DNA of 64,000 bases from a candidate division FCPU426 bacterium (GTDB lineage: Bacteria; Oederibacteriota; Muellerivitia; Muellerivitales; Muellerivitaceae): NCBI GenBank assembly GCA_963847625.1, contig CAWKAR010000025.1:32001-96000 (forward strand), written 5' to 3'. Below, piece after piece: positions 1-64,000 of this stretch. How positions within the stretch are numbered: position 1 is the stretch's first letter; each line of letters begins with the position of its first letter. The position numbers were made by a program, and so were the translations under genes. The notes under the pieces are model-generated. The model did no database searches. It worked only from the letters and a program-made list of their open reading frames with translations, and was not told where the DNA came from.

Positions 1-731
1 ATGGGGGCGGTGCATCCCTCCAGGTAGCTCACGTAGGAACCCTCATCGGCGATCAGGAGGGTGCGCTCGAACTGCCCCGTCTTGGCCGCGTTGATCCTGA
101 AATAAGTGGAAAGCTCCATGGGACAGCGAATCCCCTTTGGCACGTAGCAGAAGGACCCGTCGGTGAAGACCGCGCTGTTCAAGGCCGCGAAAAAATTGTC
201 GTTGTAGGGCACCACCGATCCCAGGTATTGCTCGATGAGTTGGGGATGTTCCTGGACCGCCTCGGAAAAAGAACTGAAGATAACTCCCATCTCGCCGAGC
301 TTTTTCTTGAACGTGGTTCCGACGGACACGCTGTCCAGGACGGCGTCCACGGCCACCCCCGCCAGCATTTCCCTTTCCTGGAGGGGAACTCCCAGTTTCT
401 CGAAGGTCTTTAATATTTCCGGGTCCACTTCCGCCAGGCTTTTTGGGCCGTTGTTCTTGGGCGCCGAGTAGTAAATGATGGACTGGTAGTCGATGGGCGG
501 ATATTGCACGTACGCCCAGGTCGGCTCCTTCATGCGGGTCCAAAAGCGGTAGGATTTCAAACGCCAATCCAGGAGGAACTTTGGTTCCTTTTTCTTTTGG
601 GAGATAAAGCGGATGATCTCCTCGTTGAGGCCCGGGGGCGCGGAATCGGCCTCGATGTCGGTCACGAACCCGTACTTGTATTCCTCGCTGGTGACCCTCT
701 CGACGGGTTGTTCCGGGGCTTGGGGTTTCAT
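1..731 (-). CDS. sufB: Fe-S cluster assembly protein SufB (5' part; runs off window start)
   Basis: Not in the ORF track. Hand translation from ATG at 731 gives [27 protein letters not shown]...[32 protein letters not shown]...GQFERTL...YLEGCTAP, hallmark SufB motifs. ATGA overlap with the Rrf2 stop. Confidence 0.96.
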
Positions 732-1264
732 TTCCCCACTCCTTTCATGGCGCTTGAATTGGAAACCAGGGGGTTATCGGATCCCTGCGCCGCGGGGTGG
801 GGCTTTTTTGCCGCGGAGGATTGCTGGAGCCACTTTTCCATATCCGGCTCGGAAGAGACCAGGTCCGACAGTTTGCATTTGCGGAGGTATCCGGAGAGGG
901 TCAGGTCCAAACCCATCAAAAGGGATCGAATAGCGCAGTCCATGGTGTGGATGCAGGAAAGATGTTCCTTATTGGGGGTCACGCACACTTCTTCCTGATT
1001 GAAAAACTTTCCTCCCAACGCCACCAAGACTTCGTGGATGTTGATGTCATGGGCAGGCCTGGAAAGTTGGTATCCGCCGCTCTGGCCCCGGAGGCTCTGG
1101 ACCAGCTCCCTTTTGCGCAGAATGCTCATGATCTTGGCCACGTAAGCGGGAGTTAAACCTTCCAAGCGGGAAAGCTCCAGAATGGTCGTCATTCCCCGGG
1201 GCCCCTTTTTGGCCATCTGCAACATGCACCGCAAACCGTATTCTTCAGTCGAGGAAAACCTCAT
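728..1264 (-). CDS. Rrf2-family (IscR-like) transcriptional regulator of the suf operon
   Basis: N-terminal [12 protein letters not shown], wHTH motif [14 protein letters not shown], three Cys (C-x9-C-x5-C) for Fe-S binding; directly upstream of sufB. Confidence 0.92.
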
Positions 1265-1324
1265 GGGAACCTTTCAAAAGGCGAAATGGGTTGAGTCACA
1301 ACATATTTTCAATAGAATTTGAGG

Positions 1325-1348
1325 AATCTTTACTAAAAAGTCAAGTAT
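1325..1348 (-). promoter_or_regulatory. Putative Rrf2/IscR-type operator overlapping a -35 TTGACT
   Basis: Minus strand ATACTTGACTTTTTAGTAAAGATT, an imperfect palindrome resembling IscR type-1 boxes, ~60 bp upstream of the Rrf2 start. Confidence 0.55.
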
Positions 1349-1569
1349 AAGCTAAAAGCGCTTGAATTCAAGCAATTTGGCGGGTTTATTTATTTAATGA
1401 TATGCAGTTGTAAGGCTATCTGGTGCAGAAGAGGTTGGCCATTGATGACAAGCAAATCCCAAAGGAATTTGAGCAAAAACTTGGTTTGGGCCCAATTGGA
1501 GGCGGCCACCACTAAAACCACCGCCGACACTATTGCATAAAACCCTTTTGCGCTTCCATCCGAATACAT

Positions 1570-2064
1570 TCAACGGCTCCCGCGTAAATCGAGTTTTTGA
1601 AGCAACATTCCAACGATGTTTTCTACTTCCTGGGATATATCCACCATTATAGCGTCTTCCGGCTCTTCCAATTCATCAAACTGGCTTTCCAATAATCCCG
1701 GATTGAAATAGTGCCCTTTTCGATTCCGAAGCCGTTCTCGGATAAGGTTGGGAGAACCTTTCAAAAACACAAAAAGAATTTTCACGTTTCCGAAGAGTTG
1801 TATCCGATACTTTTGTTTGAGAGCTGAGCAGGCCAGAACGGTGAATTTTTGGGTTTTATTCCATTCCTGGATAAAGCCGGAAAGCTTCTCGAGCCAAGGT
1901 GCCCTGTCGGAGTCGGTCAAGGCCAGGCCTTGGCTCATTTTCTCCCGGCTCTCAGGGGAATGGAAATCATCCGCGTCGAAAAAGGGACATGAAAGTGCTT
2001 GCGCTAGCTTTTTTCCAACTGTGGTCTTGCCGCTTCCCGCGACTCCCATCAGAAGGATCACCAT
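1570..2064 (-). CDS. Gluconokinase (GntK/IdnK family)
   Basis: MGVAGSGKTT P-loop, DADDFH, LTDSDRAPWL, ACSALK, LLESQF motifs. Start may be 2076. Confidence 0.92.
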   Translation of the reverse strand: MVILLMGVAGSGKTTVGKKLAQALSCPFFDADDFHSPESREKMSQGLALTDSDRAPWLEKLSGFIQEWNKTQKFTVLACSALKQKYRIQLFGNVKILFVFLKGSPNLIRERLRNRKGHYFNPGLLESQFDELEEPEDAIMVDISQEVENIVGMLLQKLDLRGSR

Positions 2065-2072
2065 AACAGACC

Positions 2073-2831
2073 TCAAGCCTCGACTATTTTTAAATAAAAA
2101 GCAACTGACTTTAGTTTTTTTCCCACGGTGCTTTCCAAGTATTCCAATAGGGTTAAGAGCATTTTGCGGGTGTAAGCCGATGCCATCCGAAGTATATGGG
2201 CCCGTTCCAGTGGTTGGCTTCGAAGACGTTTCATCACCTCCAGTTCCCGAGGATCAACCCGAAGGCGAGCAGGTCCGGATGGACAGCAGTTCCCGCAAAG
2301 GGCGCCGCCCCGGTGAGGGATGAGAAACACTTCTTTTTTCACCAACAGCTCCCCGCATTCAGCGCAATCATTCAGTTCCAGGGGATAACCTGATAAGGCC
2401 AGGTAGTGGAGGCAAAAGGCCGCGAGGGTTTGCTCCCGTGATCCGGGATGTTCCCGAAAAGCGGACAACATCGCCTTCAAAAGAATGTACAAGTCCCGGT
2501 TGGGATCCTGGTCCGGGAGACTTTGGAGAAGAATGTCGGCCAGAAGTTGGAGCAGGACGATGGTGGCAAGATCACCCTTCAAGTCATGGTAGTCGTCCAA
2601 TATCCTGGCCTGGGAAATCACGAATAAATCCCCGCCAGTCCGACGGTTCAACGAGAAGGTGGATTCGGTAAAAGGCTCCAAAGCCGAGGCCTGTCGGCTC
2701 CGCGGTTTTCGGGCTCCCTTGGAGATGGCCCGGACTTTTCCCTCCTGGAGGGTGAAAATTTGGACGATTTTGTCCGACTCGGCATGGGAAAAAGCGTTCA
2801 ACACCAAACCTTGAACGGGCAGGAAACCCAA
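2073..2831 (-). CDS. recO: DNA repair protein RecO
   Basis: ESDKIV..FT...GKVRAISKGARKPRSR..SALEPF plus C-terminal Zn finger CAECG...GGALCGNC. Confidence 0.93.
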   Translation of the reverse strand: MGFLPVQGLVLNAFSHAESDKIVQIFTLQEGKVRAISKGARKPRSRQASALEPFTESTFSLNRRTGGDLFVISQARILDDYHDLKGDLATIVLLQLLADILLQSLPDQDPNRDLYILLKAMLSAFREHPGSREQTLAAFCLHYLALSGYPLELNDCAECGELLVKKEVFLIPHRGGALCGNCCPSGPARLRVDPRELEVMKRLRSQPLERAHILRMASAYTRKMLLTLLEYLESTVGKKLKSVAFYLKIVEA

Positions 2832-2834
2832 GGA

Positions 2835-3740
2835 TTAACTTTCCTCTTCTGTAACAAACTCAACAGACAGCGCGGGAAAATACACCCACACCAGGGTGGC
2901 CACGGTCAAGTTGATGAGTAACTCCAATAATAAGAAAAGAAGACCGATCAGCGGGGTGTGCCTGAGCAGGTTCAGGATGGTCTGGTAAGTGATGGAGAAG
3001 ATCAGATAAGCAAGGAAAATCAACAGGATGCTCCAGACCACGCGCCCGTAATGTTCCACGCATTTTTGGAAACTCCTAGCGAGGGACTGGAAGACTTCCC
3101 CTTCCTTCACTAGGAAGGCGGCGGCCACTAAAAAATAAACAACAAAAGCCAGGACCAGAAAAAAGCATGCCACGCAAAAAGGCAAGACCAGCAATAATCC
3201 AATTCCTGGATGGCCCAACCCCTTGAAGAACGCCGCGCCGGCAATAACGAACAGGATCAGGAAAGCCGCGAATAACAAGATACAAAAAATATAAAAAATA
3301 CTCAAACCCAGCATGGATGAAAAGCAACCAACTCCTCCTTTCAAGAAACCCGCAAAAGAAAAGAAAGTTCCCTTTTGTCGGTATTCCATGATTTGCTTGA
3401 AAAGCGCTCCGGTAAAAAAGACTTCGAATAAAAACCACCAAACAAGGTAAAGAGAAAAAAGTCCCAAAACAGTCCATAAAAAATCTGGTTTTTGAAAAAA
3501 AGACGAGAAATCGAAGTTCCCCAAAGCCTGCTGATAATCATCCGGATTTGAGTTTTTTAAAATATTAAAAAGAGGTTGTATGAATGGCCCCATGGCCAGA
3601 ATCAGGCAGAAAATCATGGACAGGAAATTTAGGACGATGAAGACGAACCGGACGAGAAATAGCGGCCAAAGGGCGATGCTGGTTTTCCAGGCCCTCCCGT
3701 AAAGCTCTGAAAGTGGGGGAAGGGTTATTGGGTTGGTCAT
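2835..3740 (-). CDS. Hypothetical polytopic membrane protein
   Basis: 301-aa ORF with about 6 hydrophobic segments, co-oriented between yajQ and recO. Confidence 0.75.
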   Translation of the reverse strand: MTNPITLPPLSELYGRAWKTSIALWPLFLVRFVFIVLNFLSMIFCLILAMGPFIQPLFNILKNSNPDDYQQALGNFDFSSFFQKPDFLWTVLGLFSLYLVWWFLFEVFFTGALFKQIMEYRQKGTFFSFAGFLKGGVGCFSSMLGLSIFYIFCILLFAAFLILFVIAGAAFFKGLGHPGIGLLLVLPFCVACFFLVLAFVVYFLVAAAFLVKEGEVFQSLARSFQKCVEHYGRVVWSILLIFLAYLIFSITYQTILNLLRHTPLIGLLFLLLELLINLTVATLVWVYFPALSVEFVTEEES

Positions 3741-3752
3741 AGGAACCTTTGA

Positions 3753-4253
3753 TCAGCGATAATTATTGAATTGAAGCGGGATCTTGATGTCCTGGGCGGC
3801 CTTCAGCAATTGAATGGCATTTTGGAGGTCATCCTTGGCTTTGCCGGAAACCCGTACCTTCTCTTCGGTGATCTGGACCTGGACCTTGAGCTTGGAATCC
3901 TTGATCTTCTTCACGATTTCCTTGCAGGTTTCCATGGGTATTCCACTGACGATCTTGGCCTTCTGGTTGACGGTCCCACTGAAGGCCGGTTCCGCCGTCT
4001 GGAAATCCAGCGCCCTCGGCGAAATGCTCCTCTTGACGAGCTTTCCTTTCAGGACATCCACGACGGCCCGGAGCTTGGATTCATCGTCGGCCACGATCTC
4101 CAGTTCCTTGGCCGGTTTGTTCAGGGTGATCTTGCTGATGCTTCCCTTGAAATCAAAGCGCTGGGAAATCTCCTTCATGGACTGGTTGACCGCGTTATCA
4201 ACCTCCTGAAGGTCCACTTCCGAAACCACGTCAAAGGAAAAATTATCCGCCAT
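3753..4253 (-). CDS. yajQ: YajQ-family nucleotide/c-di-GMP-binding protein
   Basis: SFDVVSEVDLQEVDNAVNQ..KEI..RFDFKGS ... VRVSGK.KDDLQ ... LQFNNYR. Confidence 0.96.
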   Translation of the reverse strand: MADNFSFDVVSEVDLQEVDNAVNQSMKEISQRFDFKGSISKITLNKPAKELEIVADDESKLRAVVDVLKGKLVKRSISPRALDFQTAEPAFSGTVNQKAKIVSGIPMETCKEIVKKIKDSKLKVQVQITEEKVRVSGKAKDDLQNAIQLLKAAQDIKIPLQFNNYR

Positions 4254-4322
4254 TCATAACCTCGATGGTTTTTTAAAAAAACAGAACTTTTAAACGATGG
4301 AAAAAACGAAAATTTCTTTCTA

Positions 4323-5213
4323 TCAGGTTCCGCTTCCGCCGACATCTTCATTGGCTTGCCCTTGAGTGCTGGGCGGGAGGGTGATTTCCAGCACTTGGCC
4401 TGTCGCGCCCAGGACTCCAAGGGGGTTCCCGTTGAATTGGACATCCACGCCCCCCGCGTTGCCCAATTTCAGGGTGAAGCTTTTCAAGGCCTTGTAGGTC
4501 TTGACCTCACCGGGCGCCAGGTCCACTTCCGAGCCGGTTTGGCTGCCGTCCATCTTGACCCGGAACCAGGACTTTTCCAAACCTTTCAGGACCAAATGCT
4601 GGTATTTATCCACCACTTGGCCCGCAGCGTAGGAGTCTTGGGAAACCACCCCCCCTTTGGCCTCCCTCGAATGTAGTTTCGAGAAGAGGGTCTTGCCGTA
4701 TTTCCATCCAAGGAAGACCATGCAAACCAAGACTAGGATCAGACCAATCCGAACGGTCGTGGGGACCCAATCAACTTTCCGGAGGGCGTTAAGTCTCTGC
4801 CGGACGATCGCCGGCTGGCGGGGCATAGTGGTCTCGGTGTGGTCCTCTTCCACGAATTCCAGATTTAAATCACTCGAATGGTCCGAAAGCCGGTACACAG
4901 GCTGCCGGTGGAGGGTGGACTTCCACCCGAAGGCCTTTTCCAACTCCACTTCCGCGTTCATGGGCTGGATTCTCATTTCCTCTGGCATGAATTCCGCATT
5001 GAACCGCCTGGTCAAGAGCATTGGGTCCAGGCCAACTATTTTCGCGTAGGCGCGGATAAAACCCTTGGCAAAGACTTGCGAGGGAAAAACTTCAAACCGG
5101 TCCTCCTCGATAGCCTCCAGGTATTTGATGGGAATGCGCGTCTTTTGAGAAATGTCCTCCAGGGGAATTTTTCTTGAGATTCTAGCTTCTTTCAGGTCCG
5201 TGCCGAGGCTCAT
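4323..5213 (-). CDS. rodZ: RodZ-like cytoskeleton protein (HTH, TM, DUF4115)
   Basis: N-terminal HTH LGTDLKEAR...YLEAIEE...KGFIRAYAKIVGLD, single TM, C-terminal LGNAGGVDVQFNG. Confidence 0.85.
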   Translation of the reverse strand: MSLGTDLKEARISRKIPLEDISQKTRIPIKYLEAIEEDRFEVFPSQVFAKGFIRAYAKIVGLDPMLLTRRFNAEFMPEEMRIQPMNAEVELEKAFGWKSTLHRQPVYRLSDHSSDLNLEFVEEDHTETTMPRQPAIVRQRLNALRKVDWVPTTVRIGLILVLVCMVFLGWKYGKTLFSKLHSREAKGGVVSQDSYAAGQVVDKYQHLVLKGLEKSWFRVKMDGSQTGSEVDLAPGEVKTYKALKSFTLKLGNAGGVDVQFNGNPLGVLGATGQVLEITLPPSTQGQANEDVGGSGT

Positions 5214-5965
5214 TAGAATATCTCTCCTTCCACCACCTGCGTCTCCGCAGGCGGTTTGAACTGGAACAACTGGTCCGAAAGTCCCTTGTTGAATTGGAAG
5301 TTGTTAAAACGGGCCTTGGTCTCCATGGAGGGGTTGAGCATCTCCATCTGGCTAGGCCACCAATCCTTCTTGCGGATGTAAACTTTCATGCTGTCAAAAC
5401 CCGCGTTCTCGGATAAAGGAATGAAAAGTAGCCCCACTTCGTTTCCATCGTTCTTGATGATGGTAACCCGGCTGATGTCGAAGTACTTTTTCAATTCCTT
5501 CCCCACGCCCAGGTAAACAGGCGCCGAATGCCCCTTCTTCGCCTGGTGCTGCTCATAAACGGTCTTTTGGTCGGGCTGGTACATTTCCAGGAGGTCTCCT
5601 TGCGCGTAGAGGAACTGCTCCGTGGGCTTGGTGTAATGAACGAAAATCTTATCGGGGTTTTTGATCTTGATCGCCCCTTTGCAAGACTGCTTTTGGTTGG
5701 ATAGAGAGTCTTTCATTTCCAAATTTAAGTCCATCTGGACATCCCGGATGGAAGCCTGGGCCTCCTCGATTTTTTTTGAAACATCCTCCACCGTCAGGTC
5801 TTTTTTAGCCGAGGTGCCCCCCCTGAGCGGCGCCGCGGAGGTAAAAAAAGCTAATCCCAAAAAAATAAAAACGCACTTCAAGAAAAAAGGAAAACGGGAA
5901 TACCCCTTTTTTCTTTTCCCGCTTTGCGGGTCGGGTGAAAAAATATTCTTAATCCAGCTTTTCAT
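5213..5965 (-). CDS. Outer-membrane lipoprotein carrier LolA-family protein
   Basis: IKNPDKIFVHYTKPTEQ and LFQFKPP motifs; ftsK-lolA-rodZ synteny. Start chosen at the ATG after GGAGG. Confidence 0.8.
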   Translation of the reverse strand: MKSWIKNIFSPDPQSGKRKKGYSRFPFFLKCVFIFLGLAFFTSAAPLRGGTSAKKDLTVEDVSKKIEEAQASIRDVQMDLNLEMKDSLSNQKQSCKGAIKIKNPDKIFVHYTKPTEQFLYAQGDLLEMYQPDQKTVYEQHQAKKGHSAPVYLGVGKELKKYFDISRVTIIKNDGNEVGLLFIPLSENAGFDSMKVYIRKKDWWPSQMEMLNPSMETKARFNNFQFNKGLSDQLFQFKPPAETQVVEGEIF

Positions 5966-8384
5966 CCAACGTCTCCTCCTCGAACTCCCCGTTGGAATCG
6001 TCAGTGTTGGGGGCGAGGATTTTGCGGGGTTTGTTTCCATCCGCGGGTCCCACGAGACCCCGCACCTCCATGTCGTCCAAAAGCCTCGCCGCGCGGCTAT
6101 ATCCCACCTTGAGGCGTCGCTGAAGCAGTGAAGTGGAAGCCTGTTTGGCCCGAATCACGATTTCCAGGGCCTCGTCAAACAACTCGTCCTCGCTCTCCTC
6201 CGTTACCATGTCCCTGGACTTGGAGGTTTCCAGATCGGCCAAATAGATGGGCGCTCCCTGGGATTTCCAGTAGTCTGTTAGGCGCTCGATTTCCTCCAAC
6301 GTAACATAGGCCCCTTGAAGCCGCAAGGGCTTGGGGGACCCCGAGGCCAGATACAGCATATCGCCCCTTCCCAAAAGGGCTTCGGCTCCGTTCATATCCA
6401 GAATCGTGCGGGAATCGACCTTCGAAAAGACTTGGAAAGCGATACGCGATGGAAAATTGGCCTTGATAATACCGGTAATTACCTCCACGGAGGGTCTTTG
6501 GGTGGCCAGAACCAGGTGGATGCCCACCGCCCTGGCCATCTGGGCGAGCCTAGTGATGGAATCCTCCACTTGGTCCTTGGCCGCCATAATGAGGTCGGCC
6601 AGTTCATCCACCAATACCACGATGTAGTAAAGAGGATACTGGTCTGCTTCCCCCGCCTCCCGTTTCTGGGCGACCTTTGAGTTGAAAGTGTCGATATCCC
6701 GGGCGCCAGCGTGGGCCAGGATCTGGTACCGGTTTTCCATCTCCTGCACCAGCCACTTCAGGGCCGCATTGGCCTGCTTGGAATCGTTCACGACGGGAAG
6801 GGCCAGGTGGGGCAAGCCCTTGTAGATGGCCATTTCCACCCTCTTGGGATCGACCATGACCAGCCGCAATTCCTCAGGCGTGTACTTGAAGAGAAGGCTG
6901 GCGATGATGGTGTTCACGCATACGCTTTTTCCTGAGCCGGTGGAACCCGCGATCAGGATATGGGGCATATCCTTGATGCTGTCAAAGCAGGCGGTTCCCG
7001 CGATGTCCTTGCCCAGGGCTACCCTCAGTTTCTTGGTGGAGGTAAGGAATTCCTCCTGGACGATGAGTTCCTTCAACGTGACAATCCGTCCCTTGCTGTT
7101 GGGCACCTCGACCCCAACGGCGGCCTTTCCGGGAATGGGGGCCACGATGCGCAAGTGCCCGCATTGCAGGGCCAGGGCCAAGTCGTCGGCCAGGGAGGAG
7201 ATGCTGGTGATCTTGACTCCCGCTGCCGGTTGGACTTCGTATTGGGTGACGGTGGGCCCCGGGTTCACTCCTACCACCTTGGCTTCCACCCCGAAATTTT
7301 TAAGTGTTTCCACGATGGTGTGGCTGACTGCCTCATAATCGTCCACTACCCGATCCTTGGCCTCGTCGGCGGTTTTCAGGATATGGACTTCGGGCAGTTT
7401 CCACTGGCGGATGACTCTGACGGTCTTGCGCGGTTCCTCCTCCTCATCCTCTTCTTCCTCATCGGCCATTTCGATGCTGGCCGCCTCCATTTTTTGCCGA
7501 AGGGTCATTGGGTTTTGGACCTTGGCTTCCGCCAAAGCAGCAGCGACCATGTCCTCATCTTCCCCGGAGGGAACATTAACTTCCATATCGGGTTCAGCCT
7601 CCCCGGTGAAAAGGGAGCGTCCCTTGGGTTCCTTGGAAAATTTCTCAGGCGGGAATATTTTACCGGTCTTGGGAACGGAAGCGATGATGGTGGCCTTCGG
7701 GGGAGGGGTGGGGATTCCCTTGCCGATTCTGTCATCAGCATTTAGTCCCGTATCCAATTTCCGATGGGCCTCCGCGGCGACCTTTTTGGCCTCCCGCCGG
7801 GCTTTCCAATCCGCAAAAGCTTGCCGGGTTTTATTGGCCAGCAGAACCAGGGCCTTGAACCCGTTTTCCCTTAAAAAGGCGAACCCCCGGGCGAATCCCT
7901 CCATCACACCCTTGGCCACAGTGACCAGATGCCCTTCTTTTTCAAGCAACCAGGTTGAAAGAACCAAAACCATTAGGCAAATAGTTATAGTCCCAAATAG
8001 GGTCAAAGCTGCCTCCAACCAGTCCCCTACTTGTATTCCCAACTTGCCCGATAACTCCACCCCCTCGCGAATCTGCTTTCCTGGAAACAGGATTCGAATC
8101 AACACACAAACAGAAATCACGCCTAAAAAGAGGCCCAACAGTTTCAACCCCGTCTTATTAAGGGGATCATCCTTGTAACGGGAAAAAGCGAATCGGCATA
8201 ACACGGCAGGTAATATCCAGGCACATAAGCCAAAACTGTAATAAAGGAAATAGGAAAGATATGAACCGGGGCTCCCCAACAAGTTGGGTTTGACACCGGT
8301 AGGGATCAGGGACAGGGCGATCAAAAGACCGAAGCTTCCCGAAAGGAAAACCACAAGGAAATGGTGACGTTTATCCTTGGCCAT
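5949..8384 (-). CDS. ftsK: DNA translocase FtsK/SpoIIIE
   Basis: N-terminal TMs, PHILIAGSTGSGKS Walker A, DELADL, LATQRPS, gamma domain STSLLQRRLKVGYSRAARL. Confidence 0.97.
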   Translation of the reverse strand: MAKDKRHHFLVVFLSGSFGLLIALSLIPTGVKPNLLGSPGSYLSYFLYYSFGLCAWILPAVLCRFAFSRYKDDPLNKTGLKLLGLFLGVISVCVLIRILFPGKQIREGVELSGKLGIQVGDWLEAALTLFGTITICLMVLVLSTWLLEKEGHLVTVAKGVMEGFARGFAFLRENGFKALVLLANKTRQAFADWKARREAKKVAAEAHRKLDTGLNADDRIGKGIPTPPPKATIIASVPKTGKIFPPEKFSKEPKGRSLFTGEAEPDMEVNVPSGEDEDMVAAALAEAKVQNPMTLRQKMEAASIEMADEEEEDEEEEPRKTVRVIRQWKLPEVHILKTADEAKDRVVDDYEAVSHTIVETLKNFGVEAKVVGVNPGPTVTQYEVQPAAGVKITSISSLADDLALALQCGHLRIVAPIPGKAAVGVEVPNSKGRIVTLKELIVQEEFLTSTKKLRVALGKDIAGTACFDSIKDMPHILIAGSTGSGKSVCVNTIIASLLFKYTPEELRLVMVDPKRVEMAIYKGLPHLALPVVNDSKQANAALKWLVQEMENRYQILAHAGARDIDTFNSKVAQKREAGEADQYPLYYIVVLVDELADLIMAAKDQVEDSITRLAQMARAVGIHLVLATQRPSVEVITGIIKANFPSRIAFQVFSKVDSRTILDMNGAEALLGRGDMLYLASGSPKPLRLQGAYVTLEEIERLTDYWKSQGAPIYLADLETSKSRDMVTEESEDELFDEALEIVIRAKQASTSLLQRRLKVGYSRAARLLDDMEVRGLVGPADGNKPRKILAPNTDDSNGEFEEETLDEKLD

Positions 8385-8708
8385 TAAATCCTCGAAGTGG
8401 GACTGGATAGCCCCTGGAATATGGTTTTAAGAAGATGGGTGGGAAAGAATTCATCCTGGAACACAAGTATAGCCGATTGGTGGGGAAAATTAAAAAATAA
8501 ATGACTGATTCCAGGTTGTTCAATTTACGCCCTCATCCGGTCGAAATACCGGCGGCCGAATAAATATTCAATCCCTGAAGTTTATATTCCGAACTTTCCG
8601 TGAATCGATTCCAACTTAGAAAAGTTAATACCTTGGAATTAAGGTGCAAGTCAAATAGGCTTACGGGTAAAATAAATTTCGTTTTAAAATTCACTCCAAG
8701 GTGGGTTC

Positions 8709-9620
8709 ATGTTTTTTCAGATTGCTTTTGACGTTATCCTTCCCATTTTCCTGGTCATGGGACTGGGCTTCCTGCTCTCGAAATCCTTCTCCTTGGACTT
8801 GGGAACCCTTTCCAAGCTGAACTTCTACGTTTTCATTCCGGTCTTCATGTTCTACAGCCTGTTGGTCTTCAAGCCTGCCGGCCGGGAAATAGCCTTGACG
8901 GTTTTATTTAACTTTCTCCTGGCCGCGCTGACCTTCCTGGTCATGGCCGGCCTTACCCGCGCCCTGAGGTTCAAACCCGATATGGCCGCCGCTTCCATAC
9001 TGGCCGTTATGGTTTTCAACTCGGCGAACTACGGCATCCCCGTGGTCCAACTGGCGTTCCAGGGGGAAGGGGTGGCCATCCAGGTCATCACCATCACCGC
9101 CATGAACATTCTCACCTATACCTTCGGAATCCTTATCGCCGGAGGTTGGGGCCAATGGCGAAAGGGCCTGGACACCATCTTCAAGCTTCCCGTGCTTTAT
9201 GCGCTCTTAGCGGCATTGGCCCTGAGGGCCCTGGACCTGAGACTGCCCGATCCAGTCATGTCTTCCCTCAAATGGACTTCCGAGGGCATGCTCTCCATCG
9301 CCTTGATCACCCTGGGCGCCCAGTTGGGAAAGGAGGGAATAACCTTGCGCCACCCCAAGGAATTATGGTTCACCATCGCGTCCCGCCTGATCCTGGGTCC
9401 TTTTTTGGCTTTTCTGCTGATACACTTTCTGGGAATTCATGGCTTATTGGCCAAGGTGCTTTTTGTTTCCAGCGCTTTCCCTACCGCCGTGATTACGGTC
9501 ATGTTCGGCATCGAGTATGATAAAGAACCAGTTTTCACGGCGGACGTGGCGTTTATGACCACCCTGCTTTCAGCGGTCACGGTGACCGGTGCCATCAGCC
9601 TTTCCTCGGTCTTGTTTTAG
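8709..9620 (+). CDS. AEC (auxin efflux carrier/malate permease) family transporter
   Basis: About 10 TM segments with NSANYGIP and SAFPTAV motifs. Confidence 0.85.
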   Translation: MFFQIAFDVILPIFLVMGLGFLLSKSFSLDLGTLSKLNFYVFIPVFMFYSLLVFKPAGREIALTVLFNFLLAALTFLVMAGLTRALRFKPDMAAASILAVMVFNSANYGIPVVQLAFQGEGVAIQVITITAMNILTYTFGILIAGGWGQWRKGLDTIFKLPVLYALLAALALRALDLRLPDPVMSSLKWTSEGMLSIALITLGAQLGKEGITLRHPKELWFTIASRLILGPFLAFLLIHFLGIHGLLAKVLFVSSAFPTAVITVMFGIEYDKEPVFTADVAFMTTLLSAVTVTGAISLSSVLF

Positions 9621-9634
9621 TTGAAGGAACTCTT

Positions 9635-9772
9635 ATGAAACAAAAGGCCAAAAAGAATCTAAAAGCCACCAAATCTCCCACTCCCGAAAAAGATTTGTGG
9701 AAAAACCCGTCCTATAAAAACATGCTGAACCCTTACGAAAGCAAATATCCTCAGCAAAAGAAAAAGAAATGA
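9635..9772 (+). CDS. Small basic hypothetical protein (45 aa)
   Basis: GAAGGA RBS then MKQKAKKNLKATKSPTPEKDLWKNPSYKNMLNPYESKYPQQKKKK*; fills the gap between the permease and the glucuronidase. Confidence 0.45.
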   Translation: MKQKAKKNLKATKSPTPEKDLWKNPSYKNMLNPYESKYPQQKKKK

Positions 9773-9813
9773 AAACCGGCAATTGCCGGTAAAACCCCGA
9801 AAAGAGGTATTTT

Positions 9814-11550
9814 ATGTTCTACCCGCAATCAAACCGTTTTCGCCAGGTCAAGGACATCTCCGGTTTTTGGGATTTCAAGTTGGACCCAACGGACAAAGGT
9901 CTCCAAAAGGGTTGGGCCCGGGGCTTTAACGGTGGCCGCTGGATCGGTGTACCAGCCAGTTGGAACGACCAATTCGAGGATACCCGTGACTACCTGGGGA
10001 CGGCCTGGTATCAAACCAGGTTCGACAAACCTCACGGGCAGAGAGACCAAAGGATCTTTTTTAGATTCAACTCGGTCAACTATTTGGCGGATGTCTGGTT
10101 GAACGGGGCGAAACTGGGCTCCCATGAGGGCGGCCACCTGCCGTTCAATTTCGAGATAACGGATCACCTGAAGCCCGAAAAGAACCTTTTGGTGGTTCGG
10201 GTGGACGGTCAATTGGCGCCCGACCGGGTTCCGCCGGGTAATGTCCCCTTTGACCCCAAGGACTCCTTCGGCAATGCCTTCTACCCCCCGGCTTCCTTCG
10301 ATTTTTTCCCCTATTGTGGAATCCAAAGATCCGTGCTTTTGTTCACCACTCCTTCGGACTATATCCGCGACTTGACTGTGACGACCGTAATCTCCGGTTC
10401 AACTGGCAGGGTCGGGGTTCAGGTGACCGCCGAAGGCCGCTCTTCCTTGAGGGCCCGCGTCACCCTGGAAGGTTTCGGCCGGGAATTCTCCGCCGACGCA
10501 TCTTTGGTTAAAGACACCGCTCTTTCCCGGTTGGCAGTTCCCCGGGCCAAGTTCTGGTCCCCATCCGCCCCGAATCTTTACAACCTGAAGGTGGAACTGT
10601 TGGATGGTAATACCTCAGTAGATCAACTCACTTTGCCCGTGGGAATAAGAACCATCCGGGTCCAGGGCCGCCAGCTTCTTTTAAACGGCAAGCCCGTTTT
10701 TCTGAAAGGCTTCGGCCGGCATGAGGATTTCCCCGTGGTGGGCCGTTACGTGCCCCGGGCCGTAATGGTGAAGGATTTCGACTTGATGCGCTGGACTGGC
10801 GCCAATTCCTTCCGCACGACGCATTATCCTTACGACGAATCCAATCTCAGTCTGGCGGACAAGTTGGGTTTCCTGGTCATCGCCGAAACCCCCGCTGTCG
10901 GGCTTTTCTTCAATTCGAAAGGTCTTAAAAAACGCCTTCATCTTTGCCGCCAATACACCCGGGAATTAATCGAAAGGGACAAGAACCATCCGAGTGTCAT
11001 CCTCTGGAGCCTGGCCAACGAACCTCATTCCAAAAAACCTGCCGCTACGGGGTTTTTCAAGAACCTGGCGTCACTGGCCCGAAGCCTGGATCCCTCCCGG
11101 CCTTTGACCCTGGCCAGTTACCTCAGCCTTGAAGAGAAAGCATTTCAATTTTTAGACGTGGTTTGCGCGAACCGTTATTACGGCTGGTACAGCGAACCGG
11201 GGGATCTGGACAAGGCTTGCCGGCGCCTTTCGAAGGACCTGGACGCCATTGACAGCCGGTTCAAGAAGCCGGTCCTCCTGACCGAATTCGGGGCGGATGC
11301 CCTACCGGGCCATCACGCCGAGCCGCCCGAGATGTTCTCCGAGGAATACCAAGCCGAGATGATTACCCGCTATTTAAAGGTTTTAAGTCAAAAGCGATTC
11401 GTAACGGGGGCCCATGTCTGGAACCTTTGCGATTTCAAGACCGCCCAAGGCACCCACAGGGCAGGCGCTATGAACTGGAAGGGGGTTTTCACCAGGGACC
11501 GAAGGCCAAAAGCTGCGGCACACCAGTTGAAAAAACTCTGGAGCAAATAA
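9814..11550 (+). CDS. uidA: Beta-glucuronidase (glycoside hydrolase family 2)
   Basis: GH2 motifs HEGGHLPF, DFFPYCGI.R, GFGRHED, NSFRTTHYPY, RDKNHPSVILWSLANEP, TEFGAD and the glucuronidase-specific NxKG (NWKG). Confidence 0.92.
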   Translation: MFYPQSNRFRQVKDISGFWDFKLDPTDKGLQKGWARGFNGGRWIGVPASWNDQFEDTRDYLGTAWYQTRFDKPHGQRDQRIFFRFNSVNYLADVWLNGAKLGSHEGGHLPFNFEITDHLKPEKNLLVVRVDGQLAPDRVPPGNVPFDPKDSFGNAFYPPASFDFFPYCGIQRSVLLFTTPSDYIRDLTVTTVISGSTGRVGVQVTAEGRSSLRARVTLEGFGREFSADASLVKDTALSRLAVPRAKFWSPSAPNLYNLKVELLDGNTSVDQLTLPVGIRTIRVQGRQLLLNGKPVFLKGFGRHEDFPVVGRYVPRAVMVKDFDLMRWTGANSFRTTHYPYDESNLSLADKLGFLVIAETPAVGLFFNSKGLKKRLHLCRQYTRELIERDKNHPSVILWSLANEPHSKKPAATGFFKNLASLARSLDPSRPLTLASYLSLEEKAFQFLDVVCANRYYGWYSEPGDLDKACRRLSKDLDAIDSRFKKPVLLTEFGADALPGHHAEPPEMFSEEYQAEMITRYLKVLSQKRFVTGAHVWNLCDFKTAQGTHRAGAMNWKGVFTRDRRPKAAAHQLKKLWSK

Positions 11551-11583
11551 TAGAAGGTTTATTTATTTGGAGCTTGTATTTAA

Positions 11584-12234
11584 TTAAACCGGCTTGCGAT
11601 GCTGGTCAACCCAGTAACCCCAGGCTACAAATAACCATTGGGCCATTCCAATCCAGGGTATGACGGCAGGATTGGCTGGTGGGTGGGCCAAAATACTGCC
11701 CAAAAATAAAATGACGAGGAGGGAAACCAGGGTCCAAAGCCCGGTGCTGCCGATCTTGTCCTTGGCCTTGGTCGAAAGAAGGTAAAGTTCAAACCCGATG
11801 ATGAAAAGGGTCGCTTCAATTGCGATGGATAAAAAAGGAGAATTCCACGCCCCTAGCCCCCATTGGGGTCCGCCTTGGAGGAATAACGGCAGGTCCGGCC
11901 GGTGCACGATGAGGTCCAAGACCCAATGGCTGACCACCACCCCTCCCAGCACCCAAGAAAGTTTCGAATTGTTCCGGAGGGCCAGGTAAATCAACCCCCA
12001 AGCCGCGGCCCAAACCAACGTCATCAGCAAACTGTGACTTAGCGGATAATCGTAAAATTCATATGGCGATACTTTAGTGATGTTCGGGGTAATCCGGAAA
12101 TGCTCCAGGTCCAACAGGACATAAAGGGGGAAAAGAAGATCCAACCACACGGCCGCCGCGAACAATGTCCCCAAGGATATTTTGGGAGCGATTTTTTTGG
12201 CCGCGAACCCAATGGCATAATGGCCTATGAACAT
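11584..12234 (-). CDS. Membrane protein, putative metal-dependent hydrolase-like (MFIGH...SHSL...SHWVLD family)
   Basis: His motifs GH, SHSL and SHWVLDLIVH within hydrophobic helices. Confidence 0.7.
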   Translation of the reverse strand: MFIGHYAIGFAAKKIAPKISLGTLFAAAVWLDLLFPLYVLLDLEHFRITPNITKVSPYEFYDYPLSHSLLMTLVWAAAWGLIYLALRNNSKLSWVLGGVVVSHWVLDLIVHRPDLPLFLQGGPQWGLGAWNSPFLSIAIEATLFIIGFELYLLSTKAKDKIGSTGLWTLVSLLVILFLGSILAHPPANPAVIPWIGMAQWLFVAWGYWVDQHRKPV

Positions 12235-12368
12235 GTTGAACCTCCTTGAAATGATCCACAGTAAAGGCGAAGCTTCCGAAAATGCCCTTCCCGTAATTCA
12301 CAACACTATAAACGGGGCTTGGCTGTACGGAAAGTCAAAAAATTCGAAATCCCGGCATAAACACAGCT

Positions 12369-13373
12369 TTATTTCCGGGTCAAGGTCACGATCAAGGCCG
12401 CCAAACCCACCACGAGGGCCCCGCCTGCAAGCCACTTTGAATTCAAGACCTGATCCAGGGGGCTCGCCCCCTGGTTTGAATTGGCGGATTCCATCTTGGC
12501 GATTTGCTGTTTGAGAACGCTGACATCCTGCACGTTATCTCGAAGGTCCTTATGCAGGATGTTTAAATCCTGCTCCAATTCGGTGTCCGTAATGTTTTTC
12601 TGGTTGGTTTTTTGGGCCACCTGGTCCAGGCGGTCCCCCGTTTTTTTCAGGTTTTCCCGGACTTCGTCGATGAGCTTCTTGACCAGTTTCAATTGTTCCT
12701 GGTTGTCCGCGTTGGTTCCTTTGAGGTCTTCCTGGCTTTTTTGAAGGTCTTCCTGGTTTTTATTGAGAAGATCGTACTTTTTGCCCAATTCCGTCTGGTA
12801 ATCATCGGTTTTTTTCTCCAGGTCCTTAAGACTTTTCTTCATCCCGTTGAATTCCTCCATGCTGGGCACGGGAATAGGGGTAGGTGTCGGGGTGGGTTTG
12901 GGCGCGGGGGTCTTGGTAGGCACCGCGGTTGTGGCCGGAGACGCGGCTTCACCGTTGGAAGTCAGAGCCGCAATCATTTTTTTCACCCGGTTCTCAAACT
13001 TCCAGGCTGAAACCTTCCGGGCCCGGATATCATCGGTCTTTTCCTTGAGCAGTTTCAGGATCACTTCCAAGTCCTGGGTTTGGTATTGGGAATTTCCAGG
13101 CTTGAGGCTTTTCAAGTCCACTTGTGAGAAGGCCGCGTCAATGGCGACCAAGGCGTCGGTGATATCGTCCTCCGCCAGGCTTTTCGCGGAAAGGAAGAAG
13201 TCCTTTTTATCGCCCAAATAACCGGCCTGGGCCAATTGCCGTACTTCCTGAATTTCCTCGTCCGAAGCCGAATCTGAGTCGTCTTGGGCCAGGGCCAGCT
13301 GGATCATCCGTGGGGTCAAAACAAATAAGAGGGCCAGCCAGAGGGCGATGGCTCTTTTCAGGAAGGATTTCAA
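12369..13373 (-). CDS. Secreted coiled-coil protein with degenerate SLH-like N-terminus and C-terminal TM anchor
   Basis: TTG start after GAAAGGA, signal peptide, Pro/Thr linker, long heptad region, hydrophobic C-terminal helix followed by RK. Confidence 0.75.
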   Translation of the reverse strand: MKSFLKRAIALWLALLFVLTPRMIQLALAQDDSDSASDEEIQEVRQLAQAGYLGDKKDFFLSAKSLAEDDITDALVAIDAAFSQVDLKSLKPGNSQYQTQDLEVILKLLKEKTDDIRARKVSAWKFENRVKKMIAALTSNGEAASPATTAVPTKTPAPKPTPTPTPIPVPSMEEFNGMKKSLKDLEKKTDDYQTELGKKYDLLNKNQEDLQKSQEDLKGTNADNQEQLKLVKKLIDEVRENLKKTGDRLDQVAQKTNQKNITDTELEQDLNILHKDLRDNVQDVSVLKQQIAKMESANSNQGASPLDQVLNSKWLAGGALVVGLAALIVTLTRK

Positions 13374-13404
13374 GAAAGTTCCTTTCAAAATCTTTTTCCG
13401 GCGG

Positions 13405-13707
13405 TCATCCCGGGGTATTAGTCTTCCGGGGAGGGGCCGAAGCCTCCGGAGGCTCCTGCATTCTTGGCGCGACGTGCTTTTCATAAATATAATCCAGGTA
13501 AGATACCAACAAAAATCCCCCGCCCAAGATGAGGAAAATGAATTCCATTACACCCTGAGTGACGTCGTCCCAAACTCCGCCACAGGTAAAAAAACTAATC
13601 GCCGCCAAGACCACCAGGAACCCCCAAAAAAGCAGGTTGGCGTAAAAATAAACCTGGAATGTCGTTATTTTTTTCTCCGTCTCTTTTTGGTTTTTTCGAT
13701 TATCCAT
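13405..13707 (-). CDS. Small hypothetical membrane protein (2 TM)
   Basis: 100-aa ORF with two hydrophobic helices and AAGGA upstream. Confidence 0.65.
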   Translation of the reverse strand: MDNRKNQKETEKKITTFQVYFYANLLFWGFLVVLAAISFFTCGGVWDDVTQGVMEFIFLILGGGFLLVSYLDYIYEKHVAPRMQEPPEASAPPRKTNTPG

Positions 13708-13738
13708 CCAGCTAGCCCCATCCTTAATAATTTAAAAT

Positions 13739-14320
13739 TCAAAACTTATTTCTCGATCCCGGCTTGACTACCGGCAGGCCCTTCCGGCAAAGGGGGCAAT
13801 CCTTTTCTTCCCAGCTTTCCACCACCATGGCCACCAGGGACTTGAGGGGAACGTCGAAAGTGTTCTTCCCCCCGCTCCGGTCGATCAGGCATCCGGCCCC
13901 CACTACTTCCGCGCCCAGGGAACGGATGACTTGAATGGCCTCCTTGACCGATTTCCCAGTCGTGATGACATCCTCCACGGCGAATATCTTCTCCCCTTTT
14001 TCCACCGTGAAACCCCTTCGCAATTCCATCGTGTCGGTTTCTTTGTTTCGTTCCGTAAAAATAGCCCTCACCTTCAAAGCCCGGGCCAGTTCCTGGCCGA
14101 CCACCACGCCTCCCAGAGCCGGGGAAACCACCGCCTTCGGAGCCAGGGGCTTGGCCATTTCACCCAGGGCATTGCAAAGCTTTTCAGCGTACCAGGGATA
14201 TTGGAGCACCAAAGCGCATTGAAGATACTGGTCGCTATGCCTTCCGGAGGATAATCGAAAGTGGCCTTTCAGAAGCGCTCCTGAAGCCTCGAAGATTTCC
14301 ATGACTTCATTTTTTTCCAT
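13739..14320 (-). CDS. pyrE: Orotate phosphoribosyltransferase
   Basis: GHFRLSSGRHS..Y.QCA, PRPP motif VEDVITTGKS, C-terminal CPLC...KPGSR. Confidence 0.96.
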   Translation of the reverse strand: MEKNEVMEIFEASGALLKGHFRLSSGRHSDQYLQCALVLQYPWYAEKLCNALGEMAKPLAPKAVVSPALGGVVVGQELARALKVRAIFTERNKETDTMELRRGFTVEKGEKIFAVEDVITTGKSVKEAIQVIRSLGAEVVGAGCLIDRSGGKNTFDVPLKSLVAMVVESWEEKDCPLCRKGLPVVKPGSRNKF

Positions 14321-14340
14321 TCAAAAACCTTTGTTCATGG

Positions 14341-15159
14341 TTAAAAGAATTTCTTCATTTCTTCGACAAGCTCCTTCGCCTGCTCGCGGGCCGCGTCGGC
14401 GAAATTGTTTTCGGCGGAAGCGTAAAGGATTTGGCGCGATACATTCACCAGAATACCGTAACCGTCGGCCGCTTTTCCCTCTTTCAATACTTCCTGGAGG
14501 TCCCCACCCTGGGTTCCAACTCCCGGCACCAGGAAAACCGTCTCCGGGGCCAATTTGCGAAGTTCCTTTAGATATTGGGCTTTCGTGGCCCCAACCACCA
14601 GTCCGACCTCTCCTTTCTTACCTTGTCCCCATTGGATCGCGGTTTTCGCCACGCGCTCGTAGAGCTTTTCCCCACCATCCAACACCTGAAGTTGGAAATC
14701 AGCGGCTGAAGGATTGGAAGTCAGGCACAGGACGAAGGAACAGGTCCCTGGGTAATCCAGGAAGGGATCAATGGAATCTTTGCCCATATAAGGGGAAAGA
14801 GTCACGGCATCGGACTTCAGGAGCCCATAAAAGGCCTTGGCGTAAGCTGTGGACGTATTTCCGATATCCCCTCGTTTGGCGTCGGCGATAAATAGCGTAT
14901 CGTAAGGAATGGATTGCCGGAGCAGTTCCAGAATCTCAATCCCCTTCGGGCCGAGGGATTCGAAAAAAGCCATGTTTGGCTTGTAAGCCACCGCCAAGTC
15001 GCGGGTGGCTTCCACGATTAAACGGCAGAAGGTCAGGATGCCTTCCGTGTCCCGGGAAATATTATTCGGCATCTTAGCCAAGTCCACATCCAGTCCCACG
15101 CAAAGACAGCCGTGGGTGCGGACTATGGCGGATTTTAATCTTTCCGAGAAGGCGTTCAT
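14341..15159 (-). CDS. pyrF: Orotidine-5'-phosphate decarboxylase
   Basis: LCVGLD, YKPNMAFFE, DAKRGDIGNT, LVPGVGTQGG. Confidence 0.96.
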   Translation of the reverse strand: MNAFSERLKSAIVRTHGCLCVGLDVDLAKMPNNISRDTEGILTFCRLIVEATRDLAVAYKPNMAFFESLGPKGIEILELLRQSIPYDTLFIADAKRGDIGNTSTAYAKAFYGLLKSDAVTLSPYMGKDSIDPFLDYPGTCSFVLCLTSNPSAADFQLQVLDGGEKLYERVAKTAIQWGQGKKGEVGLVVGATKAQYLKELRKLAPETVFLVPGVGTQGGDLQEVLKEGKAADGYGILVNVSRQILYASAENNFADAAREQAKELVEEMKKFF

Positions 15160-15425
15160 GCGGTCTCCAGGATTCTAGCTGAAAAGGGAATCAAACTGTC
15201 CAGGACATTGTAACGAATAACCATTGTCTTCGTTACGGATTTTTAACCCAACCGAAAAATTTATCTATAGGAAATGTTATGGAAAAAGGCTCGAACAATT
15301 CGTTATTGATTTAATAAATTGTTAAATGTCATGTGATACCCTGTTAATTAAAAAGTTAAAAATCACAAACATTAATATTCAGGATGAAAAGGGTAATTAA
15401 ATCGAGAGACTGAAGTTTTAATGAT

Positions 15426-16379
15426 TCATCTGACATTTTTCCAAATTTTAACAGTATCAAAATAGGTTATCGGCACGTAAATATATTTTTGGGCATCGAC
15501 TGCAATATCCCTTGGCCCGTACCAATTGCCTGATTGAGGGATACCCCAATCCCATTTGAATAATGGTTTTCCATTTGGATCAAACAAATAGACATACCAG
15601 TCAGTCACAACATAAATATAATCATCGGAATCCAAAGCCACGCCAGTGGGATAAAAATAATCTTGTAATTCTAGGTTGGATACCGTGAAGCTTTTTTGAA
15701 AAATCCCAGAAGTGTCATAAATATTAACCAATTGCCTATCATGGTCTGTGACATATATCAGGTTTTGCGTTGCGTTGAATGCCATGGAATATGCAAAAGT
15801 CATTTTCCCGGCAGTGTATCCGAAACCGCCAAAGGCAAGAGTTGTATTTCCATTAGCATCAACTTTATAGATCGTATTTGAGTCCAAGGAAAATACGTTT
15901 TTGGAGGCATCAACAAGCAAGTCATAATACGGTATTGCATATGGCGATGTTTTTGCTTGACCCATAACGGTCACGAAAGAACCATTTGGGTTAAAAATTT
16001 GTATCCGTTGAGTCCAATCCGCAACATAAACCAACCCCGTGTTATCAACGGCAATCCCAAGGGGTGTTGTAAAATAGTTATTCGTTGTGCCCAATGACCC
16101 CCAGGTAAATTCATTAGTTCCATCCAAATTAAACCGGCAAACCCTGTTGTTGTTTGAATCGGTCACGTAAAAATAACCATTCAAATTATCAACAGCGATC
16201 GAATGGGGAATATTGAATTGGCTAACACCCGCGCCCGGTGTTGCAAATGAACCGATTTGAATAAAAGGTGTCGGGGTAATTTCCTTTATGTAGGGGGATG
16301 AAGGACTTGTGGGTGAGGATGATTTACATGAAAAGATAAATAAACAAATTGATAATAAGACGGAAAAGAAAATTTTCAT
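15426..16379 (-). CDS. NHL-repeat beta-propeller lipoprotein
   Basis: Lipoprotein-type signal (..FIFSC) and repeated F..P.GIAVD..G.VYVAD motifs; visibly AT-richer than its neighbours. Confidence 0.85.
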   Translation of the reverse strand: MKIFFSVLLSICLFIFSCKSSSPTSPSSPYIKEITPTPFIQIGSFATPGAGVSQFNIPHSIAVDNLNGYFYVTDSNNNRVCRFNLDGTNEFTWGSLGTTNNYFTTPLGIAVDNTGLVYVADWTQRIQIFNPNGSFVTVMGQAKTSPYAIPYYDLLVDASKNVFSLDSNTIYKVDANGNTTLAFGGFGYTAGKMTFAYSMAFNATQNLIYVTDHDRQLVNIYDTSGIFQKSFTVSNLELQDYFYPTGVALDSDDYIYVVTDWYVYLFDPNGKPLFKWDWGIPQSGNWYGPRDIAVDAQKYIYVPITYFDTVKIWKNVR

Positions 16380-16526
16380 GTGAACTCCGGAGAATAATTT
16401 CCTGATGTCAAATGATTAGAATATTAATTAATTATACAGCGATCACGTGAGAGACGAGGGATGAATCCTTGAAAGACCTTATAAATCAATTGCTTTTTTT
16501 CAAAGTTCAATATTCTGATGATAACT

Positions 16527-16997
16527 TTAGTGATTATCTTTGGGCCAGCGCACAACTTCAAGTTTGACATGGGCGAGACCCGCTTCTCTCATGCCGATGG
16601 CCCGGCCGGCGGTTCTGGAAAGGTCAATGATACGTCCCCCCGCGTAGGGGCCTCGGTCATTAATACGAACCTCGGTGGTCATTCCGTTTTCTATATTGGT
16701 TACCTTGACTACGGTACCAAGGGGCAGGGTTTTGTGTGCGGCCGTGTAGGCGTACATGTCATACGCTTCTCCGCTGGCGGTTAAATGGCCGTTAAAGTCC
16801 TCCCCATACCACGAGGCCATGCCTTCCATTTCATTCTTCCAGGCATCACTTCCGGTGCTAGGGCCTGATTCCATGCTAGATCCCTCGCCGGGTCTGATTT
16901 GCTGGCGAAATGGCACGCAACCGGTAAACAGTAAAATCACCGGGAAACATAAGTTCAGGGTGATAAAAAATTTTCTAATCCACACGGAGGGCTCCAA
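16527..16997 (-). CDS. rlpA: Septal ring lytic transglycosylase RlpA-family lipoprotein
   Basis: Lipobox FTGC; GMASWYG..F.G..TASGE.YD...TAAHKTLP...VRINDRGPY..GRIIDLS. Confidence 0.92.
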   Translation of the reverse strand: MEPSVWIRKFFITLNLCFPVILLFTGCVPFRQQIRPGEGSSMESGPSTGSDAWKNEMEGMASWYGEDFNGHLTASGEAYDMYAYTAAHKTLPLGTVVKVTNIENGMTTEVRINDRGPYAGGRIIDLSRTAGRAIGMREAGLAHVKLEVVRWPKDNH

Positions 16998-17913
16998 TGA
17001 GTTCCTGGATGTCCTTTACGCCATTTTCGATCATGTATTCTTTAATTCCTTCCACCACGCTGACGGCCGCATCAGGTTTGAGGTAATTGGCTGTTCCAAC
17101 CGCGACAGCAGTAGCCCCGGCCAAAAGGTATTCCACCGCGTCCTCGCCCGTCACGATGCCGCCCATTCCAACGATGGGGACCTTTACTACCTGCCGAATC
17201 TGGTAAACCACGCGGAGCCCGATGGGCTTGATCGCCGGGCCCGACAATCCTCCGGTTACGGTCTTCAAAATGGGCTTTCTTTTCTTGGTGTCGATGGCCA
17301 TTCCCACGACGGTGTTGATGGCCGACAAGGCATCCGTTCCTGATTCAACGCAGGCCTTGGCGATGGTCTGGACACTGGTCACATTGGGGGATAGTTTGGT
17401 GATGAGAGTATGGGTGGTGGCTTTTCTCACCGCCGAAACCACCCGTGAAGCCGCCTCGGGATTGGACCCGAACTCAATCCCACCTTCCTTGACGTTGGGG
17501 CAGGAAATGTTGATTTCCAGGGCGCCGATCCCCGGTTGGCCCTCAAGTCTTTTAGCCAATTCAGCGTATTCCTCCACCGTGCAGCCGTTGATGTTTACCA
17601 CCACCGGCACCCCCGCCTTCCTCAGGAAAGGCATTTTCTCCGATAAAAATTTCTCCACTCCCACGTTTTGGAGGCCGATGGCGTTCAACATTCCCGCGGG
17701 CGTTTCCGCCATGCGGACCGTGGGGTTTCCCTCCCGGGGTTCCAGGGTGGTTCCTTTCACGGCCACGGCCCCAAGCCGGTTCAAGGGATAAAATTTCGAA
17801 ATTTCCTCCCCATAACCAAAACAGCCCGAGGCCGCCATGACCGGGTTGGCCATTTTTAATTTCCCGATGGTCACGGCCATCTTAGGTTGGAACGGCTTTG
17901 CTTTTGGTTTCAT
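16975..17913 (-). CDS. pyrD: Dihydroorotate dehydrogenase family 1B catalytic subunit
   Basis: NPVMAASGCFGYG, MLNAIGLQN, EINISCPNVK, GGLSGPAIKP. Confidence 0.96.
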   Translation of the reverse strand: MKPKAKPFQPKMAVTIGKLKMANPVMAASGCFGYGEEISKFYPLNRLGAVAVKGTTLEPREGNPTVRMAETPAGMLNAIGLQNVGVEKFLSEKMPFLRKAGVPVVVNINGCTVEEYAELAKRLEGQPGIGALEINISCPNVKEGGIEFGSNPEAASRVVSAVRKATTHTLITKLSPNVTSVQTIAKACVESGTDALSAINTVVGMAIDTKKRKPILKTVTGGLSGPAIKPIGLRVVYQIRQVVKVPIVGMGGIVTGEDAVEYLLAGATAVAVGTANYLKPDAAVSVVEGIKEYMIENGVKDIQELIGALRVD

Positions 17914-17929
17914 GCCTTCCGCCGATTCC

Positions 17930-18763
17930 TCATTTAATATTCTCCCAATCCATCTTCGAGGCCTCAAAGACCGGCCCCTCGTTACAGGTCCGGATCATGC
18001 GGAATGGCCCCGATTCCTGTTTCATGGGACACACGCAGGTCAGGCAAATCCCCAGGCCGCAACCCATGTGCTCCTCCCAGGATAAATAGGCGGGTAATCC
18101 GTGTTTTTGGGCGGTCTTGGCCACGGCCTTGAACATGGGCCGGGGGCCGCAGGCATGAATGACCGTGCCGGGCTTGGTTTTTCCCTCCGCCAAATAATCC
18201 TCCAGGATTTGGATGACAAAACCCTTCGCGCCCTTGGAACCGTCATCGGTGGCCAATTGCAGGGGCACCTTCAATTTTTGAAAGACCTCCAGGTCCACCA
18301 GATCCTCCGCCGTCCTGGCCCCTAAAAAAACAACCTGGGGAACCTTTTTCTTTTTTAAATATTCCGAAAGAAAAACGAGGGGGGCGATGCCGATGCCGCC
18401 CCCGACCATAAGGGCGGGATGGTGGACATCCAAGTTGGGAAAGGGATGTCCCAGGGGCCCCAGGACGCTGATCATGCTTCCGGGTTTCAGTTCCGCCATG
18501 AGGCGGGTCCCCCGCCTTACCACCGCGTAAAGGATTTCCACCCGGGGCCTGGCCTTGGGGCCCGGCAGGAGACGGGCGATGGAAAAGGGGCGCCGCAAGA
18601 GCGGGTCAAACCCTTCCGAAATCCGTAGGCTGACGAATTGACCGGGTAAAGCGTTGGAAAGGGTGCCGTTGTCCTGGAACACCAAACGGCGGTAATTCCC
18701 GAGGGGGTGGTTTTCCAATACCGGGGCCAGGTAATCCTTGGGGCTTGTTCTCGAGGGACTCAC
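17930..18763 (-). CDS. pyrK: Dihydroorotate dehydrogenase electron transfer subunit
   Basis: PGQF, LRRPFSI, GPLG, GGGIGIAP, ACGP, EEHMGCGLGICLTC...C.EGPVF. GTG start overlaps the rfbC stop. Confidence 0.94.
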   Translation of the reverse strand: MSPSRTSPKDYLAPVLENHPLGNYRRLVFQDNGTLSNALPGQFVSLRISEGFDPLLRRPFSIARLLPGPKARPRVEILYAVVRRGTRLMAELKPGSMISVLGPLGHPFPNLDVHHPALMVGGGIGIAPLVFLSEYLKKKKVPQVVFLGARTAEDLVDLEVFQKLKVPLQLATDDGSKGAKGFVIQILEDYLAEGKTKPGTVIHACGPRPMFKAVAKTAQKHGLPAYLSWEEHMGCGLGICLTCVCPMKQESGPFRMIRTCNEGPVFEASKMDWENIK

Positions 18764-19308
18764 TTCCACTTCCCCTTCATCTCTTTCCAGGAGGGCAAGT
18801 GCTGGTCCTTCTCGGAGAGGATCGGGTTCTTCAAGGGCCAGGCGATGGCAAGGTCCGGGTCGTTCCAGCGCACGCCCGCTTGGTCGTCGGGGACGTAGAC
18901 ATCCGAGCATTTATAGTGAACCAAAGCCGTTTCCGACAAGATGCAATAGCCGTGCAGTAATCCCTTGGGAATGAAGAGTTGGCGGAGATTGTCACCCGTT
19001 AAGGTGACCCCATACCATTTGCCGAAGGTTGCGGAACCGGGCCGGGCGTCCACGACCACATCGTAAATTTCCCCCGACAGGGCCCTAACCACCTTGGCTT
19101 GGGACCGCCTCAACTGGGTGTGCAAACCGCGCAATACCCCTTTGGAGGATAAGGCCTGATTGTCCTGCACGAATTGACAGCTTACCCCGGCGGCCTGGAA
19201 CCTTTCCCGGTGGTAGGTTTCGGCTAAATAACCCCGGTCATCCCGGAATGCCTTGGGTTCAAGGACAAGCACCCCTTCCAGCGGGGTCTTTTCTACTTTC
19301 AGGCTCAT
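18760..19308 (-). CDS. rfbC: dTDP-4-dehydrorhamnose 3,5-epimerase
   Basis: F.DDRGY..E, FVQDN...S.KGVLRGLH.Q, WNDPDLAIAWP...LSEKD. Confidence 0.96.
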   Translation of the reverse strand: MSLKVEKTPLEGVLVLEPKAFRDDRGYLAETYHRERFQAAGVSCQFVQDNQALSSKGVLRGLHTQLRRSQAKVVRALSGEIYDVVVDARPGSATFGKWYGVTLTGDNLRQLFIPKGLLHGYCILSETALVHYKCSDVYVPDDQAGVRWNDPDLAIAWPLKNPILSEKDQHLPSWKEMKGKWK

Positions 19309-20180
19309 TCGCCTTTCTCCAGCAACGATTTCAAGTATTGGCCGTAATCGCTTTTTCCCAAGGCCGCCGCTTGCCGTTTTATGTCCGCCTCGCCGATCAA
19401 ACCCAGCCGGAAAGCCACTTCCTCGGGACAGCAAACCATTAAACCCTGCCGTTCCTCGAGGGCCTGGATGAACAGACTGGCTTGAAGCATGGCATTGGGC
19501 GTCCCAGTGTCCAGCCATGCCACCCCTCGGCCCAGTTTTTCAACCCGCAATTCCCCTGATTTAAGGTATTCCTTGTTCAAGTCCGTGATTTCCAACTCTC
19601 CCCGTGCCGAAGGCTTGAGCCGGGCGGCCCGCTCAGGCGCGGATCCGTCGTAAAGGTAAAGCCCCGTCACGGCCCAGGGGGACGGGGCAATCGCGGGTTT
19701 TTCAAGGATGTCACGGATCTTTCCGGAAGAGTCGAATTCAATGACGCCGTAACGTTGGGGGTCCTTGACCTGGTAAGCGAAAACTGTGGCGCCCTTATCG
19801 GCTTTTTTTGCCGCGCCATTTAAATACTCAGGCAAACCTTGCCCATAGAACACGTTATCCCCCAAGGCCAAAGCGCAGGAATCCCCAGCCAAAAAATCCC
19901 GTCCTATCAAAAGAGCCTGGGAAATGCCCTTGGGTTCTGCCTGGACCGCCCAGATGAACTTGATCCCCAGCCAGGACCCGTCTCCCAGAAGACGCTGGAA
20001 ACCCGATTGGTCCTCGGGTGTAGTAATAATCATGATTTTTTTCACTCCGGTCCAAAGAAGCGTGGACAGGGGGTAATAGACCATGGGTTTGTCGTAAAGG
20101 GGCAGGAGTTGTTTGGAGACCCCCTTGGTGACGGGATGCAGGCGCGTCCCGGCTCCTCCCGCTAAAAGAATACCTTTCAT
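19305..20180 (-). CDS. rfbA: Glucose-1-phosphate thymidylyltransferase
   Basis: KGILLAGGAGTRLHP, SKQLLPLYDKPM, SARGELEITD, WLDTGT. Confidence 0.97.
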   Translation of the reverse strand: MKGILLAGGAGTRLHPVTKGVSKQLLPLYDKPMVYYPLSTLLWTGVKKIMIITTPEDQSGFQRLLGDGSWLGIKFIWAVQAEPKGISQALLIGRDFLAGDSCALALGDNVFYGQGLPEYLNGAAKKADKGATVFAYQVKDPQRYGVIEFDSSGKIRDILEKPAIAPSPWAVTGLYLYDGSAPERAARLKPSARGELEITDLNKEYLKSGELRVEKLGRGVAWLDTGTPNAMLQASLFIQALEERQGLMVCCPEEVAFRLGLIGEADIKRQAAALGKSDYGQYLKSLLEKGE

Positions 20181-21259
20181 TTCTTTCCTCCGATGGAAGT
20201 TTGCGTCAGGCCCAAACGTTCACGGTTGTAATTGTTTTTCTGCACGGCCGAGCACCAGTCCAAGTGATCCAAGTACCATTTCACGGTTTCCCGGAGACCC
20301 TGTTCCAGGGTCCGGCGGGGTTTCCAGCCCAGTTCCCTTTCAGCCAGGGAGGGGTCGATGGCGTAGCGCCGGTCGTGCCCCGGGCGGTCCTTCACGAATC
20401 GGATCAGGTCCTTGTAGCTTTTAGCTCCTTTTTCAACCAGGGAGCGGTTATTTTTCGCGGGCTTGATTTCCTCCAGGGTGGTTAACACGGTTCCCAGCAG
20501 TTCCAGGTTGGTGCGTTCCGACCTGGCCCCGAACAGGTAATGCGCCCCCAGCCTTCCCTTTAATAGCGCGGTCATGATGCCTTCACAGTGATCCTCCACG
20601 TGGATCCAATCCCTGACCTGCAGTCCATCGCCGTAAACAGGAAGTTCCTTGCCCTCCAGGGCGTTGAGAATCATAAGGGGAATCAGTTTTTCAGGGAACT
20701 GGTAGGGTCCGTAGTTGTTGGAGCAGTTGGTAATGATGACGGGGAACCCGTAGGTCTCATGGTAAGCTCGCGCCAGGTGGTCAGCCCCGGCCTTGCTGGC
20801 GGAATAGGGGGAATTGGGGGAATAGGGGCTTTTCTCGGTAAAGGCCCCCGTGAGCCCTAAGGCCCCAAAAACCTCGTCGGTGGAGATGAGGACAAACTTG
20901 AATCCTGGGGGCAACCCCGTCGCCCTTTTGCAGGCTTCCATCAACTCGAAGGTACCCATGATGTTGGTGATAAGGAAACGGGAGGGGTCGTCGATGGAGC
21001 GATCCACGTGGGTCTCGGCCGCGAAATGGACCACCGCGGAGGGTTTTTGTTTTTCCACCAATTCCCGGACCAATTTGCGGTCGGAGATATCGCCCTTGAT
21101 GAAAGTAAACCCGGGTTTGTTTCGAACGTCGTCCAAGGTGGTTTCGTTGCTGGCGTAGGTCAAAAGGTCCAGGACCAGCGCCTCGTGGCCGGCTTCCAAG
21201 GTTTTCCGGACGAAACAGGACCCGATGAATCCCGCGCCGCCCGTGATGAGAATTTTCAT
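20177..21259 (-). CDS. rfbB: dTDP-glucose 4,6-dehydratase
   Basis: ITGGAGFIGS, HFAAETHVDRSI, STDEV, PYSASKA, NNYGPYQFPEKLIP, DRPGHDRRYAID. Confidence 0.97.
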   Translation of the reverse strand: MKILITGGAGFIGSCFVRKTLEAGHEALVLDLLTYASNETTLDDVRNKPGFTFIKGDISDRKLVRELVEKQKPSAVVHFAAETHVDRSIDDPSRFLITNIMGTFELMEACKRATGLPPGFKFVLISTDEVFGALGLTGAFTEKSPYSPNSPYSASKAGADHLARAYHETYGFPVIITNCSNNYGPYQFPEKLIPLMILNALEGKELPVYGDGLQVRDWIHVEDHCEGIMTALLKGRLGAHYLFGARSERTNLELLGTVLTTLEEIKPAKNNRSLVEKGAKSYKDLIRFVKDRPGHDRRYAIDPSLAERELGWKPRRTLEQGLRETVKWYLDHLDWCSAVQKNNYNRERLGLTQTSIGGKK

Positions 21260-21328
21260 GTTCTTTCCCAATGACTCATATTCCAACTAGTTTATCAATA
21301 ACAGGCGGTTGAAAAACTAAAAATTGAT

Positions 21329-22198
21329 TCAAGAGCTTTTAAAGTAATTTTCCTCGGCCAAATAACGCTTCAGGGCTTCCCGCCAGGGAACCAGCGGGTG
21401 TCGGGAAACGGATCGAGCTTTGGATAAATCAAACCGGGAATTAGCTGGCCTCCTGGCCGGGCGTGGAAAACGGTCGCTGGTGACGGGCAGGACCTGACAG
21501 GACTTTATACCCATTTCATCCCGGATGGCGATGCTCAAACCGTGCCAGGATACGTAACCCTCGTTGGCGAAATGGTAGAGGCCCGCGGGCGGTTTGGTTT
21601 CCGCCAGATCCAGAAGAAAGATGGCCAAATCCTCCGTGCAAGTGGGCCCGCCCACCTGGTCGTCCACGACTTCCACGCGTTCCTTTTGGCGCAGGAGGCC
21701 GGCCATGGTCTTCACGAAATTCTTGCCGTTCGGGCCGTAAAGCCAGCTTGTCCTCACGATCCAACCAGGGTTTCCCGCCTCTTGGAATTTCCACTCCCCT
21801 TCCCATTTGGTCCGTCCATAGGCGTTGATGGGTTTGGGGATGTCGGTTTCTTTCCAGGGATTGGTCCCCTTACCATCGAAAACATAGTCGGTTGAAATAT
21901 GGATCATCCAACGGTTGGAATCCTTGGACAACTTGGCCATTTCCCCCACTGCGGGCCCGTTGATGCGAAAAGCCATGGGATATTGGACCGGGTCCTCGCA
22001 TGCGTCCACGTTCGTGAAGCCGGAACAATTGACCGTTCCCTCGAATTTCCCCGTCTTGTAAAAAGCTTCCAGGGCCTTGGGATGCATAAGGTCGAGTTGT
22101 TCCAAGGTGGGGGCAATTAATTCGTGTCCAGCCTTTCGGAATACTTCTTTCACCTTCGCCGCCAGCATTCCCGATTCCCCGATTAAAGCGATCTTCAT
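21329..22198 (-). CDS. rfbD: dTDP-4-dehydrorhamnose reductase
   Basis: HISTDYVFDG, P.N.YG.TK..GE, RTSWLYG, VVDDQ.G.PT, PARRP.NS. Confidence 0.95.
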   Translation of the reverse strand: MKIALIGESGMLAAKVKEVFRKAGHELIAPTLEQLDLMHPKALEAFYKTGKFEGTVNCSGFTNVDACEDPVQYPMAFRINGPAVGEMAKLSKDSNRWMIHISTDYVFDGKGTNPWKETDIPKPINAYGRTKWEGEWKFQEAGNPGWIVRTSWLYGPNGKNFVKTMAGLLRQKERVEVVDDQVGGPTCTEDLAIFLLDLAETKPPAGLYHFANEGYVSWHGLSIAIRDEMGIKSCQVLPVTSDRFPRPARRPANSRFDLSKARSVSRHPLVPWREALKRYLAEENYFKSS

Positions 22199-22632
22199 AC
22201 GGTTTTATGGCCTTTCCTGGAAATCCCGCCCTTGTTTTTCCGAGTCACTTCCCAGAATCCCCTCGGCGAAAGAATAACGGTTTTCTTGAACTTCTTCAAA
22301 ACTAATAAATCCTCGTCTCCAGAAATGATGTAATCCGCCCGGGAAGCCAAAGCCAAACCGAGTATGGGAAGGTCTTTCGGGTCGCGGCATGAATTCGAGG
22401 GAACCATTTGAGGGATTCCAAGAGTGCTGTTGGATTTTACATATTCCAAATTTTGCCCAGCCGATTCTTTTGACATCTTCACTTTTTTGATAAAGCCGGC
22501 CTGGATTTCATCCAACAGGTGTTCGCTAATGAAAACATCATGGTTTTCAATGCAAAGCTCATATAGATCGTTGCAAATTCCATGGGTCGCGAAAGCCGCG
22601 ATTAGGACATTCGCGTCTAAAATAATTTTCAC
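22195..22632 (-). CDS. PIN-domain putative toxin
   Basis: IILDANVLIAA ... CRDPKD..IL.LA....ADYIISGDEDLL: acidic PIN motifs. Confidence 0.9.
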   Translation of the reverse strand: MKIILDANVLIAAFATHGICNDLYELCIENHDVFISEHLLDEIQAGFIKKVKMSKESAGQNLEYVKSNSTLGIPQMVPSNSCRDPKDLPILGLALASRADYIISGDEDLLVLKKFKKTVILSPRGFWEVTRKNKGGISRKGHKTV

Positions 22633-22847
22633 TTCAAGGCCTTGAACACATCCTCATCGGTATAAAGCCCTTGGGCCTCGGCATAGGGGATCGTCTTATC
22701 CCGTAATTCTCGGAAGCGACGAATGGCCACATACCGGCGGAGGGATTCCCGGACCACGTCGCTAACGGAAACATGCTCATACTCGATAAGTTTTTGTAGT
22801 TCCGAGCCTAATTCTTTGGGTATGCGGATGGTGATGGTTTGTTTCAT
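22629..22847 (-). CDS. Ribbon-helix-helix (CopG-like) antitoxin
   Basis: MKQTITIRIPKEL...SVSDVVRESLRRY with AAGGAG RBS; 4-bp overlap with the PIN gene. Confidence 0.88.
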   Translation of the reverse strand: MKQTITIRIPKELGSELQKLIEYEHVSVSDVVRESLRRYVAIRRFRELRDKTIPYAEAQGLYTDEDVFKALK

Positions 22848-22856
22848 GGCGGCTCC

Positions 22857-22895
22857 TTTGTAATACAACGTATTACAAATACCATTCCATGTCAA
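22857..22895 (-). promoter_or_regulatory. TA promoter (-35 TTGACA) with perfect 10-bp inverted-repeat operator
   Basis: TTTGTAATAC-aac-GTATTACAAA at 22857-22879 next to the RBS; TTGACA on the minus strand at 22890-22895. Confidence 0.7.
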
Positions 22896-23012
22896 CCATA
22901 CCGCTTACCGCAGCGCCTACGGCGCAAAGCAATAGAACATTAGAAAATAGAAAGTGGATTTAAAGATATTGCGGTCAATTGCTCGATTGCTCAATTTCAA
23001 GGAATTACAGAT

Positions 23013-23830
23013 TTCCCGGCAAGCTTGCGGTGAGTTTATCGAACCCGTTCCCGCAGTTCACCGGGTTTACCGCCTTTACCGCCTTCGCCAGGTTTACCGC
23101 CTTTACCGCGCACTGCCCGGTTTACCGCCTTTACCGCCCACCGCCGGATTTACCGCCTTGACCGCGTGCCGCCCGGTTTACCGCCTTTACCGCACACCCC
23201 CAGATTTACCGCCTTTACCGCGTGCCGCCAGGTTTACCGCCTTTACCGCGCACTGCCCGGTTTACCGCCTGGCTTACCGCCTTACCGGCTTACCGCCTTA
23301 CTTACCGCTCTTACCGCTTATTGTTGGACTTACCGCTCAACTTACCGGCTTACCGCCCTACTTACCGGCTTACCGCCCCACTTACCGCCTTAACGGCTTA
23401 CCGCCCTACTTACCGCTCTTACCGCTTATTGTTGGACTTACCGCTCAACTTACCGGCTTACCGCCCCTTATCCCATGCCGGTAGGCGGCACTGCCCATGC
23501 CGGGGCGGTACGGCCCATGCCGGTAGCTGGCACAGCCCATGCCGGTAGGCGGTATCCTCACGCCGGTGGGACCCTCGAGTTCCCCTGGTTCCCGGCCAGC
23601 CTGCGGTGAGCGACCAACGGAAGTCGAACCCGTTCTCGAGTTATCGGGTTATCGGCTTGTTCTCGAATTCCCGGGTTCCCGGCTAGTTATCGGGTTATCG
23701 GCTAGTTCTCGGGTTATCGGCCAGTTCTCGAGTTCCCGGGTTCCCTGCTAGTTCTCAGGTTATCGGGTTCCCAACCGGTTCCCGGGTTATCGGGTTTTTG
23801 ACCAGTTCTCGGGTTCCCGGGTTATCGGCC
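23013..23830. repeat. Composite tandem-repeat array (28-bp, 8-bp, ~22-bp and 8-bp blocks, plus two REP-like hairpins)
   Basis: Read directly: G(G/A)TTTACCGCCTTTACCGC+N9 x7, CTTACCG(C/G)C runs, CCCATGCCGG units x4, GTT(A/C)(T/C)CGG runs. Confidence 0.95.
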
Positions 23831-24128
23831 TGAATAGCCGGCCTAGGGCCAGTAAGGGCTATCTGAGCGCCGTGCAGTTGGAAAATAGCCTCCCGAAAGA
23901 CCCGGAACTGGTGGATCGTGCGGCTTTCTACAGGGAAGCTTGCGGGAATATCGAAAAAGCGGTACAAGGAGGTGGAACGCCCAAAAAGAGGAAACACCCA
24001 GAACATCAGGCCATTTACAAGACGCTAGAAAAAACCAAGCTGCTCAACATTTTGAAGGGTGGAAAAACTTGTCATGCTAAGCAAAAATTTTAGGAAGATA
24101 TTTTGTAAACACTACACATTTAAACTCT

Positions 24129-25183
24129 CCCGAGTTCCATAAGTAAGTGCAACACTTAGTGTCTGAAGAAGGCCGCATGAATAGGATATGCGGCTATGAA
24201 AAAGAAATACAAGCATTTAAGCGTTGAAGAAAGAGATCATTTATCCGTCTTGAAAGGAAAGGGTCTTAGCCTTCGAGCAATTTCACGCGCCTTGAAGAGG
24301 TCTCCTTCCACCCTCTCCAGGGAACTCAAGCGCAATGCTCCCCCTATCCGTTCTGGTTATTATCTTTCTCATCGAGCCCATCAACGGTATGTTGACCGCA
24401 ACCAACAACGAGCACGCCGTTTACGCCTGAAAACAAAACGAATTCGTGCCTACGTCCGTCGTCAATTGAAACGAGGCTGGTCTCCAGAACTCATTTCAGG
24501 TCGATTAGGTCACCTACGGCCTAAGCAAACCATTGGTCCTGAAGCTATCTATCAGTGGGTTTATGCTGAAGCCACTGAGCTGATTCCTTGCCTAGTTCGA
24601 CACCACCGGCGACGATTCTCATTTGGCCATAGCCGTAAGCACGCCAAAAACCATATCCCAGGCCGTGTTTCCATCGATAAGCGCTCCGAGATCGCCAATC
24701 AACGCAAGCAATTCGGCCATTGGGAAACCGACACCATGGTCTCTCGTCAGAGTAAAGTTGCTATGCGGGCTCTCGTCGAGCGTCAAAGCCGTTTTTCCAA
24801 GTTGGGAAAGCTCAAACGAAAGACCGCTCGCCAAATGAGTCATAGCCTCAACCGCGCTTTATGCCGCTTCCCTCAAGACGCCCGCCTGAGTCTGACCTAT
24901 GACAACGGAACCGAAAACACCAACCACTTGGAAACCAACCACGTGCTTGGTACAAAATCCTTTTTCTGCGCCCCTTTCCACAGTTGGGAAAAAGGTACGG
25001 TGGAAAATACTATCGGTCTTGTCCGCCGCCATTTGCCTAAAAAGACTGATCTTGCTAAAGTGTCCTTCAAAGAATTCAGGACCATAGAAAGATGGCTCAA
25101 TAACAGGCCCAGGAAATGTTTGGGCTTTAAAACTCCGGCGGAAGTCTTCCGGCGAAGTGTTGCACTTACTCCGTGAATTCGGC
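24129..25183 (+). mobile_element. IS30-family insertion sequence, copy 1 (1055 bp)
   Basis: Imperfect terminal IRs CCCGAGTTCCATAAGTAAGTGCAACACTT / AAGTGTTGCACTTACTCCGTGAATTCGGC; 3-bp target duplication TCT. Confidence 0.96.
24196..25176 (+). CDS. IS30-family transposase
   Basis: YKHLS.EER HTH, WSPELI, GHWETDT, TYDNGTE, PFHSWEKGTVENT, LNNRPRKCLGFKTP. Confidence 0.96.
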   Translation: MKKKYKHLSVEERDHLSVLKGKGLSLRAISRALKRSPSTLSRELKRNAPPIRSGYYLSHRAHQRYVDRNQQRARRLRLKTKRIRAYVRRQLKRGWSPELISGRLGHLRPKQTIGPEAIYQWVYAEATELIPCLVRHHRRRFSFGHSRKHAKNHIPGRVSIDKRSEIANQRKQFGHWETDTMVSRQSKVAMRALVERQSRFSKLGKLKRKTARQMSHSLNRALCRFPQDARLSLTYDNGTENTNHLETNHVLGTKSFFCAPFHSWEKGTVENTIGLVRRHLPKKTDLAKVSFKEFRTIERWLNNRPRKCLGFKTPAEVFRRSVALTP

Positions 25184-25198
25184 TCTTTTAATAGCTGA

Positions 25199-26015
25199 TT
25201 TAATTTGTTGGGGTTTGACGTCCTGATATCAAATATTTTTTATTTTCTGGAGTAGAAAAAAATTCAGCCGGTTTTAATTTCAATTTATTTTTGTTCGGAA
25301 TTACAGTTTGAATGGCATTTTCGCTTCTGCCCCCTTTCCCGAAGGAATAAACCCCGAAATAATATTTATGGCCATTTTCGAGAAAACTTATAGTGACTTT
25401 ATTGTTAGCGATTATCCCCTTTAGATAAGTAATTAAATAAGGTTAAACCGCCGATCAAATCCGATGGACGCCGATAAGTTTGAAAACGCTTTGAACTATA
25501 AGCCGATATCGGCGTCAATCGGCCGTTATCGGCGGTTAAATGGTTTGACTATCGAATCTAATTTTCTTGTTTACTTATTTCAAAGGGATATTCGCCTTAT
25601 TGTTTAATATTGGTTTATGAATTCCTCTTTTATATTTGACTCCATCTGTTGAGATAAGAACCACATAACCAAGAGCCCTTGGCATAATATCCCACGTCAA
25701 TTGGGCCTTTCCATTTCCGGGTTCTATCTTGAAATTTGAAGGAGGATCAGGCTTTTGTTCAGAAATATATTTGTAATGAAAAGGATGAGTTTCGACTTTA
25801 TGGTTCTTGACGTTTTCCCTCTCTTCCTCCCCTGCCTGAGCATGTCCTGATTTAAAATTGTCATATTTTTCATGGAAGTATTTTTCCGCTTCCTCATCCG
25901 TCATAGTTGGAGTCGAAATTGGTTCGTCAGAAAATACATGCCGCGGAGAAACAACCAAAACCGCCAAGATAAATACAACTTTCAAAATATTTATCGCAAT
26001 TTCATTCAAGCGCAT
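25199..26015 (-). pseudogene. Secreted fibronectin type III domain protein, split
   Basis: ORF 25575-26015 has a signal peptide and the first half of an FN3 domain (PPSNF...AQLTW...GYVV). The second half (ANNKVTISFLENGHKYYFGVYSFGKGGRSE) lies beyond an inverted-repeat element, at about 25200-25412. Confidence 0.65.
25413..25590. mobile_element. MITE-like element (~178 bp) containing a nested palindrome
   Basis: Ends TATCCCCTTTAGATAAGTAA / TTACTTATTTCAAAGGGATA; internal palindrome AACCGCCGAT...ATCGGCGGTT at 25446-25537. Confidence 0.6.
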
Positions 26016-26187
26016 ACATTCCTCCTGATAATGTGGATTGGTTTTTCACAGTTCACAATAAATATTTCTAATTTTCTTTTTAAATTTTGTAGGGTGTAAC
26101 AATAATCTTTCCAAATTTATTGTGTAGCAGCGATGTAATTCCGCCCTTCAAGACGTGTAAAAAGGCCCGGCAGGGGGGATAAACAAA

Positions 26188-27663
26188 CTAACTACTTAAC
26201 TTTTTCCTCAAAACTTCGTTCACCATCTTGGGATTGGCCTTGCCTTGGGTGGCCTGCATCACCTTCCCCACCAGGAACCCGATAACTCCCTGCTTGCCAC
26301 CCTTGTAGTCGGCCACCACGTTGGGGTTATCGGCGAGGACCTTATCCACCGCCCCCTCGATGGCCTTGGGATCGGAGACCTGGGCCATGCCGCGCGATTT
26401 CACCACCTCGTTGGGCGAGATCCCGTTGTTGAAAAGCTCCTGGAACACTTCCTTGGCCTGCTTGCTGTTGATGGCCCCGGCCTCAACCAGCTCCACCAAC
26501 TCGCAAAGCTTTTTCTGGTCGAACTTCAGGTCCTTGAGTTCCTTCTCTTGCTCCTTCATCTGGGCGGCCATGTCCCCCATGATCCAGTTGGCCAATCCCT
26601 TGGGGCTTTTGGTCATCTTGGCCCCCGCCTCGAACCAGTTGGCCAGTTCCTTTTCCCCGGTCAAAACCCCGGCGTCGTAATCCGGCAGGCTGTATTGCGA
26701 GACAAACCTGGCCCTTTTGGCCCCTGGCAGTTCCGGGAGCTGTTCCTTGATCTTCTTGACGTAATTGTCGGACAACACGATGGGCACCTGGTCGGGTTCC
26801 GGGAAGTAGCGGTAATCGTGCGCCTCTTCCTTGGACCGCATGGGTTTGGTGCGGTTCTCGGTCCCATCCCATAGGCGGGACTCCTGCACCACCCTCTCGC
26901 CCTTTTCCAAAAGGGCGATCTGGCGCTTGATCTCGTAATCAATGGCCTGCTTGGCGAACTTGAAACTGTTCATGTTCTTGATCTCGGCCTTGGTGCCGAA
27001 TTCCTTGGCGCCTTTGGGCCTTACCGACACGTTGGCGTCGCAACGGAGGGAGCCTTCCTCCATATTGCAGTCCGAAACCTCGATATAAAGTAGGATGTTC
27101 TTGAGGGCCGTCAGGTAGGCGTGGGACTCCTCGGCGCTCCGAAGATCCGGCTCGGAAACGATCTCCACCAGGGGAATGCCCCCCCGGTTGTAATCGGCCA
27201 GGGAATAATCCGAGGAATCCAGCCGCCCAGCCTTACCGCCCGCGTGGATCAATTTGCCGGCGTCCTCTTCCAAATGGGCCCGCGTGATTCCGATCCTTTT
27301 TATTTGCCTCTCCTGCCCTGAGCCCGTCGAAGGGTTAGTCGTGATTTCCAGCCAGCCGCCGATGTTGAGGGGCTTGTCGTACTGGGAAATCTGGTAGGCC
27401 TTGGGCAGGTCGGGGTAATAGTAGTTCTTGCGGTCCATCTTGGCGAACTTGGAGAGGGTGCAGTTCAGGGCCTGGCCGATCTTGACCGCGAATTCCACGG
27501 CCTTTTCGTTCATGACCGGCAGGGTCCCAGGCAAGCCCAGGCACACCGGGCAGACCTGCGTGTTGGCTTCCTTGCCGAAAACGGTCGAACAGCCGCAAAA
27601 AAGCTTGGTAGCGGTCTTCAGTTCGACGTGGACCTCAAGTCCTATAACCGGCTCGTACTCCAT
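26188..27663 (-). CDS. gatB: Asp/Glu-tRNA amidotransferase subunit B
   Basis: YEPVIGLEVHVEL, RKNYYYPDLPKAYQISQ, HLEEDAGK, EEGSLRCDAN, DYRYFPEPD. Confidence 0.98.
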   Translation of the reverse strand: MEYEPVIGLEVHVELKTATKLFCGCSTVFGKEANTQVCPVCLGLPGTLPVMNEKAVEFAVKIGQALNCTLSKFAKMDRKNYYYPDLPKAYQISQYDKPLNIGGWLEITTNPSTGSGQERQIKRIGITRAHLEEDAGKLIHAGGKAGRLDSSDYSLADYNRGGIPLVEIVSEPDLRSAEESHAYLTALKNILLYIEVSDCNMEEGSLRCDANVSVRPKGAKEFGTKAEIKNMNSFKFAKQAIDYEIKRQIALLEKGERVVQESRLWDGTENRTKPMRSKEEAHDYRYFPEPDQVPIVLSDNYVKKIKEQLPELPGAKRARFVSQYSLPDYDAGVLTGEKELANWFEAGAKMTKSPKGLANWIMGDMAAQMKEQEKELKDLKFDQKKLCELVELVEAGAINSKQAKEVFQELFNNGISPNEVVKSRGMAQVSDPKAIEGAVDKVLADNPNVVADYKGGKQGVIGFLVGKVMQATQGKANPKMVNEVLRKKLSS

Positions 27664-27689
27664 AAAAACTCCAATGAACAATTAAAAAT

Positions 27690-27770
27690 TTATAATGAAT
27701 AACGGTTGAGATTTTCAATTCGAAGCGAATTGAAAATTACCGACATTTTTCATTATTCATTCTTCATTTC
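27690..27770. repeat. Intergenic hairpin flanked by heptamer repeats
   Basis: ATTTTCAATTCG-aag-CGAATTGAAAAT stem followed by TTCATTA/TTCATTC/TTCATTT repeats. Confidence 0.5.
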
Positions 27771-29240
27771 TTAACTATCCTTTAACGTTGGCTTACGTTT
27801 GTGCCATTCCGTTGCCTGTTCATAGGCGTAAGCGGCCTTGAACAACGTTCCCTCGTCAAAGGGTTTCCCGATCAACTGCAAACCGATGGGCAATTCGCCC
27901 TTGGAAAACCCGCAGGGGATGGATAAACCCGGCAAGCCGGTGATGTTAATCGATACTGTGAAAACGTCCTCCAGGTACATGGTCAGAGGGTTGTCAGTCT
28001 TCTCGCCGAACCGGAAGGCCGGGTTCGGGGCGGTAGGGGTGGCGATGACATCCACCTTCTCGAAAACCCTGTCGTAATCCTGCTTGATGAGCCGCCTTAC
28101 CTTGAGGGCCTTCAGGTAATAGGCGTCGTAATAGCCCGAGGAGAGGGCGTAGGTTCCCAGCATGATGCGGCGCTTGACCTCGGGCCCGAAACCAGCCGCC
28201 CGGGTCTTGGAATACATGTCCACGATGTTCTCGCCCGGCACCCTCAGGCCGTACCGGACCCCGTCGTAGCGGGCCAGGTTTGAGGACGCCTCGGAGGGGG
28301 CCAGGATGTAGTAAACGGCCAGGCCATAGGGCGCGGTCGGAAGGGAAACTTCCACGATCTGGACACCCTGCTTTTCCAGCTCCGCGATGGCTTTCCGTAC
28401 GGCTTCGGCCACTTCCCGATTCAAACCTTCTGAGGAAAAGAATTCCTTCGGCACGCCGATCTTCATGCCCTTAATGGATTTTTTGGCTTCCGAGACATAG
28501 TCTTGAACAGGAACATTGGCCGAGGTGGAATCCCTGGGGTCGTAACCCGCGATGGTGCCCAACATTAGCGCGCAATCCTCCACGTCCTTTCCAAAGGGGC
28601 CGACCTGGTCGAGAGAGGAGGCGAAGGCGATCAACCCATAGCGGGAAACCCGGCCGTAAGTGGGTTTAAGCCCCACGATTCCGCAAAGGGAAGCGGGTTG
28701 CCGGATGGAACCGCCAGTATCCGATCCCAGCGACGCGAAAGCCTGGTCCGCGGCGACGCAGGCGGCGGAACCTCCGGAGGAACCGCCTGAAACGCAATTC
28801 AAATTCCATGGATTCCGGGTTTTTTTGAAGTAGGACGACTCGGTGGAGGACCCCATGGCGAATTCGTCCATGTTGGTCTTCCCCACCGAAACCGCGCCCG
28901 CTGTAAAAAGCTTCTCGACCACCGTGGCGTTATAGGGGGGTACGAAATTCTCGAGCATTTTGGAGGCGCAGGTGGTTCGGATGCCCTTGGTGCAAAGCAG
29001 GTCCTTGATGGCGATAGGCACGCCCGTCAGGGGGGTCAGGTCCCGACCGGAGGCCAGGCGCTGATCCGCCTCGGCGGCCTGTTTCATGGCCTCATCCCGG
29101 GTTACGGTGATGAAGGCTTGGATCTTGGGCTCCACCTTTTCCAGGTGGCCCATAACGGCCTTGGTCAACTCGGCCGAGGATATCTTTTTGGCCCTCAGGT
29201 CCGCTGAAATTTCATGAAGTGTTTTTTGGTAAAGTTCCAT
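27771..29240 (-). CDS. gatA: Asp/Glu-tRNA amidotransferase subunit A
   Basis: Amidase signature [56 protein letters not shown]. Confidence 0.98.
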
Positions 29241-29289
29241 TTGCAACCTTTAAACCAGAAAGTTACTCAAATTTAAAAGACCATAAAAA

Positions 29290-29367
29290 TCATTTCAGTA
29301 AAACAGTTGGGGCAACAATCAAAATATATTCAGTCATAGCCTGGCCATTATTCCTTTTTTTAAAATC
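29290..29367 (-). pseudogene. Remnant of a Flp/Tad-type prepilin N-terminus
   Basis: Minus-strand translation DFKKRNNGQAMTEYILIVAPTVLLK* carries the class III signal motif G|QxxxEY but has no start codon upstream of the motif. Confidence 0.4.
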
Positions 29368-29370
29368 TTA

Positions 29371-29501
29371 TGTCATTGCGAGCTACGAACTTTGTAGCGA
29401 AGCAACCCAAGTTCATGGGTTGTTTTGCCTTTTAATTTTTTAAACTGAGGTTGCTTCGTCATTAACGCCCACCTATTCGGTGTGCATTCCTCGCAATGAC
29501 A
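29371..29501. repeat. REP/RPE-like palindromic element
   Basis: Perfect 12-bp ends TGTCATTGCGAG ... CTCGCAATGACA with internal CGAAGCAACC / GGTTGCTTCG stem. Confidence 0.85.
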
Positions 29502-29506
29502 ACCAA

Positions 29507-29791
29507 TCACATTATTTTTGGCACTTTAAAATGCCCTGCTTGGACTTCCGGCCCGTTGGACAGCACTTCCGCCTGGGTCAGGGACGGTTTCACTTCGTCC
29601 GGGCGGAACACGTTTTTTAAATCCAGCACATGGGCCATGGGCTCCACGTTCGAGGTGTCGAGTTTGTTCAACTGTTCGATGTAGTTGAGGATATTCCCGA
29701 GTTGCTGGGTGTACTTGGCCGTTTCCGCCTCGGTCACTTCCAGGCGGGACAATTTCGCCACGTATTGGACGTCTTTCTCGGATAAGGACAC
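29507..29791 (-). CDS. gatC: Asp/Glu-tRNA amidotransferase subunit C
   Basis: DVQYVAKLSRLE...ILNYIEQLNKLDT.NVEP...FKVPKI; upstream of gatA. Confidence 0.96.
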   Translation of the reverse strand: MSLSEKDVQYVAKLSRLEVTEAETAKYTQQLGNILNYIEQLNKLDTSNVEPMAHVLDLKNVFRPDEVKPSLTQAEVLSNGPEVQAGHFKVPKIM

Positions 29792-29949
29792 GTTACTCTC
29801 CTGTTCGTTTAAGGACGCTTATCTTCCCAAAAAGTGAAATACTTTTCCAGCGAAGAGTGCTGGCAAAACAAAAGGAAACCCCAATTTCCAGGTTTAAATC
29901 GAAACCACGGGCTTGCTTCATTTGGAATCACACCTGTCCAAAATAAATC

Positions 29950-30202
29950 TAGCCACGGATGCATGGGATTCATGGGATTTAATAAACATGAATATTTAAA
30001 GCCTTTTTTCTTTGGCCAATCTGAGTGCATGCCGAACCTCATTAAAGCTTTCAATGAAAGTTCGGTATAGTACCGATTTCCTTAATTGTTTTATTGTGAA
30101 TCGGCACATCCCCTGAATCTGTGCCGATCATCCATAAAAATTATTGGAGATCGGTACGATACCACCTTCCCTATAATCTTTTTTGAAAGGTGGCATGTGG
30201 CA
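29950..30202. repeat. Dispersed palindromic repeat (paralog of 47441-47537) interrupted by two mini-insertions
   Basis: TAGCCACGGATGCATGGGAT...AATATTTAAAGCCTTTTT..; aligns with the 47.4-kb copy once 30030-30106 and 30122-30195 are removed. Confidence 0.85.
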
Positions 30203-30311
30203 AAAGACTAGGTTTTGCTTAACGCCTTTCAGACTAAAGAATTCCTGATTTTATTTATCTTTGTTCATTGGATTTTGTTTTATTTGGACAATAATGATTT
30301 GGAATCAAACT

Positions 30312-32513
30312 TTATTCGATTTTTTCGAGGTTCGCCAATTTGGCCAACAGCAGTTTTTTGCCGTGGTTGGGGAAGGACACCGTCACCTTCAGGTTCTCCC
30401 CCGAACCAGACAGGGAAATGACCATGCCCCTCCCGAATTTCTTGTGCTTGACCGTGTCCCCCAGGGCGTAAGGCGACACCGGCGGTTCGTCGTCCCACTC
30501 GGGGTCCCTCAACTCGTCGAATTCCTTCTTGGTGCCTGCCACTTCGTACATCCCGCCCTGGGTGGCCACGATCTGGGCGGCCTTTCCGGTGACCTGGATC
30601 ATGTCCTTGGGGATTTCGGAAAGGAACCGCGAGGGCGCCCGCCAATGGGCCGTTCCGTAAACGTAACGGCAGGCGGCCCCGGTCAGGTAGAGGATGTCCA
30701 TGGCCCGGGTCATCCCCACGTAGCAAAGACGCCTCTCTTCCTGGACCTCGTTATCTTCCTCCATGGAATTATTGTGGGGAAACAAGCCCTCTTCCATGCC
30801 GGTGATGAAGACGATGGGAAATTCCAGCCCTTTGGCGTTATGCATGGTCATGAGGGTCACGCAATTCGTCTTGTCCTCCAACTTGTCCACGTCGTTCACC
30901 AGGGACACCTGGTCCAGGTAACCCACCAGGGTGGGTTTTTCGGCGGATTTCTCGTAGTCCACGACCGAGTTCACCAATTCCTTGAGGTTCTCCGCCCGCA
31001 TCTTGGATTCCAGGGTATCGTCCGCCGCCAGGTCCGTCAGGTACCCGGATTTCTCCAGGACCATTTTCACGAATGCAGAGGGCTTGACCTGGTCCCTTTC
31101 GGCGATCAAGGCATCCATCATCGCCACGAAGTTGCCCAGGGCCTGCGTGGCCTTCTTGGGAAATTCCCCGCCCGCAGCGGCCTGCCGGGCTGCCTCCAGC
31201 AGGGTGATGTCCTGCCGCTTGGCGTTCTCCTCCAGCTTGGTCACGGTCCCTCCCCCGATGCCCCGGATGGGGACGTTGATCATCCTCCTGAGGGAAACGG
31301 AGTCCTGGGGATTCACCAAAACGTGCAGGTAGGCCAGCATGTCCTTGACTTCCTTGCGGTCGTAGAACTTGAGCCCCCCCACGATCACGTAGGGGATGTT
31401 GTGCCTGCGGCAGGCGTCCTCCAGCACCCGGGACTGGGCGTTGGTGCGGTAAAGAAGGGCCACGTGGCAGTATTTCCGGCCGGGCTGGCCGAGCCGCTCA
31501 TAGAGGGTCTTGACCACGAACTCGGCCTCATCCTTGTCGTCCTCGGCCTGGTAATAAATGGGCAACTCCCCCATTTCCCGGATGGCGAAAAGTTCCTTTT
31601 CCTTGCGCTGGGAGTTGTTGCGGATCACTGCCTGGGCCGCCTGGATGATGGACTTGGTGGAGCGATAGTTTTGCTGGAGCTTGAAGATCCTGGCCCCCGG
31701 GAAATCATGCTCGAATTTTAGGATGTTGCGGATATCCGCCCCCCGCCAGCCGTAAATGGACTGGTCCGGGTCCCCCACCACGCAAAGGTTGTTCAAGGGG
31801 TGGGCGATCATGGAAATCAGCTGGTACTGGGCCGTGTTGATGTCCTGGTACTCGTCCACGGAAATGTACTCGAACCTCTTGCGGTAGCCCTCCAAAACCT
31901 CCGGGTATTTCTGCAAGAGGAGCACCGCGTTGAAAAGGAGGTCGTCGAAATCCATGGCGTTGTTTTCCATGAGCTTGGCCTGGTAGCGGGGATAGATCAA
32001 GGAAACCCGCTCCATGAAAACCCCCGTAGCCATTTCCTCGTATTCCTTTGGGTTCTTCAACTCGTTCTTGGCGGAACTCAGGAAGGAATGCACGGCGTAG
32101 GGGTGGATTTGTTTCTCGTCCCATTTTAAGTCCCAGAGGCATTCCTTGATGAGCGCCTTCTGGTCCGAGTCGTCGTAGATGGTGAACCCGGGCTTGTACC
32201 CCAGCTTGTCCGCGTGGAGCTTCAGGATCTGCAGGCAAAGGCGGTGGAAGGTCCCGATGAAAAGCTCCCAGACCTTCTGGTTCCCCACCATGCCGGCCAC
32301 CCGGTCCCTCATTTCCTGGGCCGCCTTGTTGGTGAAGGTGACCGCCAGGATCCTAAAAGGCGAAACCCTCAGTTCGTCCATCAGCCTAATGACGCGGTAG
32401 GTGACGACGCGGGTCTTTCCGGAGCCGGCGCCTGCCAGGATGAGGGCGGGACCGGCGTTATGGCTGACCGCCTCCTGCTGTTCCTCGTTGAGTTCCTTGA
32501 AATACCGCTTCAA
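30312..32513 (-). CDS. pcrA: ATP-dependent DNA helicase PcrA/UvrD
   Basis: LILAGAGSGKT, TFTNKAA, VDEYQD, VVGDPDQSIYGWRGA, LQQNYRST, QEERRLCYVGMTRA, C-terminal Tudor domain. TTG start after AAAGGA. Confidence 0.95.
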   Translation of the reverse strand: MKRYFKELNEEQQEAVSHNAGPALILAGAGSGKTRVVTYRVIRLMDELRVSPFRILAVTFTNKAAQEMRDRVAGMVGNQKVWELFIGTFHRLCLQILKLHADKLGYKPGFTIYDDSDQKALIKECLWDLKWDEKQIHPYAVHSFLSSAKNELKNPKEYEEMATGVFMERVSLIYPRYQAKLMENNAMDFDDLLFNAVLLLQKYPEVLEGYRKRFEYISVDEYQDINTAQYQLISMIAHPLNNLCVVGDPDQSIYGWRGADIRNILKFEHDFPGARIFKLQQNYRSTKSIIQAAQAVIRNNSQRKEKELFAIREMGELPIYYQAEDDKDEAEFVVKTLYERLGQPGRKYCHVALLYRTNAQSRVLEDACRRHNIPYVIVGGLKFYDRKEVKDMLAYLHVLVNPQDSVSLRRMINVPIRGIGGGTVTKLEENAKRQDITLLEAARQAAAGGEFPKKATQALGNFVAMMDALIAERDQVKPSAFVKMVLEKSGYLTDLAADDTLESKMRAENLKELVNSVVDYEKSAEKPTLVGYLDQVSLVNDVDKLEDKTNCVTLMTMHNAKGLEFPIVFITGMEEGLFPHNNSMEEDNEVQEERRLCYVGMTRAMDILYLTGAACRYVYGTAHWRAPSRFLSEIPKDMIQVTGKAAQIVATQGGMYEVAGTKKEFDELRDPEWDDEPPVSPYALGDTVKHKKFGRGMVISLSGSGENLKVTVSFPNHGKKLLLAKLANLEKIE

Positions 32514-32657
32514 AACGGATCCTTTATGAATGCTTCGATGATAGGCCCAGCGGGGATTCCACCCGCAAGGAGGCAAGGTACCACAATTCACTGTCGTGAA
32601 AGAAACTAAGAAAAAGGAAATATCATCGTTAAGTAAGGCGAATAAAATTCCGGAAAT

Positions 32658-32692
32658 AAAAAAATCCCACGGGGAATGGCGCCGCGGGATTT
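32658..32692 (-). terminator. Putative intrinsic terminator
   Basis: Minus strand AAATCCCGCGG-loop-CCGTGGGATTTTTT downstream of the PilZ gene. Confidence 0.6.
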
Positions 32693-32721
32693 GGATTTTC
32701 GGATAAAACCGGGGGAGATTG

Positions 32722-33084
32722 CTATTCTTTCGTTTTATTTTCGACCAAGGCCCGAATGGCCTTGCGGACTTCTTCCTCCAAAACCATGAATTGGAGTCCG
32801 CACAAACCCTTGGCCGTCCAGACTAGTTTGCTGTAAACATCCAGGCTCTTTTCTTTGAAACTGAGGGTGAGCTTGACGATGGTAGAAGGTTCGTGGATGG
32901 TACCCAACTCTAGTCGGATCCCGCCTTCACTGATATTCAAGGCTTGGATGGTTTGAGGGTTATCGCTGACTTCATAGACATTCCCGGATTTGGACTCAAC
33001 AACATTATGAGCCGTGATTTTCTCGTGAAACTTCACCCTGGGATGTTTTCGTCTTTCCGATTGGCTGGGGTTCAAATTAACCAA
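32722..33084 (-). CDS. PilZ-domain c-di-GMP-binding protein
   Basis: ERRKHPR (RxxxR) and NISEGG (D/NxSxxG) motifs. Confidence 0.9.
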   Translation of the reverse strand: MVNLNPSQSERRKHPRVKFHEKITAHNVVESKSGNVYEVSDNPQTIQALNISEGGIRLELGTIHEPSTIVKLTLSFKEKSLDVYSKLVWTAKGLCGLQFMVLEEEVRKAIRALVENKTKE

Positions 33085-33223
33085 GACAAACTCCCTTTAA
33101 ATAAAGCTTAGTTAAACGGTAAAACAGAGTTGAGGATACTGTCAAGTAAAACATCAAAACGTTTTTAAAAACGCAAAATATTGAATTAATTTGACGAGTC
33201 GTTTATTCAAATGTGTCGGAAGA

Positions 33224-35383
33224 TTATTTTTTAAAAATTTCCAGGTAGGCCGCCTGGGGAACCCAAGAAAAAATGAGATTTTTCCCGTTCCAATGGTAGG
33301 GGACCCTCGTTTTCAAGGGCATGCCACTGTTATCCAGAGCCCGGATTTTCAACCGGCTGTCCTGATTGAACCGATAAAGGACGAACTTGGCTTGGAGGGG
33401 TTCCATCAAAACGGGCTCATGCCCCAAGTTGAGGACTTTGGTCTTCGCTTTGTTATAAACCATCCCGGTATTTTCCACCCGGGTCATCCCGGATAAAAGG
33501 ATATGGTCCGATAAGGAAACCCCCTTGGGTGTCAGGGAAATCATGCAGAGGGAGAGATAAGAGTTTGGGGTTTCCAGCGCCCAACTGGCGTTATTGAATT
33601 TACGGTGGCCCAGGAACCCGACCAGGGCCTGGTATCTGGGCGACTCCACCTTCACCACACCCACGTTTCCCTGCCAGGTAATCTGGCCCGTATCCGAAAT
33701 GAAGGTTTTCAACTGGGGTTGGATCTTGGCTTTCAGTCCGCCGGCAGGATCCGTTGCAAGTTTAGAAACATCGGCGTTAACACCGGTGCGGTGGGCCAGA
33801 GCCTTTAAAACCGATGAAAGGTCCGTCACGGGCATGGTCTTGGAATCGGTCAGAACATAGACTTTTCCTTCCTTCAAATCGCCCCGCAAAAAGGCCAATG
33901 ACGCCAGGGACCACTGGGTCCAAAGTTGGGGCTTCGTGATGGGATTCCAATCTGCGGCCATGTTCCCGGAGGAAGCATCCGCCACATCCCCTCCCGCGCA
34001 GGCGTTCCACCCCTGGAAAATGGAATAAGCGGAATGGATCAGGGACGAGCCGGAGAGATATTCATTGGGCCAAGAAAAATTCCAAAGGGCTCCATAGGGT
34101 TTTCCAAACTGTCTTTGACGGACCAACTCAAGGATTTGACTTACCTCGGGTTTCGTCACCATCGGGGAATTATCCATCCGGATCGCCGATCCCTCCGAAG
34201 TGGATATTGACTTACTCATTCCTTTTCCAATAACCATCAAACTCTCGGGAACCAGGGCCGGATCGGAAATTGGATTTCCGTTAGCGGGTGAGGGTTCAGC
34301 TGCAACCGGTGACACTCGGTGTAACGTGAGATATATTCCTTTTGATTTAAATATGCCTAATAAGGTATTTAAGGCACTACTTTCAATCGGGGTGGGAGTG
34401 GCAGGCCAATCCAAGATCACCCAATTACAGCCGGCTGCCGCCAGCCGAATAGCCAATCCGGAAAGTTGAGCCTCGTTCAGCGAACTCCAGGAGGATGCCA
34501 ATCCTACTCCCCAAAACCTCGCCGGAGTGCCATCGGCGAAAACCAGTTCCCCGCCTTGCGCTTGAACGGCTCCATGCTTTCCAGCCGGGGCGTCCAAGAG
34601 GAAACTCATGTCGAGGGCGGAACCGGCGGGAAGTTCCGTGGCGGGAGACAAAGCGATCCAGCCATCCGTATCGGTTTGAAAGGTTTTTTCGGGTTTCGGC
34701 GAATCCGGGGATACTGGGGCGATCTCATCCGAAGCCGTGATAGCCAACAGAATCGGCACCGGCATCCTCGAAAGGGACTTGAATAGGATGGATTGGATGG
34801 GGACATCCGGCCGAGGGTTCATCCAGGGGAAAAGATTCACGCCCATTTCGGCATTTCGGTACTTGTGCCACCATGCCAGGAAGCTTTTGGGGGTGTCGTC
34901 GGCTCCCCAAAAATTCGTCAATTCCATTCCCACCCTCATCGGTATAGTCACGGACAGGCCATCCTGGTAAAGAATGTCATACTCCGCCGCCACCACATCC
35001 GAAGCCGTCCCGCCCCACCGGCAAGTTTGGAGGAAAAACAGTTCTTTGGCCTTGAGGTTGCCAGCCGGGAGGAGGACTCCCTCGGGAAAGGATGGTTTTT
35101 TCCGTCCCTTCAGTACCACGAAGGAACGGCCATTGTTCTTGGCGGGGTCGAGGATTTCAAAGGGGATGCCCCGGAAGGTTTGGGGACCCGCCGGCAAGTC
35201 CTTCAAGGCGTTCTTTTCAGCGGTGGTCGGAAAGCCCGGGACAGCCTCGTCAAAGGATTCGTCCGGTCCCATGTTGGCGTTTTTGGAGAGGTCCAAAAAA
35301 CGAAAACCGGCTTCCAGGGGCCCTGCCGCCGCCCAGGACCAAAACAAAGCCAGCAAGACTTTGAATAACGGCGCTCGGGTCAT
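33224..35383 (-). CDS. Secreted glycoside-hydrolase-like/carbohydrate-binding protein
   Basis: Signal peptide; LDMSFLLDAPAGKHG...FADGTPARFWGV and FISDTGQITW motifs recalled from GH5-like multidomain proteins; no clear catalytic NE(P) motif. Confidence 0.6.
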   Translation of the reverse strand: MTRAPLFKVLLALFWSWAAAGPLEAGFRFLDLSKNANMGPDESFDEAVPGFPTTAEKNALKDLPAGPQTFRGIPFEILDPAKNNGRSFVVLKGRKKPSFPEGVLLPAGNLKAKELFFLQTCRWGGTASDVVAAEYDILYQDGLSVTIPMRVGMELTNFWGADDTPKSFLAWWHKYRNAEMGVNLFPWMNPRPDVPIQSILFKSLSRMPVPILLAITASDEIAPVSPDSPKPEKTFQTDTDGWIALSPATELPAGSALDMSFLLDAPAGKHGAVQAQGGELVFADGTPARFWGVGLASSWSSLNEAQLSGLAIRLAAAGCNWVILDWPATPTPIESSALNTLLGIFKSKGIYLTLHRVSPVAAEPSPANGNPISDPALVPESLMVIGKGMSKSISTSEGSAIRMDNSPMVTKPEVSQILELVRQRQFGKPYGALWNFSWPNEYLSGSSLIHSAYSIFQGWNACAGGDVADASSGNMAADWNPITKPQLWTQWSLASLAFLRGDLKEGKVYVLTDSKTMPVTDLSSVLKALAHRTGVNADVSKLATDPAGGLKAKIQPQLKTFISDTGQITWQGNVGVVKVESPRYQALVGFLGHRKFNNASWALETPNSYLSLCMISLTPKGVSLSDHILLSGMTRVENTGMVYNKAKTKVLNLGHEPVLMEPLQAKFVLYRFNQDSRLKIRALDNSGMPLKTRVPYHWNGKNLIFSWVPQAAYLEIFKK

Positions 35384-35387
35384 AGGG

Positions 35388-36110
35388 CTAGAATTGTTTT
35401 TTAAAACGGTAGAATTCGGTCACGACCTTTACGGCTTCTTTGGGCGTTTCCACCAAGTGGAAAATTTCAAGGTCTTCCGGGTTAATGAATTTTTTCTTCT
35501 GCAGAACGACATCCTTGATCCACTGGATGGCGCCCCCCCAAAATTCCCGGCCCACCAGGATGATCGGGAAGGGGTCGATTTTATGGGTCTGGACCAGCGT
35601 CAGGGTCTCGAAGAGCTCGTCCATGGTTCCGAACCCGCCGGGCAACACCACCACCGCCGAGGTGTAGCGCAGGAACATGACCTTACGGATAAAGAAATAA
35701 TGGAAGTTGATGGGCAGGTTGACGTAGGGATTGGCTTTCTGCTCGAAGGGCAATTCGATGTTGCACCCCACCGATTTGCCCCCCGCCTCAAGGGCGCCAC
35801 GGTTGGCGGCTTCCATGATTCCCGGCCCCCCCCCGGTGATGACGGTGAAACCCTTCTTGGAAAGCCCGCCGGAGATTTCCCGGGCGAGTTCGTACTCCCG
35901 GGATCCCCGCGTGGCCCGGGCCGAGCCGAATACCGTGATGGCGGGCCGGACTCCCCGCAGGTTCTCGAATCCCTCGAAAAATTCCGACATGATCCTGAAC
36001 ATCCGCCAAGCGTCCTGCTCCTTGAATTCGTTGGCAATTTGAGGATTCTCCCCTGCGGGGTAAATTCTTTGGATAACCTTAGGGGGTTTTTTTGCGATCT
36101 TCTTCGGCAT
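35388..36110 (-). CDS. LOG family protein (TIGR00730-like nucleoside monophosphate phosphoribohydrolase)
   Basis: FGSAR, TGGGPGIMEAANRGA, FFIRKVMF, PGGFGTMDE. Confidence 0.92.
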   Translation of the reverse strand: MPKKIAKKPPKVIQRIYPAGENPQIANEFKEQDAWRMFRIMSEFFEGFENLRGVRPAITVFGSARATRGSREYELAREISGGLSKKGFTVITGGGPGIMEAANRGALEAGGKSVGCNIELPFEQKANPYVNLPINFHYFFIRKVMFLRYTSAVVVLPGGFGTMDELFETLTLVQTHKIDPFPIILVGREFWGGAIQWIKDVVLQKKKFINPEDLEIFHLVETPKEAVKVVTEFYRFKKQF

Positions 36111-36132
36111 GGTTCAACCTCCCAATATGGAC

Positions 36133-36570
36133 TTAATGGATTACGGCTTCCGGCCGGTCCATGCAGGCGTCCTGGATTCTTCCGGCATGGTCGGTGATCA
36201 TCTTAGGCAGGCTTCTTACGTTGAAATAGCGTATCTCGCTGGTCTCTTCGCTGGGGATGATTTTACCCCCCGTCACCCTGCAAAGAAATGAGATCCGAAC
36301 CGTGTGCCATTCAAGGCCTTGATGGATATGGAGCGAATTCCGGGTATCGGAGTAGACCCCCACGAGTCTCACCACTTCAGCTTCTAAACCGGTCTCCTCC
36401 CGCAGTTCCCTCAAGCAGGCCTCAGACAAGGTTTCCCCAAGGTCCACATGCCCACCTGGGATACACCAAAGCCCATTATCCGTTCTTTTGGCCAAAAGCA
36501 CTTCGTTTTTCTCGTTGAACACCAGGGCGTTCACCGCGATTTTGGGCGTGGTGAGGGATTGATGGGCCAT
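36133..36570 (-). CDS. NUDIX hydrolase
   Basis: Nudix box GGHVDLGETLSEACLRELREETG. Confidence 0.92.
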   Translation of the reverse strand: MAHQSLTTPKIAVNALVFNEKNEVLLAKRTDNGLWCIPGGHVDLGETLSEACLRELREETGLEAEVVRLVGVYSDTRNSLHIHQGLEWHTVRISFLCRVTGGKIIPSEETSEIRYFNVRSLPKMITDHAGRIQDACMDRPEAVIH

Positions 36571-36628
36571 CCGCGGCTCCGGATTTCGGGGTTATTGAGC
36601 ACCAACCGTTGATAAAGGTCCTTAAAAT

Positions 36629-36659
36629 AAAAAATCCCGCGTCTTATCAGACGCGGGAT
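36629..36659 (-). terminator. Intrinsic terminator of rplM-rpsI
   Basis: Minus strand ATCCCGCGTCT-gata-AGACGCGGGAT followed by a T run. Confidence 0.8.
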
Positions 36660-36745
36660 AGTAAGTCAGTTCGATTCGGCCCCGATGGATAACCTCCGGC
36701 AAAGGGACCTGCTCCCGGCCGGCGGACAAGCCGGCCCAGGGAAAA

Positions 36746-37141
36746 TCAACGTTTCGAGAACTGGAAGCGTTTACGGGCCTTTTTCCGGCCGTACTTTTTC
36801 CGCTCCACCATGCGCGAGTCCCGGGTCAGGAAACCGGCCGCCTTCAGGGGATGACGCATCTCGGGATCCACTTTCACCAGGGCCCTGGCGATGCTGTGCC
36901 TGAGCGCCTCGGCCTGGCCGGTGACGCCCCCGCCATGGATATTAGCGGTGATATCGTATTTGTTCAACGCCGACACGACTTCCAACGGGGCCTTGGCTAT
37001 TACAATTTTCATTTCAGGAAAAAATTTCTCCAAAGGCTTCCCGTTCACCACAAACTGCCCTTTTCCCGGCCGGAGAATCACTCTCGAAACGGAAGTTTTC
37101 CGGCGGCCGGTGGCGGCGAATTGTTCTTTCGTTCCGGGCAT
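36746..37141 (-). CDS. rpsI: 30S ribosomal protein S9
   Basis: [43 protein letters not shown]. Confidence 0.98.
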
Positions 37142-37599
37142 TATTCCCCTCCCCGTTTGGCGTTATAAACCAGCTCCAAGGGTTGGGGCCGCTGGGCGGC
37201 ATGTTTATGGGTTTCCCCTTTATAGATATTCACTCGGCTGAACATCTTTTCCCCCTGGGATGTCTTGGGAAGCATTCCGCGGATGGCATACTCCAATATG
37301 CGCTCAGGTTTTGAGTGGCGGAGGAATTTATATGGTTCGGTGGAAAGCCCCCCCGGACGTCCGGAGGTGCGGTGATGGGCCTTGGTTTCCCACTTTTTAC
37401 CGGTTAACACAATTTTTTCGGCGTTGATGATGACCACATGATCCCCGTTTTCCACGTGGGGAGTGAAAGTGGGCTTGTGCTTGCCCCTCAGGATGGCTGC
37501 GACCTGGGATGTCAAACGGCCCAGGACTTGGTCCTTGGCGTCCACAAGCCACCACTTGCGTTGGATGTCCTTGGTTGTCGGCAAATAAGTCTTTTGCAT
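37141..37599 (-). CDS. rplM: 50S ribosomal protein L13
   Basis: WWLVDA...LGRL...[12 protein letters not shown]...[14 protein letters not shown]. Confidence 0.98.
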
Positions 37600-37747
37600 G
37601 AATAGGGCCAAATCCTTTTATAAGCGCCCCTATCAAAATAGGGGCTTTTCTCAACAAGGGGTTGAATTATAAGGTTTTTCAAAGACGTGTCAAGAACTCT
37701 AAAAGTCAGGAAATGCCAGGTGTTATTCCATTTTGCCTAAAGGATTT

Positions 37748-39007
37748 TTAGGCCATCCGAAGTTTTAAATTCCCATGGATCATCGCGAAAGATACGGTTC
37801 CCCTGTAATTAATTACTTTATTGAGCATATCCAATCCCTCCTTTGATTTCCCCGGCACGGGGATACCGATAAGGTCCGCAAAAAAACCTGGCCTGATTTG
37901 CCCCAATTGCAGGCCCCAACCGAGGGCCCGGGCCGGTTTGACCGTAGCCATGGACAGGATCTCCTGGGCGGAAACACTCGGGTGCTCCTCCTGAAACAAC
38001 CTCATCTCCCTGAACAAGGAAAGGGATTGGTTGCTGGCTAGGCTGTCGGTTCCCAAGCAAACGGGGATATGGTGCCGCCTCATCTGCTTATAACGAAAAG
38101 GCGGATGCCTGAAAAAAAGGTGGCTTCCAGGGCAATAAACCACTGACACCCGGTTCTTGGATAGAAGCTTTAAATCCTTGTCATCCACCACGTTCAAGTG
38201 CACCCCCAAATCCAATTTAGGCAACCAGCCTAAAACATTCAAATATCGGACCGGCGTGGTCCCGCAGGGTATTTCCCATCCGGGGTTTAAAAATCGAACT
38301 CTCTCGGCAATAGGGCCTTTCCCACTTTTGAAATAAGCCGCCTCTTCCCGGCTTTCGGATAAATGGAGGGTGGTCGGAATATTCCCATGTTGATTCAAGT
38401 AACGACCGGTCCATTGGAACAATTCCTTGGAAACGGTAAAAGGGGTATGGGGACTCAAACCCCAACGAAAGTTTGAAAGGGTTTGGATCGTTGGGTGGCA
38501 TTCCCGCAGGCGCTCAAGGAATTGTCGCCAATATTTCCAGGGGGAGGATAAACCTAAATCCATTAGTTCCAAAAAGACGAAGGAACGAAGACCCGATTCC
38601 TGTAACAGGCTCCAGCTTTCCCCGCTTGTTGAAATATCGCAGAGGGTGGTAGTGCCGTAAGCCAAACTTTCCCGAATACCCTTTTCCACAGATTTCCGGA
38701 ACTCAATGGAGGAAGTTTCCTCGGCCTTGGCCCCCATTCTCCTGAGCCAATCCCGAAACCTGCCACGATAAGGGACCTTCCCCTTAAAAAGGGTGTAATC
38801 CAAGTGGCAATGTGCGTTTATTAATCCGGGTAAAAGGATGGTGTCGCCCAGGTCGAGCAGGCGGACCGACCGGAGGGAAAAAAGTTGCTTGCGTTTTCCC
38901 ACTTGAAGAATACGGTGGCCCTGGATTAACACGAACCCATCTTCGATGGGCTGTGGGCGGTCCAGGGTAAGAATATACTTGGCGAAGAGGATCAAGCGCT
39001 GGTTCAC
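37748..39007 (-). CDS. Amidohydrolase-superfamily metal-dependent deaminase (possibly aminofutalosine deaminase)
   Basis: PGLINAHCH, SPH, LHLSES, LGTDSLASN motifs; the substrate is inferred only from the nearby mqn genes. Confidence 0.8.
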   Translation of the reverse strand: MNQRLILFAKYILTLDRPQPIEDGFVLIQGHRILQVGKRKQLFSLRSVRLLDLGDTILLPGLINAHCHLDYTLFKGKVPYRGRFRDWLRRMGAKAEETSSIEFRKSVEKGIRESLAYGTTTLCDISTSGESWSLLQESGLRSFVFLELMDLGLSSPWKYWRQFLERLRECHPTIQTLSNFRWGLSPHTPFTVSKELFQWTGRYLNQHGNIPTTLHLSESREEAAYFKSGKGPIAERVRFLNPGWEIPCGTTPVRYLNVLGWLPKLDLGVHLNVVDDKDLKLLSKNRVSVVYCPGSHLFFRHPPFRYKQMRRHHIPVCLGTDSLASNQSLSLFREMRLFQEEHPSVSAQEILSMATVKPARALGWGLQLGQIRPGFFADLIGIPVPGKSKEGLDMLNKVINYRGTVSFAMIHGNLKLRMA

Positions 39008-39162
39008 GTCTCTAGATTAGCAGGCCCCCCCTTAATACAAAAGAACCGCTTTAATGAGCTTTGAAACCCGTTCGTTTGGATAAAAATATACCTGGCAGGT
39101 TTGGCTGCCCCTGGAACAAGTTTGCCCCCCCAGACAGCACCGAATAAAGTACAATTCCGCAC

Positions 39163-40467
39163 ATGCTTGATAACTCATTTTCAAGGAAACTCTTCCACTT
39201 AACCAGCGTCTTGACTACCTGGTTTCCCCGCGGCGGAGCCTGGTTATTCGACCACACGTTCATCCCCCTGATCGGCAATAAACCTCTGGTCCGATTTATC
39301 TTTAATCGAAACCTACAAACCGTCCGGAAGGTCAAGGATTTCAAAAAAATCCTGGTTGTATCCGACATCCATATCGGCGATGCCATCCTGGCATCCGGGG
39401 GTGTGTCGGCATTCAGGAACTTTTTTCCTAACGCCCAAATCGACTACGTGGTTAAAAAATCCGTGGCCTGCTTTTTCGAGGGCCACCCTGACATGACTAA
39501 CCTCTATCCCATTTTCACCGGCGGTCAATACCCCAATGAGACTGACCTGGAATCAGTCCGGAAACTCACTTCGGAAAACCGGTACGACATCTGTATGAAC
39601 TGCTGTCCGTTCCTCTCGGACAAGCATATTTTCCCAAAAGGACAAAAGGTGCTGAATATGATAACGGCCGCCCCGGACATCCTTCGGAATCTGCGGGGCC
39701 ATACCGGTTCCTGCCATTTCATGTACCAGTCCTATGGCCTCCCTTTTGGAGTGCTTTCTAAAATTTCGGAAATCAAAAACCCTGATTCTTACAAGGGTGC
39801 CGCGATCATGCTTTCGAACGAAGCCGCTACGGAGGCCAAGTCTTTTCTGGAAGAAAACAAAGTCCCCCGGAATTCTCCCCTTTTCTTCCTCAACCCGGAC
39901 GCGGCCTCTCCTTATAACCGGATCCCCTTTGAAAACCAGGTGGAACTTTTGAAGGGATTATTAGCGATGAAGGGGCATGTGATACTGGGGTCTGGTTTCA
40001 CGGCGAGAGAAATTGAAAAACAGTTGCTGGAAAGACTTGGGGATGTCGAGAAAACCGGGGTGACGGTTGTTCCCACTTCCATGTCATTGGATGGTTATGC
40101 GGCCTTGATCGACTCGGCGGACTTGTTCATTTCAGCCGACACAGGTCCCCTGCACATCGCCGCGGCCAGGAAAAAATCCCGTTCGGGGAATATGCAGTTT
40201 CGAAACCGTACCTTTGTGGTCGCGGTTTTCGGCGCCACCAACGCACGGATGTCGGGGTATGACTCCACCAACCCCCTGTACCCGGCCGCCAACCAGGACG
40301 CGCCATCCCGGACCTACGTATCGGAAAGTCCATGCCGTAACATCACCTGCATGAATAAAATGGCAAAAACTTGTGAAAAGGTGAGGTGTTTTGAGCCGCT
40401 GGACACGGGGAAAATCCTAGAAGATATCCATCATTACTTGGGACGTCATGAAACCAGCAATAAATAA
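39163..40467 (+). CDS. Glycosyltransferase family 9 (heptosyltransferase-like)
   Basis: HIGDAIL and ADLFISADTGPLHIAAA...VAVFGAT motifs. Confidence 0.85.
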   Translation: MLDNSFSRKLFHLTSVLTTWFPRGGAWLFDHTFIPLIGNKPLVRFIFNRNLQTVRKVKDFKKILVVSDIHIGDAILASGGVSAFRNFFPNAQIDYVVKKSVACFFEGHPDMTNLYPIFTGGQYPNETDLESVRKLTSENRYDICMNCCPFLSDKHIFPKGQKVLNMITAAPDILRNLRGHTGSCHFMYQSYGLPFGVLSKISEIKNPDSYKGAAIMLSNEAATEAKSFLEENKVPRNSPLFFLNPDAASPYNRIPFENQVELLKGLLAMKGHVILGSGFTAREIEKQLLERLGDVEKTGVTVVPTSMSLDGYAALIDSADLFISADTGPLHIAAARKKSRSGNMQFRNRTFVVAVFGATNARMSGYDSTNPLYPAANQDAPSRTYVSESPCRNITCMNKMAKTCEKVRCFEPLDTGKILEDIHHYLGRHETSNK

Positions 40468-40503
40468 AATTTTAGTGACTCATATCGCACCGGATAAGTT
40501 CAA

Positions 40504-41403
40504 TCATCTCGTCACGTATTTCTCCATCTTCTCGAACTTGTCAAACGGCTTTCGATCCATGGAAATACGTCCCCGGTTCTTCAAAACCTTCAATTCCTCA
40601 TGGGTGGGTTGGACAAGATAAGTCGAGGGCGTGAAGTAATCGAAGGTAATGCCTTTCTTTTTCATCTTACGAATGTTGGATTCCATGAGCTTCAGGGAAA
40701 CCGGCCTCATGGAGGCAATCCGGTAGGTCCAACCCATGCCGAAACAGGGCATGTCCACCCTGGCGGTCAAGATATATGGAAAAACGGAATGAAAGGTTTT
40801 ATAAATCGTGGCGAAAGATTCTGGAAAAAGATAGTAATTGTCCGTGTGGATCCCGATGAGCCCTTTAGGCTTCAACCTGCTTTTACAAAGCCTGTAAAAC
40901 TCCCGGGTATAGAGCCTTTTGGAGGGCCCATGGGGTTCGGTTAAGTCGATAATTAAAACATCAAATGTTTCTGAATTGTTTTCCAACCTTTTCCGGGCGT
41001 CTCCATATAAAATTTCCACGCGCGGGTCCCTCAGGCATTTTCGGATCTCCGGGTAATTTTTCCGGCAGAAATCAACTACCCCCTTGTCGATCTCTAACAT
41101 CAGGATTCGTTTCAAGCTCTTGAACTTGACGGCTTCCTCAATGGCAAAGCAATCCCCGCCCCCCACGATACAGATACTTTTGGGATTCCGGTGGGCTAAG
41201 AGGGGGGCCGAGACTAAATATTGGTGATACCGATTCTCGTCTCCCTGGCTGACTTGGATTTTCCCATCCAAAAAAAGAAGGGTCCCATAGGTCTGGTTCC
41301 TGTAAATTTCCATGGTTTGGAAGGGGGTCTTTCCCCGATAAAGGGACTTGCCCTTGTAAACATGTCCAAAGGTGTTGGTGGCCCACTCGGTCTTAACTGG
41401 CAT
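40504..41403 (-). CDS. speE: Polyamine aminopropyltransferase (spermidine synthase)
   Basis: TPFQ, LFLDGKIQ, IVGGGD, EIDKGVV, FDVLIIDLTEP, LYTREFY. Confidence 0.88.
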   Translation of the reverse strand: MPVKTEWATNTFGHVYKGKSLYRGKTPFQTMEIYRNQTYGTLLFLDGKIQVSQGDENRYHQYLVSAPLLAHRNPKSICIVGGGDCFAIEEAVKFKSLKRILMLEIDKGVVDFCRKNYPEIRKCLRDPRVEILYGDARKRLENNSETFDVLIIDLTEPHGPSKRLYTREFYRLCKSRLKPKGLIGIHTDNYYLFPESFATIYKTFHSVFPYILTARVDMPCFGMGWTYRIASMRPVSLKLMESNIRKMKKKGITFDYFTPSTYLVQPTHEELKVLKNRGRISMDRKPFDKFEKMEKYVTR

Positions 41404-41541
41404 CCATCTCTCCTTGAAAAGAATGAGGAATTATAGAATCCTGCCGTTTAAATCCCATTATAAATTTAGAAAAAGGCGGAAACAGGGGGTAAAAGGGGAA
41501 AAATAACACACTTTTGGGAAGAAGAACCCTTGTCCTACAAC

Positions 41542-41625
41542 TTTCATAAGTGTGGCCGGTCGCCAATGCCGCTGAGGCCGCCGTCAGAAGAGCGGGTCAT
41601 GAATGATGCGGCACTCACGAAACAT
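41542..41625 (-). other. Candidate structured cis-regulatory RNA with overlapping 13-codon uORF
   Basis: Stem TTTCGTGAGTG/CACTTATGAAA encloses CCGC/GCGG and TGGC/GCCA stems; ORF MFRECRIIHDPLF* at 41625-41584. Confidence 0.45.
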
Positions 41626-41653
41626 GCTTCTATTTAATTCGGGCAAAAGTGGT

Positions 41654-42708
41654 GCCGAATTCACGGAGTAAGTGCAACACTTCGCCGGAAGACTTCCGCC
41701 GGAGTTTTAAAGCCCAAACATTTCCTGGGCCTGTTATTGAGCCATCTTTCTATGGTCCTGAATTCTTTGAAGGACACTTTAGCAAGATCAGTCTTTTTAG
41801 GCAAATGGCGGCGGACAAGACCGATAGTATTTTCCACCGTACCTTTTTCCCAACTGTGGAAAGGGGCGCAGAAAAAGGATTTTGTACCAAGCACGTGGTT
41901 GGTTTCCAAGTGGTTGGTGTTTTCGGTTCCGTTGTCATAGGTCAGACTCAGGCGGGCGTCTTGAGGGAAGCGGCATAAAGCGCGGTTGAGGCTATGACTC
42001 ATTTGGCGAGCGGTCTTTCGTTTGAGCTTTCCCAACTTGGAAAAACGGCTTTGACGCTCGACGAGAGCCCGCATAGCAACTTTACTCTGACGAGAGACCA
42101 TGGTGTCGGTTTCCCAATGGCCGAATTGCTTGCGTTGATTGGCGATCTCGGAGCGCTTATCGATGGAAACACGGCCTGGGATATGGTTTTTGGCGTGCTT
42201 ACGGCTATGGCCAAATGAGAATCGTCGCCGGTGGTGTCGAACTAGGCAAGGAATCAGCTCAGTGGCTTCAGCATAAACCCACTGATAGATAGCTTCAGGA
42301 CCAATGGTTTGCTTAGGCCGTAGGTGACCTAATCGACCTGAAATGAGTTCTGGAGACCAGCCTCGTTTCAATTGACGACGGACGTAGGCACGAATTCGTT
42401 TTGTTTTCAGGCGTAAACGGCGTGCTCGTTGTTGGTTGCGGTCAACATACCGTTGATGGGCTCGATGAGAAAGATAATAACCAGAACGGATAGGGGGAGC
42501 ATTGCGCTTGAGTTCCCTGGAGAGGGTGGAAGGAGACCTCTTCAAGGCGCGTGAAATTGCTCGAAGGCTAAGACCCTTTCCTTTCAAGACGGATAAATGA
42601 TCTCTTTCTTCAACGCTTAAATGCTTGTATTTCTTTTTCATAGCCGCATATCCTATTCATGCGGCCTTCTTCAGACACTAAGTGTTGCACTTACTTATGG
42701 AACTCGGG
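41654..42708 (-). mobile_element. IS30-family insertion sequence, copy 2 (1055 bp)
   Basis: Reverse complement of copy 1; 3-bp target duplication GGT (41651-53 and 42709-11). Confidence 0.96.
41661..42641 (-). CDS. IS30-family transposase
   Basis: Protein identical to 24196-25176 in the ORF track. Confidence 0.96.
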   Translation of the reverse strand: MKKKYKHLSVEERDHLSVLKGKGLSLRAISRALKRSPSTLSRELKRNAPPIRSGYYLSHRAHQRYVDRNQQRARRLRLKTKRIRAYVRRQLKRGWSPELISGRLGHLRPKQTIGPEAIYQWVYAEATELIPCLVRHHRRRFSFGHSRKHAKNHIPGRVSIDKRSEIANQRKQFGHWETDTMVSRQSKVAMRALVERQSRFSKLGKLKRKTARQMSHSLNRALCRFPQDARLSLTYDNGTENTNHLETNHVLGTKSFFCAPFHSWEKGTVENTIGLVRRHLPKKTDLAKVSFKEFRTIERWLNNRPRKCLGFKTPAEVFRRSVALTP

Positions 42709-42712
42709 GGTT

Positions 42713-43837
42713 TTATTTGTTTGTTGTTCTTAAAACAATATTTTTCTTGTCGTCTTGGCAGCGGTAGATTTTCGTTTCTAATTCCTTGACGCAGTCCGTC
42801 CAATCCCACTTTCTTGCCAGCAAAACGGCCTGGCGTGTGGATTTTTTGGCCCTCAAAGCCTTAAGAACGGCCCCCGCGAAGTGGGCCGGGTCGGGCGGGG
42901 AAAGAAAAATCTTTTTTTTGAACTGGTGAATTTCTCCCACTTGGGTGGCCACCACCTTACAGCCGCTGGCCATGGATTCACGAAGCTTCATCGAGGCCCG
43001 GTATTTATTAACCGGAAGGTCGCTGTAATAAACGAGGGAGGCGCCGGAAATATTTAAGCAGGCGGCCACTTGCCGGGGGGAAAGGTAACCCGTGAAGTGG
43101 ACTGCATGGGCGACTCCCAATTCCATCGCGAGGCGCTTGAAGCGGCCCTCATCGGGTCCGCCGCCCGCCACCAGCAGTTTGGCCGCGGGGATGGCCTTAA
43201 GGATGATTTGGAAAGACCGCAAGACCGGCTCCAGGTCGCAGGCCACATTCAAATGAGCCGTGAAAACCAAAAGGGGACGGGCTTTTCTATCGTTGTAAAG
43301 CTCAGCGGCTATGCCGGGCAGGTGCTCCTTTATCGGAGGGCGCGGCGAAAACAGGTCGGTGTCCACTCCTTGGGGAAGCTGGACTAGATTTTCCCCGGGG
43401 ACTTTAAAAACTTGCGCGATGGCTTCCAACAAGTTGGGATTGTGGTAAGTGACAATGTCCGCCCATTTGGGCCAGGCGATTTGCAGACATTTATGGAAAG
43501 TCTTGAACCAGCCGTGGCTGTAATCGTAGTCCAAGTCATCCACGTCAATGACGGCCTTCGCGCCTTTAAGCCTTTGCACCCAAAGAGCCGGAACAACAGT
43601 GGGATAAGGTTTGATGGCCATCGCCACGTCGGCTTTGATGAAAAGCGACTTGTAAAGGTAATAGGGCGCCGAAAGAACCATGTCGAACCAAAACGGAAGG
43701 CTGGGGATGGGTTTCACGAACCGGGCTTCATGGCCCCTTTTCTGAAACGCCTCGGCGATATAGCGCGCGCGCAAGGCACACCCTGTTCCGCCGCCTTTTG
43801 TGGAGAAGACGAGGAATTTGAGCGGTTTTTTCGGCAA
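42713..43837 (-). CDS. Glycosyltransferase family 4
   Basis: GT-B motifs PQGVD..LF, LLVAGGGP, VHFTG, KLRESMASG..VVAT.VG. Confidence 0.85.
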   Translation of the reverse strand: MPKKPLKFLVFSTKGGGTGCALRARYIAEAFQKRGHEARFVKPIPSLPFWFDMVLSAPYYLYKSLFIKADVAMAIKPYPTVVPALWVQRLKGAKAVIDVDDLDYDYSHGWFKTFHKCLQIAWPKWADIVTYHNPNLLEAIAQVFKVPGENLVQLPQGVDTDLFSPRPPIKEHLPGIAAELYNDRKARPLLVFTAHLNVACDLEPVLRSFQIILKAIPAAKLLVAGGGPDEGRFKRLAMELGVAHAVHFTGYLSPRQVAACLNISGASLVYYSDLPVNKYRASMKLRESMASGCKVVATQVGEIHQFKKKIFLSPPDPAHFAGAVLKALRAKKSTRQAVLLARKWDWTDCVKELETKIYRCQDDKKNIVLRTTNK

Positions 43838-43935
43838 GATTAACGCCTCCCACCGTGCGTGAAATGGAATTTCTCGTTAAGGCTTTTCATAGGCAGTCAT
43901 TCAAAAATCCCAGGTAAACTTTAATCCCGAAAATA

Positions 43936-45411
43936 TTATCTAACGTCCTGGCCGGTGAGAATGGCGGCGCCCCGCTTGGCGATTTCCCAGCAGCCCTTGA
44001 TGTTCCACATGGGGTCGGTGAGGCGGATTTTGGAGAGCAAGTACTTGGGGCGGAACAATATTTCCCGGTAGGCCTCCCGGCGCATCCGGATCAGGTCCTG
44101 GGTCGTCAGGGCTTCGGTGCGGATAACCGGAACGGGGGCCAGGGGTGAGTACTGGGACCAGTCTTTGTGGTTCAGGTAGCCGTTCTTCTCATACCAGGGG
44201 TACATCTCGGTGTTGGGGAAAGGCGTGGAAAAGCAGAACTGGGTATAGAAGGGGTCGATTTCCTTGATGAAGTCGATGGTTTCGCGCCATGTTTCCTTTG
44301 TCTCGCCGGGCAACCCCACGATGGTCATGCCGTAAAAAAGAATATCGGCTTCCTTGCAGGACAGGGCGCATTTCCGGATGTCGTCCTTGGATACGCCCTT
44401 GTTGATGTTCTCCAATATTTTCTCCGAGCCGCTCTCGATGCCCACCGCCAGCTCGCGGCAGCCCGAATCGCGCATTTTCTTCAAAGAAGGGACATCGGTC
44501 AGGTTGGCGCGGGTACAGCAGACCCACTCCATGTTCACTTCGTCCTTGATCAATTGGTCGGCCAGGTCGGCGGTACGGGCCGAATTGAGCGCCAGGAGAT
44601 CGTCGAAGAAAAGGACGTTCTTGGCCCCGAAAGAATCCCTCAGCCACTTGAGCTCAGCGGCCACGTGCTGGTGGGGACGGGGGCGGTATTTCTCCATGGC
44701 GTAAGCGCAGAAAGAACAGCCGAAAGGACAGCCCCGGGAGGTTTGAATCATGACGAAATGGTCCTGAAAGACACCCGTGTGATAGGGTTCGATGGAGGGC
44801 AGCAGGTCATAAGCCGGAAATGGGGCGACACTCACATCCATCAAGGAATCGGGGGGTGTTTTTTGAAGGCCTTCTTTTTCGGTGAAGTAAGCCAGGCCTT
44901 TAATTCCGGAAAACCAGCCGGTGGATTTCGGGGGCAGGGTGCCTTCAGGTGAAAGATGCGATTCCAGTTCCTTGGCTAGGTTCGGCAGGATGGCGTCCAA
45001 CTCGCCCATCAAATAGAGATCCACTTCGGGACGGCGCGCGGTTTCCTCCAACAGAAAGCCCACCTCGGAAATGATTTTGTTTCGAATCACCGTGACGCAG
45101 GAAGGGTTGGTGGCTTTGGCCAGTTGGAGGACCTTGAGATCTTCTTCCTGGCAGTCGAAGGCCATGCGAGCCACCACCAAATGGGGCTCCCAGGAGCTTA
45201 AAACACGGCCGATATGTTCCAATCTCAGGTCAAACCCGTTGGCGTCAATGACCTTCACGTCGAAGCCGGCCTGGCGCAGGGAAGCGGCTCCCTGGAGGAT
45301 GGATAAGGGGGGATAGACCGAACCCACGTCCCGGTGCTCGTAGCGTTCCTCCCGGACGACCGGAAGGTCCTTCACGCGGGGCGGATTGACTAATAAAACT
45401 CTCAGCTTCAT
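43936..45411 (-). CDS. B12-binding-domain radical SAM enzyme
   Basis: N-terminal LLVNPP/YPPL B12-type domain, TSRGCPFGCSFC (CxxxCxxC), GIESGS, GLPGET, TPFPNT. Confidence 0.9.
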   Translation of the reverse strand: MKLRVLLVNPPRVKDLPVVREERYEHRDVGSVYPPLSILQGAASLRQAGFDVKVIDANGFDLRLEHIGRVLSSWEPHLVVARMAFDCQEEDLKVLQLAKATNPSCVTVIRNKIISEVGFLLEETARRPEVDLYLMGELDAILPNLAKELESHLSPEGTLPPKSTGWFSGIKGLAYFTEKEGLQKTPPDSLMDVSVAPFPAYDLLPSIEPYHTGVFQDHFVMIQTSRGCPFGCSFCAYAMEKYRPRPHQHVAAELKWLRDSFGAKNVLFFDDLLALNSARTADLADQLIKDEVNMEWVCCTRANLTDVPSLKKMRDSGCRELAVGIESGSEKILENINKGVSKDDIRKCALSCKEADILFYGMTIVGLPGETKETWRETIDFIKEIDPFYTQFCFSTPFPNTEMYPWYEKNGYLNHKDWSQYSPLAPVPVIRTEALTTQDLIRMRREAYREILFRPKYLLSKIRLTDPMWNIKGCWEIAKRGAAILTGQDVR

Positions 45412-45637
45412 GGCTCTTTATTCTCCCGTTGATTAAAGATCTCCCGAATGGTGAAACGTCAAGATACGCCCGGCAGGTCGAATTCTCAAGCCCCGGGAAA
45501 GCCCAAATGAAGCTCAAAAGGCACGTCCAAGATTACAACCTTAACCAAGATGGATGTTTGATTAGGGGTTTTCTCCAGGAAATCCAGGTGTATTTGTCCG
45601 GAACCTGAAAAACGCGGAACCACCATCTGATGGACCC

Positions 45638-46873
45638 TTAGAATAAATAAAGATCCATGGAAAGTTTCAAGTCAATGCCGGTGTAATCAATGGAGGCGTA
45701 ATCGCTGATGCCGCCCCCGATGTATTGGGTGCTCTGGATTCCCACGGTTCCGTTAGGCTGGATGGCCAGGGCCGCGGTGCTGGGGCCGGCACTCAAACCG
45801 CTGACGGTTCCCTGGACTTTGGGGATATTGGCGTAACGGAAACTGCCGGATAACTCCAAGCCGACCGACTTCGTGAAAAACCATTCGTTTCCAATTCCCA
45901 CCTCGGCCCCGATGTTCCCGCCGCTTAAATTTCCGTAAATCGGCTGGGTGGAAGCTTGCTGGTAGTAGCTCACCATGCTCAAGTAATAGCCCAACCCTCC
46001 CATGACAAAAAAACGGTTTTTCCCAACGGGGAAATAACGGTAGTAATTCAGGCTGGCCGAATAGGTATCCGGATTGATGGATTGCAGGACGCCCGAGGAG
46101 GAGGAAACCAAGTTCACCGAGTAACCCTGGCCCCCCAGGTAGGAGAGGCCCACTGAAACGGCGTCTTTAGGGTCCAGGCTGTAGCCTGTCTCAAGCCCCA
46201 TCTCGATGCCGGCGTTCCTCGCCAGGACGTAGCCTTCTTCCCCGTTCTGGGCGAGGTTCTTGTTCCAAGCCACCACCCCCGCCCCCAGGTCCCCGGTTCC
46301 CGTAAAACCGTAGGTGGAATCCAGCTTGAACCAGAGGGGGTTCCGGCCCTCGTTTTTCCGGGGGTAGTAATTTACGGGTTGATCGAATGCCGGGGTCTTG
46401 ACCGACATGCCGGAAACTTGGGCTAAAACCTCGGAAGGAATGTCGACTGGCGGAGCTATTTTTGAAATATACTTCGGTTTTTCTTCGTCAACCGGCTGGA
46501 GGGGATAATCGAATGCGCCTGTGGTCAGGTCCCGGCAGTCCTTGATCAGGGTGGAATTGTTAGGATGGATTCTCAGGCATTCCTGGTAGGCGGCCAAGGC
46601 CGCGTTTTTTTGCCGGAGCTGGAAATAGCAGTTTCCGATCATTTGATAGCATTGCCAAAAGTCCATGTCCTCGTCGACGGCATTGCAAAAATACCGGATG
46701 GCTTTCTCGTAATAGCCTTGCTGGTATAAACGGTAGCCGGTCTTGTAATCGGACAAACCTGGTTTAGCCATCACCGAGGAGAGGGGCAATAGGGCCATCA
46801 CCCCCGCCAATCCAAATGAAAACAAAATTCTTCGATTCATCAGGAATCCAATCATACCTGCTTCGGGATTCAT
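45638..46873 (-). CDS. TPR plus outer-membrane beta-barrel protein
   Basis: Signal peptide, two TPR-like motifs, alternating beta-strand C-terminal half ending ...LSMDLYLF. Confidence 0.7.
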   Translation of the reverse strand: MNPEAGMIGFLMNRRILFSFGLAGVMALLPLSSVMAKPGLSDYKTGYRLYQQGYYEKAIRYFCNAVDEDMDFWQCYQMIGNCYFQLRQKNAALAAYQECLRIHPNNSTLIKDCRDLTTGAFDYPLQPVDEEKPKYISKIAPPVDIPSEVLAQVSGMSVKTPAFDQPVNYYPRKNEGRNPLWFKLDSTYGFTGTGDLGAGVVAWNKNLAQNGEEGYVLARNAGIEMGLETGYSLDPKDAVSVGLSYLGGQGYSVNLVSSSSGVLQSINPDTYSASLNYYRYFPVGKNRFFVMGGLGYYLSMVSYYQQASTQPIYGNLSGGNIGAEVGIGNEWFFTKSVGLELSGSFRYANIPKVQGTVSGLSAGPSTAALAIQPNGTVGIQSTQYIGGGISDYASIDYTGIDLKLSMDLYLF

Positions 46874-46974
46874 GCTTTAAATGTACCCACTTTATAGACG
46901 GCAAAAACGAAAAATATTCCAAAAAAAATGAAAATGAATGTATCTCAAGCCGGTTTAACTTTAAAACCCTTAAT

Positions 46975-47379
46975 CTACCTCGGCTTTCCAGGTAGTGTTT
47001 TCCGCCCATATTCGGCGGTAATGGTGGAATGCATGCCTCCCCGGGTGTTGAATTCACCGGCGACCCTGCACCATTTGGGCTTGGCCGCGGCCGTAAAATC
47101 CCGAAGCATTCGGTTGACCGCGTTTTCATAAAAAATTCCGACATTGCGATAGGCCAGGATGTATCCCTTGAGGGATTTCAGTTCCAAAACCGATTTGACG
47201 GGCTCATATTCCAAAATTAGGGTCCCAAAATCCGGAAGTCCCGTCTTGGGGCAGACCGCCGTATATTCGGGGATCTCAATCCGGATGGTGTAACCCTTGA
47301 ATTGATTGGGAAAGGTCTCCAGGGCGGGTAATTTCACCGACAATCCGGATTTTGCGTGCCGCTCGTTGTATTGGTTCAT
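46975..47379 (-). CDS. queF: NADPH-dependent preQ0 reductase
   Basis: PEYTAVCPKTGLPDFG, ELKSLK, F.TRGG. Confidence 0.94.
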   Translation of the reverse strand: MNQYNERHAKSGLSVKLPALETFPNQFKGYTIRIEIPEYTAVCPKTGLPDFGTLILEYEPVKSVLELKSLKGYILAYRNVGIFYENAVNRMLRDFTAAAKPKWCRVAGEFNTRGGMHSTITAEYGRKTLPGKPR

Positions 47380-47440
47380 AAACACTCCAAAATCTTAATG
47401 GAACAAGATTTTTTAAATCACATCTTTCCAAAATAATCTC

Positions 47441-47537
47441 TAGCCACGGATGCATGGGATAAATGGGATTTAATAAACACAAATATTTAAAGCCTTTTTC
47501 TTTGCTTATCTGAATGCATCCCCTGAATCCGTGGCTA
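47441..47537. repeat. Dispersed palindromic (MITE/REP-like) repeat, uninterrupted copy
   Basis: Perfect 11-bp ends TAGCCACGGAT ... ATCCGTGGCTA; paralog at 29950. Confidence 0.85.
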
Positions 47538-47563
47538 ATCCTTGTTTTTCCTTTACGATTTTT

Positions 47564-48640
47564 TCAATTAACCAGATTATAAACCGTGTCCCGTTGGTGG
47601 GGCTCAAATCCCATTTCCCGGATCAGCCTCCTCATCTCGTTCAATTCCATCGTATATCGGGTCCCGGTGGAGGACACGACATTTTCCTCCAGCATAATGC
47701 TTCCCAGGTCGTTGGCCCCGTATTTTAAACCCAATTGCCCTATTTTCTTTCCCGGGGTCAGCCAGGAAGCCTGGACGTTCGGCAGGCAATGGTTCAGGAT
47801 GATCCGTGAGATTGCCAGGGTTTTCAGGTAATCCATCCCGCTTGCGCTTTTCAGCCCCAAACTTTCGTTTCCGGGCTGGTACAACCAGGGGATGAAGCCA
47901 AGGAAACCACCCGTCTCTTCCTGCAGTTCGCGGACGCGGAAAACATGCTCGATCCGGTCCTCCACGGTTTCCACGTGCCCGAACATCATGGTGGCGGTGG
48001 ATCTCATTCCCAGCGAATGCACCTCGCGCATGACATCCAGCCATTCTTCGGTGGAAGCCTTCAAGGGGGCGATTTCCCGCCTCACACGGTCCACGAGAAT
48101 CTCGGCCCCTCCCCCCGGCATGGAATCCATCCCGGCCTTTTTGAATTCCATCAGGATTTCCCTGACCGGCATTCCAAAGAGTCCTGAGAAATGCACTAAT
48201 TCGGGAGGTGAAAAAGCATGCAAGGTGATATTCGGATGGGCATTTTTCACCTTCGAAAGCATATCCAAGTACCAATCCAGCTTCAGTTCCGGATTGTGCC
48301 CCCCCTGTAACAAAATCTGGGTGGCGCCCAATGCCTTGGCTTCAGCCACTTTGTGGATGATCTGTTCCGCCTGGTTAACATACCCTTCTTTCTGGTCCCC
48401 CGGCTCGCGGTAAAAAGCGCAGAACTTGCAGTAGGTCACGCAAACGTTAGTGTAATTAATATTGCGGTCGATCAGGTAGGTAGCGATCTTGTCGCCCTTA
48501 GAACGGGTCTTAAGGACATCAGCCATGGTCCCCAGGTTGTTCAAATTGGAACCCTGGTAAAGTTCCAATGCTTCCCCTCTGTCGACGATATGACCGTCCA
48601 TTACTTTTTCCTGTAGGTTTTCCATGGTTGCGGACGGCAT
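47564..48640 (-). CDS. mqnC: Cyclic dehypoxanthine futalosine synthase
   Basis: DRNINYTNVCVTYCKFCAF, LQGG, PGGGAEIL, TATMMFGHVE, GANDLGSIMLEENVV. Confidence 0.92.
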   Translation of the reverse strand: MPSATMENLQEKVMDGHIVDRGEALELYQGSNLNNLGTMADVLKTRSKGDKIATYLIDRNINYTNVCVTYCKFCAFYREPGDQKEGYVNQAEQIIHKVAEAKALGATQILLQGGHNPELKLDWYLDMLSKVKNAHPNITLHAFSPPELVHFSGLFGMPVREILMEFKKAGMDSMPGGGAEILVDRVRREIAPLKASTEEWLDVMREVHSLGMRSTATMMFGHVETVEDRIEHVFRVRELQEETGGFLGFIPWLYQPGNESLGLKSASGMDYLKTLAISRIILNHCLPNVQASWLTPGKKIGQLGLKYGANDLGSIMLEENVVSSTGTRYTMELNEMRRLIREMGFEPHQRDTVYNLVN

Positions 48641-48660
48641 ATTTCTTCTTTTCCCAGTTG

Positions 48661-49554
48661 TTAATGAATGAGTTTCTCTTCTTTTAAAAGCCGTTGGAAT
48701 TCCAACTGGCCCTCCACTTCCTCGGGGCCGTAATGGTAACGGACAAATTTTTCCAGGTACTCTTTCGCCATGGTCCGGTGGAAAACCCAAAGCCCCTTGT
48801 AATGATTCGCGATTTCCTCGCAATGCTTGAGTCCCTCATTCTTGGCGGCCAAAAGGTCGGCCTCGATCTCGCGGGCGATGGGTTCGGAACGGGCCATCCA
48901 AACCGCGTGGATGAAGGGTTTTTGGGTCCTCAAATACCATTCCTCGCCCAAGTCCGTCACGGTCATTCCGGTTGGGGCGGATAACAGCGCCATATCCCCG
49001 AACTGGAGCACAGCCTCCCAGGGCTTGGTTTGGTTGGGGTGGAAAGTCTCCGCCTGGACGGCAACCACTTCCAAATCCTTCACCCCAAACCATTTCTTCA
49101 GGATCAACCGGGACATCAAAACCGAAGTTTGGGAACGGTCATCCACAAAAAGGCGCTGGATAGCCTGGAGGGGCCGGTGGGAAAGAATCCGGATGCTTTT
49201 AATCACCCCATGGCTGCCAATGGCGGCTATGGGAACAATATTGAGCAAGGGATTAAGAAAATAAGCCGCAATGGGGGCGATGGCCACATCCACCTTTCCC
49301 TCCGAGAGCAGCCGACCCATCTGGTTCGGGGTGGATTGGACCAATTGGTGGTGAGTTCCCAAGCCCCAAATCAATGGCTGGATATTAAGAAAAGAAAAAA
49401 ACCCGATTCGCATGGGTTTGGCGGTAAAAACCAAGGGTGCGCTCGGAGCAAGAGGGGTTTCAGGAACGGGAACCGGCGCGGGTTTTTGAGGAACATCTGT
49501 CGCCGGAGTCCCCGAAGTGGTTGATTTGGATTCGCTCATTTTTTCCTCATTCAA
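48661..49554 (-). CDS. mqnA: Chorismate dehydratase
   Basis: FLNIQPL, SQTS, GD.AL, DLGEEW...T.KPF..AVW; located between mqnE and mqnC. Confidence 0.9.
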   Translation of the reverse strand: MNEEKMSESKSTTSGTPATDVPQKPAPVPVPETPLAPSAPLVFTAKPMRIGFFSFLNIQPLIWGLGTHHQLVQSTPNQMGRLLSEGKVDVAIAPIAAYFLNPLLNIVPIAAIGSHGVIKSIRILSHRPLQAIQRLFVDDRSQTSVLMSRLILKKWFGVKDLEVVAVQAETFHPNQTKPWEAVLQFGDMALLSAPTGMTVTDLGEEWYLRTQKPFIHAVWMARSEPIAREIEADLLAAKNEGLKHCEEIANHYKGLWVFHRTMAKEYLEKFVRYHYGPEEVEGQLEFQRLLKEEKLIH

Positions 49555-49565
49555 ACATAAATAGA

Positions 49566-50687
49566 TTAAACACTCACCGGGGTTTTTCCTTTGGCGCCAT
49601 GGATTTCATGGTACAAGGTGTCCCTTTCCACCGGAACACACCTGGCTTCCCGAATCAACTTCTGAAGGTCCTGGACCGTCATGGCCTGTGGCGTGTCGCT
49701 TCCGGCCATCCGGTAGATATTTTCCTCGATGACCGTCCCGTCAATGTCGTCCACTCCGAACGATAGGGAAAGCTGGGCCAGTTTTGCGCCCAGGGTCACC
49801 CAATAGGCCTTGATGTGGTCGAAATTATCCAGGTAGGCCCTCGCCACCGCGAGGGTTTTCAGGTCCTCGATGCCGGAGGGTCGGGCGTATTGATCCATGG
49901 AGGTGTGGTCGGGATGGAATGCCAGGGGGATAAAGGTCTGGAAGCCCCCGGTCTCATCCTGCAATTCCCTCAGGCGCCTCATATGGTCCACCCGGTGTTC
50001 ATATTTCTCAATATAGCCGTAAAGCATGGTGGCGTTGGTCCTCAACCCCAGTCCGTGGGCGGAGCGGTGGACATCCAGCCATTGTTTGGCGTCGGCTTTG
50101 CCCGGGCAGATTTGCTCCCGGATCTCGGGATGGAAAATTTCCGCCCCGCCTCCCGGCATGGAATCTAGCCCCGCTTCCTTCAGCCTCGACAGGACCTCCC
50201 GGACGGGTAGGTTGAACTTGTCGGCGAAATAATGGATTTCCACGGCCGTGAAGCATTTCAAATGGACGGTCGGGACTGTCTTTTTCAGCAACTGGAGCAG
50301 GGTCTCGTACCAATCCAGTTCGTACTTGGGATGGAGCCCCCCCACGATATGCAGTTCGGTGATGTGTTCCTTCTCAAAGGCTTCCAGCGCTTTTTGCGCC
50401 ATCTGCTGGTGGGTGAAACTGAATTCGCCCTCTTCCCCCTCGAACCGGGAAAAGGCGCAGAACCTGCAGGACGTGTCGCAGACGTTGGAATAGTCGATAT
50501 GCCGGTTGATGTTGTAATAGGTGCGGTTGCCGTTCTTCCTTTCCCGGACCAGGTTGGCCAGGGCCCCCAGGACGAAAAGGTCGTTGGTCTCGAACAGGCG
50601 GAGGGCGTCCTCGTCCGAAAGGCGGTTTCCCGCCTGAACTTTCTCGAACAGGTCCTTAATGGGTGAGACTGATAGTTGGCGTTTCAA
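49566..50687 (-). CDS. mqnE: Aminofutalosine synthase
   Basis: NRHIDYSNVCDTSCRFCAF, ELHIVGG, FIPLAFHP, NFDHIKAYW, DIDGTVIEE.I..MAG. TTG start overlaps the upstream stop. Confidence 0.92.
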   Translation of the reverse strand: MKRQLSVSPIKDLFEKVQAGNRLSDEDALRLFETNDLFVLGALANLVRERKNGNRTYYNINRHIDYSNVCDTSCRFCAFSRFEGEEGEFSFTHQQMAQKALEAFEKEHITELHIVGGLHPKYELDWYETLLQLLKKTVPTVHLKCFTAVEIHYFADKFNLPVREVLSRLKEAGLDSMPGGGAEIFHPEIREQICPGKADAKQWLDVHRSAHGLGLRTNATMLYGYIEKYEHRVDHMRRLRELQDETGGFQTFIPLAFHPDHTSMDQYARPSGIEDLKTLAVARAYLDNFDHIKAYWVTLGAKLAQLSLSFGVDDIDGTVIEENIYRMAGSDTPQAMTVQDLQKLIREARCVPVERDTLYHEIHGAKGKTPVSV

Positions 50688-51568
50688 AACCAAATGGCGG
50701 CTCCCACAACCAGGAAATATAGGATTGAAATCCAACCGTTTAGTTTCATCATGGAAGGCGAAAGATAAAAGATGGTTTTTCCCCTATTGGTCTCAAGGCG
50801 GTATGCGTGGCGGTGTTGGTAAAAAAGGATAGCCCCGATGAGGGCCACCCCCAGGTAATAAATCATAGGAAAACCCGCCTGGGCCCCGAAGCCAGCCAAA
50901 AATCCTAACATAAGGGTATGGAAGAATCGAGAGGCCTTTAGGCTGTTGGCCAGGCCCCAACGGGTAATCCAGGAATGAAGGCCCTCCGCCCGGTCAAACG
51001 CCTCGTCCTGGGTGGAGTAAAGGATGTCGAACCCCGCCAGGAAACAAATCACCGCCGCCAACAGCCAAAAGGGGTCCCACTCCAGTTTTCCTGTCGCCGC
51101 GATCCAGGCCCCGACCGGAGCCACCCCCAGGGCCAGTCCTAGGAACAAGTGGGAGGTCCAGGTGAACCGCTTGGTGTGGGTGTAGAAAAAGAGGATGACC
51201 AGGACCAGGGGGGAAAGCTTGAACGCCAGGGGGTTCAAGGGGATGCAGGAAAGCACGAAACCGAAACTCGTGGCCCAAACCAGGATCTTGACCTGCCAGG
51301 GCTTGATGCGCCCCGCCGGGATGTCCCGGTCTTTCGTCCGGGGGTTCTTAGCGTCGATATTCGCGTCGATCAAGCGGTTGTAGGCCATGGCCGTCGTGCG
51401 GGCCAGGACCATGCAAACAATTACCCAGAAAAGGACGTGCAAGGAGGGTTTCCCATGGGTCGCCGTCAAGAGGCTCGCGAGGGCGAACGGCAGCGCGAAT
51501 ACCGAGTGGGGTAGGACGACCAGGTTGCTGATGGTCTTCAATCCCCTGAAAATTTTTAACTCGGGCAT
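50684..51568 (-). CDS. UbiA-family prenyltransferase (MqnP-like)
   Basis: HSVFALPFA, ARTTAMAYNRLID..IDAKNPRT..R.IP.G, FDILYS.QD..FD. Confidence 0.9.
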   Translation of the reverse strand: MPELKIFRGLKTISNLVVLPHSVFALPFALASLLTATHGKPSLHVLFWVIVCMVLARTTAMAYNRLIDANIDAKNPRTKDRDIPAGRIKPWQVKILVWATSFGFVLSCIPLNPLAFKLSPLVLVILFFYTHTKRFTWTSHLFLGLALGVAPVGAWIAATGKLEWDPFWLLAAVICFLAGFDILYSTQDEAFDRAEGLHSWITRWGLANSLKASRFFHTLMLGFLAGFGAQAGFPMIYYLGVALIGAILFYQHRHAYRLETNRGKTIFYLSPSMMKLNGWISILYFLVVGAAIWF

Positions 51569-51650
51569 ATAACACCTTGCACCATTTGAGAATTTAAACC
51601 AGGTTGGCTGTTAAAGTGAATTTATAAATCCAGCGGACAAAAACCAAGAA

Positions 51651-52550
51651 TTAAAGTTTCTTGAATAAAAACCAGTGGTTTTTCCGGCTCCAATAAGTGG
51701 TATAAGCTTTTCCCTTAATCAATCTCTCATCCAATGTTCCAAAATATCGCGAATCCAAGCTATTATCACGGTTGTCCCTAAGCATGTAGTAATTTCCTGG
51801 ACCAACTGTAACCGGGCCAAAATTGTCCCTCTGGGTGTTAAGAGAATCGCCCCTTGGAATAATGAGTGGATCGACATGTTTCACATAAGGCTCGGTTTGT
51901 TTTTGCCCATTAATATAAAGGAACTTATTTTTCATTTCCAAAACATCCCCTGGTGTGCCTAAGCAACGCTTCATATAAATCTTACTTTGATCCGGGGGAT
52001 AAAGAAAAATCACAATATCTCCTTTTTTCGGTTTGTGAATCTGAAAAAACCTTGGGGTTTTATTGAAAAATGAGTGCCCATAGAAAAATTGGTTAGAAAT
52101 AAGAAAATCCCCTGGCATCAAAGTATCTTCCATGGAACCAGAAGGCATACTATATGGGCAAATAAAAAAACTCATGCCTATTCGGATAGGGAAAATGCTT
52201 AAAAAGGTTATGCCTATAAAACTAAGAAAAATGAAACAAGTATCTTTGAAACTTTGATTCAATCTTTTTTTTACAACGAACCATCCAACCGCAATGGGCA
52301 AAATAATACCAACGAACTGAAACCAAAATTCGTTTTTCCATCCAAGCCCAACGAGTAAAGAAGCTACCAATACTGCCGGTAACAATACGGCTAACTGTGA
52401 CAGCATGATAAATAATCCGGTTTTATAATATTCCATAAAAGAGAAACCAAGTTTTTTGCTAAAAGTCCGAAAGATGTATGCAAAAAGGGCAGGTGGAATT
52501 GTATAAACAAGCAAAAGTATGATTAAAAAATATCCAATTAATAAACCCAT
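51651..52550 (-). CDS. Signal peptidase I paralog with extended N-terminal membrane domain
   Basis: PSGSMEDTL (catalytic Ser), YMKRCLG (catalytic Lys), RDNRDNSLDSRYFG; about 4 TM helices at the N-terminus; AT-rich. Confidence 0.85.
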   Translation of the reverse strand: MGLLIGYFLIILLLVYTIPPALFAYIFRTFSKKLGFSFMEYYKTGLFIMLSQLAVLLPAVLVASLLVGLGWKNEFWFQFVGIILPIAVGWFVVKKRLNQSFKDTCFIFLSFIGITFLSIFPIRIGMSFFICPYSMPSGSMEDTLMPGDFLISNQFFYGHSFFNKTPRFFQIHKPKKGDIVIFLYPPDQSKIYMKRCLGTPGDVLEMKNKFLYINGQKQTEPYVKHVDPLIIPRGDSLNTQRDNFGPVTVGPGNYYMLRDNRDNSLDSRYFGTLDERLIKGKAYTTYWSRKNHWFLFKKL

Positions 52551-52589
52551 TATTTAAATCCTCAAATTGGGTAGGTAAATCTTCTAGTT

Positions 52590-53309
52590 TTAACGCAAAG
52601 CAAACTCGGGCATTTGATCCCAAGTCCGGCCCTCTAATAACCGCCCATTCTTCTTTTTCCAAACACCGCCCCATTGCTTAAAGAAAAAAGGGACTTTGTC
52701 TTTTTTGCACTGCTTGCGAATATCAATGACCCATTCTTTTTCCATGGGCCGCGCCCCCGGGCCCGATTCACCCCCTACGATGGCCCAGTGAATGCCTTTC
52801 AGCTTCAAATTGGGGATAGGGCCCAATAAAGGTTCCAATGATAGGAATTTGATTTTGGCTTTTGATTTTCTTAATGAATCAATGCGGTAGGTAAATTTAT
52901 CGGATTCCACGCTAACACCCATCCAAATATTGGGCGTCCATTTCAGGTTCGGACTTAGTTTTTCCAGTCGGTCGGCCCTCTTCGTTAATACCTGGAATTG
53001 ATGCCAATGGGCTTGATTCATCACCTCGAAAATCTGCTTAACGAATTTCAACGGGATATCTTGGTGAAAAAGGTCGGACATTGAATTGACGAAGATGGTT
53101 CTCGGTTCTTTCCATGCGAGCGGTAATTTCAAGCGTTCGGGCCAGATTTTAAGGTCAAAACCCTGCTCATAGGGATGGTTCGGGGTTCCCCGCCATCTTT
53201 CCGCGAACCGTTCCGCGTAGCAATTCGCGCATCCGGCGCTCACCTTGTGGCACCCGGTTACCGGATTCCAGGTTGAATCGGTCCATTCGATTGTGGAGTT
53301 CTCAGCCAT
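52590..53309 (-). CDS. Phage Gp37/Gp68-family (DUF5131) radical-SAM-like protein
   Basis: IEWTDSTWNPVTGC.KVS.GC.NCYA, FVNSMSDLFH, LTKR, FLSLEPLLG, VGGESG..ARPM, FFFKQWGG. Confidence 0.93.
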   Translation of the reverse strand: MAENSTIEWTDSTWNPVTGCHKVSAGCANCYAERFAERWRGTPNHPYEQGFDLKIWPERLKLPLAWKEPRTIFVNSMSDLFHQDIPLKFVKQIFEVMNQAHWHQFQVLTKRADRLEKLSPNLKWTPNIWMGVSVESDKFTYRIDSLRKSKAKIKFLSLEPLLGPIPNLKLKGIHWAIVGGESGPGARPMEKEWVIDIRKQCKKDKVPFFFKQWGGVWKKKNGRLLEGRTWDQMPEFALR

Positions 53310-54135
53310 TAACCTTTTCCTTTATCTCTGTACTTATTAAATATTTCCTCAACAATTTTAGCCCCAACTGGTTTATGTGAGGCAAAAAACAAATAATAAA
53401 CTGTTGCTCCTTTAGAATTCCTCATTGGTAATGGTTCAGGGCATAAGAGAAACCTCCAACTTCTTTTAATCTTTTCCTGAACGCCTCAACAATAGCATCA
53501 TTAGCATCAGGCACTTTTTTCATCCAACCAAACAAGGTGCTTTGAGTTTCATATACTGCTTTTTTCCAAGAATCATTGCCCCAAAAAGCATCCATTCTTG
53601 CGGCTTGTGAAGGTTCTACCATTTCTGGATTTTTCCAAAGAACATTTTGATTCATATCCATTACTGGGAAATTAAGAAAGATCTCGATACTCTTCATTTG
53701 TCCAGCTTTATGAATCACATCCCATTTTAAATGAAGACCATAGGGGTCAAGTAGGCATAAGCCACGACGATAATCTTCGAAACGGATTTTAGGGAAAATT
53801 TCATTTAATAAAATTTCATTACAATTACCTTCAAATACTGAAACGTTAGTATTTTCTCGGGTTAATAGTTTCAGCAATTTGAATTTATCTTTATTTATGT
53901 CGATAAGATAAAGCTTTTTAAAAGGGGGTTCTATATTCAAGGCATTTAAAGGACTACCAGGTATAAACTTTCCGCTTTCTCTTGAGAGATGGACCCCTGC
54001 ACCCGCAAAAGCATCTAGATAGGCATGTTCTAGGTTTTTTTGGGAAGTTAATATCTTCGAATATGCCGCAGCGTAATCTTTAACAATATCGAGTTTGATT
54101 TCGGACCAATAATTAATCGTGTCAAAATTAAGCAT
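53309..54135 (-). pseudogene. Three-Cys-motif partner protein TcmP (methyltransferase-fold), frameshifted near the 3' end
   Basis: WSEIKLDI, YLDAFAGAG, GSPLNAL, LLDPYG motifs. The C-terminus PEPLPMRNSKGATVYYLFFAS...KG* continues in another frame after ~53440, and its TAA overlaps the DUF5131 ATG. Confidence 0.85.
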
Positions 54136-55190
54136 CCCGAGTTCCATAAGTAAGTGCAACACTTAGTGTCTGAAGAAGGCCGCATGAATAGGATATGCGG
54201 CTATGAAAAAGAAATACAAGCATTTAAGCGTTGAAGAAAGAGATCATTTATCCGTCTTGAAAGGAAAGGGTCTTAGCCTTCGAGCAATTTCACGCGCCTT
54301 GAAGAGGTCTCCTTCCACCCTCTCCAGGGAACTCAAGCGCAATGCTCCCCCTATCCGTTCTGGTTATTATCTTTCTCATCGAGCCCATCAACGGTATGTT
54401 GACCGCAACCAACAACGAGCACGCCGTTTACGCCTGAAAACAAAACGAATTCGTGCCTACGTCCGTCGTCAATTGAAACGAGGCTGGTCTCCAGAACTCA
54501 TTTCAGGTCGATTAGGTCACCTACGGCCTAAGCAAACCATTGGTCCTGAAGCTATCTATCAGTGGGTTTATGCTGAAGCCACTGAGCTGATTCCTTGCCT
54601 AGTTCGACACCACCGGCGACGATTCTCATTTGGCCATAGCCGTAAGCACGCCAAAAACCATATCCCAGGCCGTGTTTCCATCGATAAGCGCTCCGAGATC
54701 GCCAATCAACGCAAGCAATTCGGCCATTGGGAAACCGACACCATGGTCTCTCGTCAGAGTAAAGTGGCTATGCGGGCTCTCGTCGAGCGTCAAAGCCGTT
54801 TTTCCAAGTTGGGAAAGCTCAAACGAAAGACCGCTCGCCAAATGAGTCATAGCCTCAACCGCGCTTTATGCCGCTTCCCTCAAGACGCCCGCCTGAGTCT
54901 GACCTATGACAACGGAACCGAAAACACCAACCACTTGGAAACCAACCACGTGCTTGGTACAAAATCCTTTTTCTGCGCCCCTTTCCACAGTTGGGAAAAA
55001 GGTACGGTGGAAAATACTATCGGTCTTGTCCGCCGCCATTTGCCTAAAAAGACTGATCTTGCTAAAGTGTCCTTCAAAGAATTCAGGACCATAGAAAGAT
55101 GGCTCAATAACAGGCCCAGGAAATGTTTGGGCTTTAAAACTCCGGCGGAAGTCTTCCGGCGAAGTGTTGCACTTACTCCGTGAATTCGGC
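54136..55190 (+). mobile_element. IS30-family insertion sequence, copy 3 (1055 bp)
   Basis: Same ends as copy 1; one silent difference noticed (GTG vs GTT, Val); flanks CAT/TAT do not match perfectly. Confidence 0.96.
54203..55183 (+). CDS. IS30-family transposase
   Basis: Protein identical to the other two copies. Confidence 0.96.
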   Translation: MKKKYKHLSVEERDHLSVLKGKGLSLRAISRALKRSPSTLSRELKRNAPPIRSGYYLSHRAHQRYVDRNQQRARRLRLKTKRIRAYVRRQLKRGWSPELISGRLGHLRPKQTIGPEAIYQWVYAEATELIPCLVRHHRRRFSFGHSRKHAKNHIPGRVSIDKRSEIANQRKQFGHWETDTMVSRQSKVAMRALVERQSRFSKLGKLKRKTARQMSHSLNRALCRFPQDARLSLTYDNGTENTNHLETNHVLGTKSFFCAPFHSWEKGTVENTIGLVRRHLPKKTDLAKVSFKEFRTIERWLNNRPRKCLGFKTPAEVFRRSVALTP

Positions 55191-55216
55191 TATAAGAAAA
55201 AAGCTTAGAAACATTT

Positions 55217-55603
55217 TCAATTTTTTACCTCTTCTGGATTCTGTTTCGGGTTTTCCAATGATTTTTTAGATGGGCTTGCATCAGAATTAATAATAGAAAT
55301 AGGAGGTAATTTTCCCTTACTTTGAGCCGCTACTGCCAAAATATTCAACAATCTTTTATTATCACTATTTTGTAATTTATTTTCTCCCTTTGTTCGATCA
55401 TCTTCACATTTTTCCACAATAGCTATTGAGGTATTTATGAAGATTGCAACGGCAAAAAATACCCACCCAATTAGAGCAACACTTCCAAAAATATTTTTCC
55501 AAATAGTTTTTAACCTGTACTTTTGTCTGTTTTCAATTTTACCTGCCACAAAACTAAGAAATGGGGAAAGGAAAGATTTTATTATTACAATAAAATATCC
55601 CAT
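55217..55603 (-). CDS. Hypothetical membrane protein (AT-rich island)
   Basis: 128-aa ORF with a TM segment and GGAG upstream. Confidence 0.5.
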   Translation of the reverse strand: MGYFIVIIKSFLSPFLSFVAGKIENRQKYRLKTIWKNIFGSVALIGWVFFAVAIFINTSIAIVEKCEDDRTKGENKLQNSDNKRLLNILAVAAQSKGKLPPISIINSDASPSKKSLENPKQNPEEVKN

Positions 55604-55943
55604 GTGAAAAACTCCAATGTGAATTTAAACCTTTCTCTGGTTTCTGTAACTATAAGCTTTATTTTGAACATAAATTACTAAATTTGATACTGGCCCACAC
55701 TGGTTAAAAGATAGAACTTTCTAAGTTTTATTTTAGACACCGCAAAATTAACCAATTATATTTTCCATTTTAATTTCCTTGGCAACAATATCAACATGAT
55801 CACCTTCTATAAACTCTTTTTCTGAACAACATTTTTTAAACTTTCATGTGTGGGCATTCTTCCGAATCAATATTTTTACCGCAAATGTTACATTCCACAC
55901 GATCTATTATTGACCTTCCCCCAATGTTTGATCCAAATTTAAG

Positions 55944-56774
55944 TTAGTTAAGGCCCAACTTTTCGGCCTTTGCTTCCATTGGGGTTTTTCCCCCCAAACT
56001 GCTGTGCGGTCTCTGCCAGTTATACACCTGCCTCCACCAATCCACGACTACCTGGGCCTCCGCTTTTGAAAGAAAAATTTCTTGGTTCAGGCACTCATCC
56101 CTAAACTTTCCGTTGAAACTTTCGATGAATCCATTCTGCCATGGACTCCCTGGTTCGATATATAGCACCTCTACGCCCTTCTCCTCAAGCCAGTTCCTCA
56201 GTTCTTTCGCCACGAACTCTGGCCCGTTGTCCACCCGCAGGCACTTTGGTGTCCCGTACTCCGTCATCAACTCGTCCAGCGTCTCCAGCACGTCCCGGCT
56301 TCTCATTCGCTTCTCCGCCCGGATCTCCAAGCATTCCCTAAATCCTTCATCCAACACCGTCAAAAACTTCACCTTTCCCCCGAACCATGTCAGGTCATGC
56401 ACGAAGTCCATCGTCCACACCTCGTTGGAACCCAAAGCCGGGTGGGGCCTTCTCCATTCCGTCGGAACCCTCTTCTTCCTGGGTCTCCTGCGCGGTAATT
56501 GAAGCCCTGCTACCTGGTAGAGCCTCTCCACCCGCTTGTGATTCACATCAAGGCCTCTGCGTTCCAACATCCACAACATCCGAGGGCTTCCGAAACGTCG
56601 GTTTCTTTGCGCTAACTTAACCATTTCCTGCAGGATCACCTGGTTCAACGGATCTTCTGGCTGGGCCTCATATCGAAAACTCGATCGATTTACCCCAAGA
56701 ACATCACAGGCTCGTCTTTCCGGTACTTCCTGAGCCTTCAGGGCTTCCACCATGCCTTTTTGCTCCTCGATCAA
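55944..56774 (-). CDS. IS3-family transposase OrfB (integrase core)
   Basis: WTMDFVHD, LTVLDE, DNGPEF, PGSPWQNGFIESFNGKFRDECLN. Confidence 0.95.
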   Translation of the reverse strand: MIEEQKGMVEALKAQEVPERRACDVLGVNRSSFRYEAQPEDPLNQVILQEMVKLAQRNRRFGSPRMLWMLERRGLDVNHKRVERLYQVAGLQLPRRRPRKKRVPTEWRRPHPALGSNEVWTMDFVHDLTWFGGKVKFLTVLDEGFRECLEIRAEKRMRSRDVLETLDELMTEYGTPKCLRVDNGPEFVAKELRNWLEEKGVEVLYIEPGSPWQNGFIESFNGKFRDECLNQEIFLSKAEAQVVVDWWRQVYNWQRPHSSLGGKTPMEAKAEKLGLN

Positions 56775-57040
56775 TACCCCTTTTTTTTTATGTGCTCTTG
56801 GAGAACCTGAATAGCCAGGGCCTGATCACCCGCTAACTGCTTGAGTTTCCGGTTTTCTTCTTCCAGCTGTTTGATGCGGTGGACTTCGGAAACTCCAAGG
56901 CTTCCGTACATGCGTTTCCAGCGGTAGTAAGTCTGCTCGGAAATGCCATGCTTTCGGAGAACTTCCTCAACGGCGGGAGCTTTCTCCGCCTCGCGGAGAA
57001 TAGCCACTATCTGCTCAGATAAAAACCGTTTCTTTGCCAT
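56771..57040 (-). CDS. IS3-family transposase OrfA
   Basis: KKRF..EQIVAILREA...RKHGISEQTYYRWK..YG...LEEEN.KLK. Confidence 0.95.
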   Translation of the reverse strand: MAKKRFLSEQIVAILREAEKAPAVEEVLRKHGISEQTYYRWKRMYGSLGVSEVHRIKQLEEENRKLKQLAGDQALAIQVLQEHIKKKGY

Positions 57041-57106
57041 CTTTCCCCTCCCGATCTATAATCCAAAACTAACATATTTTTGGATCAGTTTTCGGGGGAA
57101 AGGTCA

Positions 57107-58144
57107 ACCTTAAACTCCCAAGGCCATAGAACGCGCAAAGGAAGAAAATGGGAAACCAACGCCATCCATTATATTTTGAGAAATGAAACTTATACTGGGG
57201 TTTTGATCTTTAATAGGGCTCATAAAAATTCAGTAAAACCCATAGAACGTCCTGAAAGCGAAACAATCCGCATTGAAAATGCCCACCCCGCCATTATTGA
57301 CAGAAAAACTTTTCTTTCTGCCCAGTTTTTCATAAAGCTAAGAAGTCCTAAGGTTGTTCACCCGCGAACTATCCATAGCGACTATATTCTAAGCAGTTTC
57401 CTTTTATGTGGAGAATGCGGTTCTCATATGGTTGGAACTACCGCCAAGGGTTCTAAATTTTTTTATTATTCCTGCCGGAATCACTTAAGAAGGGGTTCTC
57501 ATGGATGTGGGCAAAAATCTATCAACAAGGCCAAACTTGAAGAAATGGTTTTCACGCAACTTAGAAACCGCATTTTGACTGAAGAAAATATCTCAGAGTT
57601 AGTCAAACTGATTAATAAAGACCTTTCAGCTTATAAACGCGATTATTCAAATCTTTTGAAAGAAAATGATTCCCGAATTTTAAAAGCCAGGGAAAGCCTT
57701 CAAAAACTTTACTACGCCCTTGAAACTGGAAAGCTTGACCTTGATGACCTTGCCCCAAGAATCAAAGAATTGCGTTCTCAAATTTCCCAATTAGAGCAGG
57801 AAAAAACCAAGATCGAATCAGAGGCAAATGAGCCAACCTTGGAAATAAACGCCTCGGAAATCGGCCCTTACGTTGAAGATTTGCGGGGACTATTGGAGAA
57901 AGGCACCATTACAAAGCGGAAAGGTTTCTTAAAGTCTTTTATAAAGCAAATTGAATATAGCCACCAAAAAGGCGGCTCTATTGAATACACCATTCCTCTT
58001 GTGAAAAAACCTAATAACGAATTATCAAATATTGAAGTTCTGCCTATTAACCAAAATGGCGGGGTTGACGGGGCTAGAACACGCTTTCTCGCACCTGACA
58101 AACAAAATTTTCAGATGAACCAACTTCTTATTCCTGGGTTCTGA
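57107..58144 (+). pseudogene. Large serine recombinase, N-terminally truncated by IS3
   Basis: Recombinase domain (W....I..ILRNETYTG...HPAII), Zn ribbon (LSSFLLCGECG...YYSC...C) and coiled coil; the catalytic resolvase domain is absent. Confidence 0.88.
58057..58101 (-). other. Degenerate tRNA-Asp-like 3' fragment (putative att site)
   Basis: Minus strand ..TTGTCAG-N10-GCGTGTTCTAGCCCCGTCAACCCCGCCA resembles anticodon loop (GTC), T-loop and acceptor end with CCA; no 5' half. Confidence 0.55.
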
Positions 58145-58262
58145 CTTGGTTTTTCTCTTCCGCACGCCAACGTTTGGAAACTTCCGCCTCGATGCCGGCA
58201 TGGTCATTAACCAGGAAATGCCATTACACAGACCTCATAGGTGATCGGTACGTGGTGAATCA

Positions 58263-59651
58263 TTAGATGTTCCCAAGATCGATATCCACCCACGAGGGCG
58301 TCGGGGTGACCGTCGGCTGGGGCGAAGAAGCCTTTTGGGTTTCGGGGGATCCCCTCAAAAAGACCGCGAAATAACCCGCTTCCCCATTCGAGAAAGCCTC
58401 GGCGGGATAATTGGTCTGGATTCCGCTGTTCACCGCCTTGGAAATCCACGCAAGCGACGACCGGATGGCGTCGAGCCGGTAAAAGTTGGGGATCAAGTCG
58501 AAGGACCGCTTCACATAATCCTTGTAGGACTTAAATTGGTAAGGCCCGGCGGGATCCGCGAAGGAGGCCGCAATGGGGGCATGGATATCCAGTAGCATCA
58601 TATTCTTGATCCCCATTTCCCGGCTGAGGGCCGCCAGAACGGAGGGGGGCGTATACAGGGTCCAAATCACCCCAAAGCGGTGGTGTTTGTCGGTGAATAG
58701 GTAGGACCGGGCCACGTCGTCATAAAAGGAACAAAAAGCATTGGGATACTCGTCCGGGCCCGGCTTGCCGTTTTCCACCACCATGAAGCGGTTTTGAACG
58801 AAGGTTTTTATTTTTTTCTTATCCGGCAATTTTCGGTAGGTGCCCAGGGCCATGTGTCCGTCCTGGTACAAGGTGAAGGTGGCCATCTCGGGCTGGGGCG
58901 GAAGGAAGGTCCGGGAATCAAAACGGAACCCGGCATAACGCATTTGTTTTTCCGGCACGCCCCAATTGACCACGTTGTCGACGCGGTCGAAGATGCCGTT
59001 GAGGATGCCCAGGAGCCCGGTGGAGTCCTGGATCAAGGCGTAATCGGTTTTCCCCCCATTCCTTTCCTCCCGGGTCGCCATAGGAAGCCATTCCCCCATG
59101 TGGGTCCGGTCCCCGCCCTTGAACTGGATTTTCCCGGGGTAATAAAGGCACCGGGCCTGCGCCTGGTCGAAGGAAAGGTAAAAAACCATGGCCCTCTCCC
59201 GCATCAGGCCCCCATTGTCCAAAAGAAGCTTTTTTCCCCTGGGACCCAAGCCCTTAAAGCCCTTGACCCTCGCGAGAAACCGCTTGAAATACTTTTTGCC
59301 CCCCGCGTGATACTTGACCCGAAACCCGGCGTAAACGGCGGTCGCGGCGGGGCTGTTGGCCTTGAAATCCACGGCGCATGGGGCCGCGAGCGGGAACCCT
59401 CTCTTGTTCGCCCGGGCCTGCCGTGCCCAATCCACGTGAAGGATGAAGGGCCGCTCCCTCCTGGTCAAACGCCTGGGATGGGGAATGCGGATTTTGGAAA
59501 GTCCCTCGTAAAGCCACTCCCCGGCTTTCTTGTAAAAATAGCCCCGGAATTCCGAAACTTCTTTCGCGCTTGCTTTCCCGGCAAGGAATTGGATGAGGCA
59601 AAACACCAGTGTCAAAAGGGCAAAGATGAAAATGATTTTATTTTTTTTCAT
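58263..59651 (-). CDS. Hypothetical secreted protein
   Basis: Signal peptide, 462 aa, overlaps the pbpC stop; no family recognised. Confidence 0.75.
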   Translation of the reverse strand: MKKNKIIFIFALLTLVFCLIQFLAGKASAKEVSEFRGYFYKKAGEWLYEGLSKIRIPHPRRLTRRERPFILHVDWARQARANKRGFPLAAPCAVDFKANSPAATAVYAGFRVKYHAGGKKYFKRFLARVKGFKGLGPRGKKLLLDNGGLMRERAMVFYLSFDQAQARCLYYPGKIQFKGGDRTHMGEWLPMATREERNGGKTDYALIQDSTGLLGILNGIFDRVDNVVNWGVPEKQMRYAGFRFDSRTFLPPQPEMATFTLYQDGHMALGTYRKLPDKKKIKTFVQNRFMVVENGKPGPDEYPNAFCSFYDDVARSYLFTDKHHRFGVIWTLYTPPSVLAALSREMGIKNMMLLDIHAPIAASFADPAGPYQFKSYKDYVKRSFDLIPNFYRLDAIRSSLAWISKAVNSGIQTNYPAEAFSNGEAGYFAVFLRGSPETQKASSPQPTVTPTPSWVDIDLGNI

Positions 59652-62007
59652 TCTCGATTTTCTTGTCGTAAACAAGGATATTCACTTTGTCCGCGCGGCC
59701 CTGGGAATCCAGCACCGATACTTCCCATTTCCCCTGTTCCGGGCTCCAGAAGAAAAGCTTATCCGGCTTTCCTTGCGCGATGAGCCGGCCATTCACGAAC
59801 CAGTAAACCTGGTCCACGTCGGGGCCGGCCTGGACCGATAACGTCATCCGCTGGCTTTCCAGGGGTATCCCCTGCTGGATCTCGTATTTCCCCTCGGATT
59901 TGGGCGATTGGATATGGGGCGTGAAGCGGGAGAAGAAATAAGCGCAATCCGGATTATGCCGGGGGATGGCCTCGAATTTTTTCCCGTGGCTCCTGAGATA
60001 CCGCGTCACGTCCGGTGGCCAGATCTCGAAAATTTTGGAGTAGTATTCCTCTGGCTTGCCCGTCATGCAATAACGGCAAACTTCCTTTCCGTCTTTTTTC
60101 CTGATCCAAACCCTTCGGTGGACCTGGCAGGGATGGTTGTCGCTGACGGCCGGGATGAACATATCCTCGATCACGTCCTTGCAATCGTCTCCGGCCGGCT
60201 GGCCCGAGAGGGCGCATATTTTGCGGAATTGGACTCCCGGCGGCCTCTGGAACCAGGAGTCATTGGAGCGGGTCAAGGCGTTGAAGAGATTGATGACCAC
60301 CGGGGCCGCGGCGTCGTGGCCGATCAAGGCGGGAGACCCCTGGTTATCCGTGTTGCCGAGCCAGACCCCGATGGTGTAATCCGGGTTATAGCCGACGCAC
60401 CAGGCGTCCCGGTGGCCGAAGGAGGTGCCGGTTTTAAAGGCCACCTTTCCGCGGGTGGGTGAAAATTCCCAGGAAGCGGGAATATCCGTTCTTTCCACCT
60501 TGGCCAGCATTTCGGAAATCATGTAGCTGGATTCCCGGGAAAGCACTTCCTTTCCCTTCTCCGGGCCTTGGGTTTCATCCTCAAAAAATCTCAGGCTTCT
60601 CATCTTCCCGCCGTTGGCCAGGGCCGCGTAAATCCGGACCATTTCCTCCACCGTCATGGGATAGGCCCCTAAAACCACCGACAGACCCGGTTCCAACTGG
60701 CCCCTTTCCCGCCCGATACAGCCGGCTTCCTTGATCCAAAATTCCAGGCCGTCGTTTCCTATGGATTCCAGGCTTGATTCCAACCCCACCGCGGGAATGT
60801 TCAAGGAGCGGGCCAAGGCGTCTTCCGCCGGAATGAGCCCCCCGTACTTCCCCTCGTAATTGGCCGGTTTAAAGCCGCCGTAATCGCGCGGGATATCGAA
60901 AAGCGTGGTCTTGGGTGTGATCAACCCGTGGTCCATCGCCAAGCCATACAGGAAAGGTTTCAAGGCCGATCCCGGGGAGCGGGGAATGTTGGCGCCGTTT
61001 ACCTGCCCACCCCTGGGGTCGTGGAAATCCGGGCTTCCCACGTAAGCCACCACTTTCATCGTGTGGTTGTCCACCATGATGACCGCGCCGTTATGGACCC
61101 CCTGGTTTCTGATGGGCGCTATGGCGCCTTCCAGCATTTTCAAGGCCAATCCCTGTAAATTGGGTTGGAGGGCCAGCTGGACCACTCCCGGGGCATGGCT
61201 GGATAGATGGGCCGCTCGAGCCACCAAATGGGGAGCCGGATTGGGATTCAAGTACCGGCCTTTGGGCAGGATGGAATGGAAAGCTTCCTCCGCCTCGATT
61301 TGGGGTGGCTTCACGATGGGAAGGATTTGCCCAAGGACCTTGTCCCTTCCCTCCCTCGCCTTTTCGGGGAACCGGTCGGGACGCCGCGCCGCGGGCGACC
61401 GGGGAAGGCTGATCAAAAGCGCGGTTTCACCCCAGGAAAGGAGCTTGGCCGGCTTGCCGAAATAAAGAAGCGACGCCGCACCCACCCCCTCGATGTTGCC
61501 CCCCATGGGAACGCTGTTCAGGTAGAACTCGAGGATCTGTTTCTTGGAATAGCGGGCCTCCAACTGCATGGCCCGGAAAGTCTCGATTCCCTTGGCCCAG
61601 AAGGTCCGGGGCCTGCGGTCCATCAGCTTGGCCACCTGCATGGTAATGGTGGAAGCCCCCGAGAGGATTTTATGGCGGGTCAAATTCAGGACGAGGGCCC
61701 GGACCAATGCCGCCGGATTCACCCCGTAATGCCAGTAAAACCACCGGTCCTCGTAGGCCATAAAACCCCGGATGACCTGGGGTGAAATTTCATCCAGTTT
61801 CAAGGGAAGGCGGTACTTGCCACTTTTGGAAAGGGTGAGCCGCAATAGGCTTCCGTCGGAGGCCAGGTAGGCCGTGGAATAGTCGCCGTGAAGTTTCTTA
61901 ACCGGAAGGGGCACAAGACGGAGAAGGACGTAAAACCCGGCCAGGCACAACAAAAAACGGAGGATGAACCGTTTGTGATTGCTAAAGGGCCATTTCATAG
62001 TTTGCAT
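59638..62007 (-). CDS. pbpC: Penicillin-binding protein 1C
   Basis: Transglycosylase EDRWF..H.GVNP and SGASTITMQVA; transpeptidase SPGSALKPF, SLN, KTGTS; downstream of alpha-2-macroglobulin. Confidence 0.95.
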   Translation of the reverse strand: MQTMKWPFSNHKRFILRFLLCLAGFYVLLRLVPLPVKKLHGDYSTAYLASDGSLLRLTLSKSGKYRLPLKLDEISPQVIRGFMAYEDRWFYWHYGVNPAALVRALVLNLTRHKILSGASTITMQVAKLMDRRPRTFWAKGIETFRAMQLEARYSKKQILEFYLNSVPMGGNIEGVGAASLLYFGKPAKLLSWGETALLISLPRSPAARRPDRFPEKAREGRDKVLGQILPIVKPPQIEAEEAFHSILPKGRYLNPNPAPHLVARAAHLSSHAPGVVQLALQPNLQGLALKMLEGAIAPIRNQGVHNGAVIMVDNHTMKVVAYVGSPDFHDPRGGQVNGANIPRSPGSALKPFLYGLAMDHGLITPKTTLFDIPRDYGGFKPANYEGKYGGLIPAEDALARSLNIPAVGLESSLESIGNDGLEFWIKEAGCIGRERGQLEPGLSVVLGAYPMTVEEMVRIYAALANGGKMRSLRFFEDETQGPEKGKEVLSRESSYMISEMLAKVERTDIPASWEFSPTRGKVAFKTGTSFGHRDAWCVGYNPDYTIGVWLGNTDNQGSPALIGHDAAAPVVINLFNALTRSNDSWFQRPPGVQFRKICALSGQPAGDDCKDVIEDMFIPAVSDNHPCQVHRRVWIRKKDGKEVCRYCMTGKPEEYYSKIFEIWPPDVTRYLRSHGKKFEAIPRHNPDCAYFFSRFTPHIQSPKSEGKYEIQQGIPLESQRMTLSVQAGPDVDQVYWFVNGRLIAQGKPDKLFFWSPEQGKWEVSVLDSQGRADKVNILVYDKKIENEKK

Positions 62008-62253
62008 TACAGCGTTTTTTTATGGGACAGGCTATCCTTTTTTCCCAATAGTTGTTAAATGAGCAATCCGCATATTACAGGGACAAGGAAATAACGTGCT
62101 TTGCCGCATTGACCTAACAGTTGAGATTCGCAAAGCTTTAAACAATATTTAGTGGACAAAGTAAAGTGCTCGAAATAAATCGTCTTTAAGCTTTGATGAT
62201 TCTTCTAATACGCCTACCCGTCTCGGACAAGTCCAAAATTCAATTCCCTCAAT

Positions 62254-62816
62254 TTAGTTCTCTTTTATCACAACAATAGTCCCTATCTTGCAATAAGTTT
62301 TAATTTCATCTATTTCTTCGTTTGTGACGGCAATACATCCCTTTGTCCAATCAATAAAATGATGCAAGAAACCTAACCATCCGAGACCCTTCTTGAGTCC
62401 ATGAATGCCTACAATGCCGCCTAATTTTGTATCACTCGGTGGAATTTTATGACTCTGTTGGGCTTTTATAATATTTCCAAATTCATTTTGATGAATAACT
62501 CCATCGTGAAAACCTTTCAGGGCATCCGCTTCATTGGGATAACTGAGATAAATAAAAAAATGAAAATCGCTGGTATTGTTCATCGCAACAACTCTATACA
62601 CCCCAACAGGCGTTTTATTGTCACCGGCAACTTGTTTGGCACCAGCGCCTCCTTTGCCAATCGAACACTTGTATTGTTTAAAAATTTGGCCGCCTTTTTT
62701 ACTTTAAGGGCATGTTCCGATTTAATGATTTCTAAAGAAAAATCCTTGGCGTAAATCAATCCATCAACTGAGTGTAAGAAAATTGAAAAGAAGAAAATAA
62801 ATTTAAGATATTTCAT
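62254..62816 (-). pseudogene. L,D-transpeptidase (YkuD) family protein, frameshifted
   Basis: Signal peptide plus LEIIKSEH.L in one frame; YKCSIGKG..G.K...GDNKTP.G.Y...LSYPN...IGIHG-like (VGIHG)...WTKGCIA in the -1 frame; the shift is at the A6 run, 62695-62700. Confidence 0.85.
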
Positions 62817-62853
62817 GGATGGTATTTTCAAGTTGGTATTTTTAGGGGCGCTT

Positions 62854-64000
62854 TTAATATTTCGCGGGAGCAATATTAAGCGTTTGGCCCTCGTTGGATC
62901 GCCCGAAGATTTCAGGGTCGTACATGGCTTCGGCCTCCAAACCAGGCACCTGGAACGATCCGGGCGTGACCGCCCGGACGCTGTAGGAGAAGGTCTGGTC
63001 CCCGTCCACGTCCTTCGAGAAGAGAAGAACCCGGTCATCCCTGAAATCCTGGAAGACCGGCGAGAAGCTGCATTCCGGCTCGAACGAAAGGTTGCCCCGC
63101 GAGGAAAGGCGCGGATTGTCCACCTCGAACCCGGCCGGCAGGAGATCCACCACCACCAGGTTGTCCAGCGGCTTGGTGCACTTCACGCGCAAGGTCACCA
63201 CCACCAATTGGCCCTGGGAAATCGACCCCAGGTTGATGGTATTCCCGTTCTCATCCCTGTACTCGCGGCTGACGGTCAGGCCATTCGCGACCGATTCCTT
63301 TTCCGATTTCAGCTTGGTGCCCTCGGCCATGAGATGGTAATAAAGGTCGCGGTCGCCGGTATTCTTCAGGTCAACGTCCTTGCCCGAAATCTTCTCGTCC
63401 TTCACCACCGCCGTCTCCCCGCTCAATTCGGCGGGGGCTTCCCCCTTCACGGACCATTGGGCGCTCAAGGGATAGTTCTGGGTGGTGGCCCGGACCGCCT
63501 TCCCAACAGCCATGAAACAGAGGGCGTCCTCCTGGGTCGTGCCGTACCAGCCGTGCCCGAATTCCTTCAGCTTCTTGCCGAACTCGATGATGAGCTTGGG
63601 GATCTCCGGGTTCTTGGGGTCCGCCTCGGTCATGGCCAAAAGGTAAAGGGCCATTTCCCGGTTGGGGGAGAACCAATCCCCGTTCATCAACCGGGCCAGG
63701 CTGGTGGGAAGGTAATGCGCGGGAAGAAGGGATAGGGCGGTCGTGCGATCGCCCAGCGCGGAATAGGCCCGGGACAGGTAACAGCGCTCGCTCAACCGGC
63801 GCGCCTTCGGGTCCTGCATCTGGTCCTTCATGGCGGCCATCGACTCGGGATCGGGCCGGTCGGCCAGGACTTTCAGGTAAAGCACGTAGGCGCTGTCCCC
63901 GATCTCGACGTTTTGCTTTCGGCGGTCCAGCCTCCCACCCCCTTGCCGGTGACCTTGATGGCCCCAAGCCGGTTCATGATCCTATCCAGGACATTCTCGT
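62854..64000 (-). CDS. Bacterial alpha-2-macroglobulin, C-terminal part (runs off window; apparent frameshift at ~63940)
   Basis: WYGTTQE, VVVDLLPAGFEVDNPRL, DFRDDRV, YSVRAVTPG.F..P...AEAMYDP; adjacent to pbpC. Confidence 0.93.

Follow-up and report, generated by a model that had tools for sequence, protein, structure and literature searches.

A double-hairpin mini-element with a central linker that complements its flanking dinucleotide, confined to one uncultured bacterial family

Two inserts in a palindromic repeat between gatC and a helicase gene

The window, that is the whole stretch of 64,000 nucleotides analysed here, contains a palindromic repeat in the gap between gatC and a gene for a PcrA/UvrD-type helicase, and this host repeat is interrupted twice (Table 1). 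The interruptions are two non-coding inserts of the same kind on opposite strands, element A (30030-30106, 77 bp, as 38+3+36) and element B (30122-30195, 74 bp, as 35+3+36). Both lie where a sequence-only reading of the window had placed them, together with their 2-bp duplications, and their fold z-scores range from -3.4 to -4.4 on both strands. When A, B and one copy of each dinucleotide are excised, the host-repeat end takes the form that it has in the uninterrupted copy of Table 1, which the same reading had regarded as the empty allele within the window. The host end is indeed restored, but the reconstructed host differs from that copy by two mismatches, one of them CG for TG at the site of B, and because CG replaces TG there, the uninterrupted copy is a paralogous empty allele rather than the exact pre-insertion one.

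Table 1. Features of the A/B locus and of the uninterrupted host-repeat copy (positions in the window)
Feature	Position	Strand	Basis
Host palindromic repeat, right arm interrupted twice	29950..30201	.	Sequence; about 55 copies matched genome-wide
Element A core dinucleotide, left copy (CA on +, TG on -)	30028..30029	-	Sequence
Element A unit 2 (family orientation), 38-nt imperfect hairpin	30030..30067	-	Sequence, copy search, alignment
Element A 3-nt linker, putative guide, outer bases complement core	30068..30070	-	Linker/flank covariation
Element A unit 1 (family orientation), 36-nt imperfect hairpin	30071..30106	-	Sequence, copy search, alignment
Element A core dinucleotide, right copy (CA on +)	30107..30108	-	Sequence
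Element B core dinucleotide TG, left copy	30120..30121	+	Sequence
Element B unit 1, 35-nt imperfect hairpin	30122..30156	+	Sequence, folding
Element B 3-nt linker, putative guide	30157..30159	+	Linker/flank covariation
Element B unit 2, 36-nt imperfect hairpin	30160..30195	+	Sequence, folding
Element B core dinucleotide TG, right copy	30196..30197	+	Sequence
Uninterrupted paralogous host-repeat copy (empty allele)	47441..47537	.	Sequence comparison

A comparison of orthologous loci, which had also been proposed, could be made with G001, a genome of the same genus, in which the gatC-pcrA gap (L292, G001:C12) carries other nested palindromic repeats and neither the host repeat nor the element. 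Since the nested repeat set of this sister genome is a different one, the gap is apparently a hotspot of turnover. Elsewhere in the window there are three IS30-family copies (24129-25183, 41654-42708 and 54136-55190), alike over 1,055 bp and with 3-bp duplications, from a family with 38 copies in the genome; another IS30 family is represented by about 20 copies. At 23058-23820, units of 28 nt and of 19/8 nt form degenerate tandem arrays.

Copy number, fold and linker rule of the family

The double-hairpin family to which A and B belong has 74 strict and about 100 relaxed copies in the source genome (G000). A structural search of this genome returned 84 double-hairpin matches, 75 of them with a 3-nt gap, while three locally shuffled genomes gave 0, 1 and 0 matches of any gap; the family is not a chance pattern. 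A stricter search retained 103 copies and a looser one returned 134 matches, a few of them false (the shuffles gave 1 and 3). The structural search, of a kind suggested by the sequence-only reading, yielded 74 distinct copies with a gap of 3, among which the flanking 2 bp, of the type TG/CA, CG or TA, are identical in 68 and a 3- or 4-bp flanking repeat occurs in none. Only 5 of 92 copies lie inside ORFs of 120 or more codons, although such ORFs cover 87% of the genome.

With regard to the taxonomic range, the junction pattern is present in 26 of the 30 other genomes of the bacterial family (the GTDB family of the source) and stays at control level in 68 genomes from elsewhere in the order and phylum. 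A covariance model for which A and B were part of the input matches the element family genome-wide and, with 47 candidates scored per genome, detects elements in 28 of the 30 other family genomes, the two without them being G017 and G008; under the same scoring, it gives only weak matches outside the family (E 2e-5 to 1e-3, in 3 of 68 genomes). In these searches of relatives, which had been proposed, the element is confined to one uncultured bacterial family, with no convincing presence elsewhere. Viral contigs gave 1, 10 and 0 matches, none of which is a genuine element, and some matches from genome collections under other taxon labels are chance matches in coding DNA. One matching record (L016) is labelled Candidatus Firestonebacteria. 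Furthermore, L033, a contig with an element from a genome assigned by its label to a different phylum, carries genes 60-72% identical to those of G000 and is probably mis-binned; L038 is possibly a similar case.

Each copy consists of the core dinucleotide XY, unit 1, a 3-nt linker, unit 2 and XY again, with two inverted units of about 36 bp, the second similar to the first when reverse-complemented. The mean column identity over 59 aligned copies is 69%. This does not agree with the earlier proposals that the hairpins share only their termini and that the element is defined by architecture rather than sequence, since the family has both a consensus and covarying stems. At stem positions 5-8, pairing within the unit holds in 84-98% of 199 distinct copies and end-to-end pairing in 10-62%. 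Two-sided changes occur at 14 of 21 pairs of the 59-row alignment, a level reached in 0 of 500 shuffles, in a test whose result is inflated by related rows and whose structure was set from the same alignment. Position 2 is non-Watson-Crick in about 90% of the copies, with a conserved G-T in unit 1 and A-C in unit 2, and either strand presents one G-T in its first hairpin and one A-C in its second. There is one bulged base per unit after about 9 pairs, the loops are long and AT-rich, and the stems reach up to and into the core dinucleotide. When circularised, the copies fold as two hairpins in 175 of 194 and 173 of 194 cases on the two strands, and both core pairs together with a bulged middle linker base are found in the minimum-energy fold of 103 and 143 of 194, respectively.

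The unit also occurs in other arrangements. Head-to-tail arrays, in which the core dinucleotide joins the copies, contain as many as 8 identical ones in G001; in one array, two element variants are combined. Larger variants, including one with a CG core, carry extra hairpins just after the linker and keep the core rule described below. Four-hairpin variants of about 143 nt that keep this rule are located at G000:C21:16260-16402, 19640-19782 and 25000-25141, at C3:148964-149100 and in L044. Single-hairpin hybrids between core dinucleotides, at G000:C26:77026 and C3:42935, apparently arose by recombination through the loops.

A feature that goes beyond the sequence-only reading is that linker bases 1 and 3 complement the flanking dinucleotide. 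For a pyrimidine-purine core XY, the linker is composed of the complement of Y, any base and the complement of X: TG goes with C-n-A, CG with C-n-G, TA with T-n-A and CA, which is TG on the other strand, with T-n-G. Pairing of the flanks with linker bases 1 and 3 alike is seen in 70 of the 74 strict copies, whereas 10,000 permutations averaged 51.3 and never exceeded 61. In a set of 218 distinct copies, drawn from G000 and fetched loci, scored without the linker pair and including loci picked for unusual linkers as well as a few false matches, the match is full in 165 copies of TG type, 13 of CG and 7 of TA, and 33 deviate. The CG and TA core types may each stem from few events. Read on one strand only, the commonest linker reading is ATAG (92 of the 218), followed by ATCG (55) and ATTG (24).

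Each of the four flank positions follows the linker in 205-207 of these 218 copies. As the target copy and the element copy both follow it, the position of the cut is unreadable from the flanks; one-sided mismatches show no preference for inner over outer flank bases and fit a cut in the middle of the core as well as a duplication. At the host site of element B, the empty alleles have CG in 51 cases and TG in 9, and the filled alleles, which are not independent copies, have TG/TG in 8 cases, CG/CG in 3 and mixed flanks in 2, each following its own linker. Mostly mixed flanks would be expected here from an element that disregarded the target base. The complementarity between linker and flanks makes a selected core more likely than a random duplication of the target, and the covariation is consistent, on sequence comparison, with a choice of the predicted cleavage dinucleotide by complementarity to a tag, for which the linker would act as the guide.

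Target sites and spread

Insertion of the element adds exactly one pyrimidine-purine dinucleotide XY: among 92 copies with equal flanks, 58 have an empty counterpart elsewhere in the genome that contains the dinucleotide exactly once, and no counterpart with zero or two was found for any of the 92. By their flanks, 194 copies can be sorted into 70 target-site families, and the 92 copies of G000 into 35. The largest of them correspond to positions in several unrelated palindromic repeats and to the element's own junction; start codons, where the last A of the element and TG rebuild an ATG, and the 3' end of tRNA-Leu are further targets. The sequence-only reading had described a tiny, non-autonomous mobile element that is flanked by a 2-bp duplication and lies inside a palindromic repeat. 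That it is such an element is very probable, and insertion into palindromic repeats is frequent, but the suggestion that it targets another repeat family was too narrow given the range of sites.

No strong flank consensus appears beyond the dinucleotide. In folded empty sites the target XY is not preferentially paired (31%, as compared with 44% of controls), and the folding energy is slightly lower (p 0.007, for sites that are non-independent). The orientation of the copies shows no strand bias relative to GC skew (21:19), with local GC skew on draft contigs serving as a rough proxy.

Some of the insertion sites have features of their own. At G000:C3:95330-95530, two tandem elements lie at the tRNA-Leu 3' end, beside a phage-type integrase gene, and rebuild the tRNA end through first bases that are unusual for the family. 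Inserts or arrays at start codons (G000:C63:93590-93830, C45:30-270; L024, L026, L049, L327, L328, L331) precede genes that include those for a MazE-like antitoxin and a purL-like product, again with a rebuilt ATG. A GGAG ribosome site is present within the hairpin in 4 of 18 start-codon inserts and in 6 of 135 others (p 0.018), and such inserts could affect expression. A family of ORFs of 500-580 aa with no assigned function recurs beside elements (G000:C3:26082-27833, C37:144-1682; L150).

Copies also seem to travel with their surroundings. On a tree of 55 host repeats, 6 changes are required to place the six that are filled at one site, and shuffling of the labels, which are incomplete for filled hosts, gives no higher number; hosts scattered in this way fit repeated gain or loss, and gene conversion as well. 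The near-identical copies of G044 and G006 also have near-identical host flanks, so many copies may not be fresh insertions, and part of the copy number probably results from passive copying along with host repeats. The same may hold for the locus described here. Elements A and B, which had been called independent, do differ in sub-lineage and in site, but both sub-lineages turn up again at these host positions in other places, and the locus may therefore have received both elements by copying.

Candidate enzymes and mechanism

The sequence-only reading had noted no mobilising enzyme nearby and no described element to which the inserts could be assigned, and both statements hold: no gene recurs near the elements, clustering of neighbouring genes gave accessory genes only, and no catalogued match was found. 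The longer copies enclosing a transposase, HUH or nuclease gene that it had proposed to look for did not turn up in G000 or the fetched loci, nor did gene-containing versions of any other kind. Y1 HUH genes are present in 22 of 31 family genomes. A Y1 match is absent from G021, G004 and G019, which are 98-99% complete, despite 46, 28 and 34 covariance-model hits, respectively, with 47 candidates scored per genome. Where the flanks of Y1 genes were read, they carry IS200-type hairpins or their own TIRYT-type inverted repeats, as described for Y1 elements in PMC6006769 and PMC3733652, and no element unit was matched in the 30 Y1 loci examined; two TIRYT genes of G001 have elements nearby, outside the TIRYT ends.

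Other candidates were considered and rejected. The ends of IS30 look faintly like those of the element, but IS30 makes 3-bp duplications at AT-rich sites, and in a survey of the multi-copy IS of G000 the ends of IS3, IS1380, IS481-like, IS256, IS4, IS21 and both IS30 families differ where readable. The 14 IS110 copies of G000 have other ends, and IS110 occurs in 1 of 5 element-rich genomes. Serine recombinases are present in 12 of 31 family genomes and were not found in the element-rich G016, G044 and G006. No integron integrase exceeds the TIGR02249 cut-off in G000, and its tyrosine integrases whose flanks were read either belong to a RIT trio or adjoin tRNA genes. Single genes of the GxxExxY and GIY-YIG types adjoin host repeats, not elements. 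A profile for IS91-type Y2 enzymes was silent in all 31 family genomes (0 of 31), but its control was silent too, and the result carries no weight. G000 also has two reverse transcriptase matches.

Several observations concern these genes themselves. Most copies of a 368-aa IS110 end right at a TIRYT Y1 terminal repeat motif (G000:C24:98797-102617, C39:21492-23889), a position which suggests that this IS110 may target TIRYT Y1 ends. Seven intact paralogous integrases, 57-67% identical, are found in G000 (C3, C4, C30, C36, C52, C56 and C60), and those with flanks read lie next to tRNA genes, after a small HTH-like ORF. The single Xer-like tyrosine recombinase gene of the family has an 11-6-11 palindrome upstream in 26 of 28 loci, presumably the dif site, with arms that change in a compensated way between genomes (G000:C60:99600-101000; L177-L206); the gene is flanked by two inverted copies of a second conserved motif of about 36 bp, and a palindrome similar to the upstream one lies at G000:C55:22825.

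The reading that we prefer is that of a REPIN/REP-dimer-like element which would move as folded single-stranded DNA, with the linker as a guide and with an HUH-type enzyme provided in trans; to this mechanism as a whole we give an even chance. On one strand, each unit would fold back, with a stem extending one base into XY, and the enzyme would cut at XY on both sides to release a single-stranded circle of about 76 nt. The circle would fold as a dumbbell with one bulged base opposite XY and would be rejoined into any tolerated XY able to pair with the linker, including the element's own junction, from which arrays would result. The enzyme is probably of the HUH type (Y1, REP-transposase-like). 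A double-stranded circle of 76 bp would be badly strained, and a single-stranded intermediate is therefore favoured.

This reading draws on what has been described for REP systems. For group 3 TnpA-REP in vitro, positions 2 and 4 of the tetranucleotide 5' of the REP stem choose the CA cut site, and altering these positions of the tag retargets cleavage (PMC8266576); the linker obeys the same skip-one rule. REPINs (PMC3116915; RAREFAN preprint, bioRxiv 10.1101/2022.05.22.493013) and REP dimers, which can be tail-to-tail, some with 1-2 bp spacers and some inside other palindromes (PMC3733652), share with the element a non-autonomous intergenic doublet of two nested inverted palindromes that recurs as one multi-copy unit, a lineage-restricted distribution, tandem arrays and insertion into other palindromes (PMC3116915, PMC3733652), as well as a short motif 5' of the stem that complements a dinucleotide (PMC8266576). 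In contrast to REPINs, the element has one shared central 3-nt guide that varies with the core, stems that run into the core dinucleotide and long, AT-rich loops. A GTAG (or GYAG/GGAG/CGTC) tag does not precede each palindrome, the canonical GTAG occurring once in 218 copies, and no cognate RAYT gene flanked by the repeat was found among the 30 Y1 loci. Because this tag and this gene are lacking, the element is not classed as a REPIN, although it would work like a REPIN with a built-in guide. With IS200/IS605 and derivatives it has in common hairpin ends, a choice of site by element-internal pairing and a predicted single-stranded circle (PMC8266576, PMC6006769). As far as IS608 is described there, it has a guide for each end, subterminal hairpins, strand specificity and a lagging-strand preference, whereas the element has one central linker, the dinucleotide on both sides and no strand bias, on the rough proxy given above, and its ends are unlike the IS200 hairpins of the lineage. 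No description of the element was found in the literature searched, although a related repeat may stand in the family tables of PMC3733652 and PMC6006769; it is a real, family-restricted and apparently undescribed mini mobile element.

Several observations weigh against the preferred reading, among them the lack of a recurring gene nearby and of a gene-containing version, the presence of Y1 in only part of the family, with other ends in the readable flanks, and the even orientation of the copies, unlike that of IS200/IS605. The target XY is not preferentially paired on folding, the full bulged-core fold is that of minimum energy in only part of the circles, GTAG is rare, one-sided mismatches favour neither inner nor outer flank bases, and the copies of G044 and G006 share their host flanks. 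The same element and guide logic could be served by an enzyme of the host that is not of the HUH type or is of a kind not yet recognised, and to which the dumbbell would be a duplex site with a 2-bp core; only one strand would be exchanged, in the manner of integrons acting on attC. We consider this unlikely, though deserving of real weight. The family-wide yet family-limited spread without a linked gene agrees with vertical inheritance of the enzyme, mismatches in the fold are conserved and each arm has one bulged base, the linker junction, when read on the opposite strand, repeats the circle junction in degenerate form plus one extra base, and Y1 genes are missing in several near-complete genomes that bear elements. 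As with attC sites and Xer-exploiting elements, the substrate is apparently a single-strand fold with extrahelical bases, and head-to-tail arrays are formed. Yet the element carries no cargo gene, its ends lack the attC core motif with which they were compared, and searches of G000 and the family genomes brought out no candidate, with integron integrases, serine recombinases and IS110 distributed as given above. Apart from Xer, which occurs in 30 of 31, no recombinase was found in nearly all family genomes; Xer is also the sole tyrosine recombinase match in the element-rich G044, and the arms of its upstream palindrome loosely resemble the linker junction. That this single core enzyme moves the element, as it does Xer-exploiting ones, is nevertheless quite improbable: on the palindrome matrix, where real sites reach 26.3, the units score -9.7 and the circle junction between -37 and -64, so that the element is not dif-like on this measure, which takes the presumed dif site as its standard. 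Moreover, the motif flanking the Xer gene does not match the elements, and Xer exchange, which spans a 6-bp spacer, would lead to more than two shared end bases, whereas 0 of 74 copies share 3.

The ends of the element, TG...CA, its overall form of an imperfect inverted repeat and the one extra dinucleotide would also suit an ordinary DDE-transposase MITE with imperfect TG-starting TIRs and a true 2-bp duplication, in which the linker match would be a by-product of palindrome correction. ERIC, Correia and RUP MITEs are likewise short and non-coding, with imperfect TIRs and a 2-bp flanking repeat; those have a fixed TA and an IS630-like partner, whereas the core of the element is TG, CG or TA and tracks an internal linker. 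This explanation appears improbable, as no multi-copy IS checked in G000 combines matching terminal repeats with the duplication length, the spacer is fixed at 3 nt and the stems covary within units, not end-to-end. Palindrome correction is itself unlikely, because it would have to pass the mismatch at position 2, which adjoins the linker pair and stays uncorrected. Still less probable is an element with no mobility of its own at present, spread by gene conversion, hitch-hiking with host repeats and slippage in arrays. Sub-lineages keep to particular host positions across genomes and arrays contain identical copies, but the many target families, unique start codons and the tRNA end among them, argue against it, as do the filled hosts scattered on the host-repeat tree, with the reservation that labels are incomplete and that gene conversion scatters too. 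The covarying stems might recall a structured RNA or an RNA-mediated element, which is hardly probable at all, since the G-T/A-C wobble pattern does not mark a strand, Rfam has no match (best E 0.62) and the precise empty alleles indicate DNA insertion. A wholly new minimal programmable element, in which a 76-nt single-stranded dumbbell with a linker that programs the target dinucleotide depends on a vertically inherited enzyme outside all tested transposase and recombinase classes, seems rather unlikely.

The spread of REP-type repeats is not yet understood, and what has been shown of guide-directed cleavage comes mostly from mutation of the guide in vitro. The element family described here provides natural covariation between guide and target, with three core types, dozens of empty alleles, arrays and larger branched variants. 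Its unit is short enough for whole synthesis, and the cut position, circle formation and retargeting would be directly testable once the enzyme is known. If this enzyme is not a Y1 transposase, it would represent a new single-strand recombination system.
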